This document shows positions 1 to 64,000 of a stretch of 64,000 bases of DNA, piece by piece. Under the pieces are notes generated by a model. It did no database searches and was not told the origin of the DNA. It saw nothing but the letters and a program-made list of their open reading frames with translations. Position numbers and translations under genes: made by a program. Source of the DNA: Gemmatimonadales bacterium. GTDB lineage: Bacteria > Gemmatimonadota > Gemmatimonadetes > Gemmatimonadales > GWC2-71-9. Location: contig JBFJHJ010000002.1 in assembly GCA_041613315.1 (NCBI GenBank), forward strand, positions 1-64,000. The letters run 5' to 3'. The first letter of the stretch is position 1. Every line of letters begins with the position of its first letter.

Positions 1-91
1 CTCGGTTGTTGCGCCGGAGACCGACGGCGGCATCGGTGTGACACAAGCTCCAACGCGGGCCGCCGCGCCCCCATTCCCCAGGAGGTGGGTC

Positions 92-594
92 ATGGGACTG
101 CTCGCATCGCTGGCAGTGGGATTGGGCCTTGTCGTGAGCACAGCTGCGGCCGCATCGGCACAGGTCCAGCCCGGCGGCGTCACGCTTGCCATCGTCGGCG
201 GCGTGTACACCTTCAACGAGTTCCAGGGAGACACGGATGTCCTTGTCGGGATTCGGGTCGGTCGCAACGCCAGCGAGCGGTTCGGCTTCGAGTTCTCGCT
301 CGACATGATCCCCACCGGGGAGGGCACGACGGTGCTGGGGTATCACGCCAATGCGGTGTTCTATCTCGCACGGGGCGCGCGGGCCGCGCCGTTCGCAACG
401 GTCGGGCTCGGCGGCGTCACGTTCACCGTGACTTCCCCGAGACGCGGGTCGCCGCGGTCGCCGGACTCGGCCTCAAGGCGTTTGCCACCGACCGATGGGG
501 TATCAGGGTCGAGGCGCGAAACCGGATCTACGAGATCTTCGACGACGTGATCAACGACTTCCACTTGACCGCCGGGGTGGACGTGCAATTCTAG
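92..594 (+). pseudogene. Outer-membrane beta-barrel (OmpA/porin-like) protein, frameshifted near 425-430
   Basis: GGAGG RBS at 81-85 and ATG at 92. Signal peptide (AAASAQ) and amphipathic strands lie in the frame of ORF 38..550. The barrel continues in the frame of ORF 85..594 (AGLGLKAF..WGIRVEAR..GVDVQF) and ends in the typical C-terminal Phe. Confidence 0.7.
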
Positions 595-692
595 CGCCGT
601 CGCCTTGCCCACGCCGGCCGGCGCCTCCACCTTATGCGCCGTGAAAAGGAGGGGTGGCCGGGCGCACATGTGGCACGAACCAGGAGGAGAGA

Positions 693-1253
693 ATGGTCCC
701 GCTGCTTTCGCTGTGGCTGCCGATCCTGCTATCGGCCGTAATCGTGTTCGTGGTCAGCTCCATCGTTCACACGGTGCTCACCTACCACCGCTCCGACTTC
801 CGTCCGGTCCCGTCCGAGGACCAGGTGATGGAGGCGCTCCGCCGATTCAACATCCCTCCCGGCGACTACGTGATTCCCTGTGCGGCTGGGCAGCAGGAGA
901 TGAAATCACCCGCGTTCATCGAGAAGGTGACCAAAGGGCCGGTCGCCTTCATGACCGTCATGGAGAGCGGTCCGCCGTCCATGGGAAAGAGCCTCGTGCA
1001 GTGGTTTCTGTACTGCGTGATCGTCAGCGTGTTCGCCGCCTACGTCGCGGGCCGCGCGCTCGCCCCGGATGCCGCCTACCTGGAGATCTTTCGTTTTGCG
1101 GGCGCCACCGCGTTCGCGGGCTACGGTCTCGCGCTGTTGCAGAACTCGATCTGGTACAAGCGCGCATGGAGCGCGACACTCAAATCCACCTTCGACGGCC
1201 TGGTGTACGGACTGCTGACCGCCGGCACGTTCGGGTGGCTGTGGCCGTCCTGA
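693..1253 (+). CDS. Hypothetical multi-pass membrane protein
   Basis: AGGAGG RBS, ATG at 693, four hydrophobic segments, GC3-rich codon usage. Confidence 0.8.
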   Translation: MVPLLSLWLPILLSAVIVFVVSSIVHTVLTYHRSDFRPVPSEDQVMEALRRFNIPPGDYVIPCAAGQQEMKSPAFIEKVTKGPVAFMTVMESGPPSMGKSLVQWFLYCVIVSVFAAYVAGRALAPDAAYLEIFRFAGATAFAGYGLALLQNSIWYKRAWSATLKSTFDGLVYGLLTAGTFGWLWPS

Positions 1254-1277
1254 CGGCGCTTGCGTACAGGAGGACCA

Positions 1278-1685
1278 ATGGCAACGCAGCACCGGGATCA
1301 GCGGCCGAATATCTTTCCCGCGCTCCGCTACGAGGACGCGCCGGCTGCCATAGAGTGGCTCGGCAACGCGTTCGGCTTCGAGCAGCAGATGGTGGTCCCG
1401 GGACCTGACGGGACCATCGCGCACGCGCAGCTGCGATTCGAATCCGGCGTCATCATGCTGGGATCGGCCGACCACTCGCCGCGGACGACGAACCCGTGGG
1501 CGACCGTGAAGCAGGGGGTGTACGTCTACGTCGCGGATGTGGATGCCCACTACGAGCGGGCGAAAGCCGCCGGCGCGGAGATCGTGCGTGAGCTCCAAGC
1601 GACCGAGTACGGCTCGCGCGAGTACTCGGCCCGGGATACCGGGGGACATTTGTGGAGCTTCGGAACCTATCGTCCCGAAACATGA
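1278..1685 (+). CDS. VOC/glyoxalase-bleomycin resistance family protein
   Basis: AGGAGG RBS; motifs AIEWL..AFGF, HAQLRF, YGSREYSARD.GGHLWSFGTY. Confidence 0.9.
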   Translation: MATQHRDQRPNIFPALRYEDAPAAIEWLGNAFGFEQQMVVPGPDGTIAHAQLRFESGVIMLGSADHSPRTTNPWATVKQGVYVYVADVDAHYERAKAAGAEIVRELQATEYGSREYSARDTGGHLWSFGTYRPET

Positions 1686-1760
1686 GGACGGCTCACCCGC
1701 CCTGCCCCAGATGGTGGCGCCCGGGCGCGTGCTGACGACGCTGACTGGAGCCGCCGACTG

Positions 1761-2462
1761 ATGGACGCGCCGGCATCTGCGGACATCGATGCGCGCCTGC
1801 GGTACCATGTGTACGAGACGACGCTCCAACGCGGCTCGCCACCGTCGGTGGCCGAGCTGCGCCATGCCACCGGACTGTCGATCGAGGTGGTGCGGGCCGG
1901 CCTGGCACGGCTGGCCGCCGGGCGTGTCCTCGTTCTACAGCCGCAGAGCGGCGAGATCTTGATGGCCAATCCGTTCTCCGCCGTCCCGACCGCGTTCGTG
2001 GTCGAAACGCCGTCCTACGCGACGTTCGGCAACTGTATCTGGGACGCCCTGGGCATCCTCGCCATGCTACGCGCGCCCGGCCGGATACGCACTGCCTGCG
2101 GCTGCTGCGGGGAGGCGATGGACGTGGTCGTGACGAACGGCGAGCTGGCGGCCGCGGCCGGCGTCGTTCATTTCGCCGTTCCGGCCAGCCGGTGGTGGGA
2201 GGACATCGTCTTTACCTGAAAGACGATGCTGCTCTTCCGGTCGGAAGCACACGTCGAGCGATGGGTGCGGCAGTGGCAGCTGCCTCGAGGAGCGGTCCTG
2301 TCCCCTCAGCAGGCCTGGCGGCTGGCGGAGGCGTGGTACGGACCCGACCGGCGGCCCGCCGAGTGGCGGCGCCGCACCGTGGACGAGACCGAGGCCGTCC
2401 TTGCGGAGCTCGGCCTCACGGGACCGTATTGGAGCTTGCGCCGTTCGCCCGGCGACTCGTGA
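1761..2462 (+). CDS. MerB-like (alkylmercury/organometallic lyase family) putative selenoprotein, Sec at TGA 2217-2219
   Basis: ORFs 1761..2219 and 2226..2462 are in the same frame, joined by TGA-AAG-ACG. N-terminal HTH, NCIWDALG (MerB Cys/Asp motif), then WWEDIVFT-U-KTMLLFRSEAHVERW matching the MerB second-Cys region. Hairpin immediately downstream. Confidence 0.8.
2228..2250 (+). promoter_or_regulatory. Candidate bacterial SECIS element of the MerB-like gene
   Basis: Stem CTTCC (2234-2238) / GGAAG (2243-2247) with a GGTC loop whose first G is 20 nt after the TGA. Confidence 0.65.
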
Positions 2463-2511
2463 GCGTGCGGGGCCGAGTGCGCATTCGGCGGACGCCGGGC
2501 CGACCGAGCCG

Positions 2512-3045
2512 ATGCCCGTGATTCTCGAAACGCCGCGCCTGGTCCTCCGGGAGCTGAACGGTGCGGACCTGGATTTCGTGGCCGATATGCTGGCGGACCC
2601 AGATGTCATGCGGTTCTCCCCGGCGCCGTATACGCGTGCCGAGGCCGGCCGCTGGATCGAGCGCCAACAAGCGCGGTACGCACGCGACGGCCAGGGGCTC
2701 TGGCTCGCCGCCGCGCGGTCAAACGGCGAACCGCACGGCACGGTCGGCCTGTTGTGGCAGGACGTCAACGGGGCGCGGGAGCCGGAGGTCGCCTACGTGT
2801 TGCACCGGCCGTATTGGGGAGAGGGTCTGGCCACCGAGGCGGCGCGCGCGACGCGTGACTATGCGTTCGCCACGCTGGAGGTGCCGCGCGTGGTCTCACT
2901 CGTGCGCCCGGACAACCCGTCCGCCCAGGCGGTCGCGCGCAAGCTGGAAATGACCATCGTCGGCCGGGCGCCGCACGATGGCGTCGAACATCTGGTTTTC
3001 GCCGTGCGCGCGCTTCGCAGGGGGCCACCGGCCCATGCCGGCTAG
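2512..3045 (+). CDS. GNAT N-acetyltransferase, RimJ/RimL type
   Basis: ILETPRLVLRE, EVAYVL..YWGEGLATEAA, N..AQAVARKLEM. Confidence 0.9.
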   Translation: MPVILETPRLVLRELNGADLDFVADMLADPDVMRFSPAPYTRAEAGRWIERQQARYARDGQGLWLAAARSNGEPHGTVGLLWQDVNGAREPEVAYVLHRPYWGEGLATEAARATRDYAFATLEVPRVVSLVRPDNPSAQAVARKLEMTIVGRAPHDGVEHLVFAVRALRRGPPAHAG

Positions 3046-3457
3046 CGTGCTCCGGATCGCCCGTTGGATCCTCGTGCTGCCGCTCGCCGCAAGCGCGGTC
3101 CCGCTCATCGACGGCGCGGTGGTTGCGGGCCTCGGGGTTACGGGCGTGGCGGACCAAAGCCTGCCCTGGCTCCTGGGCAAGGTGGTCGGCCACGGGTTGA
3201 TGGGAGCGGCCGCCGTCACCATCGGTGCGTGGATCGCCCCAGGATACCAGCCTGCCGTCGCGCTCGTGCTGCTGGGGATGGTCGCAATGACCGCGATGAT
3301 CTCGACGCTCTCGGGCGCGCTCCCGTTGCCCATGATTCTCCCGCTCGCCATTGCGTTCGTCAGCGGCGCCGCCGTCGTGGCTGCGCTCGTGCTTCGCCGC
3401 CACCGGGATCGCACCGACCCGCGATTGCACTCTCTTCCCGAGCACACTATTCATTAG
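3035..3457 (+). CDS. Hypothetical membrane protein
   Basis: About four hydrophobic helices; start overlaps the end of the upstream gene. Confidence 0.55.
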   Translation: MPASVLRIARWILVLPLAASAVPLIDGAVVAGLGVTGVADQSLPWLLGKVVGHGLMGAAAVTIGAWIAPGYQPAVALVLLGMVAMTAMISTLSGALPLPMILPLAIAFVSGAAVVAALVLRRHRDRTDPRLHSLPEHTIH

Positions 3458-3512
3458 AGGCAACGCCGTTATCGATCCACACCATCTGTGGGGACGCACC
3501 GCAGGAGCGCCC

Positions 3513-3686
3513 ATGTCGAAAAGTGACGACCGCAAGCTGGCCGCCCTCGTGAAGAAGAACGCGGCGAAGGCCGCCAAGGCCAAGACAAAGGGTCGGCGTC
3601 GCTACGACGACACCCTGCCGCCGGAGCGCGAGCAGGACCCGGATTTGCGCCACTTCTTCTCCGAAATGAAGAAGCGCGAGTTCTGA
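3513..3686 (+). CDS. Small basic hypothetical protein (57 aa)
   Basis: AGGAG RBS, ATG at 3513, coding-like codon usage (MSKSDDRKLAALVKKNAAK...). Confidence 0.7.
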   Translation: MSKSDDRKLAALVKKNAAKAAKAKTKGRRRYDDTLPPEREQDPDLRHFFSEMKKREF

Positions 3687-3762
3687 TCGGGCGCGGTCCC
3701 GCGTCCTCCCGCTCGGGCCGCGCCCATCCCTGTCTGCCATCGAACGTCGGCGACGCGCGATC

Positions 3763-4974
3763 ATGTCGCATGACGGCCTTTCACTGAGCGAGGCGCGCCG
3801 CGTCGCGCTGGCCGCCCAGGGCTTCGACCGCCCGCGACCGCGGGCTCGGGTGGACGCCCGCCTGCTCCGCCGCACCATCCAGCAGCTCGGGCTGCTGCAA
3901 CTCGACTACGTCAATGTCCTGGTGCCAGCGCACTATCAGGTGCCGTTCTCACGGCTCGGTCCGTACGAGCGGTCGCGACTCGACGACCTCGTGTACCGGC
4001 GGCGGGCGTTCACGGAGCAGTGGGCGCACGAGGCGTCCATCGTTCCGGTCGCGAATTGGCCGCTGCTTCGCCACCGGATGGCCACGCACCGGGTCCGGCC
4101 GTGGGGCTTCGAGAGGTTCCTGACCCGGCATCGTGAGTACGTCGCGTGGGTGTTGCAAGAGGTTCGCGCGCGCGGTCCCGTGACGGCCGATGACTTGCCT
4201 GACCCGGATGGCGCGCCCCGCCGCATGTCCGACAAATGGGGGTGGGGGCTGGCGGTCAAGCGCCAGGTGCTGGAGGCGCATTTCGGGTTTGGGCGGCTCG
4301 CGGTGGCTGGGCGGCTACCCAATTTCGCGCGGGTGTACGACCTCGCGGAGCGCGTCGTGCCGGCGGCGCACTACCGCCGCGTGGTGCACCCCGAGGACGC
4401 CCAGCGCGCGCTGCTGCTGCTCGCGGCGCGCGCACATGGTGTCGGCACCGCTGCCGACCTGGCGGACTACTACCGGATGCCACTCCGGCAAGCGCGCCCG
4501 CGGCTGGGGGAGCTCGTCGAGAATGGCGAGTTGCGCCAGGTGCGAGTCGAGCGCTGGCGCGAGCCGGCGTATCTCCACACCAAAGCGCGGCTCCCGAAGC
4601 AAATCGACGCCGCAGCGCTGCTGTCGCCGTTCGACCCCGTGGTCTGGTTCCGGCCGCGCGCCGCGCGCCTCTTCGACTTCGACTACCGGATCGAGATCTT
4701 CGTTCCGGCGCCCAAGCGGAAATGGGGGTACTACGTGCTGCCCTTCCTGCTGGGGGACCGTCTCGTGGCTCGCGTCGATCTCAAGGCCGATCGCAAGACG
4801 CGCTGTCTGCGGGTGCCCGCCGCTTACGTCGAGCGGAGGGCCGACGCCGACGTGGTCGCTCCTGCGCTGGCGGCGGAGCTGCAGACGATGGCACCATGGC
4901 TGGGGCTCGAGTCCGTTTCGGTCGGTCGTCGCGGTGATTTGGCCCGTCGGCTCGCCGCCGCGGTCCGTGGTTGA
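3763..4974 (+). CDS. ycaQ: YcaQ/AlkZ-family winged-helix DNA crosslink-repair glycosylase
   Basis: ARRVALAAQG, LQLDYVN (QxD motif), WAHEAS, LLSPFDPVVW, FDYRIEIFVP..KRKWGYYVLPFL. Confidence 0.88.
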   Translation: MSHDGLSLSEARRVALAAQGFDRPRPRARVDARLLRRTIQQLGLLQLDYVNVLVPAHYQVPFSRLGPYERSRLDDLVYRRRAFTEQWAHEASIVPVANWPLLRHRMATHRVRPWGFERFLTRHREYVAWVLQEVRARGPVTADDLPDPDGAPRRMSDKWGWGLAVKRQVLEAHFGFGRLAVAGRLPNFARVYDLAERVVPAAHYRRVVHPEDAQRALLLLAARAHGVGTAADLADYYRMPLRQARPRLGELVENGELRQVRVERWREPAYLHTKARLPKQIDAAALLSPFDPVVWFRPRAARLFDFDYRIEIFVPAPKRKWGYYVLPFLLGDRLVARVDLKADRKTRCLRVPAAYVERRADADVVAPALAAELQTMAPWLGLESVSVGRRGDLARRLAAAVRG

Positions 4975-5097
4975 CGGGACGAGGTGTACGGGATTTACAA
5001 CTTCAACTGGGGGTACTATCTCAACAGCCTGAAGCTGCTTCGCGAGCGCGGGAAGGGGACGCCGTTCAACCCCCCCCCGCTAGCCACAACCGCGTAG
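4975..5097 (+). pseudogene. C-terminal remnant of an SRPBCC/AHSA1-like gene
   Basis: Reads DEVYGIYNFNWGYYLNSLKLLRERGKGTPF, resembling the W..YL.SLK...E.GKG.P tail of START/AHSA1 proteins. No start codon with RBS and no upstream domain. Confidence 0.55.
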
Positions 5098-5133
5098 GTC
5101 GCTAGAGGGCCGAAGCAGCGCGGCTCGACCCAT

Positions 5134-5529
5134 ATGGAGTATCTCTGCACCGTTTGCTGCAAGCGTAAGCGCCGCGACGAGGGACCCATGCCGGCGCTGG
5201 AGCGTTACCTGAGCCGGCGCATTCGGTTGGTCGCGGACCAGAGCCGGGTGCAGCGCAGGCCCCTGCTCATCCTGTCGGGTCGGTACGGATTGCTGGACGC
5301 CACGACGCCGATTCTCTGGTACGACGAAGTCCTTCGCCGAGACACCGTGGACAACCTGATCCCGCTGCTCGTGCAACAACTGATCGCGCTGGACGTGACG
5401 TCACTCGTGTTCTACGCCAGGCCGCGCACCACGCCGGGCTGGGGTCCGTATCACGCGGTGCTGGAGCGCGCGTGCGCCCGGCGGCGGATCCCGTTGCGCC
5501 TGGAACCACTGGGTCCCGAGTTCCTATGA
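5134..5529 (+). CDS. DUF6884-like protein
   Basis: C..K..PA..RY, LILSGRYGLL..PI.WYD pattern. Confidence 0.6.
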   Translation: MEYLCTVCCKRKRRDEGPMPALERYLSRRIRLVADQSRVQRRPLLILSGRYGLLDATTPILWYDEVLRRDTVDNLIPLLVQQLIALDVTSLVFYARPRTTPGWGPYHAVLERACARRRIPLRLEPLGPEFL

Positions 5530-6347
5530 CGCCACGCGCCAGACCCGGTGCGCGGGCCCGCGCTTCGGCCCGCCGCATCCAGCTCGTGCACGGGAACGCC
5601 GAAGAGGCACGTCGCCGGGCACAGGCGCTGGTGCGGGGCGGATACCGGGTCAGCTGCGACGCGCTCACCCCCGCGACCCTGCAATGGCTCAAACGTACCC
5701 CACCGGCCGCGGTGGTGATTGATCTGTCGCGCGCGCCGGCCCGGGGGCGGGACCTCGGGCTCTGGCTCCGTACACAGGCGACCACCCGCCGGGTGCCGCT
5801 GGTGTTCGTCGGCGGAGGGCCGGACACCGTTCGGCGTGCGCGGGAACTGCTTCCGGACGCGGCGTACACGACGTGGGGGCGGGTGCGGGGCACGGTGCGC
5901 GCGGCGGTCACCCACCCTCCGCACGATCCCGTCGTGCCGCGCTCGGTGTTCGCCGGCTACGCGCGTACGCCGCTCATCGCCAAACTAGGCATCACCCCGC
6001 GGTCCGTCGTAGCGCTGATCAACGCCCCGCCGGAGTTCGACCGGACGCTGGGCGAGCTTCCTGCCGGCGTCACGATCCGACGCGTGGCGCGGGGGCGTCC
6101 GGACCTGATCATCTGGTTCACCAAGACCAAGAAGGACCTCGACCGGCGCATCGCGCGGATGGCGACGCTCGTCGGTCGCGGCGGCCTCTGGATCGTATGG
6201 CCGAAGAAGGCCTCCGAACTCACGAGCGACCTGGCGCAGCCCACGGTCCGCGCCGTCGGAATGGCCGTCGGTCTGGTGGATTACAAAGTGTGTGCGATCG
6301 ACGCCGTGTGGACCGGGCTCCGCTTCTCGCGCCGCAAGCGCCGATAG
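5526..6347 (+). CDS. Degenerate receiver-like domain fused to a DUF3052-like domain
   Basis: ATGA overlap with upstream gene. N-half has PPAAVVIDLS..RRVPLVFVGG; C-half has GYARTPLIAKLGI..LWIVWPKKAS..GLVDYKVCAID..WTGLRF. Confidence 0.7.
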   Translation: MTPRARPGARARASARRIQLVHGNAEEARRRAQALVRGGYRVSCDALTPATLQWLKRTPPAAVVIDLSRAPARGRDLGLWLRTQATTRRVPLVFVGGGPDTVRRARELLPDAAYTTWGRVRGTVRAAVTHPPHDPVVPRSVFAGYARTPLIAKLGITPRSVVALINAPPEFDRTLGELPAGVTIRRVARGRPDLIIWFTKTKKDLDRRIARMATLVGRGGLWIVWPKKASELTSDLAQPTVRAVGMAVGLVDYKVCAIDAVWTGLRFSRRKRR

Positions 6348-6360
6348 CGGGAGCGGACTC

Positions 6361-6879
6361 ATGCTCCTGCTCAAGAACCTCCTGTTCACGATCGTCGTGC
6401 CCGGCACCGTCACCGTGCTGGTGCCGCACTGGATCCTGCTACGCAGCTCGCAGGTGATGCCGGACGCGTGGGGTACCCCGCAGTCCCTCGCCGTGCCCCC
6501 GCTCGTGCTCGGCGTGGCGACCTACGGGTGGTGTCTTTGGGATTTCGCGACCGTCGGACGCGGAACGCCGGCGCCGTTCGACCCGCCCCGGGTCTTCGTC
6601 GTCCGGGGTCTGTACCGGTACGTGCGCAACCCGATGTATCTCGGAGTCGTCACGATCCTCCTCGGAGAAGCGGCGTTCTTCGAATCCCGGCAACTCCTGG
6701 CGTACGCCGCTGCGGTGTTCGTGGTCTTCCATCTCGTGGTGGTGGTGTATGAGGAGGCGGCCCTTCGCCGCCGGTTCGGTCACCGCTACGAGCGCTACCG
6801 GAGAGCCGTGCGCCGCTGGCTTCCGGGGACAGGTTGCGAAGAGCGCATGGGTGCCCCACCCGGCGGCCCGACTGCGTGA
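6361..6879 (+). CDS. Isoprenylcysteine carboxyl methyltransferase (ICMT/PEMT) family membrane protein
   Basis: GRGTPAPFDPP, GLYRYVRNPMYLG, EE..LRRRFG..Y..Y...VRRW. Confidence 0.9.
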   Translation: MLLLKNLLFTIVVPGTVTVLVPHWILLRSSQVMPDAWGTPQSLAVPPLVLGVATYGWCLWDFATVGRGTPAPFDPPRVFVVRGLYRYVRNPMYLGVVTILLGEAAFFESRQLLAYAAAVFVVFHLVVVVYEEAALRRRFGHRYERYRRAVRRWLPGTGCEERMGAPPGGPTA

Positions 6880-7235
6880 CGCCCCGCGGTTCGGGCTCCT
6901 ATGACCGCATCTACGCGGTGGTGCGCCAGATCCCCGAGGGGCGGGTGGCGACCTACGGGCAGGTCGCCGCATTGGCGGGGCTTCCCGGGCACGCCCGGCA
7001 GGTCGGCTACGCGCTAAGCGCGCTGTCCGCCGACGGCACCGTCCCGTGGCACCGGGTTATCAACGCGGAGGGCCGCGTCAGCCCACGCTCTGAGCCCGGG
7101 TACGACGGCTACCAACGGCACCTCCTCCAAGGGGAAGGTGTCCGGTTCGATCGCCACGGGCGCGTGTCGCTGTCCGAGTTTCGGTGGAGGCCCGAGGAGC
7201 GGAGCGGCGAGCGCCTATGGGGACGGGGATCCTGA
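6876..7235 (+). CDS. Alkyltransferase-like (ATL/YbaZ-type) O6-alkylguanine-binding protein
   Basis: IPEGRVATYGQVA, ARQVGYAL, PWHRV (Trp replaces the catalytic Cys of MGMT PCHRV); GTGA overlap. Confidence 0.9.
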   Translation: MTPRGSGSYDRIYAVVRQIPEGRVATYGQVAALAGLPGHARQVGYALSALSADGTVPWHRVINAEGRVSPRSEPGYDGYQRHLLQGEGVRFDRHGRVSLSEFRWRPEERSGERLWGRGS

Positions 7236-7304
7236 CACGGTATCGGGGGAGGCGTCGTGCCCACGTTCCGGTTTGCGCGTTGAGCGCCAAGAGGAGACAC
7301 GATG

Positions 7305-7480
7305 TCGGGTCAGGTGTGAGTGCGGTGCGTCGAAGAGGGTGCCGAACCCAATGGCCGAGGAAGAAACGCACGCCTACATTACGAACCTGTACGTGCGGCC
7401 GACGGCGCGGGGCGCGAAAGCCCGCACGTGACCTCCGGCACGGCCTTGGCACGCCTGCCGAGCTGCTGGAGTTGGCCGAC
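7305..7480 (+). pseudogene. Eroded GNAT acetyltransferase remnant
   Basis: GQV*VRCVE (TGA 7317-7319), then a frameshift to VPNPMAEEETHAYITNLYVRPTARG, then RHGLGTPAELLEL in a further frame. Confidence 0.55.
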
Positions 7481-7511
7481 GTGTTGGCGAACTACCCCCG
7501 GAACCGTAGCG

Positions 7512-7982
7512 ATGCACGGACCTGCCACGGGAGGACCGAAGCCGGTGACATTCGCTCGTCAGGCGGGGTGGACGGCAGTGGCTGGGCTCGTGGCGGGCAT
7601 CGTGGTGCTCGGGATCGGCGGGCGCGTGGCGATGCGCGTCATCGCTCTGGCAGGGGGGCTACCACCGCAGTTTGATGTCGCCGCGACGTTGGAGGTGCTG
7701 GCCGCCGGGGCGTGGCGCGGCGTCGTCGGGGCGGCCATCTACGTGGCCCTCGCGCGGTTCCTCGGTCCGCCGCGCGTGTGGACCGGCGCCGCCACGGGGC
7801 TCGTCCTCTTCGCATTCGCCATCGCCACGCTGCGCGCGTCCATCCACGAGCAGATCGCCGCGCTGGACGTCGGGACCCTCGCCGGCGGCCTGTTCGGCGC
7901 CGTGTTCCTCGCATACGGCATAACCGTCCACTACGCTGCGGCGCGGCTCACTCGCCATACACCACCACCGGCCGACCTGTGA
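7512..7982 (+). CDS. Hypothetical membrane protein
   Basis: Four hydrophobic segments; GTGA overlap with the next gene; start uncertain (7512 or a GTG near 7545). Confidence 0.7.
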   Translation: MHGPATGGPKPVTFARQAGWTAVAGLVAGIVVLGIGGRVAMRVIALAGGLPPQFDVAATLEVLAAGAWRGVVGAAIYVALARFLGPPRVWTGAATGLVLFAFAIATLRASIHEQIAALDVGTLAGGLFGAVFLAYGITVHYAAARLTRHTPPPADL

Positions 7983-8503
7983 CCTTCGACGCCATCGATT
8001 GGGAACGCTGGACGCCGAACGAAGAGGCGACGCTCCTCTTCGTCGTGCGGGACGACCGCATCCTCCTCATTCACAAGAAGCGCGGTCTCGGTTCCGGAAA
8101 GGTCAACGGGCCGGGAGGACGCCTCACGGACGGCGAGCCGGCGGCGGACGGCGCCGTGAGAGAGTTCCGCGAGGAGCTGCGAGCCACGCCGTCCGGCGTC
8201 GAGAAGCGGGGCGAGGTGCTGTTTCAGATGACCGACGGCACGGCCATCCGAATCCACGTGTTCCTCGCGACGGGCCTCGAGGGCGAGCCGCAGGAGACGG
8301 AAGAAGCGGCGCCGTTCTGGGCCGCCGTAGACGCGATCCCCTACGACCGCATGTGGGCCGACGACCGGCATTGGATGCCGGCGATGCTGGCGGGGCGCCG
8401 ATTCGCGCTGCGCTCGCTCTTCGACGGCGAGATGCTACTCGGCCACCAGCTCTTGACTGACGGCGACGGACAACGCCCGCGCTGCGTGGGAGACGAGTCA
8501 TGA
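7979..8503 (+). CDS. NUDIX hydrolase, 8-oxo-dGTP diphosphatase (MTH1-like)
   Basis: LLIHKKRGLG.GKVNGPGG..GE..AVREFREE, IPYDRMWADD..W. Confidence 0.88.
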   Translation: MTFDAIDWERWTPNEEATLLFVVRDDRILLIHKKRGLGSGKVNGPGGRLTDGEPAADGAVREFREELRATPSGVEKRGEVLFQMTDGTAIRIHVFLATGLEGEPQETEEAAPFWAAVDAIPYDRMWADDRHWMPAMLAGRRFALRSLFDGEMLLGHQLLTDGDGQRPRCVGDES

Positions 8504-8841
8504 CAGACACCGGATCGGCGCCCGCAGGCTTCAACGGCCTGGTGGCGGGCCTTGCCACAACCGCCGCGGCCACGCTCAGCCACGTGGAGGAGCAGCTCGC
8601 GCCCGCTGAGGGGGCGAAGGCGGACAGCGACGGCCCGAGCGACGCCGACACTCGCGAGAAGCTCCAGCGCGGCCTCGCCAACGCAAAACATCTGATCGAC
8701 ACCCTGGCCATGCTCGAGCAGAAGACGAGTGGGAATCTCACGCCCGAGGAACGGAAGTTCCTGCAAGCCGCCCTCACGCAACTCCGTATCACGTTCGTGC
8801 ATCTGAACGACCGGTTACGGGCAGGTGGCAGCAAGAGTTGA
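8500..8841 (+). CDS. DUF1844-family protein
   Basis: AKHLIDTLAMLEQKTSGNLTPEERKFL..L..LR..FV. Confidence 0.85.
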   Translation: MTDTGSAPAGFNGLVAGLATTAAATLSHVEEQLAPAEGAKADSDGPSDADTREKLQRGLANAKHLIDTLAMLEQKTSGNLTPEERKFLQAALTQLRITFVHLNDRLRAGGSKS

Positions 8842-8842
8842 G

Positions 8843-9355
8843 ATGAACCCTCGGCCGCCGCCCTATCTTCGCGCGGACCCGCGCCTCCGCGTCGCCGTCT
8901 TCGCGGCGATACTGCTCATCGTGGCCATCGGTTTCGCAGCACTGGTCCACACCCAGTCATTCATCGCGGAGGTCACCGACCTCGCACGCACCTCGCCGGA
9001 GCGCGCGGCCGCCAAGGCAGCCGGCGCCGTCTCCGTAATGGCCATCATCCTGGCGATCGTCACGATCGCGGCCGCCCTGTACCTGGGCCGACTCGGTCTC
9101 AGGACCTGGCGCCACGCCGCGTTTCCGCCGCCCGGGACGTGGGTGATCCGGGACACCCGCGTGCTCACGGGCGGCGCGGCGCGCGCCCTCGGGATGGCGC
9201 TCCTGATCGTGGCGGGCGTCCTCTTGGGATTGGGGGTCGCATTGCCGATCGCTGTGTCGAGGCTCTCCGAGCGGCTGGAAGCGACTCCTGCCGCCGTCGA
9301 CGAGAGTCGCGCCGCTCTGCCGCACGCCCCCACATTCCGCCGAGGAGACGCATGA
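8843..9355 (+). CDS. Hypothetical membrane protein
   Basis: Three hydrophobic helices, FPPPGTWVIRDT loop; tight spacing with neighbours. Confidence 0.75.
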   Translation: MNPRPPPYLRADPRLRVAVFAAILLIVAIGFAALVHTQSFIAEVTDLARTSPERAAAKAAGAVSVMAIILAIVTIAAALYLGRLGLRTWRHAAFPPPGTWVIRDTRVLTGGAARALGMALLIVAGVLLGLGVALPIAVSRLSERLEATPAAVDESRAALPHAPTFRRGDA

Positions 9356-9843
9356 TGACGCAGCCGTCGCATCCCCCGTTGGACGAGCGCCTCACCAGCA
9401 TCGAACGCACACATCGCCGGTTGTTTGTCATTTGCGCAGCGCTAGCCGCCACGATGATCGCGACACTCGCCGCGACCTACGGCCGCACGACCGGCACGAT
9501 GCGCGCGCGCGGGCTCGAGATCACGGACGACTCGGGCCGGGTACGCGTGACCCTCGGCCTCGACGGGGGACAACCCCGGCTCCTGCTGTATGACGACCGC
9601 GGCACCGTGCGTCTGACCCTGACACACGACCCGTTCGGCACGGCGCTGTTCATCCACGACTCGGCGGGCGTGACACGGGTGGGCGCGGCCCAGTTTGCCC
9701 ACGGGGGCGGCGGCTTTGCCTTGCACGGACCGGATTCCAAGGGCGGAGCCGCGCTGTACCTCAAGGGCGGCGGCAGCCTCACGTTCTACGACACGGCCGG
9801 CACGATCACCGCGCGCCTGCCGGGGCCGGCCGGGCGCCGGTGA
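9352..9843 (+). CDS. Hypothetical membrane-anchored beta-rich protein
   Basis: AGGAG RBS, ATGA overlap, one TM helix followed by repeated L.hhD..G..R beta motifs. Confidence 0.75.
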   Translation: MMTQPSHPPLDERLTSIERTHRRLFVICAALAATMIATLAATYGRTTGTMRARGLEITDDSGRVRVTLGLDGGQPRLLLYDDRGTVRLTLTHDPFGTALFIHDSAGVTRVGAAQFAHGGGGFALHGPDSKGGAALYLKGGGSLTFYDTAGTITARLPGPAGRR

Positions 9844-10238
9844 GCCCCAGCGCCGCGACCGCCATTGCGCGGCAGCGGGATGAGTGGATCGCGGCGGTGA
9901 ACGCGCGACACCTCGAGCGCTACGCCGCGGTCTTCGCGGAGGACGGCGTGTGGATCCCGCCGGGGCAGCCCGCCGTGCGCGGCCGGGCCGCGTTCCGTGA
10001 GTGGGTTCGGCCGTTCTTCGAGCGATACGCGTACGACTTTTCGATCGCCGAAGCCGTGGTCCGTGTGGCCGGGGAGTGGGCGGTCGAGCGCGGGACGTTC
10101 AGTTCCACGCTCACGGAGGGCACGGGCCGACCGGTGACCCACGGCGGTGCCTACGTACTGCTCTGGCGCCGCGATGCCGACGGCCAGTGGCGGATCGACC
10201 GATACGCCGACGTGACAGATCGCATCGGCCGCGGGTAG
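9840..10238 (+). CDS. NTF2-like/DUF4440 family protein
   Basis: FAEDGVWIPPGQPAVRGR, GEWAVERG, YVLLWRR..DGQWRI. Confidence 0.88.
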   Translation: MSPSAATAIARQRDEWIAAVNARHLERYAAVFAEDGVWIPPGQPAVRGRAAFREWVRPFFERYAYDFSIAEAVVRVAGEWAVERGTFSSTLTEGTGRPVTHGGAYVLLWRRDADGQWRIDRYADVTDRIGRG

Positions 10239-10263
10239 TCACCACGACAGCCGAGGAGATCTC

Positions 10264-10644
10264 ATGGAACGCGTGACCGGCATCGGCGGCATGTTCTTCA
10301 AGGCGAAGGATCCCAAAGCCCTGATGGGGTGGTACCATCGCCATCTGGGCATCGTCGTCGAAACGCCGGGCGGTGCCTCGTTTCGCTGGCGCGAGCCGGA
10401 CGAGCCGGAGCGGGAAGGCTATACCGTGTGGAGCGCCTTTCCGGACGACACCACGTACTTCGCCCCCAGCGCCAAGCCATTCATGTTCAACTTCCGCGTC
10501 GCCGACCTCGACGCATTGCTCGCCGAGCTGCGCGCCGGCGGCGTGCCCGTCGAGGACCGCGTCGAGGAGTACGAGTACGGGCGCTTCGGCTGGATCATGG
10601 ACCCCGAAGGCAATCGGGTCGAGCTGTGGGAGCCGCCCGCGTGA
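10264..10644 (+). CDS. VOC/glyoxalase family protein
   Basis: RVTGIGGMFFKAKDP, FMFNFRVADLD, YGRFGWIMDPEGNRVELWEP. Confidence 0.92.
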   Translation: MERVTGIGGMFFKAKDPKALMGWYHRHLGIVVETPGGASFRWREPDEPEREGYTVWSAFPDDTTYFAPSAKPFMFNFRVADLDALLAELRAGGVPVEDRVEEYEYGRFGWIMDPEGNRVELWEPPA

Positions 10645-10690
10645 CCGCCGCCGACGCCGGACGAGTCTCCTTGAGACCATGGAGCCCACG

Positions 10691-11941
10691 ATGATCACCG
10701 TTCGTGATCGGCGGCGCCTCGCGGGCGCCGCGCTCTTCCTGCTCATCCCGGGCGCCGCGCTCGGCCAGAGCGCGCCGCGCGCGCGCGACCTCGGCGTGGC
10801 GCTCCCCGGAACACCGGGTCCGGCGAACGCCATCACCGACGTCCCCGGCGTCGAGGTCGGCCACACCACGCTGATCTCCGGCAGCGGCCGCCTCGTCGTC
10901 GGGCAAGGGCCGGTGCGGACCGGGGTCACCGCGATCCTACCCCGTGGGCGCGGCGGCCCCGATACGGCGTTCGCGGGGTGGTTCACGTTGAACGGCAACG
11001 GGGAGATGACCGGCACGACGTGGATCGAGGAGGGCGGGATTCTCGAGGGACCGATCTTGATCACCAACACGCACAGCGTCGGCGTCGTCCGGGATGCGAC
11101 GATCGCGTGGATGACCAGAGTCGGCCGTGCGCCGATCTTCGCCCTGCCGGTGGTCGCCGAGACGTTCGACGGCGCGCTCAACGACGACCGCGGGTTCCAC
11201 GTGACGGCCGAGCACGCCCTCGCCGCGCTCGACGGCGCCCGCGCCGGGCCGGTCGCGGAGGGCAACGTCGGGGGCGGCACGGGGATGATCTGCCACGGGT
11301 TCAAAGGCGGGATCGGCACGGCGTCCCGGCGCCTCGACCCGGCGGCCGGCGGCTACACGGTCGGCGTCCTCGTCCAGTGTAACTACGGTAGCCGGCGCCT
11401 GTTCCGCGTGAACGGCGTGCCGGTGGGGGAGGAAATCCCCGACCTCCTCCCGTGCATTGCGAGCGACCGACCCCCGTCGCGCGACTGGCTGCGGCGGGTG
11501 CCCCGCTGCGAAGCGGCGGGCGACCCCCAACCGGGCGGTGACCCGCTGGATGGACAGGGCTCGATCATCATCATTGTGGCGACCGACGCCCCCCTGCTCC
11601 CGCACCAGCTCAAGCGAGTGGCGAAGCGCGCCGCGCTCGGCGTCGGGAAAATGGGTGGGTTGGGCGAGAACTCGTCGGGGGACATCTTCCTCGCGTTCTC
11701 CACGGCGAACCGAAGCATCGGGGCGGATACCGGCGTCGTGGCGGTCCGCATGCTGCCCAACGACCGCATGAACGCCGTCTTCTTTGGCGTCGTGCACGCG
11801 GTGGAGGAGGCCGTCCTGAACGCGATGCTGGCCGCGGAAACCATGACCGGCGTGGACGACTTACGGGTCTTCGCGCTGCCGGACGACCGCCTCATCGCGG
11901 CGATGCGCACGTACAACCGGCTGGAGGCGCGAGACCGCTAG
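10691..11941 (+). CDS. dmpA: DmpA-family (P1/S58) aminopeptidase, probably exported
   Basis: Signal peptide, RARDLG, NAITDVPGVEVGH, LNGNGEMTG, EGNVGGGTGMICHGFKGGIGTASR, autocleavage G|SIII, SGDIFLAFST. Confidence 0.92.
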   Translation: MITVRDRRRLAGAALFLLIPGAALGQSAPRARDLGVALPGTPGPANAITDVPGVEVGHTTLISGSGRLVVGQGPVRTGVTAILPRGRGGPDTAFAGWFTLNGNGEMTGTTWIEEGGILEGPILITNTHSVGVVRDATIAWMTRVGRAPIFALPVVAETFDGALNDDRGFHVTAEHALAALDGARAGPVAEGNVGGGTGMICHGFKGGIGTASRRLDPAAGGYTVGVLVQCNYGSRRLFRVNGVPVGEEIPDLLPCIASDRPPSRDWLRRVPRCEAAGDPQPGGDPLDGQGSIIIIVATDAPLLPHQLKRVAKRAALGVGKMGGLGENSSGDIFLAFSTANRSIGADTGVVAVRMLPNDRMNAVFFGVVHAVEEAVLNAMLAAETMTGVDDLRVFALPDDRLIAAMRTYNRLEARDR

Positions 11942-12027
11942 GCGGCCGCTGGAGCACCGTGAGGGCAACCGACGGCTTTCAACCGGAGACGCTCTCCGGC
12001 GTACGAGCCGTCAGAACGGAGAGAGCG

Positions 12028-12744
12028 ATGTATCACTCCCAAGAGGCGGCGGTACGACGCCCGGTGTGGACACGGGCGATCGGCGTCGCGGTCGGTCTGG
12101 GCATCGCGGCACCGTTGCACGGGCAGCACCTGCCGACGGGCACGTGGTCCGGCTCGATGACCCTGGCCGGCGGCCCCGAGGTGCCATTGGTGTACACGGT
12201 CACGGCGGCGGGGGATTCGGTGCACCTGACGATGAACGCCGTGGGTGGCCCGGCGATTCCACTCCAGGTGACCGAGCGGAAGGGCGATCGGCTCACGATC
12301 AGCTGGACCGCCGGTACCACGACGACCTGCCCACTCAAGCGGCAAAAGAACGGGAGTTATCGGGGGAAATGCAGCAACCCCGACGGTACGGCCGCGGAGC
12401 TGGTGATGATCCCGCCGGCGGCGGCGGCCGACGCCCCGGACCCACCAGATCGCAACGTGCTCACCACCGAGGACCTCGTCGCGACCCAGGCCACGAACGT
12501 GTACGACGCGGTGCAGCGTCTCCGGCCACAGTGGTTGCGTGCGCGGGGGGCAGCCAGGGTCGGTCGCGTGGCGGTCGTTCGGGTCATCGTGGACAGCGAC
12601 CCCGTTGGAGGTGTCGCCTACCTGCGCCAGATGGAGCCCGTGGCGGTGGAGGAGGTGCGTTTCTACACCGCGAGCGAGGCAAGCATGCGGTGGGGCGGCG
12701 ACACCGAAGGGGGCGTGCTGCACGTGACGCGCCGGCGGCGGTGA
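12028..12744 (+). CDS. Exported protein with C-terminal TonB-plug-like domain and no barrel
   Basis: Signal peptide; LTTEDL..TNVYDAVQRLRPQWL..VEEVRFY..EAS.RWG..GGVLHV. Confidence 0.65.
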   Translation: MYHSQEAAVRRPVWTRAIGVAVGLGIAAPLHGQHLPTGTWSGSMTLAGGPEVPLVYTVTAAGDSVHLTMNAVGGPAIPLQVTERKGDRLTISWTAGTTTTCPLKRQKNGSYRGKCSNPDGTAAELVMIPPAAAADAPDPPDRNVLTTEDLVATQATNVYDAVQRLRPQWLRARGAARVGRVAVVRVIVDSDPVGGVAYLRQMEPVAVEEVRFYTASEASMRWGGDTEGGVLHVTRRRR

Positions 12745-12781
12745 GACCGAGCGGTCCCACGCCATTCACGACGCTCGCCCC

Positions 12782-13219
12782 GTGAGCCGAGTCGACCCGC
12801 AACGCCACGGGATCGCCTGGATCGCCCTGTGTCTCGCGTTCGTCCTTCACGTCACCGACGAGGCACTGACGGGGTTCCTCGACGTGTACAACCCGGCCGT
12901 GCAGGCGATCCGCGACCGCGTGCCGGCTCTTCCGCTGCCGACGTTTACCTTCGGCGTCTGGCTCGCCGCCCTCGTCACCGCCGTCGGGATCCTCCTGCTC
13001 CTGTCACCGCTCGTGTTCCGTGGTGCACGCGGGATGCGGCCCCTCTCTCTCGTCTTCGGCGCGGTGATGCTGGCGAATGGCCTGCTCCACGTGGGCGGCT
13101 CCATCGCGCTGGCGCGGGTGCTGCCCGGCGTGTACTCCTCGCCGATCCTCGTCGCCGCCGCGCTCTGGCTGCTCCACAGCATCCGCCGCGTGGAAACACC
13201 CCTCGTCGCCGCTCCGTAA
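12782..13219 (+). CDS. HXXEE-like membrane protein
   Basis: LHVTDEALTGF, NGLLH, PGVYSSP; four TM segments. Confidence 0.75.
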   Translation: MSRVDPQRHGIAWIALCLAFVLHVTDEALTGFLDVYNPAVQAIRDRVPALPLPTFTFGVWLAALVTAVGILLLLSPLVFRGARGMRPLSLVFGAVMLANGLLHVGGSIALARVLPGVYSSPILVAAALWLLHSIRRVETPLVAAP

Positions 13220-13266
13220 GTCCGCTGTCCGAATCCGAGGGATGTGTGCGACGCGCACCGGTACGC

Positions 13267-13487
13267 GTGGACACGGCGGGGGTGATCGCCCGCCGCCCGT
13301 ATTCCTCGCGTCTCCGCTGTTGGGCGTCGGCCTCGATCGTTTCTGACCCGTTCCCCGGCCGCCAAGCGCGCCCGTCGCGAGTACGGCGCCGTACGCGGTC
13401 GCGATCGTGCTGGTCGCGTGGGCCGTGCGACAGTTCAGCCGGCCGGGGACGCCGGCGCCCACGAGCGAGCCCACCCCATCCTCCTAG
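13267..13487 (+). pseudogene. 5' remnant of an ICMT-family methyltransferase gene
   Basis: DTAGVIAR, frameshift, PPVFLASPLLGVGLDRF*PVP..AIVLVAWAVRQFSRPGTPAPTSEPT (TGA 13344-13346); truncated afterwards. Confidence 0.55.
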
Positions 13488-13606
13488 TGTCCACTCCCAC
13501 GCGCGAGTAGGTTGGGCAGCACGCCGCTGCGCCGCACTCTTCTCCCACGAGACGTGCCGATGATTCGACCTCCCGATCCGCGGTTACACCACGCAACGAC
13601 CGGCCA

Positions 13607-16453
13607 ATGACGTTGCTGCTCGCGACCGCGATGGTACTGCAGGCACTCACGTCGGCGGCGCCGCTCACCCATGGCGCCGCGGATCCCACGTACGCACGGG
13701 ATGGTCGCCTCGCGGTCACGATTCGGGGCGACCTCTGGGTGCATGCTCCCGGCGACGACGGCGGCTGGGTACGGGTGACCGCCGGGCCCGCTTGGGACCG
13801 GGAGCCGGCATGGGCGGCCGACGGCTCCGCGCTCGTCTTCGCGTCGGACCGGGGTGGCGGCTCCGATCTGTGGCACGTCCGCCTCGGGCCGGCCGGCCCG
13901 GTCGGCGAGCCCGAGCGGCTCACGACATCGCCGGACTGGGATGGCGAGCCTGCCGCAGGACCCGACGGACATCTGTGGTACGTCCGCGGGCGCGGACCGA
14001 ATGCGCGACTCTGGCACCGGGCCGCCGACGGCACCGAGCGGCGTCTCACGAAGTCTGACGCAGGAGCCGAACGCTGGCCGGCCGTCGCGCCGGGGGGCGA
14101 TCGCGTCGCGTACGTCCGTGTGACCGAGCGCGGCGTCGAGCTCCGGATCCATTGGGTCGGGGCCGACACCGGCCGCGTCGTGCTCGCCGACCCCGCCGTG
14201 GAGCGGCCGGCGTGGTCACCCGACGGCGAGCGCCTGGCGTTTACGACGCGGCGAGGGCGGGTAGGCGTGTGGGTGACCGATACACGCGGCCGCTATGTGA
14301 ACCTCGTGAGCGACCGCGCCGCCGCACCCACGTGGGCGCCCGACGGACGGCGGCTCGTCCTGGCCGACCTCGGGCCCGCCGAGGTCGGGTACAACGGCGA
14401 CCCCGACCGCGTGGGCGACCGGGAAACCATAGATGCGTTGCCCGGCGCCGGTGCGCTGTGGCTCGTCGACGCCCCGGCGCCGCCGGATATGGGTGCGCAG
14501 TCCCTCGCCCTCGCGCCGACGGACCGTCCGACGCTCAACGCCGAGGCGTTCGACCGCATGTGGCAGCGGACGGCCCAGCTCTATTACGCCGGCCCGGATG
14601 CCGCCGAACGGCGCGCCGCGTGGGAGCGGTCGCGGGCGGCGTATCGCGCCCGGGCCGTCGCCGCTCGTGACGACGACGAGCTCGAGGCGGTGCTGCACGA
14701 GGCTCTGGCGAACCGACCGGCGCTGCGACGGTCCGCGACGGGACGGGCCGCCGTCTCCAGTGCGCATCCGGTGGCGACGTCGGCCGGGCTCGAGATCCTG
14801 CGGAACGGCGGCAACGCCGTGGATGCGGCCATCGCCGTCTCATTTGCGCTGGGCGTCGTCGAACCGGATGCCAGCGGCGTCGGCGGCTACGGCCAGATGC
14901 TGATCCACCTGCCGGGCATGCCCCGGCCGCGACTGATCGAGTTCATGACCCGTGCGCCGGAGGACGCGGGGCTCGGGAACGCGGGGCTCCTCACCGGCGG
15001 CGCCTACCCCGACGACGGACCCGTGCTGGCGAACGTGCCGGGCACGGTGGCGGCGATGGAGCTCGCCTTCAAGACGTACGGGAGCGGCAAAGTGGCCTGG
15101 GCCGACCTGCTGGCGCCGGCGATCCGCGCCGCCGAGGACGGGTTCGCGGTGAGCGACGGCGTGGCCACGACGCTCGCCCTCGAACGGGAGCATTACCGCA
15201 AGTATGAGGCCCCCCGGGCGCTGTTCTTCCGCAACGGCGAGCCGCTCGCCGCCGGCGACACGTTGCGCAATCCCGATCTCGCATGGACGCTGCGGCAGAT
15301 CGCCCAGGGCGGGGCGGCGGCGTTCTACCACGGGGAGGTCGCGCGCCGCATGGTGGCGGACCTGCGGGGCCACGGCAACGCGATGCGACTGAGCGACGTC
15401 GCGCGGTACTTCGCGATCGAGCGCGAACCCGTGTCCACCACGTACCGCGGCCACACCATCTACTCGAGCGCGCCGCCCAGCCAGGGTGGCGCGACGCTCG
15501 CCGCTCAACTCAACCTGCTCGAGCGGTTCGCGCGGCCCCGGCCGTATAGGGAAGACGCCGCGACGTTGCACGCGATGATCGAGGCATGGAAGCTGGTGCC
15601 ATCGAGCCGCGGCCGGATCGCCGACCCCGGGCTCTGGCCCGTCGCGCTCGACGCCTTCACCTCCAAGGACTCCGCCCGGGTACGGTGGGGGTGCTACGAC
15701 CCGGACCGCGCCGTGACGCCGGCCGATCTGGCCGGGGATTCGCTGCCCTGCGCCGCCGAGGATGTGGTGACCGGAGCGCACGAGCAGCCGGCCTGCGTCG
15801 CCCACGCGGGCGGCGGGCGCGTGTGCCACCAATCGGGCACGACCTCGTTCGCCGTCGGGGACGCCGCAGGCGCGCTCGTTGCCGTGACCCAGACGCTGGG
15901 CACGTGGGGCGGCAACTTCTACGTGACGCCGGGCCTCGGGTTCATCTACAACGATAAGCTCACGTCGTACGCGCTCGATCCCGACCGGTACGGCGCGCGG
16001 CTCCCCAACGCGCGCCACGGGAGCAGCATTGCGCCCACACTCGTGTACCGAGGGACCGGCACCGGGATGCGCCCCATCGTCGCGGCCGGCGCCGCCGGCA
16101 ATCGCTGGATCACCTCGGCGGTCTACGCGATCGTCACGAGCGTCGTGGATCACGGCCTCGACCCGCAGCGCGCCGTGGAGTTGCCCCGCTTCCTCGTGAG
16201 CGAAACCCGCGGGTCGGGCGAGCGGGCGTTCGTGATCCAGCTAGAGGACGGCTACCACCCCGATGTGATCCGCGGGCTCGAAGCGCGCGGCCATGCACTG
16301 CAGTTCATCTCGCTCAAGGGCGAGCTCCGCATGGGGTACGCCGGCGTGGTGATGTTGCGAGACGGCGCCGCGACGGCGGCCGGCGACCCGCGGCGCTCGG
16401 GCACCGCCGGCGCCGTGGGCTGCCGCGACGAGCGGGACCAATGCCGCCGGTAA
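13607..16453 (+). CDS. Exported fusion: TolB/PD40 beta-propeller + tricorn-C1-like helical domain + gamma-glutamyltransferase-family Ntn hydrolase
   Basis: Repeated P.WSPDG motifs; AFDRMW..LYY..W..Y..ELEAVL; GGT motifs AVSSAHP, GGNAVDAAIA..LGVVEP..SGVGG, VPGTVA, nucleophile Thr in SG|TTSF (15839), AGDPRRSG. Confidence 0.88.
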   Translation: MTLLLATAMVLQALTSAAPLTHGAADPTYARDGRLAVTIRGDLWVHAPGDDGGWVRVTAGPAWDREPAWAADGSALVFASDRGGGSDLWHVRLGPAGPVGEPERLTTSPDWDGEPAAGPDGHLWYVRGRGPNARLWHRAADGTERRLTKSDAGAERWPAVAPGGDRVAYVRVTERGVELRIHWVGADTGRVVLADPAVERPAWSPDGERLAFTTRRGRVGVWVTDTRGRYVNLVSDRAAAPTWAPDGRRLVLADLGPAEVGYNGDPDRVGDRETIDALPGAGALWLVDAPAPPDMGAQSLALAPTDRPTLNAEAFDRMWQRTAQLYYAGPDAAERRAAWERSRAAYRARAVAARDDDELEAVLHEALANRPALRRSATGRAAVSSAHPVATSAGLEILRNGGNAVDAAIAVSFALGVVEPDASGVGGYGQMLIHLPGMPRPRLIEFMTRAPEDAGLGNAGLLTGGAYPDDGPVLANVPGTVAAMELAFKTYGSGKVAWADLLAPAIRAAEDGFAVSDGVATTLALEREHYRKYEAPRALFFRNGEPLAAGDTLRNPDLAWTLRQIAQGGAAAFYHGEVARRMVADLRGHGNAMRLSDVARYFAIEREPVSTTYRGHTIYSSAPPSQGGATLAAQLNLLERFARPRPYREDAATLHAMIEAWKLVPSSRGRIADPGLWPVALDAFTSKDSARVRWGCYDPDRAVTPADLAGDSLPCAAEDVVTGAHEQPACVAHAGGGRVCHQSGTTSFAVGDAAGALVAVTQTLGTWGGNFYVTPGLGFIYNDKLTSYALDPDRYGARLPNARHGSSIAPTLVYRGTGTGMRPIVAAGAAGNRWITSAVYAIVTSVVDHGLDPQRAVELPRFLVSETRGSGERAFVIQLEDGYHPDVIRGLEARGHALQFISLKGELRMGYAGVVMLRDGAATAAGDPRRSGTAGAVGCRDERDQCRR

Positions 16454-16540
16454 GCGCCGAGCCGGCATCAGCCCCAGGGTGGGTGCCGGAGATGGCCCAC
16501 GCCAGCGCACGCGAGCACTTTCACGGGGAGTACGAGGCAC

Positions 16541-17941
16541 ATGGTACGTATCGGGTTCGTTCTGCTTGCGTCGGTCGTGATGGGCACCGGGCGGCTCGGC
16601 GCGCAGGGCGCGACGCTTCCCCCTGAGCGGCAGCTCGCGCGGGACATCTTCGCCGAGTTGATCGAGATCAACACCGTCAACACGCGCGGCAGTACCACCG
16701 ATGCCGCGCGGGCGATGGCGGCGCGGCTGCGCGCCGCCGGGTTCCCCGCCGAGGACGTCGAGGTGCTCGGCCCCGACCCGCGCAAGGGCAACCTGGTGGC
16801 ACGCCTCCGAGGCACCGGCCGGCGCCCGCCCCTCCTCCTCCTGGCGCACCTCGACGTGGTGGACGCGCTCCCGTCGGACTGGTCGGTGGACCCGTTCACG
16901 TTTCTCGAGCGCGACGGATACTACTACGGGCGCGGGACGACCGACGACAAGGCGATGGCGGCGATTTGGATCGCCAACCTGATCCGCTATCGGCAGGAGG
17001 GATACCGGCCCGATCGCGATCTGATCGTCGCGCTCACGGCGGACGAAGAGGGCGGGTCCCACAACGGCGTCACCTGGCTGTTGGCTCATCACCGCGACTT
17101 GATCGATGCAGCGTACGCGCTGAACGAGGGCGGCGGCGGGGCGATCAAGAACGGCCGGCGGATCGCCAATCGGGTGCAGGCGAGCGAAAAGGTCTATCAG
17201 AGCTTCCGGCTCGAGGTGACCAACCGCGGGGGTCACAGCTCGCTGCCGCGACCCGACAATGCGATCTACCAACTCGCCGAAGGACTGATCCGCCTGGCCC
17301 GGTTCCGCTTCCCGGTGAAGCTCACGGAGGTGACGCTGGCGTTCTTCGAGCGAACGGCGGACGGGGAGGCCGGGCGGACCGCCGCCGACATGCGCGCGGT
17401 GGCGCGGCCCACCCCCGACCGCGCGGCGGCCGGCCGGCTCAGCATGGAGCCGTACTTCAACGCCCTCCTCCGCACCACGTGCGTCGCGACGCAGCTCGAG
17501 AGCGGGCACGCCGAGAACGCCCTTCCGCAGACCGCGCGTGCGGTCGTCAACTGCCGGGTGCTTCCGAACGACGATCCCGAGGAGATCCCGCGCACGCTCG
17601 CGCGGGTCCTGGCCGACACCGCGATCCGGCTCACGCCGCTCAGCGAACCCACGCCAAGCCCGCCGTCGCCGCTCCGCCCGGAGGTGATCGAGCCGATCGA
17701 GCGGATCACGCAAGCGATGTGGCCGGGCGTCCCCGTGGTACCGGTCATGTCGACCGGGGCCACCGACGGCCTCTACCTGCGCAATGCCGGCATCCCGACC
17801 TACGGCGTCTCCGGCCTGTTCGGCGACCTGGACGACGTGCGCGCCCACGGCCGCGACGAGCGTATCGCGGTCGAGGCGTTCTTCGACGGCCAGACGTTCC
17901 TCTACCGGCTGGTGAAGGCACTGTCCGGCGGGACGGACTGA
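16541..17941 (+). CDS. M20/M25/M40 family metallopeptidase, exported
   Basis: LLAHLDVV, GRGTTDDK, ADEEGG, NEGGG, GGHSS, GATDG, AHGRDERI. Confidence 0.93.
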   Translation: MVRIGFVLLASVVMGTGRLGAQGATLPPERQLARDIFAELIEINTVNTRGSTTDAARAMAARLRAAGFPAEDVEVLGPDPRKGNLVARLRGTGRRPPLLLLAHLDVVDALPSDWSVDPFTFLERDGYYYGRGTTDDKAMAAIWIANLIRYRQEGYRPDRDLIVALTADEEGGSHNGVTWLLAHHRDLIDAAYALNEGGGGAIKNGRRIANRVQASEKVYQSFRLEVTNRGGHSSLPRPDNAIYQLAEGLIRLARFRFPVKLTEVTLAFFERTADGEAGRTAADMRAVARPTPDRAAAGRLSMEPYFNALLRTTCVATQLESGHAENALPQTARAVVNCRVLPNDDPEEIPRTLARVLADTAIRLTPLSEPTPSPPSPLRPEVIEPIERITQAMWPGVPVVPVMSTGATDGLYLRNAGIPTYGVSGLFGDLDDVRAHGRDERIAVEAFFDGQTFLYRLVKALSGGTD

Positions 17942-17955
17942 GGAGCCTTACGGCG

Positions 17956-18303
17956 ATGGCCGGCGAGGGGACGGCGACGCGTGTCACGCTCGCGGAGGCG
18001 TTGCGGCGCCTTCCGGGGCCTGACGGCGAACGATTCGTCACGGTGCTTCGGCACGGGACGCTCGACGTCGAGCTGTACGCACCGCGAGAGACCGATGCCC
18101 AGCGTCCGCACACCCGCGACGAGGTCTATGTCGTGGCGCAGGGATCCGGTGAGTTCGTGAACGGCTCACACCGGGGACCGTTCGGCCCCGGTGATGTCCT
18201 CTTCGTCCCGGCGGGCCGCGAGCACCGCTTCGAGGCGTTCACCGAGGACCTGGCCGTGTGGGTGATGTTCTACGGTCCGGAAGGCGGCGAGGAGGTGGTC
18301 TGA
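17956..18303 (+). CDS. Cupin domain protein
   Basis: AGGAG RBS; QRPHTRDEVYVV, GDVLFVPAGREHRFE. Confidence 0.9.
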   Translation: MAGEGTATRVTLAEALRRLPGPDGERFVTVLRHGTLDVELYAPRETDAQRPHTRDEVYVVAQGSGEFVNGSHRGPFGPGDVLFVPAGREHRFEAFTEDLAVWVMFYGPEGGEEVV

Positions 18304-18305
18304 CG

Positions 18306-18779
18306 ATGCCCGCCAGCCGGCCGCGCACGGTTTCTCTCGAGCTCATGCACCTGCTGGAAGGCGTGAACGCACGGCGCCGCAGCAGTCTTCCGCCACCCCC
18401 GCCAGATGTTGAGGAGGCGGCGCTCGAGGACCGCGTGCGAGCCTCGCATCGCCTCGCCGTGTACGGCAGCCTCAAGCCGGGCGAGATACACCATGACCTC
18501 GTGTCCCACCTGTCTGGCACCTGGCAGGACGGCGACGTCTTTGGCGACTGGTCGGACACCGGGTGGGGCGCCGGCGTGGGGTTTCCCGCGATCCGGTGGC
18601 GTCCCGACGGCGATCGCGTGCCGGTCAAGCTCCTGGCCTCGGCCGACCTGCCCGCCGAGTGGGCGCGCCTCGACGCGTTCGAAGGCGAGGAGTACCGACG
18701 CATCCTGGTCCCGGTCTTCGACCGGGACACGTTCCTTGCGGTGGCGAATCTCTACGAAGCGCGGTCCGCGGGCGGCTGA
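18306..18779 (+). CDS. Gamma-glutamylcyclotransferase (GGCT/AIG2-like) family protein
   Basis: LAVYGSLKPG, GFPAI, WARLDAFEGEEYRR. Confidence 0.85.
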   Translation: MPASRPRTVSLELMHLLEGVNARRRSSLPPPPPDVEEAALEDRVRASHRLAVYGSLKPGEIHHDLVSHLSGTWQDGDVFGDWSDTGWGAGVGFPAIRWRPDGDRVPVKLLASADLPAEWARLDAFEGEEYRRILVPVFDRDTFLAVANLYEARSAGG

Positions 18780-18905
18780 GCACCGAGCCGACCCTGTCAA
18801 CTCCTCCGCAGCACGCTCACCCGCACCGCCCGCCCCCGACCCGTCGATCACACACTCCCACGCGATGCAGCTGAGGAGGGGCCAGCATTCGATAGCCAGA
18901 ACTCC

Positions 18906-18935
18906 TTGACGGACAGGTATCAATATGATATCATA
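18906..18935 (+). promoter_or_regulatory. Sigma70-type promoter with overlapping palindromic operator
   Basis: TTGACG (18906-18911), 17 nt, TATCAT (18929-18934); perfect palindrome TATGATATCATA at 18924-18935. Confidence 0.75.
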
Positions 18936-18961
18936 CAGCTAGCATCAACCCGGAGGGTTCC

Positions 18962-19831
18962 GTGATTCGCGAGATCAAGCGGGAGTTCGGCTCGGGCTAT
19001 GCCGCCCTGATGGCGCTGTTCGTGGCGTCGGGCGTGACGATCTACTGGCTGGTGGAGGCGATTCGCGCGCAGGCGCCAGGATCCATCGGGCTCGCCACGG
19101 TCGCGATCGTGCTCGTGATCTTTTTCTGGGCGGGGTTCTTCATGGTGAACCCCAACGAGGCGCGCGTGTTACAGCTCTTCGGCAAGTACGTGGGGTCCGT
19201 CCGGACGCCGGGGCTCCGCTATGCCAACCCACTCTACGCGAAGCAAAAGGTCTCCGTCCGCGTGCGGAACTTCGAGACCGGCAAGCTCAAGGTCAACGAC
19301 CGGAACTCGAACCCCATCGAGATCGCGGCGGTGGTGGTGTGGCGGGTGGTCGACACCGCCGAGGCGCTCTTCGAGGTGGACAGCTTCGAGGAGTATGTGC
19401 ATGTCCAGAGCGAGGCGGCGGTCCGCACCCTCACCACGAACTACGCGTACGACGCGTTTGAAGAGGGGGAGATGACGCTCACCGGCCACACGGGGGAGAT
19501 CGCCGAGCGGCTCAAGGCCGAGATCCAGGCGCGGCTCGACAAGGCGGGAGTACAGGTGATCGAGGCGCGGATCAGCCACCTGGCCTACGCGCCCGAGATC
19601 GCGAGCGCGATGCTTCAGCGCCAGCAGGCGAGCGCCGTGATCGCCGCGCGGCAAAAGATCGTGGAGGGCGCGGTGGGCATGGTCGAGATGGCCTTGGATC
19701 TCCTGGCGAAGCAGAACATCGTGCGGTTGGACGAGGAGCGCAAAGCGGCGATGGTGAGCAACCTGCTCGTGGTGCTCACGTCGGAACAAGCCACCCAGCC
19801 GGTCGTGAACACGGGATCGCTCTACCAGTAA
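18962..19831 (+). CDS. SPFH/band 7 domain membrane protein
   Basis: Two TM helices, [44 protein letters not shown]. Confidence 0.93.
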
Positions 19832-19837
19832 CGTCCG

Positions 19838-20020
19838 GTGGCCGAGCGCAAAGCGTTTCTGCTGCGGATCGATCAGGCCACGTACGACGCGTTAGAGCGG
19901 TGGGCGAAGGACGAACTCCGCAGCGTGAACGGCCAGATCGAGTTCCTGCTCCGGCGGTCGCTGCGCGACACGGGTCGGCTGGGGGAATCCCGGAAGCGCG
20001 AGGGGGGAGGCGGGCCCTAG
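19838..20020 (+). CDS. Arc/ribbon-helix-helix DNA-binding protein
   Basis: [31 protein letters not shown]. Confidence 0.88.
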
Positions 20021-20116
20021 CGGGGAAGCGCGCCGAGCCACCGGAGAGGGGGGACCGCGAGCCGTAGCATGGACGAACGAGGTGGCTCCCCCCCTCACCG
20101 GTGGAGCGCGATACGA

Positions 20117-20665
20117 CTAGGCGCGCGACCCGGCGAGCTCCTCCAGCTCCTGGATCGCCCGCTCCAGGATCTCCGTGATCTGACGCCGCCGATCCTTGTC
20201 CTCCCGGAGCTTCCACGCCGACCGATACGCTTGGGTCACCGTGCGGCCCACGAGGCGGGTGACCTCCGGCATCGGATCACTCAGCAAGCTCTCGATCGTC
20301 TCCTCGACCCGGTCGAAGATCCCCTCGACGGTGGTCTGATGCTCCTCGAGAAACGCGAGTCCCTCGTCGGTGATCGCATAGACTTTCTTCCCGTCCAGCT
20401 CTTCGCTCCGGACGAGCCCCTCATCTTCCAGCCACTGGAGCGTGGGGTACACCGTTCCGGGGGATGGTTTGTAGCAGCCGCGCGTTTGCTCTTCGAGCGC
20501 CTTCATGACCTCGTAGCCGTGCATCGGCTTGTCCTTGAGCAGCCGCAGGATCACGTACTTCATGTCGCCGGCTTCAAACCGGATGCCGCGCCGACCGTGA
20601 CCGCGTCCCCGCCACCCCCACCAGTCGCCGGGAGCGAACCCGAATCCCCATGCCCGTCCGCGCAT
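20117..20665 (-). CDS. PadR-family transcriptional regulator
   Basis: GGAGG RBS; GDMKYVIL.LL..PMHGYEVM, YKPSPGTVYPTL..LEDEG, KKVYAITDEG. Confidence 0.92.
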   Translation of the reverse strand: MRGRAWGFGFAPGDWWGWRGRGHGRRGIRFEAGDMKYVILRLLKDKPMHGYEVMKALEEQTRGCYKPSPGTVYPTLQWLEDEGLVRSEELDGKKVYAITDEGLAFLEEHQTTVEGIFDRVEETIESLLSDPMPEVTRLVGRTVTQAYRSAWKLREDKDRRRQITEILERAIQELEELAGSRA

Positions 20666-20690
20666 CGCCCACCTCCACGAACGCAAGTCC

Positions 20691-20758
20691 GATACTACGT
20701 GAGATACACCATGCCGATATATCGGCCGTAATATCGGACGATATATCTCGGCTGTCAA
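20691..20758 (-). promoter_or_regulatory. padR promoter with repeated GATATATC operator boxes
   Basis: TTGACA on the minus strand (20758-20753); GATATATC at 20716 and 20740, GTAATATC at 20728; palindrome CCGATATATCGG at 20714-20725. Confidence 0.7.
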
Positions 20759-20885
20759 GTTGCCACCCGCGCACACTGTGACCGATGGCACGACGAGGTC
20801 GTCGCAAAACGGCGATACTTGGCGCCCCATCTAGAAGAAGCGAGGGGAATGCGTGCGGACGAGGATTGGCGCCGGAGGGCGCGCG

Positions 20886-21302
20886 TCAGCCCCCGAGACT
20901 GAACGGCCAGGGCTGGTAGCCGTAGAACGCGACGACCAGGGCCGATCCCGCGAGGCCCAGCGTCATGAAGAACTGGGCCATTTCGCTCCGGTGCGCCGTG
21001 GGGTCGCGCTCGCTCCAGAAGGGGTGCAGCGCGAACGCCCCGGGGAACAAGACGAGGAAGAGGAGCCCGGCGCCGATGAACCGGCTCCACCCGATGAGGA
21101 CAAAGGCTCCGCCGAGCGCGAGCATCAGCCCGGTCACGACGGCCACCGGCCGCGCTCCGGGGACGCCCTTGCGGCCGAGATAGGCGGCGGCCTGCGGTAG
21201 GCGGACCAAGTGGCTCAGGCCGAAGACGAGAAAGAACAGCGAGAACAGGACGCGCCCCGTGAGGTGCATCCAGGGATACAGGACCCAGAGCTCATCGGGC
21301 AT
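20886..21302 (-). CDS. DoxX-family membrane protein (copy 2)
   Basis: AGGAG RBS; GRVLFSLFF..GLSH, HPFW, EMAQF...GLAGSAL. Confidence 0.88.
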   Translation of the reverse strand: MPDELWVLYPWMHLTGRVLFSLFFLVFGLSHLVRLPQAAAYLGRKGVPGARPVAVVTGLMLALGGAFVLIGWSRFIGAGLLFLVLFPGAFALHPFWSERDPTAHRSEMAQFFMTLGLAGSALVVAFYGYQPWPFSLGG

Positions 21303-21416
21303 GACGATACTCCTGGCGGTGATCGGCATGGCGCGGCAGTGGTGGACGGCCCGGCGTCAGCCGCCGGCCGGCCGCCGCGCGAGGGGCCGGCCGGCGCCGA
21401 AGCGCTGAGGGATCGC

Positions 21417-21824
21417 TCAGCCGCCCAGGCTCATCGGCCAGGACGTGCCGGCGTAGTACGCGATCATGAGGGCGGCGCCCGCCAGCGCCAGGTCCTTCAT
21501 GAAATGGGCCATCTCGTTCTGCTTCATCATCGGGTCGGTCTCTTTCCAGAACCCGTGCATGAAGACGGCCGCGAGGAGCAGGAAGATCGCCAGGAGGCCG
21601 GCGCCGATGAAACGGTGCCAGCCGAGAAGCACGGTAATGCCGCCGACGAGCAACATGACGCCGCTCAGCGCCGTGGCGGCCTTGGCGGCGGGCAGCCCTC
21701 GGCTCTGCGCATAGGCCGCCATGTCGTTCAGCTTGACCAGGTGGTTCATGCCACTGGCCAGGAAGATCATGGAGAACAGCACTCGGCCACCGAGGTGCAT
21801 CCAGGGATAGAGCTGTTCGAGCAT
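21417..21824 (-). CDS. DoxX-family membrane protein (copy 1)
   Basis: GGAGG RBS; GRVLFSMIFLASGMNH, HGFW, EMAHFMKDLALAGAAL. Confidence 0.9.
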   Translation of the reverse strand: MLEQLYPWMHLGGRVLFSMIFLASGMNHLVKLNDMAAYAQSRGLPAAKAATALSGVMLLVGGITVLLGWHRFIGAGLLAIFLLLAAVFMHGFWKETDPMMKQNEMAHFMKDLALAGAALMIAYYAGTSWPMSLGG

Positions 21825-21985
21825 CGCACGACCTCCTGACGGTGCGGAGGGAAAGAGGCCGGCCGTCGGACGACCGGCGACGAGGTGACAACGCGGGCAC
21901 GGTGGCGGACGATCCGCCCCCACCCCAATTTCCGGGCCACCGAGGCCCCAATTTGGATTCAAATCCGCGGGAGGCAAGGATTCGT

Positions 21986-22666
21986 ATGGTTAAGGTGACA
22001 CCCCATCCGGCTTGGGTTGCTGATCTGGACGCCGCCCTGGAGCCTCTGCAGAAGGACATCCTGGATCTGCCGGTGGTGGTGGATGCCTCCGTCAACCAGC
22101 AGGATGAGAAGGGTATTCATGCCTTCTGCCTCGAGTTCTACCCGATCATTCGGGACTTTCCGACCTGGCTCGAGGTGTTGCTGAAGCGGTCGCCACCCGA
22201 AGGGCACGCGTTCTTCCGCGACAACATTCGGGTCGAGCGCCGTCACGACGCCATGTGGCGAGCGATGGGCGACGGCTTCGGCGTGCGCAAGGAGGAGTTT
22301 CAAGCGTTCGACATGCGCGACTCGAACGAGGCGGTGCGACGTTTTCACCAATACCTGAGCACGATCGGATGCGAGGGCGCGTTCGCGCCTGCGGTCAGCG
22401 CGACGAACTACGCCGTAGAAGGCGTCGCCCAAAAGATCGCGCACAAGGCGCTCGAGGGCCTCAAGTACAACGAGAGGCTTGGCGAGCGCGGTCGCTGGTG
22501 GCTGGAGGAGCACGCGAAGTACGACGACGAACACCCGATCCTCGCGCTGGAACTGATCAAGTCGTGCGTGGCAAAGGGCGACGGCGAGCCCACGGAAGTC
22601 GCGTCGGCCGGCGTCCGGAGCCTTCATCTGATGCGCGAGGCCATGCACGCGAGTTATCGTAGATAG
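21986..22666 (+). CDS. Heme-oxygenase-like diiron enzyme, UndA-like
   Basis: NIRVERRH..W, ATNYAVEG, WLEEHAKYDDEHP..ALELI closely parallel UndA motifs as recalled (NIRVELNH, ATNYAIEG, WLKMHAQYDDAHP..ALEII). Confidence 0.8.
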   Translation: MVKVTPHPAWVADLDAALEPLQKDILDLPVVVDASVNQQDEKGIHAFCLEFYPIIRDFPTWLEVLLKRSPPEGHAFFRDNIRVERRHDAMWRAMGDGFGVRKEEFQAFDMRDSNEAVRRFHQYLSTIGCEGAFAPAVSATNYAVEGVAQKIAHKALEGLKYNERLGERGRWWLEEHAKYDDEHPILALELIKSCVAKGDGEPTEVASAGVRSLHLMREAMHASYRR

Positions 22667-22670
22667 CACT

Positions 22671-24557
22671 ATGGCACGCCGGACCAGGCGGGGCGCCAAG
22701 CGCGGGCGTACCACGAGCGGGGGGCATCTTGCACGGAGCATCGTCGCGAGCTGCCCTGACGCCATCGTGGTCACGTCGCTCGAGCGGCGCGTCGTCGACG
22801 CCAACCAGGCGGCGGCCGCGCTCTTCGGGTACGCCCTCGACGACCTCCTGACCAAGGGGGTCGATGATCTCGTGGCGACGGGCGACCGCGCGATCGTTGA
22901 GCAGCACGAGCGGGAGGCGCTCCGCGGGCTCCCCCAGCGCTACGAGGCGACCATCCTGACGGCGGCCGGGACCGAACGGCGCGTGGCCGTTGCCTCGGCG
23001 CCACTGCACGACGCGGACGAGGTGTTGGGGACGGCGGCGACGCTCCGGGACATCACCGACGAACACCTGGCGCATGAGAAGCTCGCCCGGTCGGAGGCGC
23101 GCTACCGGAACCTCTTCGAGAGTGCCAGCGACGCGATCGTCACGTTCGACGCGTCCGCCCGGTTCACCACGGTGAACCACGCCGCGACCCTGATCTCGGG
23201 GTACGACCGCGAGGAGCTCGTGGACCGCTGGTTCGCCCCGATGCTGCCCGAAGCGGAGCTGCCCAAGGCGCTGGCCGAGTTTCAGCGCGCGCTCTCCGGC
23301 CAGCAGGGCCAGTTCGACACCGAGTTCTACCGCAAGGACGGCGACCTCCGCTACATCTCGGTGACGTACTCCTGCACGGAGCCGCACGAAGAGGTGCTGT
23401 GCATGATCCGCGACGTCACCAACCAGCGGGAGCTCCAGGAGCAGCTCATTCAGTCCGAGAAGATGGCGGCCATCGGCCAGCTCGTGAGCGGCGTGGCACA
23501 CGAGCTGAACAACCCGCTGGCCAGCGTCTCGGCGTTCGCCCAGTTGCTGCTGGCGGAACGGAAGCTGTCCCAGGAGCAGCGCCAGTCGGCCGAAGTGATC
23601 GCCAAGGAATCGCAGCGGGCGGCGCGGATCGTCAACAACCTCCTCACGTTCGCCCGTCAGCGGCGGGCGGAGAAAGCCGTCGCCAGCGTCAACGAGGTCC
23701 TCGACACGACGCTCGAGCTGCGCAATTACGAACTGAAGGTGCGGGGGATCGACCTCGTCCGGGATTACGACGAGCGCCTTCCGCATACGATGGCGGACGT
23801 CTACCAGCTCCAGCAGGTCTTCCTCAACATGATCACCAACGCCGAACAGGCCATGGAGGGAGTGGAGCGGCAGCACCATCGCCTGACGGTGCGCACGCAC
23901 GGGATGGGAGACGTCCTGCGCGTCGAAGTCGAAGACACCGGGCCCGGCATCCCGCCCGATTCGCTGGAGCGGATCTTCAATCCCTTCTTCACGACGAAAC
24001 CGACGGGCAAGGGTACGGGCCTCGGATTGTCCATCTCGTTGGGGATCGTGAGCGAGCACGGCGGCCGCATCTGGGCCGGCAACGTGCAGGGAGGCGGCGC
24101 GCGCTTCTGCATCGAGCTGCCGGTCACAGCCGCCGAGCACGCGGCGGCGGCGGATGACGAGGCGCCCATCAAGGCCTCCGACGCCTTGCGGATTCTCGTC
24201 GTGGACGACGAGGAGCCCCTGCGCATCGCCCTCCATCGGTTCCTCTCGGGGGAGGGCCACCAGGTCTGCACGGCCGAAAGCGGCAGCGCGGCGTTGGCCC
24301 GGCTCGAGCATGAGACGTTCGACGCCCTCGTGCTCGACATGCGGATGCCCGATATGTCGGGCAAGCAGATCTACGAGCGGCTCGCCAAGAAGTCGCCGCT
24401 CATGGCCCAGCGCGTCATCTTCACGACGGGCGATACGGTGAGCGCCGACCTGCGCCAGTTCCTCAAGGAGACCGGCCAGCCGTTCATTCCGAAGCCGTTC
24501 GAGTTCCGGGCGATCGTGAACGCCCTGTCCGAAGATCGGTTCGCCAACGGCCGCTGA
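22671..24557 (+). CDS. Cytoplasmic hybrid sensor histidine kinase (PAS-PAS-HisKA-HATPase-REC)
   Basis: Two PAS domains, AHELNNPL H-box, N/G/F boxes (FFTTK..GKGTGLGL), receiver LVVDDE..LDMRMP..KPF; no TM segments. Confidence 0.95.
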   Translation: MARRTRRGAKRGRTTSGGHLARSIVASCPDAIVVTSLERRVVDANQAAAALFGYALDDLLTKGVDDLVATGDRAIVEQHEREALRGLPQRYEATILTAAGTERRVAVASAPLHDADEVLGTAATLRDITDEHLAHEKLARSEARYRNLFESASDAIVTFDASARFTTVNHAATLISGYDREELVDRWFAPMLPEAELPKALAEFQRALSGQQGQFDTEFYRKDGDLRYISVTYSCTEPHEEVLCMIRDVTNQRELQEQLIQSEKMAAIGQLVSGVAHELNNPLASVSAFAQLLLAERKLSQEQRQSAEVIAKESQRAARIVNNLLTFARQRRAEKAVASVNEVLDTTLELRNYELKVRGIDLVRDYDERLPHTMADVYQLQQVFLNMITNAEQAMEGVERQHHRLTVRTHGMGDVLRVEVEDTGPGIPPDSLERIFNPFFTTKPTGKGTGLGLSISLGIVSEHGGRIWAGNVQGGGARFCIELPVTAAEHAAAADDEAPIKASDALRILVVDDEEPLRIALHRFLSGEGHQVCTAESGSAALARLEHETFDALVLDMRMPDMSGKQIYERLAKKSPLMAQRVIFTTGDTVSADLRQFLKETGQPFIPKPFEFRAIVNALSEDRFANGR

Positions 24558-24586
24558 CGACGTTAGGCGCGTGGCGCCGGCAGTGG

Positions 24587-24628
24587 AACGACGGAAGGGG
24601 CGCCGACTGCGGCGCCCCTTCCGTCGTT
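24587..24628. terminator. Hairpin between convergent genes, probable bidirectional terminator
   Basis: Perfect 19-bp inverted repeat AACGACGGAAGGGGCGCCG / CGGCGCCCCTTCCGTCGTT with a 4-nt loop. Confidence 0.85.
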
Positions 24629-24650
24629 TCCTATCCCACCCGGTGCGGGA

Positions 24651-25667
24651 CTACCGCCGGCGGCCCTCCCACCAGAAACCCTGCTCACGCTCCGGCACGG
24701 TCGCGGTCACGGTCATGCGACGTTTGTGGCGCATGACCTCCAGCTTCACCGCTTCCCCACGCTCGTACGACCGGAGGATCCGGATCGCGTGGGACGGGCT
24801 GGTCGGCTCGCGCCCGTCGATCGTGAGGATCACGTCGCCGCTCTTGAGGTTGAGGGACTCGTCGCGCGGCGCTCGCACGACCAGCAGCCCCTTCGTCACG
24901 CCGAAGTACTGCCCGAGATCGGCGTCCATCGTCACCAACTCGATGTCGAGCCACCGAAGCGGCAGCATCCCCTCGAAGCGGGGCGCCAACTCGAACTCCG
25001 GGATCGCGAACTCGACGTCCGACTCGATCATCCGCAGCGTCGAATCGCCGCTGAAGCTGAACGCGAAGGAGCTGGGGCTCATCGTCCGCACCACCACCGG
25101 GGCGGTCGCGGCTTGCCCGCCCCGACGGTACTCCACACGGAGCGTATCGCCGTCTTTGAGGTCGCGGATGATCCGCACCAGCTTGTCGCCGGGCGCATCC
25201 CCCCGCCGGCCGCGTCGGGACAGCGACTCCTCATTCGCCCGCACGATCACGTCCCCCACTTTGAGGCCGGCCTCATCGGCCGGACCGCCTGGCGTCACCG
25301 CCATCAGCTCGACACCCAACGAGTCGCGGGCAGGAGTGCTGGGCTGCAGCACGACCCCCATCATGGGCCGCCGGCCGGCGAACACGACCGTGCCGAGGGG
25401 GCCCCGCTGGATCCGAACGACATCGCGGAACCCGTCCTGCCGCAGCTCCCGCTGAGCGGCCATCAGATCTTCCATGGCCCGCTGGAGCGCCCGGCCCGCG
25501 TCGTCATCCGACGACTCCCGCAGGCCCCGTAGCACCTCGGCAAGCTGTTTCTGCGCCTCCTCGACCCGCCGCTGAGCCTCGCGGCGGTCGCGCTCTTGCG
25601 CGGGCGCCGCCGTCGGTAGTGCGAGCGCGAGTGCCAGCAGGGCGGGGATCAATCGGTGTGCCTTCAT
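24651..25667 (-). CDS. Exported tandem-PDZ protein without protease domain
   Basis: GAGGAG RBS, signal peptide, coiled-coil segment, VTPGGPADEAGLKVGDVI and LKSGDVILTIDG PDZ motifs. Confidence 0.85.
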   Translation of the reverse strand: MKAHRLIPALLALALALPTAAPAQERDRREAQRRVEEAQKQLAEVLRGLRESSDDDAGRALQRAMEDLMAAQRELRQDGFRDVVRIQRGPLGTVVFAGRRPMMGVVLQPSTPARDSLGVELMAVTPGGPADEAGLKVGDVIVRANEESLSRRGRRGDAPGDKLVRIIRDLKDGDTLRVEYRRGGQAATAPVVVRTMSPSSFAFSFSGDSTLRMIESDVEFAIPEFELAPRFEGMLPLRWLDIELVTMDADLGQYFGVTKGLLVVRAPRDESLNLKSGDVILTIDGREPTSPSHAIRILRSYERGEAVKLEVMRHKRRMTVTATVPEREQGFWWEGRRR

Positions 25668-25762
25668 TGGGATGCTCCTCATCACGTCGTTCCGTTCTCC
25701 GTTGGCCGTTCTCCGTCCGCCCCCGCCACCCACTGACGACGGAGACCGGATAACGAACCCGC

Positions 25763-26350
25763 TCAGAACCCCACGTACGCCGTCCGCTGCACGTGGGTCT
25801 GTACCAACACGTCGAGCAGGCGGACCCGCTGTCGCCACAACCGCTCCAGATCGCCGGTTGGCACCTCGCCGGTCTGGACCCCGGCGATCCCGGCATCGAT
25901 CACGGCGATGCGGTCCTCGAGGTCCGCGATCGCGGTCGCCGCGAGTCCGTCGACCACCCGGCCGCCCCCGCCATACCACCCGAGCGCGCTCTCGAGCACC
26001 TGCGAGCGCTCGACCAGCGCTCGAAGCTCGGGCGACGGCCCCACGGGCGCCGGCGACCCGTTCCCAGGCCACGCGATCACGAGCGCGAGCACCGCCGCCG
26101 CCGCGACGCTGCCGCCGGCCAGCCAGCGCAGGCGGCGGCGGCGCCAGGCGCGAAACTCGTCCCGCACGAGGGGCCAGCGGTCTCTCGGAGGCGTCACGCT
26201 CGGCAACGCCCGAAGCGCTGCCACTCGCTGGTGCACACGGTCCAACTCGTCGCGGCATGCCGCGCACCCCTTCAGATGCGCCCGGGCCGCCGCCGACCCT
26301 TCGCCGCCCCGCACCTCCAGCAGTTCCGCGATGGTGCAGTGCCGGAACAT
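25763..26350 (-). CDS. Putative zinc-binding transmembrane anti-sigma factor
   Basis: HLKGCAAC (HxxxCxxC), one TM helix; start overlaps the stop of the ECF sigma gene. Confidence 0.8.
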   Translation of the reverse strand: MFRHCTIAELLEVRGGEGSAAARAHLKGCAACRDELDRVHQRVAALRALPSVTPPRDRWPLVRDEFRAWRRRRLRWLAGGSVAAAAVLALVIAWPGNGSPAPVGPSPELRALVERSQVLESALGWYGGGGRVVDGLAATAIADLEDRIAVIDAGIAGVQTGEVPTGDLERLWRQRVRLLDVLVQTHVQRTAYVGF

Positions 26351-26898
26351 CAGACCTCCTCGCCGAGCATGTCGCGCAGCCGTGCGTGCGCCCGCGAGAG
26401 CTGCGACTTCGAAAAACTCACCGTCTTGCCCATCAGCTCGGCTATCTCTTCGTGCGTGTACCCTTCGACATCGTGCATCCACACCACCGCGCGCGCCGTG
26501 TCCGACAGGCGCGCCAGCGACGCCTCCAGGTCCATCTGCAGTCCCACATCCCCGTCCCGGCGGCCGGCCGGCCCGCCATCTTCCGCGAGCGGCTCGGCCT
26601 CACGGTACTTCTCGTACCGGATCCGGATCAGCGCCTTGCTCGCCGCGATCCGCTTGATCCACGCCGTGAGACTCCCCGGGCCTCCGCCGCGGAACCCCCG
26701 GATGCTGCGGCAGACCTCGAGAAAAGTCTCCTGCAGCACGTCCTCCGCCTCTTCGGCGGTTCGGCAGATCCGCCGCGCCAACGAATACACCGTGCCCTGA
26801 TAGGCTCGGTAGATGCGTTCGAGCGCCGCGAGGTCGCCTGATTTGGCCCGGCGGATCGCGAGCTCGTCCACGGCGGTGACGCTCAGGGAGATCTCCAT
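26350..26898 (-). CDS. ECF RNA polymerase sigma factor
   Basis: AEDVLQETF, LTAWI.RIA, GYTHEEIAELMG..SKSQLSRA. Confidence 0.93.
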   Translation of the reverse strand: MEISLSVTAVDELAIRRAKSGDLAALERIYRAYQGTVYSLARRICRTAEEAEDVLQETFLEVCRSIRGFRGGGPGSLTAWIKRIAASKALIRIRYEKYREAEPLAEDGGPAGRRDGDVGLQMDLEASLARLSDTARAVVWMHDVEGYTHEEIAELMGKTVSFSKSQLSRAHARLRDMLGEEV

Positions 26899-27095
26899 CG
26901 GTCCCGACAAGATAGATGCCCCACCCGCCGGATGGGTCGCGGAGCACGGTCAGGCGGCAGGACCTCAGGCGGTAGGACGGTCGGACCGGGCACACTCTGG
27001 GTCATGCGTACGGGCGATTCGTCCCTCCCCTCACGGCCTGTCCGCCTCGGTGGCGCCGAGGGGCGCCCGGACTGCCTGGGCGCTATCATATGCCC

Positions 27096-28226
27096 ATGAC
27101 CGCACCGCAGGAACTCGACCGCGCCACCTCCGAGACCTGGCGCCATCATCTCCAGGACGAGGCGGATGCCGCGTTTCTGTACTGGGCGCTGGCCGAGGCG
27201 GAGACGACTCCCAAGCGCCGCGACCTGTACCGGCGGCTCGCCGCGGTGGAAGACCGCCACACCGGGCTCTGGCGCACGCTCCTCGCGGAACACGGGCAAC
27301 ACACATCGGTCCCGACCCCGTCACTCCGAGCGCGGCTCATGGCCCGGCTCGCGCGGTGGTTCGGTCCGTCGTGGTTGTTGCCGGTGCTCCTACGGGAGGA
27401 GGTCAACGAGGTGAAGGGGTACCTCGCGCTCTACCACGAGACCGAAGCGGGCGCCGCGCAGGACACGGCGCTCACGCTGGCCCGGGAGTCCGCCCAACAC
27501 GCCGACGCCCTGGGGTCGCTCACCGGACGCGAGGGTGAGCCGTGGCACCGGACCGCTTCGGGAGGGTTCCTCCGCAACGTGGTCTACGGATTCAACGACG
27601 GACTCACCGCCAACTTCGGGTTGGTCGCCGGCGTCATCGGCGCGTCCGTGGATCCCAACGTCGTCCTGGTCACGGGGATCGCGGGAACGATCGCGGACGC
27701 CCTGTCCATGGGAGCCTCGGGCTACCTCGCCGCCAAGAGCGAGCGGGAGGTCTACGCCCACGAAATCGCGATGGAGCGGCAGGAGATCGCGATGATGCCC
27801 GAGGTCGAGGAGGAGGAGCTGGCGCTGCTCTACGAAGCCAAGGGGATCGAACCGGAGCGGGCGAGAGACATGGCCGGCGACGTGATGCGGGACCCCGACC
27901 GCGCCCTGGAGGAGAAGGTGCGGGAAGAACTGAGGATCGGGGAGGCCCACACGACGCCCCTTCGGGAGGGATGGGTCACGGGCACGGCAACGGCGATCGG
28001 CGCGCTGATTCCCGTCGCTCCGTTCTTCGTGCTCGACGGGGCGGCGGCGGCGTGGACGTCGTTCGCCGTGGCCATGCTGTCGCACTTCGCCGTTGGAGCG
28101 GCGCGCAGCGTCTTCACCGGCCGGAGCCTGTTCCGCAGCGGCGCGGACATGTTCGCCGTGGGCCTGGGGGTGGCGGGGGTGGCATACGTCGTCGGAGACG
28201 TGGTATCCCGGCTCCTCGCGTCGTGA
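27096..28226 (+). CDS. Ferritin/rubrerythrin-like domain + VIT1/CCC1 transporter (MbfA-like metal exporter)
   Basis: N-terminal E..LY, VEDRH, ESAQH; VVYGFNDGLTANFGLVAGV, ALSMGASGYLAAKSE. Alternative ATG at 27090. Confidence 0.9.
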   Translation: MTAPQELDRATSETWRHHLQDEADAAFLYWALAEAETTPKRRDLYRRLAAVEDRHTGLWRTLLAEHGQHTSVPTPSLRARLMARLARWFGPSWLLPVLLREEVNEVKGYLALYHETEAGAAQDTALTLARESAQHADALGSLTGREGEPWHRTASGGFLRNVVYGFNDGLTANFGLVAGVIGASVDPNVVLVTGIAGTIADALSMGASGYLAAKSEREVYAHEIAMERQEIAMMPEVEEEELALLYEAKGIEPERARDMAGDVMRDPDRALEEKVREELRIGEAHTTPLREGWVTGTATAIGALIPVAPFFVLDGAAAAWTSFAVAMLSHFAVGAARSVFTGRSLFRSGADMFAVGLGVAGVAYVVGDVVSRLLAS

Positions 28227-28233
28227 GCGGGAC

Positions 28234-30723
28234 TCACACCACGAGATTCACCAGACGGTCCGGCACGTAGATCGCCTGCTTCACATCTTCGCCATTCACG
28301 AATCGGCGAACGCCGTCGTCCGCGAGCGCGCGGCGCACGGCCTCGGATTCGCTCAACCCGGGCGAGACCTTGAGGCGGCCCCGGACCTTGCCGTTCACCT
28401 GGACGACCAGCTCGATCTCCTCCTCCCGGGCGAGTCCCGCATCGAACGCCGGCCAGGCCGCATTGAACACGCTCGACCTGCCCCCCAAGCGCTCCCAGCA
28501 CTCCTCGGCGAAGTGCGGAGCGAACGGCGCGAGCATGATCGCCAAGGGGTGCAGGAGCTCAGCCGGCACCCCCTCCCCCCCATCCGTCTCAGCGGCATCC
28601 TCAGCGGCATCGCCCCGTCCCCGCAGTACGTTCACGTACTCCATCAGTTTGGCGATGGCCGTGTTGTACCGCAGTTCTTCCATGTCCTCCGTCACGCCGC
28701 GGATCGTCTGGTGCAGCTTGCGCATGGCGGTCCCGTGCTCCGCTCCGGCTGTGCCCCGCACCGCGGTCCGCACCAGGCTCCACACCTTGTCGAGGAACCG
28801 CCGCTGGCCGGCGATGCCCTGATCCCGAAAGTCCCCGCCCTCCTGATAGGGCCCCAGGAACATCAGGTACATGCGGAAGGTGTCCGCGCCCCACTTCGCG
28901 AGGTACTCGTCGGGCACCACCACGTTGCCGCGCGATTTGGACATCTTCGCGCCGTCCTTCACGATGGTTCCATGGGCCCGGAAGCGCGTGAACGGCTCGG
29001 CGAAGCCCAGGTGGCCCAAGTCGTGGAGGACCATGATGATGAACCGCGCGTACATCAGGTGAAGCACCGCGTGCTCGTTGCCGCCGATGTAGCACTTGAC
29101 CGGGAGCCACCGGGACGTGAGCGCGGCGTCGAACGGCCGGTCATCGAACTCGGTGGAGGGGTAGCGGAGGAAGTACCACGACGAGTCGAGGAACGTATCC
29201 GAGACGTCGGTCTCGCGACGCGCCGGCGCGCCGCATGCCGGACACGGCACGCGGTACCACTCCTCGTGTCGGGCGAGGGGCGAGACGCCGGTCTCGTCCG
29301 GGCGAAAGTCGTCGATGGGCGGAAGCAGCACGGGCAAGTCGGCGGTGGGCACGGGCACGGTGCCGCAGGCGTCACAGTAGATGATGGGAATCGGCGGCCC
29401 CCAGTACCGCTGGCGCGAGATGCACCAGTCGTGGAGGCGGTACTGGACCGTGGCCGTGCCCGCTCCCGTGCGCGCCAGCCACGCCGTGATCTCTCGTGCC
29501 GCATCGGCGCACGGCATCCCATCGAACGCGCCGCTGTTGACCATCACGCCGTCCCACCCGGTGTACGGGATCGACGAACCGCGCGCCGGGTCCGACGTTG
29601 CCGCGCTCGCGTTCGGCTGGATGACTTGTCTGACGGGGAGGTCGAAGGTCGTCGCGAACTCGTAATCCCGCTCGTCGTGGGCCGGGACGGCCATGATCGC
29701 CCCGGTCCCGTATTCCATCAGGACGTAATCGGCGATCCACACCGGGATCGACTCGCCGGTCGCCGGGTTTCGGGCGTAGGACCCCGTGAACACGCCGGTT
29801 TTTTCCCGGTCGCCAACGCGACGGGTCACGATATCCTGCGCGGCCGCCTGGCGGCGGTACTCGCGCACGGCGTGCTGCTGCTCCCGCGTCGTGAGTTTCT
29901 CCACCAGGGGATGCTCCGGAGCGAGCACCATGTACGTCGCCCCGAATACCGTGTCCGGCCGGGTCGTGAACACGCGGATCGTGTCGCCCGTGGGCATGGC
30001 GAACGCGAGCTCGGCCCCCTCCGACCGGCCGATCCAGTTGGTCTGCATGAGTCGCGTGGACTCGGACCAATCGAGCGTCTCCAGATTCTCGAGCAGCCGT
30101 TCCGCGTAGTCGGTGATCTTGAAGAACCATTGCTCGAGCAGTCGCTGATGCACGCGCACCTGTGGGTGACGCTCGCAGAAACCGTCGATCACCTGCTCGT
30201 TGGCGAGCACCGTCTTGCACTCCGGACACCAGTTGACCGGCGCCTTCTTCTTGACGGCGAGTCCCGCTTTGAACAGCTGCAGGAAGATCCACTGCGTCCA
30301 CGTGTAGTACCGCGGATCGGTGGTGGACAGCTCGTGGTCCCAGTCGACCATCAACCCGACGCGCTTCAGTTGCTCGCGGAACCGCGCGATGTTCGCAGGG
30401 ATGAGCTTTCCCGGGTGCGTGTTGACCTTGAGCGCGTAGTTCTCGGAGTGGATGCCGAACGCGTCGAACCCGATGGGCTCGAACACGCCCCACCCCTGGA
30501 GGCGCCGGAACCGTCCGTGGATGTCGCTGCCCACGAAGGCGAAGACGTTCCCCACATGGAGCCCCTCGGCGGAGGGATAGGGAAACATCATCAAGTTGAA
30601 GTACGGCCGTTCGGCGGCGCGGAGGTCCACCGCGTTCGTGCGGCGCTCCTCCCATCGCTGGCGCCACCGGGCCTCGATCAGCTCAGGGGCGTATGGTTCC
30701 ACTCCGGTCCGCGGATCGCTCAT
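28234..30723 (-). CDS. leuS: Leucine--tRNA ligase
   Basis: MFPYPS..LHVGN, TVLANEQV, FTTRPDT, GTGAIMAVPAHDERD, DWCISRQRYWG, KMSKS, VQVNGKVR. Confidence 0.98.
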   Translation of the reverse strand: MSDPRTGVEPYAPELIEARWRQRWEERRTNAVDLRAAERPYFNLMMFPYPSAEGLHVGNVFAFVGSDIHGRFRRLQGWGVFEPIGFDAFGIHSENYALKVNTHPGKLIPANIARFREQLKRVGLMVDWDHELSTTDPRYYTWTQWIFLQLFKAGLAVKKKAPVNWCPECKTVLANEQVIDGFCERHPQVRVHQRLLEQWFFKITDYAERLLENLETLDWSESTRLMQTNWIGRSEGAELAFAMPTGDTIRVFTTRPDTVFGATYMVLAPEHPLVEKLTTREQQHAVREYRRQAAAQDIVTRRVGDREKTGVFTGSYARNPATGESIPVWIADYVLMEYGTGAIMAVPAHDERDYEFATTFDLPVRQVIQPNASAATSDPARGSSIPYTGWDGVMVNSGAFDGMPCADAAREITAWLARTGAGTATVQYRLHDWCISRQRYWGPPIPIIYCDACGTVPVPTADLPVLLPPIDDFRPDETGVSPLARHEEWYRVPCPACGAPARRETDVSDTFLDSSWYFLRYPSTEFDDRPFDAALTSRWLPVKCYIGGNEHAVLHLMYARFIIMVLHDLGHLGFAEPFTRFRAHGTIVKDGAKMSKSRGNVVVPDEYLAKWGADTFRMYLMFLGPYQEGGDFRDQGIAGQRRFLDKVWSLVRTAVRGTAGAEHGTAMRKLHQTIRGVTEDMEELRYNTAIAKLMEYVNVLRGRGDAAEDAAETDGGEGVPAELLHPLAIMLAPFAPHFAEECWERLGGRSSVFNAAWPAFDAGLAREEEIELVVQVNGKVRGRLKVSPGLSESEAVRRALADDGVRRFVNGEDVKQAIYVPDRLVNLVV

Positions 30724-30787
30724 GGTACGCGTAATCTAAGGCGCCTTGCTCCCCCTGGAAGCCTGCCGTAGCTTTTGCGCTACTCAT

Positions 30788-32914
30788 ATGGCAAGAGAGA
30801 TTGGCGATCTCCGCCGGCGTGTGCTGCTCGTCGGGACGCCCATTGCGGTCCTCGCGGTCGCCCTCACCGCGTACCTGGCCGACCAGGCCGCTCAGCGACA
30901 GTTCCAGCGGGCACAGGCCGCCGGCCTCGAGTCCGTGGCCGGGCGGGCGGCCGGCATGGTCAATGAGTACGTACGGGCGCGCATCGGGGACCTCCGCCTC
31001 ATTGCCCTCACGCCGGGGATCGTGGAGGCCGCCGCGGCCAGCGGCCGTCAGGCCGACCAACAAGGGCTCGGCCGGCTCGCGGTGCCGGAGCTCGAGCAGC
31101 GCTACGCCGCGACCAAGCGTCTCATCAACGACCCCGCCCTCGTGAACTACCTGGTCCGGGTCCGGGAGGCCACCGACTTCGCCGAAATTTTCTTCACCGA
31201 GCGGAACGGCCTCACCGTCACCGGCACCAACCCCACCTCCGACTTCGTCCAATCGGACGAGGAGTGGTGGCAACGGGGCTTCCTCGACGGCGAGTTCCAG
31301 GGCGAAGCGACGTTCGACGAGTCCGCCGGCACAGCGGCGTTCGAAGTGTCGGTGCAGCTCGCCGATCCCCGGACGGGCGATCCGCTGGGGGTGATCAAAG
31401 GCGTCGTCCAGCTCTCGCGCCTCGCCCGGATCATGGCCCTGTCGGACCGGCAGGCGGGGATGGGCATCGAGGTCGTCGACTCCACCGTGCGGGTCATCGT
31501 GTCGCGCGACGAGGGACGTCTCCTCTCGATCCTCCCCGAGCGGGGGGCGGTGCCCCGGAGCGCCGCGACGGAGTTCACGATCCTCCGGCCGGGCACCGAC
31601 GACGCCGAGCTCCTGGCCAGCGCCCCGGCGAACGGGGGCCGCTGGTGGGTGCTCGTGCGGGAGCGCCTCGACACGGCGTACGCCGCGGCCGGAACCATCC
31701 GGACGACGGTGTGGGTCGCGGCCGCCGCGGTGCTGGTGATCGTGCTGGCCGCGATCTTCTGGGTCACCGACTGGCTGAACCGACAGGTCACCCAGCCGGT
31801 GCGGTCGGCCGGCCACGTGGCGCGTCGCATTGCCGACGGCGATCTCTCGGTGAGCGTGGCCGAGGAGGGCGGCGGATCGGACGAGGTCACCCAGCTCTTG
31901 GGCTCGGTCCAGACGATGGTCTCGGCGCTGCGGAGCCTCGTGGGCCGCATCCGCACGGCCTCCGAAGAATCCGCCGCGATGGCCGAGGAGATCTCGGCCA
32001 GCACGCAGCAGATGTCCGCATCCACCCAGGAGATGGCGAACACCTGTCAGAACCTGAGCGGACATGCGACGGATCAAGCGGCGATGGTCCGCGCAGCCGC
32101 GAGCGACGCCGGGCGCATCCTCGATATCGCCACCCACCTGGCCGATGGCGCGAAAGTGGCGGCCCAGCGAAACGCCGCCCTCAAGGACGTGGCGGAGAGC
32201 CACCGGCATCGCCTGATGGAGGGGAGCGCGCAACTCGGTACGCTGGCGAACGACCTGGAGCGGGGCGCCGCCGACGCCGAGCGGCTCGCTGGCCTCTCCG
32301 AGGAGATCCAGAAGTTCGTGACCCAGGCGCGGACGATCGCGAGTCAGACGAACATGCTCGCGCTGAACGCCGCGATCGAAGCCTCCCGGGGCGGCGGCGG
32401 CGGCGAGGGCCGGGGATTCGCGGTCGTGGCGGACGAGGTTCGCAAGCTCGCGAACCAGGCGGCGCGCGCGGCGGCTACGACCTCGCAAACGGTCACCGCG
32501 GTGCTGGAGACGGTCCAGGACATCCGGACCCGTTTGGCCCGGCTCGCCGAGGCGAGCGCCTCCGTCCGAGAGATCGCCGAGGCGGCGGCGGGCGCGCTCA
32601 AGGAAGTGGCGGGAGGGGCGGCGGAAACGAGCGCCTGGACCGGGGAGATCTCCGGCGCCGCCGGGAACGTCCGGGGCCTCGTGCAGGAGATCAGCGAGCG
32701 ACTGGAGACGATCGCCCAGGGGACGGAATCGGTCGTCTCGGCCGCCGAAGAGATCGCCGCGTCCGCCCAGCAGCAAAGCGCCTCCACCGAGGAGATCGCG
32801 GGGTCCGCGGCACGGCTCGCCGAGGCCGCAGAGGGGCTCACAGCGGCCGTGAGCTCGTTCCGGCTGGCCGGGTCGCGCCCGCGTCCCGGCCCCTCGCGCT
32901 CGGCTGCCGCCTAA
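30788..32914 (+). CDS. Methyl-accepting chemotaxis protein (TM-Cache-like-TM-HAMP-MA)
   Basis: [12 protein letters not shown] sensor motif, HAMP (IADGDLS..DEVTQL), [31 protein letters not shown]. Confidence 0.95.
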
Positions 32915-34509
32915 CGCTCGCCGTTCAGCGTCGCGAACCGCACTTCCACGACGTCAGGCAGTCGAGCGAGCGCGTCCAGCACGCGGGGACCCGGTATCTG
33001 GTCCACGACGATCGCCGCCAGCGCATCGGAGCCGGCCCGCTCCAGCCGCGACTGGTGATACGACGCGATGTTGATGGCCGCTTCCCCAAGGAGCGTCCCG
33101 ACCCGGCCGATGACGCCAGGCACGTCGCGGTTGCGCAGCACCACGACATAGCCGTCGGCCGGGATGTCCACGGCGAAGTCGTCGATCCGGATGATGCGGC
33201 CGGAGCGGTCCCCGATCACGGCCCCCACGACACTCACGTGCCGCCCGGCGAGCTCGAGCGTCACCCCGACGGTCGTCTCGAACCCCGCCACCGCATGGCC
33301 GGCCCGCCGACCGATCGTGAGTCCCCGCTCCTCCGCGAGCACGGCGGCGTTCACCAGGCTCACCGGACCCACGCCCATCCCGGCGAGCGCGCCCTCGACC
33401 GCCGCCAGCATGACGGGGCGTGGAGCCGCTTCGTCCGACCCGCCGTAGGACACCTCCACTCCCCGCACGCGTCCCTGCGCAATGCCGGCGGCCAAGCGGC
33501 CGACGCGGCGCGCCAGCTCCAACACCCCCGCCAACCGGGCCAACACCTCGCTCGAGAGCCCTGGGAGGTTCACGGCGTCACCCACCACACCGCTCACCAG
33601 CGCGTCCCGCACCGCCGCGCAGATTTCCTGCGCCACCCGCTCCTGCGCTTCCGAGGTTGAAGCCGCCAGATGCGGCGTGAGCAGGACCCGGCCGCAGCGC
33701 CGCAGCGGCGACTTTGCGGGGAGGGGCTCCGGATCGAACACGTCGAGCGCCGCGCCCGCGAGCCGCCCGCTCTCCAGCGCTTCGAGCAGTGCGTCGTTGT
33801 CGACGAGGCCGCCCCGGGCGGTGTTCACCACGACCGCGCCGGGCTTGAGGAGCGCCAACCGCTCTCGGTTGAGGAGATGATACGTTTCGTCGCTGAGCGG
33901 AAGGTGCAGGCTGACGACGTCGGCGCGGGTCAGCATCTCCTCGAGCGAGCGCAGCTCGACCCGCAGCGCCCGGGCGCGCGCCTCCGGCAGGTAGGGATCA
34001 TGGGCGATCACCTGCATGCCGAACGCCCGCGCCACTCCCGCGACGTGCGCGCCGATCCGCCCGAGCCCCACGAGTCCCAGGATCTTGCCGCGCAGCTCCG
34101 AGCCGGCGAAGCGCCGCCGGTCCCACTCGCCCGCTCGCATGCTCGCCACCGCCAGCGGGATCTTCCGGAGCAGCGCCAGCAGCAGCGCGAAAGTGTGCTC
34201 CGCTGCGCTCACCGTGTTGGCTCCCGGGGCGTTGAGCACGGCGACGCCTCGCCGCGTAGCGGCCCGGAGATCCACGTTGTCCACGCCCGTACCGGCCCGA
34301 CCGATCACGCGCAACTCCGGCGCATCGGCGATCATCGCCTCGGTCACCAGGGTGTCCGAGCGCACGATCAACGCGTGGGCGCGCCGGAGCGCTTCGGGCA
34401 ACCGCCCGGCATCGGCGGCGGTGCACACGACCTCGAGCGCCGGGTCCGTCCGCAGCAGCTCGAGCCCCGCGTCGGCGATCTGGTCCGCGACCACGACGAC
34501 GTAGCTCAC
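32911..34509 (-). CDS. serA: D-3-phosphoglycerate dehydrogenase with ACT domain
   Basis: [53 protein letters not shown]. Confidence 0.95.
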
Positions 34510-35597
34510 GCCATCACCTCCTCCAGCACCCCAAGGAACTCCCGCACGCCGTCCGGCGTGTGATCGCCCATGTGCCCGATGCGGACCGTCGACTCCTTCA
34601 GGGCTCCGTAGCCCGAGCCGATGGTCCAGCCCCGCGCCGCCACCGCCTGCGCCAGTTGGCGGCCGTTGCTGCCGGTCGGCACGTGCAGGCACGAGACGGT
34701 GGCGGAGCGCCGGCCGGGCGACGGCAGAAACGCGAACCCGCGCGTCTTGCCCCGGTCTTGCGTCCATTCCTCCACGGCGGCTTGCATCGCCGCGTGGCGC
34801 TCCCAGCGGGCTTCGACGCCGCCTTCCGCGTCGATCCGCGCCAGCTGCCGCTCGAGCGCATAGAGCAACGAGAGAGCTGGCGTATTGGTGGGCTGGTGGC
34901 TCTCCGCCGCCTGGGCGAAGGCCAGGAGATCGAGGTACGCGCCGCGTTCCGGCACCGTCTTCGCACGCGCCAGCATCCGCTCGGACGCGACCCCAAGGGC
35001 GAGACCGGGCGGGAGGGCCAGCGCCTTCTGGGATCCGGTGAACACAAAGTCGAGGTGCCACCCGTCAGACTCGACCGGGGAGCCGGCGAGCGAGGTGACG
35101 GCGTCGACGAGCAGCAGGACATCGGGGAAATCCTGGACCACGGCCGCCAGCTCGGCGAGCGGGGCGAGGGCGCCCGTCGAGGTCTCGGAGTGCACGAGGG
35201 TCACGGCGTCCACGTCCGATCGTTTGAGGGCGTCGCGCAACATGTCCGGCTCCACCGTGCACCCCGGGGCCACGTCGAGCCGGATCACGTCGCGCCCCGT
35301 GGCCGCCACGATGCCGGCGAACCGCTCGCCGAACGCCCCGCTTACCAGACACAGCGCGCGGTGCCGCACCCCGCAACGCACGGCCAGCTCCATGAAGCCG
35401 GTCGCGGCGCACGTGCCGATGAGGACGCGCCGCTCCGTGCGAAACAGCCCCTTGAGCGGCTCATCCATCCCGGCCAGAAGTTGGACCATGGCCTCGCCCC
35501 GATGCGCGATCATGGGACGGCACATGGCCTGGAGAATGTCGGGGTGTACCTCCGTGGGGCCCGGCAGCAGGAACCGCCCGAACGCGGGCGCCGTCAC
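34506..35597 (-). CDS. Class V PLP aminotransferase (serine-pyruvate/alanine-glyoxylate type)
   Basis: LPGPTEV, HSETSTG, VDAVTS, GSQKALALPPG, RIGHMG. Confidence 0.92.
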   Translation of the reverse strand: MTAPAFGRFLLPGPTEVHPDILQAMCRPMIAHRGEAMVQLLAGMDEPLKGLFRTERRVLIGTCAATGFMELAVRCGVRHRALCLVSGAFGERFAGIVAATGRDVIRLDVAPGCTVEPDMLRDALKRSDVDAVTLVHSETSTGALAPLAELAAVVQDFPDVLLLVDAVTSLAGSPVESDGWHLDFVFTGSQKALALPPGLALGVASERMLARAKTVPERGAYLDLLAFAQAAESHQPTNTPALSLLYALERQLARIDAEGGVEARWERHAAMQAAVEEWTQDRGKTRGFAFLPSPGRRSATVSCLHVPTGSNGRQLAQAVAARGWTIGSGYGALKESTVRIGHMGDHTPDGVREFLGVLEEVMA

Positions 35598-36265
35598 GCG
35601 GTCCGGGGCTCTACGGCGGCGGCTCCTTTCGGGGTCATCGCCAACGCGTCGGCCGTCGTGATGATCGTGACGCCCCGCCGCGTCCAGTCGGCGAGCAGCC
35701 GGTCGCGCTGCTCCGCCACGATGGGCTTGGTGGCATCCGTCACGAGGAACAGCCGCGTCTCGGGACGACGCGCCAGGAGTCCCTCGATGGCGTAGCGGTT
35801 GCAGACATCCAAGGCGACGCCGTAGACCACGATCACTTCGGGATCCAGCGCCGCCACGACGGGTTCCACGTTGGGGTTGGTAAACACGTCGAAGCGGTGC
35901 TTGTGGAAGAGGAGGTCGCCCTCGTGCGCGCGGACGCGTCGTCGCAGCGTCGCGGGATCCTGCGGATCGGGCTCGATGACAAGCGGATCGCGGAGCGCTG
36001 TCTCGGGAATCTTCCGCTGTCCGGGCGTGCCGCGGAGGCAGTGGGGTGGGAACGTCTCCGCGAAGTCGGGCGTGTCGGAGATCTCGGGGTGCCCGGGCAC
36101 GTGATCGTCCGCGCTCGCGATCACCCGGATCCCCTGTGCGTGCGCGTGCGCGGTGAGCCGGCGCAGGTTGGGGATGATGTGTTCGGCCTCCGGCACGTAG
36201 AGCTTGCCGTCGGCGTGCATGAAATCGTACTGCGTATCGACGTCCCAGAAGATCAGGCCCGACAT
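35594..36265 (-). CDS. pncA: Nicotinamidase/isochorismatase-family cysteine hydrolase
   Basis: DVDTQYDF..G.LYV, D.H, FPPHC..GT.G, catalytic K and GVALDVC; adjacent to NAPRTase. Confidence 0.85.
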   Translation of the reverse strand: MSGLIFWDVDTQYDFMHADGKLYVPEAEHIIPNLRRLTAHAHAQGIRVIASADDHVPGHPEISDTPDFAETFPPHCLRGTPGQRKIPETALRDPLVIEPDPQDPATLRRRVRAHEGDLLFHKHRFDVFTNPNVEPVVAALDPEVIVVYGVALDVCNRYAIEGLLARRPETRLFLVTDATKPIVAEQRDRLLADWTRRGVTIITTADALAMTPKGAAAVEPRTA

Positions 36266-36347
36266 GGCGGCCCTCCCGCGTGCGTCTCGAGGTCTGCATG
36301 GCGCACCGTGAAACATAACGTGCCGGTAGCAGGATGCATCGCCGTCC

Positions 36348-37412
36348 CTAGACGACCGGTTCCAACCGCGGATTCGGCCGGTACGCCCGCCCGACCTTCG
36401 CGCAGGGCTTCCCGTCCGCCATCACGACATCGGCGGTGAAGTCGTAGCGCCCATGCTCGCGGAACAGCGACGAGCCGACGCCGTAGGCATCCACGGGTAC
36501 CCCGTGCTCCTCGAACTGCCGGATCTTCTCGACGGTGAACCCGCCGGACACGATGATCTTGACGTAGCGGAACCCCTCGGCATCCAGCGCCCGCCGGACG
36601 TTCCCGACGAGCTGGGGGTTCACGCCACGGGGGTCGAATGTGCCCATCTGGGGAATGACCGACCGGTCCACCAGCGAGGCCGACGTGTCGAGGCGCACCC
36701 CGTAGAGCCGCTCCCCCAGAGCGCGGGCCACGGCCAGGGAGGTACCCACGCAGTCATTGTCGAAGTCCACGAGGCTGACGATCTGTACGTGCGCGGGCAT
36801 GTACTCGGCGAACTTGCGCGTCGCCTTCACGGTATCGCCGTCATAGGCGGCGATGATCGCGTGGGGCACGGTCCCCACGCCTTCGCTGCCCCACCACGAC
36901 GCCTGCGCGTCGGTGGAGACACCGATGGCGCCGGCGATGTGCGCCGCATAACCGTCGCCGGTCTGGACCAGCCAGTGATCGTGCCGCGCCGGGAAGAACA
37001 TGACGTCCTTCGGCTTGGCGGCCTCCACGACGAGTCGCGTATTCGTGCCGACCCGCGTCCGGCGCGCGAGCACGCCGAGATACAGCGTCTCGAGGTGCGC
37101 GAACGCATCGTAGGGGCCCTGGATGGTCATCGCGGTCTCCCACGGTGCGACTTCGTCCCCGTCGTAGAGGGCGTGTACGGTGAGGTGCTGCCACTCCACG
37201 GCGCACAGCTTGAGGATCGCGATGGCTTCGTCGACCCCACCCAGGTAGGCGCGCGACTTGCAGAACACCTGCATCAACACGCGGGGGTGGTGACGGTCGG
37301 CGAGGAGCACTTCACGCGCCCGGGCGAAGTACTTGTCGCTGTAGTAGCCGGTGCGCATTTTCTCGACGGGCAGGTGGAAGATGGACGGGTCGAGCCGCGG
37401 TCGCCTGGGCAT
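36348..37412 (-). CDS. Nicotinate phosphoribosyltransferase (QPRTase-like subfamily)
   Basis: GYYSDKYF, LET.YLG.LAR, FPARHDH, GTVPHA, GVRLDTS, SGGF, YGVGS, FTADVV..KVGR. Confidence 0.85.
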   Translation of the reverse strand: MPRRPRLDPSIFHLPVEKMRTGYYSDKYFARAREVLLADRHHPRVLMQVFCKSRAYLGGVDEAIAILKLCAVEWQHLTVHALYDGDEVAPWETAMTIQGPYDAFAHLETLYLGVLARRTRVGTNTRLVVEAAKPKDVMFFPARHDHWLVQTGDGYAAHIAGAIGVSTDAQASWWGSEGVGTVPHAIIAAYDGDTVKATRKFAEYMPAHVQIVSLVDFDNDCVGTSLAVARALGERLYGVRLDTSASLVDRSVIPQMGTFDPRGVNPQLVGNVRRALDAEGFRYVKIIVSGGFTVEKIRQFEEHGVPVDAYGVGSSLFREHGRYDFTADVVMADGKPCAKVGRAYRPNPRLEPVV

Positions 37413-37414
37413 GG

Positions 37415-38125
37415 TCAAGCGGTGTCCTCGGTCATCGTGTAGTCGAGGCGGCGCCGCCGGAGCCAGCGCACGCCGAGGGCATCCCGAAACCCCCGCAGCG
37501 CGCGGTTCCAAGCGCCGTACTTGCTCCGGCCGCGTCGCCGCGGCCGGTGCGTCACCGGCACCTCCACCACACGACCACCACCCAACCGGATGAGCGTGGG
37601 GAGAAACCGGTGCATGCCGTCGAACCGCGGCAGCGCCGCGGCCGTCCCGCGGCGGATCGCCTTGAGGCCGCACCCGGTGTCGCGCACCCGGTCGCCGGTG
37701 AGCCGGTTGCGCACGGCGTTCGCCACCCGGCTCTGCGCCCGCTTCCACCACGAGTCCGCGCGCCCCACGCGATACCCCACCGCCGCGGCGAGCCGCTGGT
37801 CGTCGGCCAGCGGGGCGAGCACCGCCGGAAGATCGGCGGGATCGTTCTGTCCGTCCGCGTCCAGCATCACGATCGGGTCGCCCCGCGAGGCCTCCATGCC
37901 CGCCGCGAGGGCGGCGCTCTGCCCCGAGTGCCGGCTCAACCGTACGATCCGAAGCGTCGGGTAGCGTTGCCGCAAGCGCCGCAACTCCTCCAGCGAGCCG
38001 TCGGTCGACGCGTCGTCTACCGCCACCATTTCGTGCGCCCGACCACCCACGGCCCGCGCCAGCTCGGCCAGGAGGGGGGCCAGGTTGTCACGTTCATTAT
38101 AGACAGGTAGGACGACCGACAGCAC
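37415..38125 (-). CDS. GT2 glycosyltransferase (polyprenol-phosphate sugar synthase-like)
   Basis: SVVLPVYNE, VDDASTDGS, GQSAAL, DADGQNDP, DTGCGLK, GMHRFLP. Confidence 0.92.
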   Translation of the reverse strand: MLSVVLPVYNERDNLAPLLAELARAVGGRAHEMVAVDDASTDGSLEELRRLRQRYPTLRIVRLSRHSGQSAALAAGMEASRGDPIVMLDADGQNDPADLPAVLAPLADDQRLAAAVGYRVGRADSWWKRAQSRVANAVRNRLTGDRVRDTGCGLKAIRRGTAAALPRFDGMHRFLPTLIRLGGGRVVEVPVTHRPRRRGRSKYGAWNRALRGFRDALGVRWLRRRRLDYTMTEDTA

Positions 38126-38256
38126 GGGGACGGCACTCCACGGTCCGGCGCGCGGGAACCTACGGCGCGCCGCGGGTGGAAGCAAGTTGACAGCCGGTCG
38201 GCTGCTGCGGTTTATTGGGGCGCCCCGCTCTCGTCCGCTCAGCCGGGAGGTTTCCC

Positions 38257-39300
38257 GTGTCCGAACCGCTTTCGCGCCGCACGTTTCTCGGCGCGGCATC
38301 CGGCCTCGCCGCCGGCTCCGTGCTGGCACCCAGCCTCGCAACAGGGCTGGAGGCGCCGGCCATCCATATTCGACCGCCGGCGAAAAACATCGTCGTCGCC
38401 TCCGCAAACGGCCTTCGGGGGGTCCAGCGCGCCGGAGAACTCGTCGCGCGGGGCATGGACACGCTCGATGCCGCCATCGAAGGCGTGAAGATCCAGGAGT
38501 TGGACCCGACGGACCATTCGGTCGGGTACGGCGGCCTGCCCAACGAGGAGGGCGTTGTCCAGCTCGACGCGTCCTGCATGCACGGCCCCAGCCGCCGAGC
38601 CGGCGCGGTCGCGGCCCTCGACGGCATCAAGACGCCCAGCGTCGTCGCCAAGTACGTGCTCTTATACACCGACCACATTCTGCTCGTCGGCGAGGGCGCG
38701 AAGCGGTTCGCGCTGTCCTACGGGTTCAAGGAAGAGAACCTCCTCACCGAGGAGGCCCGAGAGATCTGGCTCCGGTGGCGGGCCAACCGCAGCACCGACG
38801 ACGACTGGCTGGACGTGCCGACGACCGAACCGATGGTGATCCGGCCCACCGGCACGATCAACATGAACCTCGTCAACACCAACGGGGACATCTCGTCGGT
38901 GACCACCACCAGCGGGCTGGCGTGGAAGATCCCCGGCCGCGTGGGCGACTCGCCGCTCATCGGGGCGGGCCAGTACACGGATAACGACATCGGCGCCGCA
39001 GGATCCACGGGTCGCGGCGAAGCGAACATCAAAGTATGCGGCGCCTTTCTTACCGTAGAGTTCATGCGGCGTGGGCTGAAGCCGACCGACGCCGCCCTCG
39101 AGACCCTTCGCCGAGTCGTCGCCACGACAGAGCCCCGCTTGATGGACGAGGCGGGCCGTCCACAGTTTCAGCTCACCTTCTACGCCGTGAACAAACAGGG
39201 CGCGTTCGGCGCCGCGTCGCTGTATCCGTCGCGGTACGCGGCGTTCGACGGTGACGCCGCCGCCCATCGGGACACGGCGCACCTGTTCGAGCGGCGGTGA
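38257..39300 (+). CDS. N4-(beta-N-acetylglucosaminyl)-L-asparaginase / isoaspartyl peptidase family, Tat-exported
   Basis: SRRTFL Tat motif, SVGYGGLPN, LDASCM, G|TI nucleophile, TTSGLAWKIPGRVGDSPLIGAG. Confidence 0.92.
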   Translation: MSEPLSRRTFLGAASGLAAGSVLAPSLATGLEAPAIHIRPPAKNIVVASANGLRGVQRAGELVARGMDTLDAAIEGVKIQELDPTDHSVGYGGLPNEEGVVQLDASCMHGPSRRAGAVAALDGIKTPSVVAKYVLLYTDHILLVGEGAKRFALSYGFKEENLLTEEAREIWLRWRANRSTDDDWLDVPTTEPMVIRPTGTINMNLVNTNGDISSVTTTSGLAWKIPGRVGDSPLIGAGQYTDNDIGAAGSTGRGEANIKVCGAFLTVEFMRRGLKPTDAALETLRRVVATTEPRLMDEAGRPQFQLTFYAVNKQGAFGAASLYPSRYAAFDGDAAAHRDTAHLFERR

Positions 39301-40481
39301 AGAACGGGGTCGGGCTCGCCTGCCTTCTGATCGCGTGCGCCGGGCCGGTCCAGGCCCAGTTCCCGCCCATGCCGGCCCTCGGCCGGGACTGGATGGCGAT
39401 CGCGTATCCCAAGCTGTTCTACGCGGGGCGGGAAGGCATGACCTTCGGGTTCTTCACCGGCCAGGTCCTGCCGCACACCTTCGATGACTTCTTCGCGCCG
39501 CCGCCGTACCGGGCGGCGCTCCTGCTCGACGGCCAGCTCTCCACCTCCGGAAGCAAACACCTCCGGCTCGACGCGCGCCTGCCACGAGCGGTGGACGGCT
39601 GGCGGTTCGTGCTGTCGCTCGCGGGGCTCCGCAGCGCGCGGGAGCCGTACTTCGGCCTCGGCAACGCCAGCATCTACGACCGGGCCAATGAGACCGACGC
39701 GCAGCCGCATTTCTACCGCTCCGATCGGGTACGGCTCTTCGCTCGCGGAGAGGTGCAGCGCCGCCTCGTCGGGCCGCTCCGCGTAGTCGCGGGGTTCCAC
39801 GCGGAGCGATGGAAGCTCGATACGCTACCCGGACCGAGCCAACTCGCCCGGGACGCCCTCACCGGCGCGGTGACGGGCGTGGGCCGGTACGCCAGCGACG
39901 TGTCGACGCGAATCGGGCTGGTCCTCGACACGCGGAACGACGAGCCCGCCCCGACCCGTGGAGTCCTGCTGCAGGCGATCTACGGGGTCGCCGACTCGAG
40001 CGTCCTCGGCGACCTGTCCTACACCCGCCTCACGATCTCAGCGGCCGGCTTCCTGCCCGTGACCGAACGGCTCACCCTGGCGGCGCGGGTCTTGGGCCAG
40101 TCCATCGGGGGATCGCCGGGGGTGGGAACGCTGTATCTCATCGAAGCCAGCGACGAACCGTTCCGCGGCATCGGTGGCGACCGCTCCCACCGCGCGCTGC
40201 GTACCAACCGCCTGCTCGGCGCGGACAAGCTGCTGGCCAACTTCGACGTCCGCTACACGGTGTTCGAGCAGCCCACGGCCGCTCGGGTAACGCTGCTCGC
40301 GTTCCTCGATGCCGGGCGAGTGTTTCCAGGTGACGACTTCCAGGTGACGACCGATGGGCTCCACGTGGGCGGCGGCGGCGGCTTCTTTCTCCAAGTGCTC
40401 CGCAACGCCATCCTGGGCACGACCATCGGGACGGGCCCCGATGGTGTGGTCGTGAAGCTGCATACGGAATGGAGTTACTGA
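39297..40481 (+). CDS. Omp85/BamA-TamA-like outer-membrane barrel without POTRA domains
   Basis: Signal peptide, LVLDTRNDE..PTRG, GG..S.R, FLDAGRVF, terminal aromatic residue; GTGA overlap. Confidence 0.8.
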   Translation: MKNGVGLACLLIACAGPVQAQFPPMPALGRDWMAIAYPKLFYAGREGMTFGFFTGQVLPHTFDDFFAPPPYRAALLLDGQLSTSGSKHLRLDARLPRAVDGWRFVLSLAGLRSAREPYFGLGNASIYDRANETDAQPHFYRSDRVRLFARGEVQRRLVGPLRVVAGFHAERWKLDTLPGPSQLARDALTGAVTGVGRYASDVSTRIGLVLDTRNDEPAPTRGVLLQAIYGVADSSVLGDLSYTRLTISAAGFLPVTERLTLAARVLGQSIGGSPGVGTLYLIEASDEPFRGIGGDRSHRALRTNRLLGADKLLANFDVRYTVFEQPTAARVTLLAFLDAGRVFPGDDFQVTTDGLHVGGGGGFFLQVLRNAILGTTIGTGPDGVVVKLHTEWSY

Positions 40482-41062
40482 GCGGGGCGACTCGTGGGGA
40501 TGGGCGCTGCGGCGGCTTCGTTCGTTCCGGCCACATTGAATAGCGCGAGCACCTCGCGGAGCGTCGATTCCCCCCGATCTCTCCCGTAGCGGCGCATCAA
40601 CTGCGCGTAGAAGTCGTCCTTCGCGAGGCGGCCCCGGTTCGAGACCGCCCACGCCTGGATCGCCTGGGGCCGCGGGCCCCACGCTCCCAGCTCGCGGAAC
40701 ACCGGATCGAGCGCGATCACGATCGGGATCGAGCGCGTGCCGTTCGTCAGGTACCGATCCATCACCTCGGGGTATTCGTCCCGCGACAGTACGCGCATCT
40801 CGAGGCCGCCCGACGCGTCACGGAGCTTGGCCAGCACCGGCAGCGTGTTGGCGGCATCCCAACACCAGTCCTCGTTGAGGATGAGCAGGCGCCCGCCCGC
40901 CGCGTCCCGCCGCGCCTGCGCCACCGCCCAGTCGGGAACGCGCGCGACCCGATAGACACCATCCCACAGACCCTTGAGTTCGCTCGCCTCTCGCACGAAG
41001 TCATCGTACGGGATGGCTTCGCGCCAGAGGTGGGCCACATCGCGCACGTCGGCGACCGTCAC
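40475..41062 (-). CDS. Thioredoxin-family protein with single-Cys EDWCxD motif
   Basis: EDWCWDA, MDRYLTNG.RSIP, WGPRP. Confidence 0.88.
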   Translation of the reverse strand: MTVADVRDVAHLWREAIPYDDFVREASELKGLWDGVYRVARVPDWAVAQARRDAAGGRLLILNEDWCWDAANTLPVLAKLRDASGGLEMRVLSRDEYPEVMDRYLTNGTRSIPIVIALDPVFRELGAWGPRPQAIQAWAVSNRGRLAKDDFYAQLMRRYGRDRGESTLREVLALFNVAGTNEAAAAPIPTSRPAQ

Positions 41063-41063
41063 C

Positions 41064-42212
41064 TCAGTCTCCCCGGCACTCCGTGATCTTGACCCCCCGC
41101 CGCCCCAGCTCCGCGACGTACGGGGCGTAGGGCGTCGCGCGGTACGCCGGTCGCACGCCGGGCCCGCCGACCTGCCCCGCCACCTGCATCAGCGCCGTGA
41201 TCGACAGGGAGTAGCCCGTGGTCCGCATCATCGCGCTGATCCCGTGCTCGCGGTCGAAGTCATCCAAGAGTTGGAACGTCGCCGTCGCCGGGCGGCCTGC
41301 CGCCGTTCCTTCGGCGACGACCCGCAGGACAGCGACGTCCTCCACCCCGGGCCGCCGCAGCTTCGGATCCACGAGCCGGATGAACAGGTCGCGGGGCCGC
41401 ACGGGCACGCCGCCCACGTCCACCGGATCCACCGAGAGCAGGCCTAAGTCGCGGATCGCACGCATGATGTGCGCATGTCCGGGGTAGCGCAGGGTCTTGT
41501 ACTCCATCGCCTGCACCCGCCCCGCGAACTCCCATGGCATCGTCGACACACCGCCGCCGGTATGAAACGCCTCGAGGGTGTGCATCGGTTCCGGGAACGT
41601 CACCGACTCGAGCTCCGAGAGCGCATCGACACGGGTGGGTTCCCCCCCTCGGAGGACCCAGGACGGCGTGGTGTAGTAGTCGAGCGCCCCTTCGAGCGAA
41701 TACACGACCTGGTAGTTGAGCGGTGGCACCGGATTCCGAGGGAGCCCACCCACGTACATCTTCACCCGCTCGGTCCGCTCGAGCCGCCGGATGCCCTCCG
41801 CGGCCAAGATGTTCACCATGTCGGGCGCCAGGCCGACATCGGGAATCACCGAGACGCCGTTCGCGCGGGCCGCGGCGTCGAGCGTCTCTTGCTGCCGCAC
41901 GATCTCGGTGTTCCCGCCGAGGTCGGCAAAGTGCGCCCCCGCCTCGACGGCGAGCCGCGCCATCGGCAAGTTGAAGTAGTAGGGAAGCGCGCTGAGCACG
42001 GCGTCGTGCCCCTGCATCGCCGCGCGGGTCGCCGCCTCATCCCGCGCGTCGAGGGTGAGGCTCGCGAGCCGTGTGCCCTCCCAAGGCTCGAGGAAGGCGG
42101 GGAGTCGGTCCAGCCGACGGTCCGCAATCGTGACCGACGCCTCGCTCATGCTGAGCAGGTCGTACGCGCTCGCGGAGCCCTGGAGCCCGCCGCCCAACAC
42201 CAGCATTCTCAT
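41064..42212 (-). CDS. Saccharopine/lysine 6-dehydrogenase family protein
   Basis: LGGGLQG, ALPYYFN, DLGGN, VGGLP..P.PPLNY, LEAFHT.GG, YKTLRYPGH, SAMMRTTG. Confidence 0.9.
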   Translation of the reverse strand: MRMLVLGGGLQGSASAYDLLSMSEASVTIADRRLDRLPAFLEPWEGTRLASLTLDARDEAATRAAMQGHDAVLSALPYYFNLPMARLAVEAGAHFADLGGNTEIVRQQETLDAAARANGVSVIPDVGLAPDMVNILAAEGIRRLERTERVKMYVGGLPRNPVPPLNYQVVYSLEGALDYYTTPSWVLRGGEPTRVDALSELESVTFPEPMHTLEAFHTGGGVSTMPWEFAGRVQAMEYKTLRYPGHAHIMRAIRDLGLLSVDPVDVGGVPVRPRDLFIRLVDPKLRRPGVEDVAVLRVVAEGTAAGRPATATFQLLDDFDREHGISAMMRTTGYSLSITALMQVAGQVGGPGVRPAYRATPYAPYVAELGRRGVKITECRGD

Positions 42213-42326
42213 CCCACTGCTCCGTCACTGAGGGTCCCGAACGGGGCGGGAAAGATAGATGGTCCCCCCTGTCGCAGGAATGGTGGCCCCTTGCCGACGG
42301 CCGTTCCGGGTGTAGCGTTGTGAGTG

Positions 42327-42983
42327 ATGGCTCACCCTCCGGGTGCCCCTCCCACGCCGCGCCGGCGGCGAGACCCACGCGGCACGCATGACCGCCTCGT
42401 TCGGGCGGCCCTCGATCTCTTCACGACCCGCGGATACCATGACACCACGACGCCTCAGCTTGCCGAGCGGGCCGGCGTGGCCGAGGGGACGATCTACCGC
42501 CACTTCGAGAGCAAGGAACACCTGCTCAACGAGATCTACCGGGCGGCGGTGCGGCTGTTCACGAAGAGCGCCAAAGAAGCCCCGGCGACGGGCGGATCCC
42601 GCCAGCAGCTCGCCCACGTGGCGGGGGCGTGGCGCGAGCTGGCCGGCCGCGACCCGGCGCTCGTGAAGCTCGCGTTCGTAACACCGCTCGACCCGCTCTT
42701 GGATGCCAAGAGCTCCGAGTCCCGCACCGCCTTGCGCCAGGAGATCAACCGCATTGTCGCGTCCGGGAAAGCGGCGGGTGACGTGCGGCCGGGTCCCGTC
42801 GAGATTTGGACCGACGTGTGGCTCCACATCGTGGTATTGGCGCTCGAGCGTATCGCGGCGCGGGAGTGGGGCGCTCAGCACAGCGCACCCCAACTCGTGA
42901 TCGATGCGGCGTGGGACGCCATCCGCGCCCGCGACGCGGCGGCACCATCGGCGACATCGCGGCCCCCCGGACCGCCGCCGTGA
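42327..42983 (+). CDS. TetR/AcrR-family regulator
   Basis: AALDLF..RGY..TT..LAERAGVAEGTIYRHFESKEHL. Confidence 0.93.
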   Translation: MAHPPGAPPTPRRRRDPRGTHDRLVRAALDLFTTRGYHDTTTPQLAERAGVAEGTIYRHFESKEHLLNEIYRAAVRLFTKSAKEAPATGGSRQQLAHVAGAWRELAGRDPALVKLAFVTPLDPLLDAKSSESRTALRQEINRIVASGKAAGDVRPGPVEIWTDVWLHIVVLALERIAAREWGAQHSAPQLVIDAAWDAIRARDAAAPSATSRPPGPPP

Positions 42984-43079
42984 GCCCCCCGGCGAGCCAC
43001 GTACGACCCCTGCCCTCTCTAGACAACCCACCCCCATCACGTAACCTTCGGTGACTTTTCGAACCCGGAGATCTCCGTC

Positions 43080-44432
43080 ATGACTGCTCCCGCGGCCTCA
43101 CTGCTTCGCGACTCGTGGGCCACGCGGCTGGGCTTCATCCTCGCCGCCGTGGGATCCGCCGTGGGTCTGGGCAACATGTGGAGGTTCTCCTACATCGCCT
43201 CGCAGGGGGGCGGCGCCGCGTTCGTGCTGACCTACCTCGTGCTCGTGGCCATCGTGGGCGTGCCGCTGATGACCTCCGAGTTCGTCGTGGGCCGCATGAC
43301 GCACGAGTCACCGGCCGTGGCGTTGCGCCGGCTGGGCGGGTCGCGCTGGGCGCCGTTGGGCTGGCTCTTCGTGTTCTGCGGGTTCGGCATCCTGTCGTAC
43401 TACTCGGTGATCGCGGGCTGGACCATGCGCTACGCCTTCGACGCGGTCCGCAATGCGATCCCCACCGATACCAACGCGTACTTCGGCGAGGTGTCCTCCG
43501 GGGTGAGCTCCCTCGCCGGGCACCTGCTGTTCATGGGGATCACCGTTTTCATCGTGATGCGGGGCGTCAAGAAAGGGCTCGAGCGGGCGGCCCTGATCCT
43601 GATGCCACTCCTGTTCGTCATCCTGGTCGGGCTCGCGGTGTGGGCCGCGACGCTGTCCGGCGCCGGCGAGGCCTTCCGCTACTACCTGCGACCGAGCCTG
43701 TCTCAACTGTTTGACAGGAAGATCCTGACCGACGCCGCCGGCCAGGCGTTCTTCTCGCTGAGCCTTGGGATGGGCGCCCTGATGACCTACGCCTCGTACC
43801 TGGGGTCCAAGGAGAACCTGGGACGGGAGGCGACGGTGGTGGCGCTGACCGACTTCGGCGTCGCGTTCGTCGCCGGCCTCGTGGTCTTCCCCGTCGTGTT
43901 CACGTTCGGCCTCCAGGGACAGATTGGCGAGAGCGCCATCGGGGCGCTGTTCATCGCGCTGCCCGCGGGCTTCGAGGAACTGGGGCGGACCGGCGACTAC
44001 ATCGACACGGCGTTCTTCGTGATGCTGTTCTTCGCAGCACTCACCTCCGCCATCTCCCTGCTCGAGGTGATGGTGGCAGCCGCCATGGACCTATGGGGCT
44101 GGGCCCGCACGAAGGCCGCGCTCCTCTTCGGCGTCCTGATCGCGCTGATCGGCGTGCCATCCGCCTTCAGCACGGACTTTCTGGGTGCGGCGGATCAGCT
44201 CGTCGGGAACTTCTTGCTCATCGTCGGCGGCCTCTGCACGGCGATCTTGGTGGGATACCGGATTCTGCCGCAGGCGGATGCGGAGTTGGCACAGGGCCTG
44301 CCGAACGCCACCGCCCGCCGCGCGTGGGCGGCGTTCGTGCGCTACGTCGCGCCGGTGATCCTCATCATCGTTCTCGTGTTCCTGATTCCGCCGACGCTCG
44401 CGGCGATCCGAACGCTGCTGGGACTGGCCTAG
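43080..44432 (+). CDS. Sodium-dependent transporter, NSS/SNF (LeuT-like) family
   Basis: GFILAAVGSAVGLGNMWRF, QAFFSLSLGMG, FAALTSAISLLE. Confidence 0.95.
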   Translation: MTAPAASLLRDSWATRLGFILAAVGSAVGLGNMWRFSYIASQGGGAAFVLTYLVLVAIVGVPLMTSEFVVGRMTHESPAVALRRLGGSRWAPLGWLFVFCGFGILSYYSVIAGWTMRYAFDAVRNAIPTDTNAYFGEVSSGVSSLAGHLLFMGITVFIVMRGVKKGLERAALILMPLLFVILVGLAVWAATLSGAGEAFRYYLRPSLSQLFDRKILTDAAGQAFFSLSLGMGALMTYASYLGSKENLGREATVVALTDFGVAFVAGLVVFPVVFTFGLQGQIGESAIGALFIALPAGFEELGRTGDYIDTAFFVMLFFAALTSAISLLEVMVAAAMDLWGWARTKAALLFGVLIALIGVPSAFSTDFLGAADQLVGNFLLIVGGLCTAILVGYRILPQADAELAQGLPNATARRAWAAFVRYVAPVILIIVLVFLIPPTLAAIRTLLGLA

Positions 44433-44518
44433 CGGCGAACCGGAGTCGAGTCGCGCGGCGCGCCCGCGGGCGGGATGCTGACCGCCAACCGCCGGCCGGC
44501 CGCCGGTTGAAAGTGCGG

Positions 44519-45607
44519 CTACCCCGCGTAGACATCCTCGACCGCCGACGCGGGCGGCATGTGGGTTGCTCGGCTCGCCACGGCCTCCTCGGCGGCCCGA
44601 TCCACCTCAGCGGTCACCTCCTGTTCGACGGCGGCCAGCCGGTCCGCCGGCACGCCGTCAGCCTGCAGGTGCGCCTCGTACAGGCCGATCGGGTCGCGCT
44701 TCCCCCAATGCGCGTACACGTCGGCCGGGATCATGCGCCGCGCGTCCTGCTCGTCGTGCGTCGCGTGCCCGCCCATGCGGAACGTCTCGGCGGCGAGGAT
44801 GACGGGCCCGTCGCCCGCGCGGCACCGCTCCACGGCCAACGTGGTCGCCGCGTACGCATCCAGCACGTTGTTGCCGTCGAACGATCCCCCCGCACAGCCG
44901 TAGGCCCGGTGCAGCTCGCCGAATCCGTCCGGCAGGTGGTGCCACTCCACCAAGGTTCCCAGGGCCACCTGGTTGTTTTGAATGATGAAGATCGCCGGGA
45001 GCCGCTGCACCGCAGCGAAGTTGAGCGCCTCGTGGGTGGCCCCCGCTTTCACCGACCCGTCGCCGATCCATGTGAGCGCGACGGCGTCCTCTCCCCGCAG
45101 CTGGAACGTCAAGGCGATCCCTGCAGTCACCGGCGGCATGTTCCCGATGTGCGAGATGGGCTGAAGGACCCGGTGCGCGAAGCCGCCGACGTGCCCGTCG
45201 CGGCCCTTGGACGGGGCGTCGAAGGTCCCGAGGTATCCCCGGAGCATGTCCGCCACCGGAATCCCCATTTCGCAGCACGCGCCGGCGTTGCGGATCATGG
45301 GCGCGACGACATCGCGAGTGCGGTCCAGCGCGTGCACCGGCCCCACGGTGGTCGCCTCCTCGCCCGTGCCGAGCCACGCCTTCGAGATGATGCCCTGACG
45401 CACCCAGCGCGCGAGCGTGACATCGTGCAGGCGCGCGCGGAGCATGCCGGCATACAGTGCCAGCTTCGCGTCGAGGCTCAGGGCGTTCGTGACCCTCCGC
45501 CGCTCGGGGTCGGCGGCCACGGTAGCCGCGAACGCCGCCACCAGATCGGGATCCGCCGACCAGGTGACGTATTCCGGGGGATCGTAGGCGGGAAACCGGT
45601 GGACCAC
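44519..45607 (-). CDS. ThDP-dependent 2-oxoacid dehydrogenase E1 alpha-like subunit
   Basis: GEEA, ISHIG, GDG..N ThDP motif (IGDGS..QNNQ), TFRMGGHATHD, RDPI. Confidence 0.9.
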   Translation of the reverse strand: MVHRFPAYDPPEYVTWSADPDLVAAFAATVAADPERRRVTNALSLDAKLALYAGMLRARLHDVTLARWVRQGIISKAWLGTGEEATTVGPVHALDRTRDVVAPMIRNAGACCEMGIPVADMLRGYLGTFDAPSKGRDGHVGGFAHRVLQPISHIGNMPPVTAGIALTFQLRGEDAVALTWIGDGSVKAGATHEALNFAAVQRLPAIFIIQNNQVALGTLVEWHHLPDGFGELHRAYGCAGGSFDGNNVLDAYAATTLAVERCRAGDGPVILAAETFRMGGHATHDEQDARRMIPADVYAHWGKRDPIGLYEAHLQADGVPADRLAAVEQEVTAEVDRAAEEAVASRATHMPPASAVEDVYAG

Positions 45608-45654
45608 GACGGTCGTTGTCCTCGAGAGGATCTCGGGGTAATATCCGGAACCGC

Positions 45655-46533
45655 ATGAGGTCCAGCAAGCCGATGCCGCCCGTCACGATCCGTACCGCCA
45701 CGTGGGCCGCGCTTCCGCTCGTCGCCGCCTTCGTCGTCTTCGGCGCGCACACCCCGCCCGGCCGCGAGGCGCCGGCGGACGACCGGCTCGCGGACTCCCT
45801 CGTCGGCCTGTGGATCGACTCCGTCGGCGGCATGGCGACGTATGACCGTTTCATCTCGACGTCGTTCACCGTGACGACCGTCCTGTACGACACCCTCACG
45901 GCGCGCGTCAAGCGCAGCCGGCCGCGCTACGTCTGGATCCGCAAGGGCCCGTACGGCGAAGAGACCCGCGTCGAGCGCTGGGAAGGTGACGACTTCATTC
46001 AGCAGGGCTTCAACGGCCGCGACCCCGCCTGGGCGGCGCTACACGGAACGCTGCTGCCCGACTCGGCGAAGGACGCCAGGGAGGCGCTCTACGTTTCGCG
46101 AGACCTCTTCTATTGGATCGGCCTGCCCTTCAAGCTGCGCGATCCCGGCGTCCACCTCACGTACCTTGGCCGCACGGCGTTGCCCGGTGTGCCCTGGAGC
46201 GGCGAGCCCGCCATGCAGCGCCCGGCGCGCGATGGCCGCTACCACGCGGTGGGCGTGAGCTTCGGCGAAGGCGTGGGCGAGCACCGGGACGTCTTCACCT
46301 ACTACTTCGCGCCGGGTCACGCCCTGCCGACCGAAGTGACCTATGTCGAGGAAGGCCGCACGGACCTCAACCGGCTTATCTGGGGAGTGACCGAGCGAGT
46401 CGGTCCGATCCGCTATCCCTACGTAACGCGCCGTGACTGGCTCACCGTGTCCGGCAAGCGGACAAAGGCGCTGGTGGTGACCGACGTCGTGGTGAATCCC
46501 GAGATCCCGCAGGAGCGGTTCGAGCGGCCCTGA
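45655..46533 (+). CDS. Hypothetical exported protein
   Basis: N-terminal hydrophobic segment, FYWIGLPFKLRDPGV motif, coding-like codon usage; start uncertain. Confidence 0.7.
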   Translation: MRSSKPMPPVTIRTATWAALPLVAAFVVFGAHTPPGREAPADDRLADSLVGLWIDSVGGMATYDRFISTSFTVTTVLYDTLTARVKRSRPRYVWIRKGPYGEETRVERWEGDDFIQQGFNGRDPAWAALHGTLLPDSAKDAREALYVSRDLFYWIGLPFKLRDPGVHLTYLGRTALPGVPWSGEPAMQRPARDGRYHAVGVSFGEGVGEHRDVFTYYFAPGHALPTEVTYVEEGRTDLNRLIWGVTERVGPIRYPYVTRRDWLTVSGKRTKALVVTDVVVNPEIPQERFERP

Positions 46534-46536
46534 CGG

Positions 46537-47613
46537 CTAGACCAGGAGTTGCTGGAGCCGCTCACGATCGGCGCCGTCGAGCGCGTCGACCAGCGCCTGG
46601 CCGAGGTCGAGGGCGGTGGCGTAGCGGTCGGCCGGATTCGTCTCCAGCGTCTTCATCAGCACGCGTGCCAGCGGCGCGGGGAAGTCGGGGAGAACCTTCC
46701 AGATCGGCGTCGGGCGACCGCGAAGCCGGGCGATCATCATGTCCTGCGGGTTCTTGCCCTCGAACGGCAGTTTCCCGGTGAACATCTCGTAGGCGAGCAC
46801 GCCCATCGCATAGACGTCGCTCCGCGCGTCGAGGGGCTTCCCCCGAATCTGCTCCGGGCTCATGAACTCGGGCGTGCCCAAGATGATGCCCGTGGCGGTG
46901 AGCTTCGCCACGCTCGGATCGGCGCGCCGCTCCTTGGCGAGGCCGAAGTCCATCACGACGGCCCGCTCGCGGCCGTCGGGGTTCTTCACGAGCATTACGT
47001 TCTCGGGCTTGAGATCGCGATGCACGATATTGAACTGGTGGGCGTGGTGCAGGCCGGCGCACACCTGGACCAGGATCTCGACCCCCACGTCGGGGGCCAT
47101 GGGGCCCACTCGCACCTCGCGATCGGAGAGGAGGTCGCCCGGGAGATAGGGCATCACGAGGTAGATGAGGCCGTCTTCCGTCTCGCCGAGCCGGTGGATG
47201 CGGCAGACGTTCGGGTGCTCCAGGCGCATCGCGAGGCCGGCTTCCCGACGCAGCCGCTCGACCGAGTTGCGATCGCGGGAGAGCTTCGGGCTCAGGACCT
47301 TGATCGCCACGGTGTCGTTCGCGGTCGAATCGCGGGCCTCGTACACGTAGGACATCCCGCCTTCCCCGATGCGCCGGCCGACGTGGTAGCGGCCCTCGAG
47401 CACGTGGCCCTGGAGCGCGCCGGCCCGACTCTGGGAGGGTCCCTCCGGGCGCTTGGTGCTCTGGCGGACCTGGGTCTCCGTGGTCTCGCCGGACGACGGC
47501 GCCCGGCGCACGGCGCCGGGGCCCGCCACCTCGATGAGCGGACTGCCGTCCTTGGGGCAGAAGCGCGCTTCCCCGCCGTACTCGGTTCGGCAGCGCGGGC
47601 AGCGGCGGCTCAT
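46537..47613 (-). CDS. Cytoplasmic Hanks-type Ser/Thr kinase with N-terminal zinc ribbon
   Basis: CPRC..FCPKDG; IGEGGMS.VY, VAIK, HRDLKPEN, DFGLAK, GTPEFMSPEQ. Confidence 0.95.
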   Translation of the reverse strand: MSRRCPRCRTEYGGEARFCPKDGSPLIEVAGPGAVRRAPSSGETTETQVRQSTKRPEGPSQSRAGALQGHVLEGRYHVGRRIGEGGMSYVYEARDSTANDTVAIKVLSPKLSRDRNSVERLRREAGLAMRLEHPNVCRIHRLGETEDGLIYLVMPYLPGDLLSDREVRVGPMAPDVGVEILVQVCAGLHHAHQFNIVHRDLKPENVMLVKNPDGRERAVVMDFGLAKERRADPSVAKLTATGIILGTPEFMSPEQIRGKPLDARSDVYAMGVLAYEMFTGKLPFEGKNPQDMMIARLRGRPTPIWKVLPDFPAPLARVLMKTLETNPADRYATALDLGQALVDALDGADRERLQQLLV

Positions 47614-49067
47614 CGGCTCACCCGGTTGCGCCCGTACCGTTTGGCACGGTAGAGGGCGTCGTCCGCGCGGGCGATCACGGCCTCGGGATCGCTCGCCTCG
47701 CCCGGGTCGAGGCTCGTGATCCCCACCGAGACCGTCACCCCGAGCGGTTGCTCGCCGCCGTCCGCGAAGTCGTGCTGCGCGACGCGCAACCGGATCCGTT
47801 CGGCGGAGATGCGCGCACCTTCCGGCCCCGTCTCCGGGACCAGGACGACAAACTCCTCGCCACCGAACCGTGCCACCACATCCACCGTCCGCACCTCGGC
47901 GAGGAGCAGCTCCCCCACCTGCCGCAGCACGCTGTCGCCCACCAGGTGCCCGTGCTCATCGTTCACGCTCTTGAAGCGGTCCAGATCGATCATGAGCACG
48001 CTGAGCGCCAGCTTGTAGCGCTGCACCCGCTCCAACTCCGCTTCCAGCCGCTCCACCAGCGTGCGGCGGTTGACGCAGCCGGTGAGCGGGTCGATCGCCG
48101 CCAGCTCCTGGTAGCGCCGCTTGTCGGACTCGACGCTCTGGAGCTCGTAGGCGCGCTCGATCGCGTTCACGGCCGTCCCGACGACGCGCTCGGCGAACTC
48201 GAGACTCGCTTGCGTCAGGGGTGGATCCTGGCCGAGCGTCCGCAAGAAGAAGACCCCGGAGTGCTGGCCTCGCAGCGTGAACGGCACGGCAATCACCGAC
48301 CGTGTGAGCACCGCGATCCCCTCGTGCTCCCACTGGCGACGCACCGCCGCGTAGAGGGGGTCAGTCTGGACGTCCTGCACCAGCACCGGCTTGTTCGTCG
48401 AGAGGGCCTTGCGGACCTCCGGATAGCGCCCCAGCTGGATGTCGAGATTGCGCAGCATGGGGTTGTCGGCAGCCACCACGACCGTGGCCACCTTGTCGGC
48501 CGGCTGGGCAAGCACGATGGAGCACTTGGAGATGTTGAGCACCTTGGCGACGCGCCGGGCGAGAATATGGTACATCTCTTCCGGGGCCAGCGCCTCGGTC
48601 ACCTCGTGCAGGATGTCCACCATCTCGGCGCGCGCGGCCGCCTCGGAAGCGCGTCGCTCGGCCTCCCGTCGGGCGTTCCGGAGCTCTCGGCTGATGCGGA
48701 GGTGGGCGTCCACCCGGGCCACCAGCTCCTTCACGCGAAACGGCTTGGCGATGAAGTCGGCCGCCCCCAACCCGAGGGACTTGACGGTGGCCTCTTCGGG
48801 CGGGATGGAGGAGATCATCAGGACGGGGAGATCGCGCCAGCGATCGGCGCGCTTCACCTGCTCAAGGAGCTGCAGGCCGTCGACCTTCGGCATCATGATG
48901 TCGAGCATGAGGAGGTCCGGCCGCTCCTCGTCCATCCGCCCGAGCAGGTTCTCACCACCGCGGACCGGGATCACGTGGTAGCCGCGTTCCTTGAGGATCC
49001 ACGTGATGGTGTCGAGCAGCGCCTGGTCATCGTCGGCGACCAGGATGCGAGCCGCCTGCGCCGTCAT
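47610..49067 (-). CDS. Diguanylate cyclase (REC-GAF-GGDEF)
   Basis: LVADDD..LDIMMP..KPF; DPLTG..NRR; GGEEF active site with RTVD I-site. Confidence 0.95.
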   Translation of the reverse strand: MTAQAARILVADDDQALLDTITWILKERGYHVIPVRGGENLLGRMDEERPDLLMLDIMMPKVDGLQLLEQVKRADRWRDLPVLMISSIPPEEATVKSLGLGAADFIAKPFRVKELVARVDAHLRISRELRNARREAERRASEAAARAEMVDILHEVTEALAPEEMYHILARRVAKVLNISKCSIVLAQPADKVATVVVAADNPMLRNLDIQLGRYPEVRKALSTNKPVLVQDVQTDPLYAAVRRQWEHEGIAVLTRSVIAVPFTLRGQHSGVFFLRTLGQDPPLTQASLEFAERVVGTAVNAIERAYELQSVESDKRRYQELAAIDPLTGCVNRRTLVERLEAELERVQRYKLALSVLMIDLDRFKSVNDEHGHLVGDSVLRQVGELLLAEVRTVDVVARFGGEEFVVLVPETGPEGARISAERIRLRVAQHDFADGGEQPLGVTVSVGITSLDPGEASDPEAVIARADDALYRAKRYGRNRVSR

Positions 49068-49079
49068 CGCCGCCGATCG

Positions 49080-50024
49080 TTAGGTGTTCGCCAGCGCCGC
49101 GATGGCCGCGGGGTCCACGTTCCCGCCGCTCACGACGAGCACGGTGGGGCCGTGCGGCTTGAGGGCGCCGGACCGGAGGGCCGCGGTCGTGGCCGCTCCG
49201 GAAGGCTCGGCGCGGACTCCTGCGGTCGCGGAGAGCCACACCGTCGCCTCAGCGATCGCGGCGTCCGACACCGTGATCGCGTCGATGTGGCCCTGCATGT
49301 GGTGGAAAGTAACCGTGCCTACTGAAAGGGGAAGTAACCCGTCGGCGATGCTGTGCGTGCGCTCGAGCCGGACGGGGCCGCCCGCCGCGAGGGCGGCGCC
49401 GAGGGCGGCAGCGCCTGCGGGCTCCACCCCCGTGACGCGGGCGCCCGGCGCGAGGGCCGCGAGCGCCGTGATGATGCCAGCGGCGAGTCCGCCGCCTCCC
49501 ACGGGGACCGCCACGTGGGCGACCTCGGGCAGTTGCTCGGCGATCTCGAGGCCCACGGTGCCCTGGCCCGCGATGATCGCGGGGTGATCGTACGGCGGGA
49601 TCACGGCGAGCCGCTCCGTCGCCACGAGACGCATCGCCTCCCGATAGCGGTCCTCGGACGTGCGGCCCGCGAACACGACCTCGCCTCCCCAACGCTCGAC
49701 GCCCGCCACCTTGGCGGGCGGCGCCGTCTCCGGCATCACGATCACCGCCCGCACACCGAGCCGGCGCGCCGCGAACGCGACGGCCTGGCCATGATTCCCG
49801 CTCGAATACGTGACGACGCCGCGGGAGCGCTCCGCCGGGGTGAGCCACTGAAGCGCCGTCCAGGCGCCCCGGAGCTTGAAGGCGCCCGTGGGCTGCTCGT
49901 TTTCGAGCTTCAGGAAGATCGGGACGCCGGCCTGCTCGGTGAGCTGCGGCACCGGTTGGAGCGAGGTGCGAACCGCGACGCCGTCCAGCCCGCGGGCGGC
50001 GACGCGAATGTCCTCGATCGTCAC
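49080..50024 (-). CDS. Threonine/serine dehydratase (serine racemase-like), no regulatory domain
   Basis: KLENEQPTGAFKLRGA, SSGNHGQA, GGGGL, EPSGA, SGGN; start could extend to 50075. Confidence 0.92.
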   Translation of the reverse strand: MTIEDIRVAARGLDGVAVRTSLQPVPQLTEQAGVPIFLKLENEQPTGAFKLRGAWTALQWLTPAERSRGVVTYSSGNHGQAVAFAARRLGVRAVIVMPETAPPAKVAGVERWGGEVVFAGRTSEDRYREAMRLVATERLAVIPPYDHPAIIAGQGTVGLEIAEQLPEVAHVAVPVGGGGLAAGIITALAALAPGARVTGVEPAGAAALGAALAAGGPVRLERTHSIADGLLPLSVGTVTFHHMQGHIDAITVSDAAIAEATVWLSATAGVRAEPSGAATTAALRSGALKPHGPTVLVVSGGNVDPAAIAALANT

Positions 50025-50107
50025 CCGGGACACCGTGGCGCTACTGACGGGAGATTGGGGCGGGCGCCTAGGCATGCGAAAAACGGAGTCCCGGTGGCCG
50101 GGGCCCG

Positions 50108-52636
50108 TCAGAGATCCATCTCGCTCTGGTCCGCACCCTCCGCCACGATCTCCTCATCCGGCACCGGACCCTCGTCCTCGCCGTTCTCCGCGTCGCCCCC
50201 CTCGTCTTCCTTGACGACCCGCGCCACGTCGACCACGAAATCGCCGGGGTCGAGGTTCATCACGCGGACACCCTGGGTGTTGCGCCCGCTGATCCGGATT
50301 CCCTCGACCGGGACACGGATGATGACGCCGTGGCGGGTGACCATCATGAGCTCGTCGTCGGGGAGGACTTCCTTGAGGGCGACCACCTCGCCGGTCTTCT
50401 CGGTGCGTTTCAGCGTGATGATGCCCTTCCCGCCGCGCTTTTGCACGCGGTAGTCCGCGATGGGAGAGCGCTTGCCAAGTCCCTTCTCGGTCACCACGAG
50501 GAGCGTGGCGTCGCGGCGTAGGACGACCATCCCGATCACCCGGTCGCCTTTCGCGAGCTGGATGCCCCGGACGCCGGCGGTGGCGCGGCCCATCTCCCGT
50601 ACGTCCTGTTCGCTGAACCGGATGCTCATGCCGTGACGAGTGGCCAAGACGATGTCGTTCGAGCCGTCGGTGATCTGCACCTCGATCAGCTCGTCGCCCT
50701 CGTCGATGTTGATGGCCGTAATGCCGGTCGAGCGCGGGTTGCCAAACGCCGAGAGCACCGTCTTCTTCACGACGCCGGCGGCCGTCGCGAACATGAGGGC
50801 GTGCGTGTCGGAGAACTCGCGGACGGAAATAAAGGCCGCGATGCGTTCATCGGGCTTGATACCGATCAAGTTGACGACCGGGCGGCCACGGGCGGCCCGT
50901 CCACCCTGGGGCACGTCGTACACCTTGAGCCAGTAGACGCGGCCGGTGTGGGAGAAAAACAGGACGTAGTCGTGGGTGGACGCCACGAAGAGGTGTTCCA
51001 CCCAGTCGTCCTCCTTCGTGCCCATTCCCGTGAGGCCCCGACCGCCCCGACGCTGGCGCCGGTACGTGGTCACGGGAATCCGCTTGATATAGCCGAAGTG
51101 CGAGATCGTAATGACCATGTCCTCTTCGGCGATCAGGTCCTCGATCGAGAAGTCGCCCTCCTCGGCCACGATCTCGGTCCGGCGCCGATCGCCGAACTTC
51201 TGGACCAGCGCGTCCAACTCGTCCTTGAGGATCTGCATCCGCTTCGGCTGGGAACCGAGGATCCCCTTCAGCTCCTTGATCAGCGCGCGCACCTCCTTCA
51301 ACTCCGCGTCGAGCTTGTCGATCTCGAGCGACGTGAGGCGAGCCAGCCGCATGTTGAGGATCGCCTCGCTCTGCTTCTCGGACAGCTCGAACCGCTCACG
51401 GAGCGCGGCGTCGGCCGCGGGAACGTCCTGCGCCTTTCGGATGATCTTCACGACCTCGTCGATGCTGTCGACCGCGATCTTGAGACCCTCCAGGATGTGC
51501 TCCCGGCTTTGGGCCTGCTCGAGGTCGTACGTCGTCCGGCGGGTAATGACCTCGTGACGATGCTCGACGAATCGCTCGAGGATCTGCTTGAGATCCAACA
51601 CCTGCGGCTGGCCGTCCACCAGCGCCAGCATGATCGCGCCGAACGTGCTCTGCATTTGCGTGTGCTTGAACAGCTGATTCAGCACGACCGTCGGGTTGGC
51701 ATCGCGCTTGAGCTCGATCACGATCCGCATGCCGTCCCGGTCCGATTCGTCCCGGAGATCCGAGATGTCGGTGACCTTCTTGTTGCGGACCAACCCGGCG
51801 ATCTGCTCGATCAGGCGCGACTTGTTGACCTGGAACGGAATCTCGGTGACCACGATCTGGGACTTGTTGGAGCTCTCCTTCTCCTCGACTTGCGCCCGGG
51901 CGCGCATCACGATCCGGCCGCGACCGGTCTCGTAGCACTCCTTGATGCCGTCCCGCCCGTAGATGAAGCCCGCAGTGGGAAAGTCGGGACCCTTCACGTG
52001 CTTGCAGAGGTCGGCGATCGAGCAGTCGGGGGTGTCCACCAGGTGCTTGAGCGCCGCGGCGACCTCGCTGAGGTTGTGCGGCGGAATGTTCGTCGCCATC
52101 CCCACGGCGATCCCCGAGGCGCCGTTGATCAGCAGATTCGGCACCTGGGCGGGCAGGATCGTCGGCTCCTGGAGTCGGTCGTCGAAGTTGGGGATGAACT
52201 CGACGGTGTTCTTGTCGATGTCCTCCAGCAGCTGCACCGCGAGCGGCGTGAGCCGGGCCTCGGTGTAGCGATAGGCCGCGGCATTGTCGCCGTCCACGGA
52301 CCCGAAATTGCCCTGTCCGTCCACCAGCGGGTAGCGCAGCGAGAAGTCCTGCACCATGCGCACGAGCGAGTCATACACCGCCATGTCGCCGTGCGGGTGG
52401 TACTTGCCGAGCACGTCGCCCACCACCGTGGCGCTCTTCTTATGCGGGCGCCCGGGCTGGAGCCCGAGCTCGTTCATCGCGTAGAGGATGCGCCGATGCA
52501 CCGGCTTGAGGCCGTCGCGCACATCGGGGAGCGCGCGCTGTACGATGACGCTCATCGAATAGTCGATGAAGGACTCCTTCATCTCGTCTTCGATGAGGCG
52601 GGGGAGGATGCGCTCACGCTGATGGGGTGCGGTCAT
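50108..52636 (-). CDS. gyrA: DNA gyrase subunit A
   Basis: [32 protein letters not shown], GyrA-box QRRGGRG, C-terminal pinwheel repeats and acidic tail. Confidence 0.98.
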
Positions 52637-52695
52637 GGCCGTCCTTCTCGGGTATGCAAAAACGGGGGCCCGAGGACCCCCGTGGAGGTCCCAGC

Positions 52696-52724
52696 AATAT
52701 ACCCACGGCGAGGGGGGAAATCAA
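52696..52724 (-). promoter_or_regulatory. Candidate gyrA sigma70 promoter
   Basis: Minus strand TTGATT (52724-52719), 17 nt, TATATT (52701-52696). Confidence 0.65.
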
Positions 52725-52951
52725 TCGGCCAGAACCACCTTAAGTTGTTGTTTGACAATTTCTTATGAGCTTCGCCGCGCGGCGGGGAGCTGCCGGAAGC
52801 GGCCCCTCTCACCACCTTCGAGCGACCGCCCGGGCGCGGCGAGCATCGTCGTCCGCAATGAAACCCTGGGCGGTCGTCGTGCGTCTAATGTCCCAGGGGC
52901 CGGGACGTCTGGGGCCGCAACACTGGAGAATTGGCCGGGTCGGAGGAGCGC

Positions 52952-53182
52952 ATGGAATACGCACTGGCACTATCGAACACGCTGCGCGCGACGGGCGACC
53001 TCCGTGGCGTGCCGCGGCTCGCCCGCTCCATGCCCGAAGCCGGCGCGCGCCTCGTCCGGACACCGGCCGGCTACGCCATGTTCGACGAGCGGGACCGTTA
53101 CGTGGGCCGCCTGCCGTGGCCGGACGGCAAGCCCACGCTGGAACCGGGCGGAGAGACGGTGTTGCTGGTCCGGGACGGATAG
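52952..53182 (+). CDS. Small hypothetical protein (76 aa)
   Basis: Strong GGAGGAG RBS before ATG 52952; coding-like codon usage. Confidence 0.55.
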   Translation: MEYALALSNTLRATGDLRGVPRLARSMPEAGARLVRTPAGYAMFDERDRYVGRLPWPDGKPTLEPGGETVLLVRDG

Positions 53183-53250
53183 GGCGCGGCACGCCGCCGC
53201 GCGCCCGCCCAACCCTCCGCCCCTCGCACCCGCCCCCCGCCCGCCGCGCA

Positions 53251-54309
53251 TCACGGTTCACCGATCTCCACCACGATCTTCCCCATCTGCGCACCCTGCT
53301 CCATCCGCTTGAAGGCCTCGTGTGCGCGCTCGAGCGGGAAGGTCGAGTCGATGGTGGGCCGCAGGTGTCCCTGGCCGAGCACGCGCACGATCTCCCGAAA
53401 CTCGTCGGCGCTGCCCATCGTGGAGCCCATGATGTCCCACTGGTGCCAGAACAGACGCCGGAGATCGATCGTCACCTTCGGCCCCGTCGTGGCACCGCAC
53501 GTGATGAGCCGCCCCCGGCGCGCGAGGAGCCGGAGCGACTGTTCCCACGTCGCCTCCCCCACGTTTTCCACGACGACGTCCACCCCACGTTTGGCGGTGA
53601 GCGCCCGCACGGCTTTCACCACATCGGTCATGCGATGATTGAGCGTGTGGTCCGCGCCCATCGCGCGCGCCGCCGCGAGCTTCTCGTCGCTCGACGACGT
53701 GGCGATCACGAACGCCCCGGCGAGCTTCGCGATCTTGAGCGCCGTGCCCGACACCCCACCCCCGATCCCCCAGATCAACACCACTTCGCCCGGCCGCACC
53801 CGTGCCCGCGTCACCAACATCCGCCAGGCCGTGAGCGTGACCAGCGAGAACGCCGCCGCTTCCCCCCAACTGAGCGGAGAGTGCGGCGCCGGCGGCGTCG
53901 GCATCGGCGCCAGGTTCTCCTGCGGGACCACGATGTACTCGGCGAGCGTTCCCGGTACGTGCTCCCCCAGCAGGCGGTAGTCAGCGCACGACGAGTGCTC
54001 GCCCGCGAGGCAGAACTCACAGGCGTAGCAAGAGATGCCGGGGTTGATCATCACGCGATCGCCGACGGCAACGCGCGCGACGCCCGTGCCCACCGAGTCC
54101 ACCACGCCGGCCCCGTCGCCACCCACGACGTGGGGGAAGCTGAGCGTGAGCCCCGGGAGTCCCCGCACGGTCCAGAGATCCAAATGGTTCAGGGCGGCCG
54201 CCCGCAGGCGCACGCGCACGTCGCCGGCGCGGGCGATGGCCGGTGTCGGCACGTCCCGCACCGCGAGCTGCGAGAGATCACCGTGACCGCTGAGGACGAG
54301 CGCTTTCAT
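53251..54309 (-). CDS. Zinc-binding MDR family oxidoreductase
   Basis: ALNHLDLW..G, structural CYACEFC..C, GIGGGV, CGATTG, GSTMG, GKIVV. Confidence 0.92.
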   Translation of the reverse strand: MKALVLSGHGDLSQLAVRDVPTPAIARAGDVRVRLRAAALNHLDLWTVRGLPGLTLSFPHVVGGDGAGVVDSVGTGVARVAVGDRVMINPGISCYACEFCLAGEHSSCADYRLLGEHVPGTLAEYIVVPQENLAPMPTPPAPHSPLSWGEAAAFSLVTLTAWRMLVTRARVRPGEVVLIWGIGGGVSGTALKIAKLAGAFVIATSSSDEKLAAARAMGADHTLNHRMTDVVKAVRALTAKRGVDVVVENVGEATWEQSLRLLARRGRLITCGATTGPKVTIDLRRLFWHQWDIMGSTMGSADEFREIVRVLGQGHLRPTIDSTFPLERAHEAFKRMEQGAQMGKIVVEIGEP

Positions 54310-54430
54310 AGAATCGGGGTGAGGTGTGTCGGAAGAGGGTATCGGCCGATCGGACTCGGCGACCCGCCGTCCACCAACTGGAAAGGACGCGATTCGCTTC
54401 GTGGCCCGGGTGGTGACGGTCTCGTCGCGG

Positions 54431-56629
54431 CTACGGGCGGAAACTCGGTGCGGCGAACTGCTCCGCCGGCGATTGGCGGGGCACCTCCACGGCCGCACCA
54501 CCGCCCACGGGGACGAGCACCATCCGCACGCCCGACGCGTTCCTCCCTTGCTCGGGTACCGTGGCAGCCACCAGATCGCGCCCAGGGGCGACCGCGTAGC
54601 CGCTGACAAAGAGCTCGGCGGGCGTCAGCGTCGCGACCTGTCCCGCCAAGGTCATGGTCGTCACGCTCCGCGTGGGCCCGCGGCGCACCCGCACCTCGCG
54701 CAGAAACGCGAGTGTGCTGTCGCCCAGCCACGCGGGCGCCGTCGCCTCCCCCGTGATGCCGCCGACGGCCCGCTGGTTGGTGCCATCCAAGTCCATCAGG
54801 TACAGCTTCGCGTCCCGGTCCCGCCGAGTGTAGGCGATCGTACGGCCGTCGGCCGAGACCGCGGGCTCGTGGTTGGCCCCGTCCTGGGTGAGCTGCCGCG
54901 CCGCTGTCCCATCGGCGTTGATGATCCAGATCTGGGGCCGCCCGTCGGTGAGCTGGTACACCAGCCGGCGACCGTCGGGTGTCCACGCCGGCGCCCCTTC
55001 GGCCCCCGAGGTGGTCGTCAGACGCCGGGGATTGGACCCATCCGCGTCCGCCACGTACAGCTCGTTATTCCCCTCGACGTCGGATACGTAGGCAATGGAG
55101 AGGCCGTCCGGGGCGTACACCGCCCCCAGATCCTGGCCTGGCGTGGCGACGATCCGTCGAAGGCGCGCGGGGTGGCTGCGGTCGACCGCGTACACGTCGA
55201 ACGAACCGCTCCGGTTCGAGGAGACCAGCAACTCACCGGTCACGAACACGCGCGCGCTGTCGGCGGGACCCGCAGGCGTGGTCGCGACGACGACCGCCGA
55301 GCCCATGTCGATCGCCTCTACCGTCCCGTCATTGCCGACACGGACGATGGCCGGATCGCTCGACGTCCACCGGACCGCGGTCGCCGGCCCCATCCGACGT
55401 CCCGCGGCGTCGGTATAGAACGCGCTGAGGGAGCGTCGCTCTCCACGGCGGAGCGCGAGCCGTTCGGCGCTCACGACGAGCCCCGCGGCCGCCACGCGCA
55501 CCCGCCACCGCTTCTCCAACCCCGGCCCCGGGCCCCGGACGGTGATGGTCGTCGCACCCACCGCCCGGCCTGTCGCGGTGCCGCTCACCGCGTCGAACCC
55601 CACGACCGCGGTATCCGCGACCTCCCACGACAACTCGGCCTCCGGGACCGGCACGTCGTCCGCTCCCCGCGCGACGGCGCGGAACGTCGCAGCGCCGCCC
55701 AGCGCGAGCACGATGCTGTCGCCCGACGGTGCCAGTGTCAGGGACTCGACGCGGCGGTGCACCGAGACCGGAAGCCGGAGCTCCTGACCGAACCCGTTCG
55801 CCACCACCTCCGTCCGCCCCGACGCCACGCCCGTCACGACCCCGTCGACGGTCACGGAGACGATGCCCGGATTGGCCGTCCCCCACGCGAGCGTCCGCGC
55901 GTCGAGGCGCCGCCGCTCCTGGGCCGGCACGATGACGCGCACGGTGTCTGACGCTCCCGGCGAAATGGGAAGCCGAGAGGCTTCGAACGCCCATTCCGTG
56001 ATCGCCACGTGGACCGGCACGCGCTGTGAGAGACGCCCGTCGGTCGTCCGCGCCTCGATCATGCCCTGGCCGGGCGCGATGCCGATCACTCGGCCGCCTG
56101 TCGCCAGCCGGGCCACGTCCTCGCGAAAGGAGCGCCACACGAGCGGCACCGGCGCCGCCGGGGAGCCGTCGTCCCGCCGGAAGATGGGCCGGAGCTGAAT
56201 CGTCTCCGAGGGAAGGAGATACACCGCGGTGGGGTCGATCTGGAGAACCGTGGGGGTCCCGAAGCCACTGCGCGGGCCGGCGGGGCCGCCCCCGACGGTC
56301 ACGGTGAGCGTTCGTGACTGCCCGCCGGCCTGGACCTCCACCATCGCCGCACCCGGCGCCAGTGCCACGACGTACGCGACGCCCGGCACGCCGGGATCGG
56401 GGTCCACGCGGACCACATGCGGGTCACTGCTGCGCCAGCGGAAGCTCGCCAGCACGATATCCCCGCGGGCATTGTACGCGGAGGCGAGCACCTCGCGTCG
56501 TTCCCCCACCGCCATCCGCAGCGACAGCGGTGTGAGATCCAGCGTTGACACGGCTTGTGCGTTCGCGGGTCGCTCGGCGACGAGCGCGAGAGTGAGCGTG
56601 AGCAGCGGAGCGAGCTTGCGTCGGCGCAT
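54431..56629 (-). CDS. Exported protein with about four Ig-like (Big_2) repeats and a C-terminal TolB-like propeller
   Basis: Repeated W.SSDP..V.V..G.V.....G motifs; YAPDG, WTPDG, VSADG propeller repeats. Confidence 0.85.
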   Translation of the reverse strand: MRRRKLAPLLTLTLALVAERPANAQAVSTLDLTPLSLRMAVGERREVLASAYNARGDIVLASFRWRSSDPHVVRVDPDPGVPGVAYVVALAPGAAMVEVQAGGQSRTLTVTVGGGPAGPRSGFGTPTVLQIDPTAVYLLPSETIQLRPIFRRDDGSPAAPVPLVWRSFREDVARLATGGRVIGIAPGQGMIEARTTDGRLSQRVPVHVAITEWAFEASRLPISPGASDTVRVIVPAQERRRLDARTLAWGTANPGIVSVTVDGVVTGVASGRTEVVANGFGQELRLPVSVHRRVESLTLAPSGDSIVLALGGAATFRAVARGADDVPVPEAELSWEVADTAVVGFDAVSGTATGRAVGATTITVRGPGPGLEKRWRVRVAAAGLVVSAERLALRRGERRSLSAFYTDAAGRRMGPATAVRWTSSDPAIVRVGNDGTVEAIDMGSAVVVATTPAGPADSARVFVTGELLVSSNRSGSFDVYAVDRSHPARLRRIVATPGQDLGAVYAPDGLSIAYVSDVEGNNELYVADADGSNPRRLTTTSGAEGAPAWTPDGRRLVYQLTDGRPQIWIINADGTAARQLTQDGANHEPAVSADGRTIAYTRRDRDAKLYLMDLDGTNQRAVGGITGEATAPAWLGDSTLAFLREVRVRRGPTRSVTTMTLAGQVATLTPAELFVSGYAVAPGRDLVAATVPEQGRNASGVRMVLVPVGGGAAVEVPRQSPAEQFAAPSFRP

Positions 56630-56821
56630 CGGTCGGCGGCTGTGTTGCCCGTAAGTCCAATCGGGAGATGAAGATATGCGATCGAACCTAGTGCCGGCAG
56701 CGCCACTGGTCAAGCCAGGCAGTCCCGCGCACCGGCGGCGCACCAACAGCGTGCACTTGCCATCGCTCATCACGTGGAGAAAACTATAGGGCCTCAGAGT
56801 CACTCACCGGAGGAACACACG

Positions 56822-57139
56822 ATGTCGATGTCTTTCGATCCCATCGGCAGCGGACCGGGCGGTCCGGGTATGTGGGACCCGATGCCGCTGACCCCGCCGG
56901 TTCGTCCGCCGTCCGAACCGAAAGAGGAAAAGCTGATCTGGTCCCGGCCGGAGCCGACGCCGCCACCGGCACCGGAGAAGCCGAAGCCCGCGGCCGCCCC
57001 GAAACCCAAGAAGAAGGCGGCGAAGAAGAGACGGCCCGCCGCGAAACGCAAGAAGAAGGCGGCCAAGAAGAAACGGCCGGCCAAGAAAGCGCGGAAGAAG
57101 GCGAAGAAGAAGAAGGCTGGCCGGAAGAAGCGCCGCTAG
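56822..57139 (+). CDS. Pro-rich / Lys-rich histone H1-like protein
   Basis: GGAGG RBS; C-terminal KKKAAKK/RPAAK repeats. Confidence 0.75.
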   Translation: MSMSFDPIGSGPGGPGMWDPMPLTPPVRPPSEPKEEKLIWSRPEPTPPPAPEKPKPAAAPKPKKKAAKKRRPAAKRKKKAAKKKRPAKKARKKAKKKKAGRKKRR

Positions 57140-57151
57140 GCGGCCGGGCGG

Positions 57152-58948
57152 TCAGTCAGTCTGGGGTGCCAGCCGCGCCAACACGTGGGCGCAGTTGATC
57201 AAGGCGATGTGGGTGAGTCCCTGTGGGAAGTTCCCCAGGAACGCCCCCGTCGCCGGGTCGATCTGCTCCGAGTAGAGGCCCACGTGATTGGCGCGGCTGA
57301 GCATGTGCTCGAAGATCCGCACACCCGCTGCGCGGTCCCCGATCATCGCCAGCGCCTGGGCGAGCCAGAAGCTGCCGATCGCGAACGCTCCCTCCTCTCC
57401 CTCCAGCCCGTCGGGGGCGCGATAGCGGTAGACGAGCATGCCGTCGGCCGCGGTGAGCTCCCGTGCGATCGCCCGCACGGTCGCGGCGACTCGGGGATCG
57501 TGCCGATCCAGAAAGTGCACCATGGGAATCACGAGCGCGGACGCGTCGAGATCGGTGGCGCCGTAGGCCCGGACGAACGCACCGCGTGCGGGGTCGAACC
57601 CGTGTTCGAGCACGTCGGCCCGGCAGAGGTCCGCCTCCCGTTGCCACCGCTCCGCGTCCCCTTCCAAAGCGTGGGCCGACGCGAGCTTCACCCCCCGATC
57701 CAGGGTCACCCAACACATCACCTTGCTGAAGACGTGATGCTGCGGCTCGTTGCGCACCTCCCATAAACCGGCATCCGGGCGACGCCAATGGTCCGCCACC
57801 CAGTCGACCAGATCCCGCAGCACGCGCCACGTCCCCTCGGTGACCTCGAATAGCCGCGACCAGGTGTACGCCGTCTCCAGCACCTCGCCGTAGACGTCCA
57901 GCTGGAGCTGGTCCACCGCACCGTTCCCCACCCGTACCGGCCGCGAGCCGCGGTAGCCGCTCAGGTGGGCGAGCTCCATCTCTGGAAGCTCCCGGCGACC
58001 GTCGATCCCGTACATGATCTGGAGGTGCGGGGCGCCGCGCCGTCGGGACACGCGGCGCACGAATGCCATGAACCGGTTCGCCTCCTCGTGGTGACCCAGC
58101 GCCTGGAGACTGTAGATCGCGAAGCAGGAGTCACGGAGCCAGAAGTAGCGGTAGTCCCAGTTTCGGCCCCCGCCGATCCACTCGGGCAGGGACGTGGTCG
58201 GGGCTGCGACCATCGCACCGGTGGGCTCGTAGCACAGGAGCTTCAGCGTGATCGCCGAGCGCTCGACGGCGTCGCGGTAGGGACCGCGGTAGCGGCTCCT
58301 CGCAGCCCATTCGGTCCAAAAACGGGACACGTCGGAGAGCGCGTCGTCGCTTGCGTAGTCATCGATCGGCCGGACGTCGTCGTCGTCATCCCGCAGGACG
58401 AGGGTCAGTGTCTGCCCGCCCGCGACGCGGTGAACGGCGCGGGCAACGCCGTCGCGCAGCTCCCAGGCAAGGGGCTCCGACGTGGCGAGCGCGACCGTCC
58501 GTTCCACCCCATCCGTGGCCACGATCCCGTGTCGGCGACGCTCGAACGCGGCGGCGCGGGTGCCGTAGGCAAACCGGGGCTCCAGCAAGACGTCGATCTG
58601 GACCATTCCCCGGGTGCACGCGATCCGCCGGTGGATCTCGGACGGGTCGCCGGGACGGCGGACCGTCGGAACGGGCATGAAGTCCGTGACCACGGCATGC
58701 CCCTCGGGTCCCGCGAAGGTGGTCTCGAGTACGGCGGTCCGCGGCACATAACGCTGGACGCCGCGATCGGCGCCAACCGACCGCACCTGGAAGCGTCCGC
58801 CCCGGCCGTCATCCAGGAGCGCGCCGAAGATGGTGGGGCTGTCGAACCGCGGCAGGCAGCACCAATCGATCGAGCCGTTCACGCCCACGAGCGCGGCCGT
58901 GCGAAGATCGCCGATCAAGCCGTAGGCGGCGATGTCCAGTGTCGTCAT
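57152..58948 (-). CDS. Glycoside hydrolase family 15 (trehalase/glucoamylase-like)
   Basis: YGLIGD..TAALV, AAPTTSLPE.IGG.RNWDYR..WLRD, QLDVYGE, GLWEVR, LGNFPQ..TH. Confidence 0.95.
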   Translation of the reverse strand: MTTLDIAAYGLIGDLRTAALVGVNGSIDWCCLPRFDSPTIFGALLDDGRGGRFQVRSVGADRGVQRYVPRTAVLETTFAGPEGHAVVTDFMPVPTVRRPGDPSEIHRRIACTRGMVQIDVLLEPRFAYGTRAAAFERRRHGIVATDGVERTVALATSEPLAWELRDGVARAVHRVAGGQTLTLVLRDDDDDVRPIDDYASDDALSDVSRFWTEWAARSRYRGPYRDAVERSAITLKLLCYEPTGAMVAAPTTSLPEWIGGGRNWDYRYFWLRDSCFAIYSLQALGHHEEANRFMAFVRRVSRRRGAPHLQIMYGIDGRRELPEMELAHLSGYRGSRPVRVGNGAVDQLQLDVYGEVLETAYTWSRLFEVTEGTWRVLRDLVDWVADHWRRPDAGLWEVRNEPQHHVFSKVMCWVTLDRGVKLASAHALEGDAERWQREADLCRADVLEHGFDPARGAFVRAYGATDLDASALVIPMVHFLDRHDPRVAATVRAIARELTAADGMLVYRYRAPDGLEGEEGAFAIGSFWLAQALAMIGDRAAGVRIFEHMLSRANHVGLYSEQIDPATGAFLGNFPQGLTHIALINCAHVLARLAPQTD

Positions 58949-59043
58949 CGGACACGCGCGCGCGCCGACCGGCGCGCGGGAAGGCTTGCGTTCAAAAGGG
59001 GCATGGCTACGTTCGTCTGACCGCCGACACGGAGTCCAAGATA

Positions 59044-59484
59044 ATGGCGCGTTGCATGGTGACGGTACTCGTCCTCGCCGCGTGTACCGCATCCCCGCCC
59101 GTCGGAGAGCTCGCCACAACCGTCCAGACGATGCTCACCGCCTCCGCCGACGCGTGGAATCGCGGCGACCTGACCGCGTTCGTCGCGGATTACGCCGACG
59201 ACTCTGCCACGAGCTTCGTCGCTGGTGGCCGCGTCCATTACGGTACGGACTGGATCCGGGATAACTATGCACCACGCTTCGCGCCGGGCGCCGCGCGGGA
59301 CTCGCTCCGCTTCGAGGCCGTGGCCGCGCGCCCGCTCGGTGGGGGGTATGCGCTCGTGACCGCGCGCTACGTGCTCTTCCAAGGCGAGGCGACGACGAGC
59401 AGCGGGCCGTTCACCCTCGTCTTGCAGCGCCGGGACCGCGGCTGGCGGATCATTCATGATCACACCTCCCGCGATCCTGAGTAG
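59044..59484 (+). CDS. NTF2-like/DUF4440 lipoprotein
   Basis: LAAC lipobox, AWNRGDL.AF..Y, GPFTLVL..WRIIHDHTS. Confidence 0.85.
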   Translation: MARCMVTVLVLAACTASPPVGELATTVQTMLTASADAWNRGDLTAFVADYADDSATSFVAGGRVHYGTDWIRDNYAPRFAPGAARDSLRFEAVAARPLGGGYALVTARYVLFQGEATTSSGPFTLVLQRRDRGWRIIHDHTSRDPE

Positions 59485-60823
59485 CCGCGGCGTCTGCGCC
59501 GCGCTACTCGCCACCCTCGTCGCCTGTGGCAGCCCCGGAGCCGGCAAGATCGCGTTTGTCGGCGGCAGCCTGTTCGACGGAACGGGCGCGCCACCCGTCT
59601 TGGACGCCGTCGTGATCGTCGCCGGCGACCGGATCGAGGCGGTGGGCCCGCCCGATCTGGTATCGGTCCCGCGGGGCGCGCAGGAGGTCCGCGTGGACGG
59701 TAAGTGGATCATCCCCGGGCTCATCGACGCCCACGTGCATGCCGAGCGCTGGATGATGAGCCGGTTTCTGGCGTATGGGGTGACGACCGTCCGGGACGCG
59801 GGCGGCGCGGCGCCGGCGATCTACCTGCTGCGGGACTCGGTCTCGCTCCGCGTCATCGCCGGCCCGACGATGTACATCTCCGGTCCCGTGATCGACGGGG
59901 CGCCCGCCACGAGGTCGGACGCGGTGGAGGTGCGGAGCGCGCGGCAAGCTCGGCGAGCGGTGGACGAGATCGTCCTCGCGAACGCCCAGCAGGCCAAGAT
60001 CTCCAGCAAGCTTACGCGCACCTTGCTGACGCCGCTCATGGACGAAGCGACCACGCTCAACACCCCGGTCATGGCGCATCTCGGCAAGGTGGACGCCGTC
60101 ACCGCGGCTCGGCTCGGCGTGCGCTCCATCGAGCATCTGACCGGCGTGGTGGAGGCGAGCGTCGCCAACCCGGGCCCGTTGATCGACGCCCACGATGACT
60201 ACTATCGTGGGTGGACGCTCGTCGGCCGCGCGTGGGCCGAGCTGGACTCCGCGGTGCTGGACCGCACGGCACGGCGCCTGGCCTCCTCCGGCATCGCCAT
60301 GGTCCCCACCTTGGTGCTGCACGAAGCGTTCAGCCGGCTCGACGACCCGGGGTACGCGCGAAGACTCGACCTGAGCGGCGTCCCGGCCGACGTGCAGCGC
60401 GCCTGGGGCGTCCCACGGCTGATCACTCGCGCCGGGCTCACCCCCGGAGTCGTCGTGGCGCTTCGCCGAGGACGCAGCAACCAGAACCGCTTCCTGCGCC
60501 TGTTCATGCGAGCGGGCGGGCTCGTGGGCGCCGGCACGGACACGCCGCAACCGCTCCTCGCCCCGGGCGCCAGCCTGCACGAGGAACTCGCGCTGCTCGT
60601 CCAAGCAGGGCTTTCGCCGGAGCAGGCGCTCCTCGCAGCCACTCGGGAGAACGCGCGGCTTCTGGGTGCCGACTCGCTTGGGGTCGTCCAGCCAGGCAAG
60701 CTGGCGGACTTCGTGGTGACCAACAGCAGCCCGCTCGCCGACATCCGGAACACCAGCGCCGTGTACATGGTGGTCTCGCGAGGCGCCATCTACCGACCGG
60801 AGGACTTGAAGCAGGGATGGTGA
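59456..60823 (+). CDS. Amidohydrolase family lipoprotein
   Basis: LVAC lipobox, IPGLIDAHVH, GVTTVRD, SIEH, AGTD, PGKLADFVV. Confidence 0.92.
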   Translation: MITPPAILSSRGVCAALLATLVACGSPGAGKIAFVGGSLFDGTGAPPVLDAVVIVAGDRIEAVGPPDLVSVPRGAQEVRVDGKWIIPGLIDAHVHAERWMMSRFLAYGVTTVRDAGGAAPAIYLLRDSVSLRVIAGPTMYISGPVIDGAPATRSDAVEVRSARQARRAVDEIVLANAQQAKISSKLTRTLLTPLMDEATTLNTPVMAHLGKVDAVTAARLGVRSIEHLTGVVEASVANPGPLIDAHDDYYRGWTLVGRAWAELDSAVLDRTARRLASSGIAMVPTLVLHEAFSRLDDPGYARRLDLSGVPADVQRAWGVPRLITRAGLTPGVVVALRRGRSNQNRFLRLFMRAGGLVGAGTDTPQPLLAPGASLHEELALLVQAGLSPEQALLAATRENARLLGADSLGVVQPGKLADFVVTNSSPLADIRNTSAVYMVVSRGAIYRPEDLKQGW

Positions 60824-60879
60824 CACCGCCTGGCGCCGACCGGTGCGGGCACGGGCGCCGGAGTCGGCGACCGCAGGAG

Positions 60880-60952
60880 CTGGGGCGGCAGGACTCGAAC
60901 CTGCAACCTCCCGGTTAACAGCCGGGCGCTCTGCCAGTTGAGCTACACCCCA
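60880..60952 (-). tRNA. tRNA-Asn(GTT), CCA not encoded
   Basis: TGGGGTGTAGCTCAACTGGCAGAGCGCCCGGCTGTTAACCGGGAGGTTGCAGGTTCGAGTCCTGCCGCCCCAG folds into a cloverleaf with anticodon GTT and a GTTCGA T-loop. Confidence 0.97.
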
Positions 60953-61187
60953 GAGCCACCCCACCCAACCCCCCGTGATGGAGCCGGACACGGACGGCGA
61001 GGAAGCGGGTCGGACCGCCGCCGGTTGGCGAGCGGGAGCCTGAATCTAGGGCCACGCGGCCCGCCCCGGCCAACCCCCGCTCCCTCGCCGCCACCTGACC
61101 CCCGCGATCGGCCGCCCCTCCCCCCCCGGCCCACCGACACTGGGGGAGGTGCGGCGGCCCGGTTCCGATGGCATCTTTAAGGGCATC

Positions 61188-62090
61188 ATGCCTGCTGTCG
61201 CTCAGACCGACGTCCGTGACGCGATCCACCGGCTCGCCGAGTTCTTCCGCGGCCGCCAGACCCGCGCGGGGCTCCTCGCGCGGCGTCTGCTGCGGCGGCC
61301 CGCACCGGACGACCTCCAGCTCGCGGACCACCTCGTTCGGGAGCGCCGGCGCAAGAGCCGCATGAACGGGAGCATCGCCGGCTCCTTGGTCCAGACGGCG
61401 TGGACCACCTGGGAGTTTCTGGAGCTGGACTGCCCGACCGATCACGCGGCCGTGGTGCGCACCCTCGGTTACGTGCTCGCCCAGCAGGACCGCCCCGGAC
61501 ACTTTGGGGAGGGCTGTGATCCGACGCGCCATGAGGCGCGACTCTGCCGTCACCACGTGAGCGGGTTTTTTTCCCCCGGATCGCAAGACGAGACCGTCGC
61601 GCCGCTCAGCTTTCCGTCGGGCGTGGTAACGGAGCGTGATCCCGACGCCCGGTTCGCCGCCAGCTGCTTCGCGCTCCGGGTCGTGCTGTGGGCGCGGGAG
61701 GACCGGCGCGAGGGGGTGCGCCGACACATAGAGAGTCTGCTCGCGATGCCGGGGCTCTGGGATGGCGCGGGCGGCCCCTGGTCGCCGGACTTGGTCTTCT
61801 TCGCGCTCGGCGCACTGGCACTCGCTCCGCTCGAGTACCGGGACCGGCTCACGGAACGGAGCGAGCAGGTGTTGGCACGGCAGGACCCGGACGGCCGCTG
61901 GGCGGGGGCATCGCTGTTCCACGCGCTCGACATGCTCTGGTCGGTTCCCGCGGCCCCGGCGCGGGAGGCGCTGCGGCGGGCCGTGCCGCTCATCTGCGGG
62001 CTGCAGCGGGAGGACGGCACGTTCGACGAGGGCGGACACGAGGAAGTGGCCATCATCGGGCTACGGGCGCTGAGCCTCGCTCAGGCGTAG
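61188..62090 (+). CDS. Hypothetical alpha-helical protein with prenyltransferase/squalene-cyclase-like repeats
   Basis: LAQQD.PG.F, LARQDPDGRW, LQREDGTF (QW-like repeats). Confidence 0.65.
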   Translation: MPAVAQTDVRDAIHRLAEFFRGRQTRAGLLARRLLRRPAPDDLQLADHLVRERRRKSRMNGSIAGSLVQTAWTTWEFLELDCPTDHAAVVRTLGYVLAQQDRPGHFGEGCDPTRHEARLCRHHVSGFFSPGSQDETVAPLSFPSGVVTERDPDARFAASCFALRVVLWAREDRREGVRRHIESLLAMPGLWDGAGGPWSPDLVFFALGALALAPLEYRDRLTERSEQVLARQDPDGRWAGASLFHALDMLWSVPAAPAREALRRAVPLICGLQREDGTFDEGGHEEVAIIGLRALSLAQA

Positions 62091-62094
62091 TGGC

Positions 62095-62796
62095 TCAGGC
62101 CGACAGCGTCGCAACGGCCAGGACCACCCACCACGCCCCGACGCCGAGGCTGGCGGCGGCCGTGACCCGGGCGAGGGCCCGCGCCAGCACGACCGACCGT
62201 GCGGCCCGCCCAACCGCGATGGCTGCCAATGCAGCGTAGCATCCCATGCCGACGATTGTCCCCACCCCGAACGCCACGAGGTAGCCGAGTGCCGCCCAGG
62301 GATTGGGAAGGAGGGTGACGGGAATGAGCGCCGCCACGGGTGCCGTCCCCGCGAGGCCATGGACGGCCCCGACGGCGGCGGCGAGGTGGCGGTGACGCCG
62401 CTCGGGATCCACGTGATGGTGCGCGTGGGGGTGGACACCGGGCGGATGCGCATGGAGGTGGGTGTGGCCGCCGTGCCGCTCCGGGTCGTGGACGTGGAGG
62501 CGGCCGGCGGCGCGCAGCGCCCAGAGACCGAGCCCGATCAGCGTGACGCCGACCGCTACCTCGGCCCAGCCGTGAGCGCTGTCGGGCAGGCGAAGGCCGG
62601 ACCAGGCCAGCAGGGCGCCGAACACCAGAACGGCGCCGGCGTGTCCGAGACCCCACCGGATGCCGAACGCCGCCGCGGCGACGACCCGAGGCCGGGCACC
62701 CACGAACGCCGTGACGGCGACCATGTGGTCCACCTCGAGCGCGTGCGACGCGCCGAGCGCAACGGCGGCCGCGTAGGCCGCAGCGAGTTCACCCAT
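62095..62796 (-). CDS. UreH/RcnA/NiCoT-like His-rich metal transporter
   Basis: HALEVDHMVAV, WGLGH, His-rich loop, GAVHGLAG, FGVGTIVGM. Confidence 0.85.
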   Translation of the reverse strand: MGELAAAYAAAVALGASHALEVDHMVAVTAFVGARPRVVAAAAFGIRWGLGHAGAVLVFGALLAWSGLRLPDSAHGWAEVAVGVTLIGLGLWALRAAGRLHVHDPERHGGHTHLHAHPPGVHPHAHHHVDPERRHRHLAAAVGAVHGLAGTAPVAALIPVTLLPNPWAALGYLVAFGVGTIVGMGCYAALAAIAVGRAARSVVLARALARVTAAASLGVGAWWVVLAVATLSA

Positions 62797-62820
62797 GGCA
62801 CTCCGAACAGGAGGACGGTG

Positions 62821-63903
62821 ATGTCGGGCACCCCGCGGGACGAGCGGGCGCGCATACGGCTCACAGCCCTGTCGCACGGCGCCGGTTGAGCCTGTAAACT
62901 CGGCCCGGCCGAGCTGGCGCAGGTCTTGCGCCACCTCCCGGCGGTGAGCGACCCGCGCGTGCTGGTCGCCGCCGCGACGCGCGACGACGCCGCAGTCTAC
63001 CGGATCTCCGACGACCGCGCCGTGGTGGCGACGGTGGACTTTTTCACGCCGATCGTGGATGACGCCTACGCGTTCGGCGCCATCGCCGCGGCGAACGCGT
63101 TCAGCGATCTGTACGCGATGGGCGCGACGCCGCTGTTTGCGCTCAATCTAGTGGGGTGGCCACGGACGCCCGCAATGTTGGCGCTGTTGCAGGACACCGT
63201 GCGGGGCAGCGTGGACGTGGCGCGTGAGGCCGGCGCGTTCATCGTGGGCGGCCACTCGATCGACGATGCCGAGCCCAAGTTCGGCTTGGTGGCCGTGGGA
63301 GAGGTCCACCCCGACCGGATCATCAGTATCGCCGGCGCGAAACCGGGTGACCGGCTGATCCTGACCAAGCCGATCGGCACCGGGATCCTGAGCACCGCGT
63401 TGAAGCGTGATCTCCTCGCGGAGGCCGACTTGGAGCCGGCGGTCCGGATCATGACGACGCTCAACGCCGGGGCGATGCGGGCGATGCGGGCGGTGGGAGA
63501 TGCGGTGCACGCGGCGACGGATGTGACGGGATTCGGGCTCGTGGGCCATCTGCGGAACATGGTCGCGGCCAGCCGTGTCGGTGCCCGGATCGTGGCCGGG
63601 AGCGTCCCCGTGCTCGAGCGGGTAGCGGCGCTCGCCGCGCGGGGCGCCGTGCCCGGCGGTTCGGAGCGTAACGCCGAAGCCGCGGGCGAGTATACGGTGT
63701 GGGGAGACGACGTGGACGCAACCATGCGTACGATCGTGTGCGACGCCCAGACGTCGGGCGGGCTGCTCATTGCGGTGGCACCGGAAGCAACCGACGCTCT
63801 GGTGCGCGCGCTGGAAGCCGAGGCAGCTCCGGCGGCGGCGGTCATCGGCGAAATCGTGGCGGACGCCGAGGGTCGCATCGAGGTGGTGGGGTCACGTGGG
63901 TAA
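62821..63903 (+). CDS. selD: Selenide, water dikinase (selenophosphate synthetase), Sec-containing; TGA 62887-62889
   Basis: AGGAGG RBS, ATG 62821, RLTALSHGAG-U-ACKLGP in frame with ORF 62926..63903 (DDAAVY, TVDFFTPIVDD, GGHS, LTKPIGTG, TDVTGFGL.GH, QTSGGLL). Confidence 0.95.
62890..62924 (+). promoter_or_regulatory. Candidate SECIS element of selD
   Basis: Upper stem CTCGGC / GCCGAG (62899-62913) and lower stem GCCTG / CAGGT directly after the TGA. Confidence 0.55.
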
Positions 63904-64000
63904 GGGACCTCTGCCGCTCGCCGTCGTCCACGCGGACGAGAGCTGCCTGGGCAACGGTCGCGACGGTAAGACTCCGGGCGGCGCGGCCTCGCTCATCGAG
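63896..64000 (+). CDS. rnhA: Ribonuclease HI, N-terminal part (runs off the window)
   Basis: GTG start overlapping the selD end; VVHADESCLGNGRDGKTPGGAASLIE resembles the RNase H D..C.GN...PGG motif. Confidence 0.75.
   Translation, partial: MGKGPLPLAVVHADESCLGNGRDGKTPGGAASLIE

Follow-up and report, generated by a model that had tools for sequence, protein, structure and literature searches.

The present locus raises the question of whether a TGA codon lying between two neighboring open reading frames (ORFs) ends a gene or encodes selenocysteine (Sec) in a protein related to the organomercurial lyase MerB, and what such a protein would do. We analyzed a stretch of 64,000 nucleotides from a Gemmatimonadales bacterium (contig JBFJHJ010000002.1), called the window below. 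On its forward strand, the ORFs at 1761-2219 (152 aa) and 2226-2462 (78 aa) share a common frame, and they are separated only by TGA(2217-2219)-AAG-ACG. The first-pass annotation had read these two ORFs as one hidden gene, and the frame translation agreed with it. That is, a single MerB-like gene at 1761-2462, starting with the ATG at 1761 and ending with the stop TGA at 2460-2462, encodes 233 aa when the TGA at 2217-2219, the only one in frame before the terminal stop, is read through. In alignments to MerB and MerB2, and from the TGA/Cys column of the homologs, this UGA is assigned as Sec153, the equivalent of MerB Cys159.

The letters of this codon appear reliable. Neither TGC, TGT nor TGG, any of which would count against a Sec codon, was seen in four runs, and no variant letter was found at the codon in these runs, one of which came from an independent study. 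All of the runs were compared as contigs, and X1, X2 and X4 may be source samples and hence not independent. The contig from the independent study (run X5, record 12) showed 0 differences from the window gene over 2040-2423.

We then consider the protein obtained when UGA is read as U. The Pfam MerB profile (PF03243) matched residues 72-194 across the TGA with 98.8 bits (threshold 27), covering positions 1-126 of 126 of the profile, while the halves before and after the TGA gave 55 and 23 bits when they were searched separately. In the HMMER alignment to MerB 1s6l, C92, D95 and C113 corresponded to C96, D99 and C117, and the TGA corresponded to C159. The earlier claim that the motif NCIWD supplies the equivalents of C96 and D99, and that the UGA falls on C159, was thus correct; NCIWD is residues 91-95, and the codons of Cys92-Ile-Trp-Asp95 occupy 2034-2045 (Cys92 at 2034-2036, Asp95 at 2043-2045). 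The codon of Cys113 is at 2097-2099. C92 and D95 did not vary among the full-length Sec forms (76 of 76), and Cys113 was invariant in alignment A3. The sequence of MerB2 (PDB 5c17) also matched (E 2.7e-9), with the Cys of 'gtCKQ' opposite the TGA. At position 169, the window protein has Val; in 90% or more of the family this residue is Cys.

The AlphaFold2 model of the 233-aa protein had a pLDDT of 96.3 and a pTM of 0.92. When the PDB was searched with it by Foldseek, ranks 1-11 were all MerB or MerB2, with a probability of 1.00 and a best E of 7e-11; the E values against the MerB structures ranged from 7e-11 to 3e-6, and the TM scores normalised to the query from 0.46 to 0.60. The model thus predicts that the protein has the MerB fold. 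The N-terminal domain (residues about 1-70; 1761-1970) is a predicted winged helix, with helices at 6-24, 30-37 and 41-53 in the model and a weak match to the GntR profile (22 bits, under the cut-off of 27). The fold matches ranking after the MerB entries were winged-helix regulators only, with E > 0.1. Since the MerB structures align over 189-204 columns (about 200 residues), the winged helix is considered to be part of the MerB architecture. Beyond the end of the Pfam domain at residue 194, a C-terminal extension of about 40 aa (residues about 195-233; 2343-2459) is conserved in the subfamily. Its motif is …WY..DRR.P.WRR.T..E…LGLT..FW.L, in which R197, W202, R203, R204, E209, G218, F223 and W224 are near-invariant.

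In order to clarify whether the TGA is kept in evolution, homologous loci were collected from public genomes. The TGA occupied the same alignment column in all 80 loci (49 + 31), so the arrangement is far beyond chance. These loci carry about ten phylum-level labels; none of the 80 fetched loci was labelled Clostridia, and the named relatives were Gemmatimonadota, Acidobacteriota, Chloroflexota and others. Among species-representative genomes, the family comprises at least 586 confirmed loci. In the survey of the window's own phylum, the family was present in 62 of 401 genomes, exactly one TGA was found in 53 of 64 match rows, and the three full-length rows without a stop all had Cys at the TGA column. 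The row with two TGAs (G286) was considered as a double-Sec form, and this was rejected because it looks like a decayed copy. Among the best 150 cluster representatives, 64 ended exactly before the column, 63 of these having Asp at the proton-donor position, and 58 had Cys in the column. Both Cys and TGA, which the first-pass annotation had expected at this column, were thus present.

If the TGA were a true stop, the locus would be a pair of separate genes, one gene that has been split, or a pseudogene whose tail is dead. Gene callers annotate the locus in this manner everywhere, the best 120 database homologs are nearly all 142-165 aa long, and in the window an ATG that might serve for a restart lies two codons 3' of the TGA. 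However, the region downstream of the TGA behaves as coding sequence. Its diversity at the three codon positions (0.372/0.301/0.586) resembles that upstream (0.367/0.314/0.568), and it contains 0 in-frame stops, as compared to 112 and 105 in the other two frames. The length after the Sec codon was 71-77 aa in 71 of 72 loci, and this part completes both the MerB domain and the fold. The would-be restart ATG was replaced by ATC or ATT in 6 of 76 sequences, the Cys-form homologs are continuous, and the pattern is kept across the same ten or so phylum-level labels. We therefore regard a true stop as scarcely conceivable. As judged from these comparisons, the UGA at 2217 is shown to be a conserved sense codon.

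A sense codon could also stand for an amino acid other than Sec, for instance Trp or Cys, if near-cognate decoding took place or the code were altered. Three database proteins (P0012, P0013 and P0153) have W at the column, but these entries are, we infer, most simply explained by translation of the TGA under another table by the source pipeline. The terminal stops in 72 loci were TGA in 43, TAG in 15 and TAA in 14, which means that these organisms use TGA as an ordinary stop. In addition to this result, the Sec machinery points to Sec. The Sec-type selD (selenophosphate synthetase) reported earlier in the same window was found at 62857-63789 on the forward strand; it scored 370.7 bits against TIGR00476 (cut-off 125) and itself contains one in-frame TGA, at 62887-62889, in 'GAGUACK'. 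The presence of selA, selB and selC in the genome had been set as a check on the Sec reading, and all were found above their family cut-offs (selA 521.9 bits, selB 328.7 bits, tRNA-Sec 77.2 bits). That is, the Sec-decoding machinery of the genome is complete. Moreover, selA was present in 52 of 52 surveyed genomes with the single-TGA form, as compared to 321 of 401 overall. Together with the SECIS-like element described below, these findings make a decoding other than Sec highly improbable.

The element is a hairpin at 2234-2247 on the forward strand, 19 nt downstream of the UGA, which we regard as a candidate bacterial SECIS (bSECIS). It consists of CTTCC (2234-2238), GGTC (2239-2242) and GGAAG (2243-2247), giving a GGUC apical loop. 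The first-pass annotation had pointed out this hairpin; it is present and shows covariation in homologs, but the window sequence alone gave no folding signal. When 2217-2276 was folded as a single sequence, it did not stand out from its shuffles (z = -0.19; 79 of the 200 were as stable), and the hairpin is therefore meaningful through the comparative data only. A scan of the window at the Rfam gathering thresholds gave only a tRNA-Asn and no SECIS family.

The comparative data were as follows. In the window the stem has 5 bp; it reaches 7 bp in 55 of 81 homologs (equivalent to 2232-2249). Paired cells amounted to 94.9%, as compared to 89.0% in shuffles (0 of 500 reached the observed value) and 40-57% in slid controls. 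Compensatory changes were seen at pair 18-31 (CG in 74 sequences, GC in 6) and at pair 22-27 (CG 69, AU 4, UA 2, UG 1). Synonymous variation was suppressed: the third-position diversity was 0.123 in the hairpin codons versus 0.57-0.59 elsewhere, and Arg-Ser-Glu was always encoded by CGG-TCG-GAA in the divergent orthologs (5 of 5), whereas other invariant Arg columns vary. The GGTC loop was found in 74 of 81 Sec-form sequences and in 0 of 3 Cys forms, a small number; one of these three, the control L143, also forms a 7/7 stem there, closed by another loop. The hairpin codons encode the conserved F-R-S-E, and the close Cys form P0163 keeps this motif, so the nucleotide conservation is partly at the protein level. 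Taken comprehensively, covariation and codon usage show that the predicted GGUC-loop hairpin is under RNA-level selection.

The bSECIS criteria, as they are stated in PMC13188914, include a loop of 3-9 nt, an upper stem of 4-16 bp, G in the first two loop positions, a distance of 16-37 nt from the UGA, and an MFE of -7.5 or lower. The loop size, stem length, loop G and spacing of the hairpin are all within these ranges. An MFE in the range is reached only when the 60-nt context is folded (-18.7 kcal/mol), a value no lower than that of shuffles; the hairpin by itself has -5.9 to -6.5 kcal/mol. The hairpin would act as a bacterial SECIS by recruiting SelB with Sec-tRNA(Sec). From the whole of the sequence data, we think that the product of the gene is very probably a real selenoprotein.

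We next consider the surroundings of the gene. It lies, as noted earlier, between a VOC/glyoxalase protein (1260-1685) and a GNAT ending at 3045. This is true of the window, but the neighbors are not conserved in the homologs. When ORFs of 90 aa or more lying up to 5 kb away were clustered for the 80 loci and the window, no conserved neighbor was found across them, and the most frequent family was seen at 7 of the 80 loci. The VOC and GNAT genes thus say nothing about function, and we dropped gene context as a route to the substrate. The first-pass annotation had also stated that mer context is lacking. No mer gene lies beside the gene in the window, but the genome carries a canonical merT-HMA-merA-merB operon on contig 7, and the sole MerA match of the genome is there. 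Of the 52 genomes with the Sec form, only 4 had a MerA above the cut-off, as compared to a background of 42 of 401, so Hg(II) can usually not be passed on to MerA in the classical way. The claimed lack of SAO context agreed with our search, in which the SaoB and SaoC profiles had no match in the genome (82.9% complete), although no control genome matched either. The MerB-like Sec gene appears to work alone, outside any mer or SAO system.

SaoL is the closest precedent. According to the account of Haft and Gwadz (10.1101/2022.07.06.499078), SaoL (NF040728) is a MerB-like 'selenocysteine-assisted organometallic lyase', and it marks a nine-gene SAO locus in anaerobes. As far as SaoL is described there, both proteins have the PF03243 MerB fold with Sec at the Cys159 equivalent, and the database entries of both stop at the UGA. 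In contrast, NF040728 gave the window protein only 28.6-29.3 bits, far below the cut-off of 140. SaoL has C-U, whereas the window protein has F-T-U-K and the family T-U-K/R; the residue before U in the homologs was T, N, A or S, and never C. The window subfamily also has the C-terminal extension. Furthermore, going by the same account, SaoL belongs to the SAO locus of anaerobes, whereas the present gene has no conserved neighbors and its named hosts are Acidobacteriota, Chloroflexota, Gemmatimonadota and others. Judged from profile and motif, the window protein is not SaoL.

Canonical MerB (EC 4.99.1.2; plasmid R831b, PDB 1S6L/3F0O/3F0P; MerB2 5C17) resembles the window protein in its fold and N-terminal domain. 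The window protein differs in having Sec for Cys159 and Lys for Cys160, in its identity of only 19-22%, in its C-terminal extension, and in its gene lying outside a mer operon. It also missed the cut-offs of the curated profiles (NF009710, 40 bits versus 193; NF033555, 25.5 versus 200). The merB of the same genome in the contig 7 operon is, unlike the window gene, of the Cys type, and a quick IQ-TREE tree, which we use cautiously, placed a very long branch between the two proteins. The Cys-form members of the subfamily (such as P0163, G298, G231 and G169) show identities of up to 50% and the same architecture, C-terminal extension included. They have Cys in place of Sec, the GGUC loop is absent in the three examined, and in 24 of the 58 Cys forms counted the proton-donor Asp is also replaced by Cys, giving a C-C-C triad.

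Christakis et al. (PMC8261052) used Cys96, Asp99, Cys117 and Cys159 as the criteria of the MerB signature, as stated in their survey. C92, D95 and C113 of the window protein match the first three; at 159 there is Sec, which is chemically analogous to Cys but is not literally the residue required. With Cys92, Asp95, Cys113 and Sec153, the whole MerB signature is kept in the sense that Se replaces one S. In the proposed mechanism, a protonolysis of the MerB type, the thiolate of Cys92 and the selenolate of Sec153 may together hold the soft metal or metalloid of an organometal(loid), and the leaving carbon would then receive its proton from Asp95. Sec is soft and has a low pKa, which would favor the capture of trace substrates. 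We lean slightly towards a C-metal(loid) lyase. Our default guess for the substrate is methylmercury or another organomercurial, and organo-As, -Sn, -Pb or -Se compounds may also serve. Taken as a whole, 1761-2462 is probably best explained as the gene of a stand-alone, cytosolic Sec MerB-like protein, a proposed organometal(loid) lyase.

Two other functions have to be weighed against this explanation. The selenoprotein might not be an enzyme but a sensor, chaperone or sequestering protein that binds soft metal(loid)s through Cys92/Sec153, perhaps with DNA binding by the winged helix. The weak GntR similarity and the structural matches to regulators would suit such a role, the C-C-C triad of the 24 Cys forms looks more suited to binding than to protonolysis, and a MerA partner is absent in 48 of 52 genomes. 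However, Asp95 is kept in all 76 Sec forms and in 63 of the 64 truncated representatives among the best 150, the winged helix belongs to the ordinary MerB architecture, and a conserved adjacent target gene, which usually accompanies a regulator, is absent. We regard this role as possible but rather improbable. It is also conceivable that the protein is a Sec-dependent lyase for another organometal(loid), such as an organo-arsenic, -tin, -lead, -selenium or -tellurium compound, and not for organomercurials. The scores far under the curated MerB equivalog cut-offs, the very long branch from the canonical MerB encoded beside merA (in the quick tree, used cautiously) and the lack of association with MerA are consistent with this, and Haft and Gwadz (10.1101/2022.07.06.499078) argue, in their account of SaoL, for the same uncertainty of substrate. 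In contrast, all four MerB signature positions are kept, no gene context for As, Sn or Se metabolism was found, and the VOC neighbor is not conserved. We think such a specificity unlikely.

Within the preferred explanation, an organometal(loid) lyase, the question of mercury deserves comment. We infer that the Hg-Se bond should hinder product release, which counts against an organomercurial lyase. The missed equivalog cut-offs, the absence of a conserved neighbor, the rarity of MerA and Val169 were also counted on that side. We consider it doubtful that the family is a major overlooked, Sec-activated, MerA-independent methylmercury demethylase that scavenges trace methylmercury in Acidobacteriota, Chloroflexota, Gemmatimonadota and other abundant bacteria of soil, sediment and sea. 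If this reading were true, the enzyme would have been missed in merB surveys because the predicted proteins stop before the catalytic residue, and a substantial part would be lacking from environmental inventories of merB and from models of mercury demethylation. The merB diversity survey of Christakis et al. (PMC8261052), by its stated criteria, required Cys159 in predicted proteins, and its MerB counts were 0 for Acidobacteria, 1 for Gemmatimonadetes and 7 for Chloroflexi. Under those criteria, truncated members of the present family would be expected to fail.

In the selenoproteome reviews of 2022 and 2026, as far as their entries for this class go, SaoL is the only MerB-type selenoprotein and appears under the same accession in both; that of 2026 gives NF040728 and the CU motif for it. 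The present family is apparently a second MerB-type selenoprotein family, much larger than SaoL. Its correct annotation would add a widespread selenoprotein to bacterial selenoproteomes, offer a natural Sec/Cys pair for asking why Se is used at a metal-binding catalytic site, and provide a testable link of selenium to organometal(loid) and mercury cycling outside mer operons. At present, databases carry the family as proteins of about 150 aa ending at the Sec codon, and the labels among the best 120 homologs were hypothetical or 'alkylmercury lyase'.

The two open reading frames at 1761-2219 (152 aa) and 2226-2462 (78 aa) of the plus strand share one frame, and only TGA(2217-2219)-AAG-ACG lies between their coding parts. 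When the TGA is read as a residue (Sec153), the translation is a protein of 233 aa that terminates at a second TGA (2460-2462). The gene is located between a VOC/glyoxalase gene upstream and a GNAT gene downstream. The read-through protein scored 98.8 bits against Pfam MerB over all 126 profile positions with the TGA inside the match, and the two halves scored 55 and 23 bits separately. HMMER alignment with solved structures placed Cys92, Asp95 and Cys113 opposite Cys96, Asp99 and Cys117 of MerB, the TGA opposite Cys159, and Lys154 opposite Cys160; in the MerB2 structure 5c17 (E 2.7e-9), the residue opposite the TGA is the Cys of 'gtCKQ'. The layout of the gene, and the claim of the first-pass annotation that NCIWD supplies the first Cys and the Asp while the UGA falls at the Cys159-like position, were thus both borne out.

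An AlphaFold2 model built with 76 full-length homologs had a mean pLDDT of 96.3 and a pTM of 0.92. When the PDB was searched with this model, the best 11 structures were without exception MerB or MerB2 (E 7e-11 to 3e-6), and beyond them only winged-helix regulators appeared, on the N-terminal domain and at E > 0.1. MerB chains aligned over 189-204 columns, so that the winged helix is part of the MerB architecture. Residues from about 195 to 233 form an extension past the Pfam domain which is conserved within the alignment of 76 Sec forms. The curated NCBIfam MerB models gave 40 bits (cut-off 193) and 25.5 bits (cut-off 200).

Four full-length homologs from other genera of the same taxonomic family (34-41% identity) have a single TGA at the same column. 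Apart from these, a contig-end fragment from this family (47% identity over residues 144-227) also contains one TGA. A scan of species-representative public genomes gave at least 599 stretches, of which at least 586 were confirmed, and the TGA was found at the Sec column in all 80 loci kept from it. The titles of these loci cover Acidobacteriota (including Thermoanaerobaculia, Terriglobia and Blastocatellia), Chloroflexota (Chloroflexia, Ktedonobacterales, Anaerolineae), Gemmatimonadota, Eisenbacteria, Dormibacterota, Phycisphaera, Calditrichia, KSB1, Polyangiales, Proteobacteria and Actinomycetota; the closest among the matches listed is a Gemmatimonadota locus (62% identity). Among 401 sampled genomes of the window's own phylum, 62 contained a match (64 rows), with exactly one in-frame TGA in 53 rows (52 genomes), two in one row and none in 10. 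Three of these last 10 are close relatives of full length, and each of them carries Cys at the column. When 1.84 billion cluster representatives were searched exhaustively by HMM, 4060 matched at E <= 1e-3; among the best 150 of these, 64 end right before the column, 58 have Cys there, 9 have some other residue and 19 are incomplete. That is, homologs do carry Cys or TGA at this position; their lack was one of the findings that the first-pass annotation had named as speaking against a selenoprotein.

Such a TGA could also mean a split gene or a pseudogene. In 71 of 72 loci, 71-77 codons follow the TGA; the terminal stops of the 72 are TGA (43), TAG (15) and TAA (14). In 76 sequences, diversity at the three codon positions was 0.372/0.301/0.586 after the TGA and 0.367/0.314/0.568 before it, and no stop occurred in frame downstream, as compared with 112 and 105 stops when the two other frames were read. 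The ATG at which translation would have to restart, two codons past the TGA, is ATC or ATT in 6 of the 76. The conserved length, the coding signature and the loss of this ATG in some sequences exclude both readings. A TGC, TGT or TGG in place of the TGA, which would likewise have spoken against the proposal, was not seen: over 2040-2423, a contig of a second study (run X5, record 12) is identical to the window, and no variant letters occurred in the four sequencing runs compared. A short contig of another organism from the same metagenome (run X4, record 7) matches only 2223-2254, the conserved hairpin stretch; 'ACCTGAGCA' precedes the match, and the contig represents a further homolog with TGA at the same place.

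The hairpin CTTCC-GGTC-GGAAG described after the TGA is present at 2234-2247 of the plus strand. With the U of UGA as position 1, the stem is formed by positions 16-22 and 27-33 and the GGUC loop by 23-26; only five of these pairs form in the window. The SECIS of E. coli fdhF also has a GGUC apical loop, at a nearly equal distance. At third codon positions 18, 21, 24, 27 and 30, conservation is 88-99%, compared with 42-69% at the third positions flanking them (83 of 85 sequences). The hairpin codons have a pairwise third-position diversity of 0.123, and codons outside the hairpin 0.57-0.59. The same codons of the hairpin also encode a conserved F-R-S-E motif, which is kept in a close Cys form. 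Arg-Ser-Glu is written CGG-TCG-GAA in five of five divergent orthologs, while other invariant Arg columns vary in codon. In the 81-sequence alignment, 94.9% of cells were paired against 89.0% in shuffles (reached by 0 of 500), sliding the pairing partner left 40-57% paired, and double changes were found in 21 cells against 3.1 expected. Pair 18-31 was CG in 74 sequences and GC in 6; pair 22-27 was CG in 69, AU in 4, UA in 2, UG in 1 and unpaired in 5. RNAalifold recovered the 5-bp core. The window's own hairpin sequence did not fold better than its shuffles (z -0.19). The Cys-form controls numbered only three; none of them had the GGUC loop, and 4, 7 and 1 of the 7 stem positions paired. The hairpin agrees with published limits for a bacterial SECIS (PMC13188914, Fig. 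2 legend) in its loop and stem, its leading G and its spacing, for which the range is 16-37 nt.

In the genome, with 2.63 Mb and a completeness of 82.9%, tRNA-Sec (77.2 bits), selA (521.9), selB (328.7) and selD (370.7) are all present. The Sec-type selD lies within the window at 62857-63789 of the plus strand and is itself a selenoprotein gene, with one in-frame TGA (62887-62889) in the motif GAGUACK. Its open frame was 609 aa in the search output, so further coding sequence may precede selD or be fused to it. In the phylum sample, selA occurs in 321 of the 401 genomes, and a comparison by eye placed all 52 genomes with the single-TGA form among these; the Cys-form genome G231 was not among them. 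Taken comprehensively, the observation of the first-pass annotation is confirmed and its reading supported: the gene at 1761-2462 very probably encodes a genuine selenoprotein.

The proposal that the gene has no mer or SAO context held for the window. No neighbour family is conserved across the 80 loci (the commonest occurs in 7, setting aside the gene itself and shadow ORFs), and the protein scores only 28.6-29.3 bits against SaoL, far from the cut-off of 140. However, contig 7 of the same genome (locus L112, 58000-72000) carries a canonical mercury-resistance operon of merT (L112 5092-5430), an HMA-domain protein gene (5325-5819), merA (5819-7228; TIGR02053, 558 bits) and Cys-type merB (7221-7994; Pfam, 107.5 bits). 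The Sec-type gene thus represents a second paralog, one that has diverged strongly. MerA exceeded its curated cut-off in only 4 of 52 TGA-form genomes (G000, which is this genome, G133, G241 and G388) against 42 of 401 overall; thus the family is not tied to mer operons. These background tallies include genomes flagged as unpublished (G186 and G099 for selA; G211, G099 and G132 for MerA), none of which has the TGA form. SaoB and SaoC models found nothing in the 82.9%-complete genome, which is weak evidence because no control genome gave a match in either search.

In a quick IQ-TREE phylogeny, 71 of 76 Sec forms, including the present one, fell in one group with two Cys rows within it (SH-aLRT 85). 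Homologs of the window's own taxonomic family (L021-L024; 34-41% identity) formed a second Sec clade (support 100) amid Cys forms, and the Sec label requires at least two changes on well-supported branches. The present gene lies outside that clade and clusters with Gemmatimonadota (L032), Phycisphaera and Acidobacteriota MAGs (96), which could reflect horizontal transfer or old paralogy. The genome's canonical MerB was a very distant outgroup.

SaoL, described by Haft and Gwadz (bioRxiv 10.1101/2022.07.06.499078), is a selenoprotein that resembles MerB, has a CU motif and is encoded in a nine-gene locus in anaerobes; the available text of that paper does not contain Acidobacteri-, Chloroflex- or aerobic. 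In their accessible parts, two selenoproteome reviews (PMC9312934, 2022; PMC13188914, 2026) hold one MerB-type entry with the same accession, identified in the latter as NF040728 with the CU motif. Christakis et al. (PMC8261052) required C96, D99, C117 and C159 for a predicted MerB and counted 0 in Acidobacteria, 1 in Gemmatimonadetes and 7 in Chloroflexi; in the available text, 'Selen-' occurs only in the reference list. Nothing else relevant on MerB, organomercurial lyase or alkylmercury lyase selenoproteins appeared in the main texts of openly accessible papers, and an earlier description elsewhere is possible. Public database entries of the clade are 142-165 aa long, end early, cover 60-65% of the query and are named 'hypothetical protein', 'organomercurial lyase' or 'Alkylmercury lyase'. 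The gene is a member of a large Sec/Cys subfamily of MerB-like proteins, which is uncatalogued and distinct from SaoL and canonical MerB.

Cys92, Asp95, Cys113 and Sec153 occur without exception in all 76 Sec forms. From this conservation we infer, with a slight leaning in its favor, that the protein performs MerB-type chemistry on a carbon-metal(loid) bond. We retain as a rival that it may be a sensor or chaperone. The rival draws on the Cys-form relatives: in the 58 counted from the best 150 of 4060 matches, 25 have a C-D-C triad and 24 a C-C-C triad, which looks like a three-thiolate metal(loid) site and not a lyase site. The C-C-C triad suggests binding instead of protonolysis in these branches, and the subfamily may include non-catalytic binders. 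In the C-C-C proteins (among P0002-P0151 from the database; loci L142 and L143), about half of the Cys-form relatives, Cys replaces the Asp99-equivalent proton donor.

Several members deviate from the common form. Locus L109 has 135 codons past the Sec codon instead of the usual 71-77 and is absent from the alignment of 76 Sec forms; its stop may have been lost, or it may be a fusion. In locus L145 (G286:C1:3745200-3746500, minus strand), the TGA of the Sec column is retained, a variable loop contains an additional TGA, the N-terminal domain is missing and the C-terminus is divergent; this copy is probably decaying. Database proteins P0012, P0013 and P0153 have Trp at the Sec column, most likely because the source pipeline translated TGA under another genetic code. 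Finally, residue 169 (2265-2267) is Val in the present protein and Cys in at least 90% of the 76 Sec forms, where it belongs to an 'RWC' motif after the hairpin.
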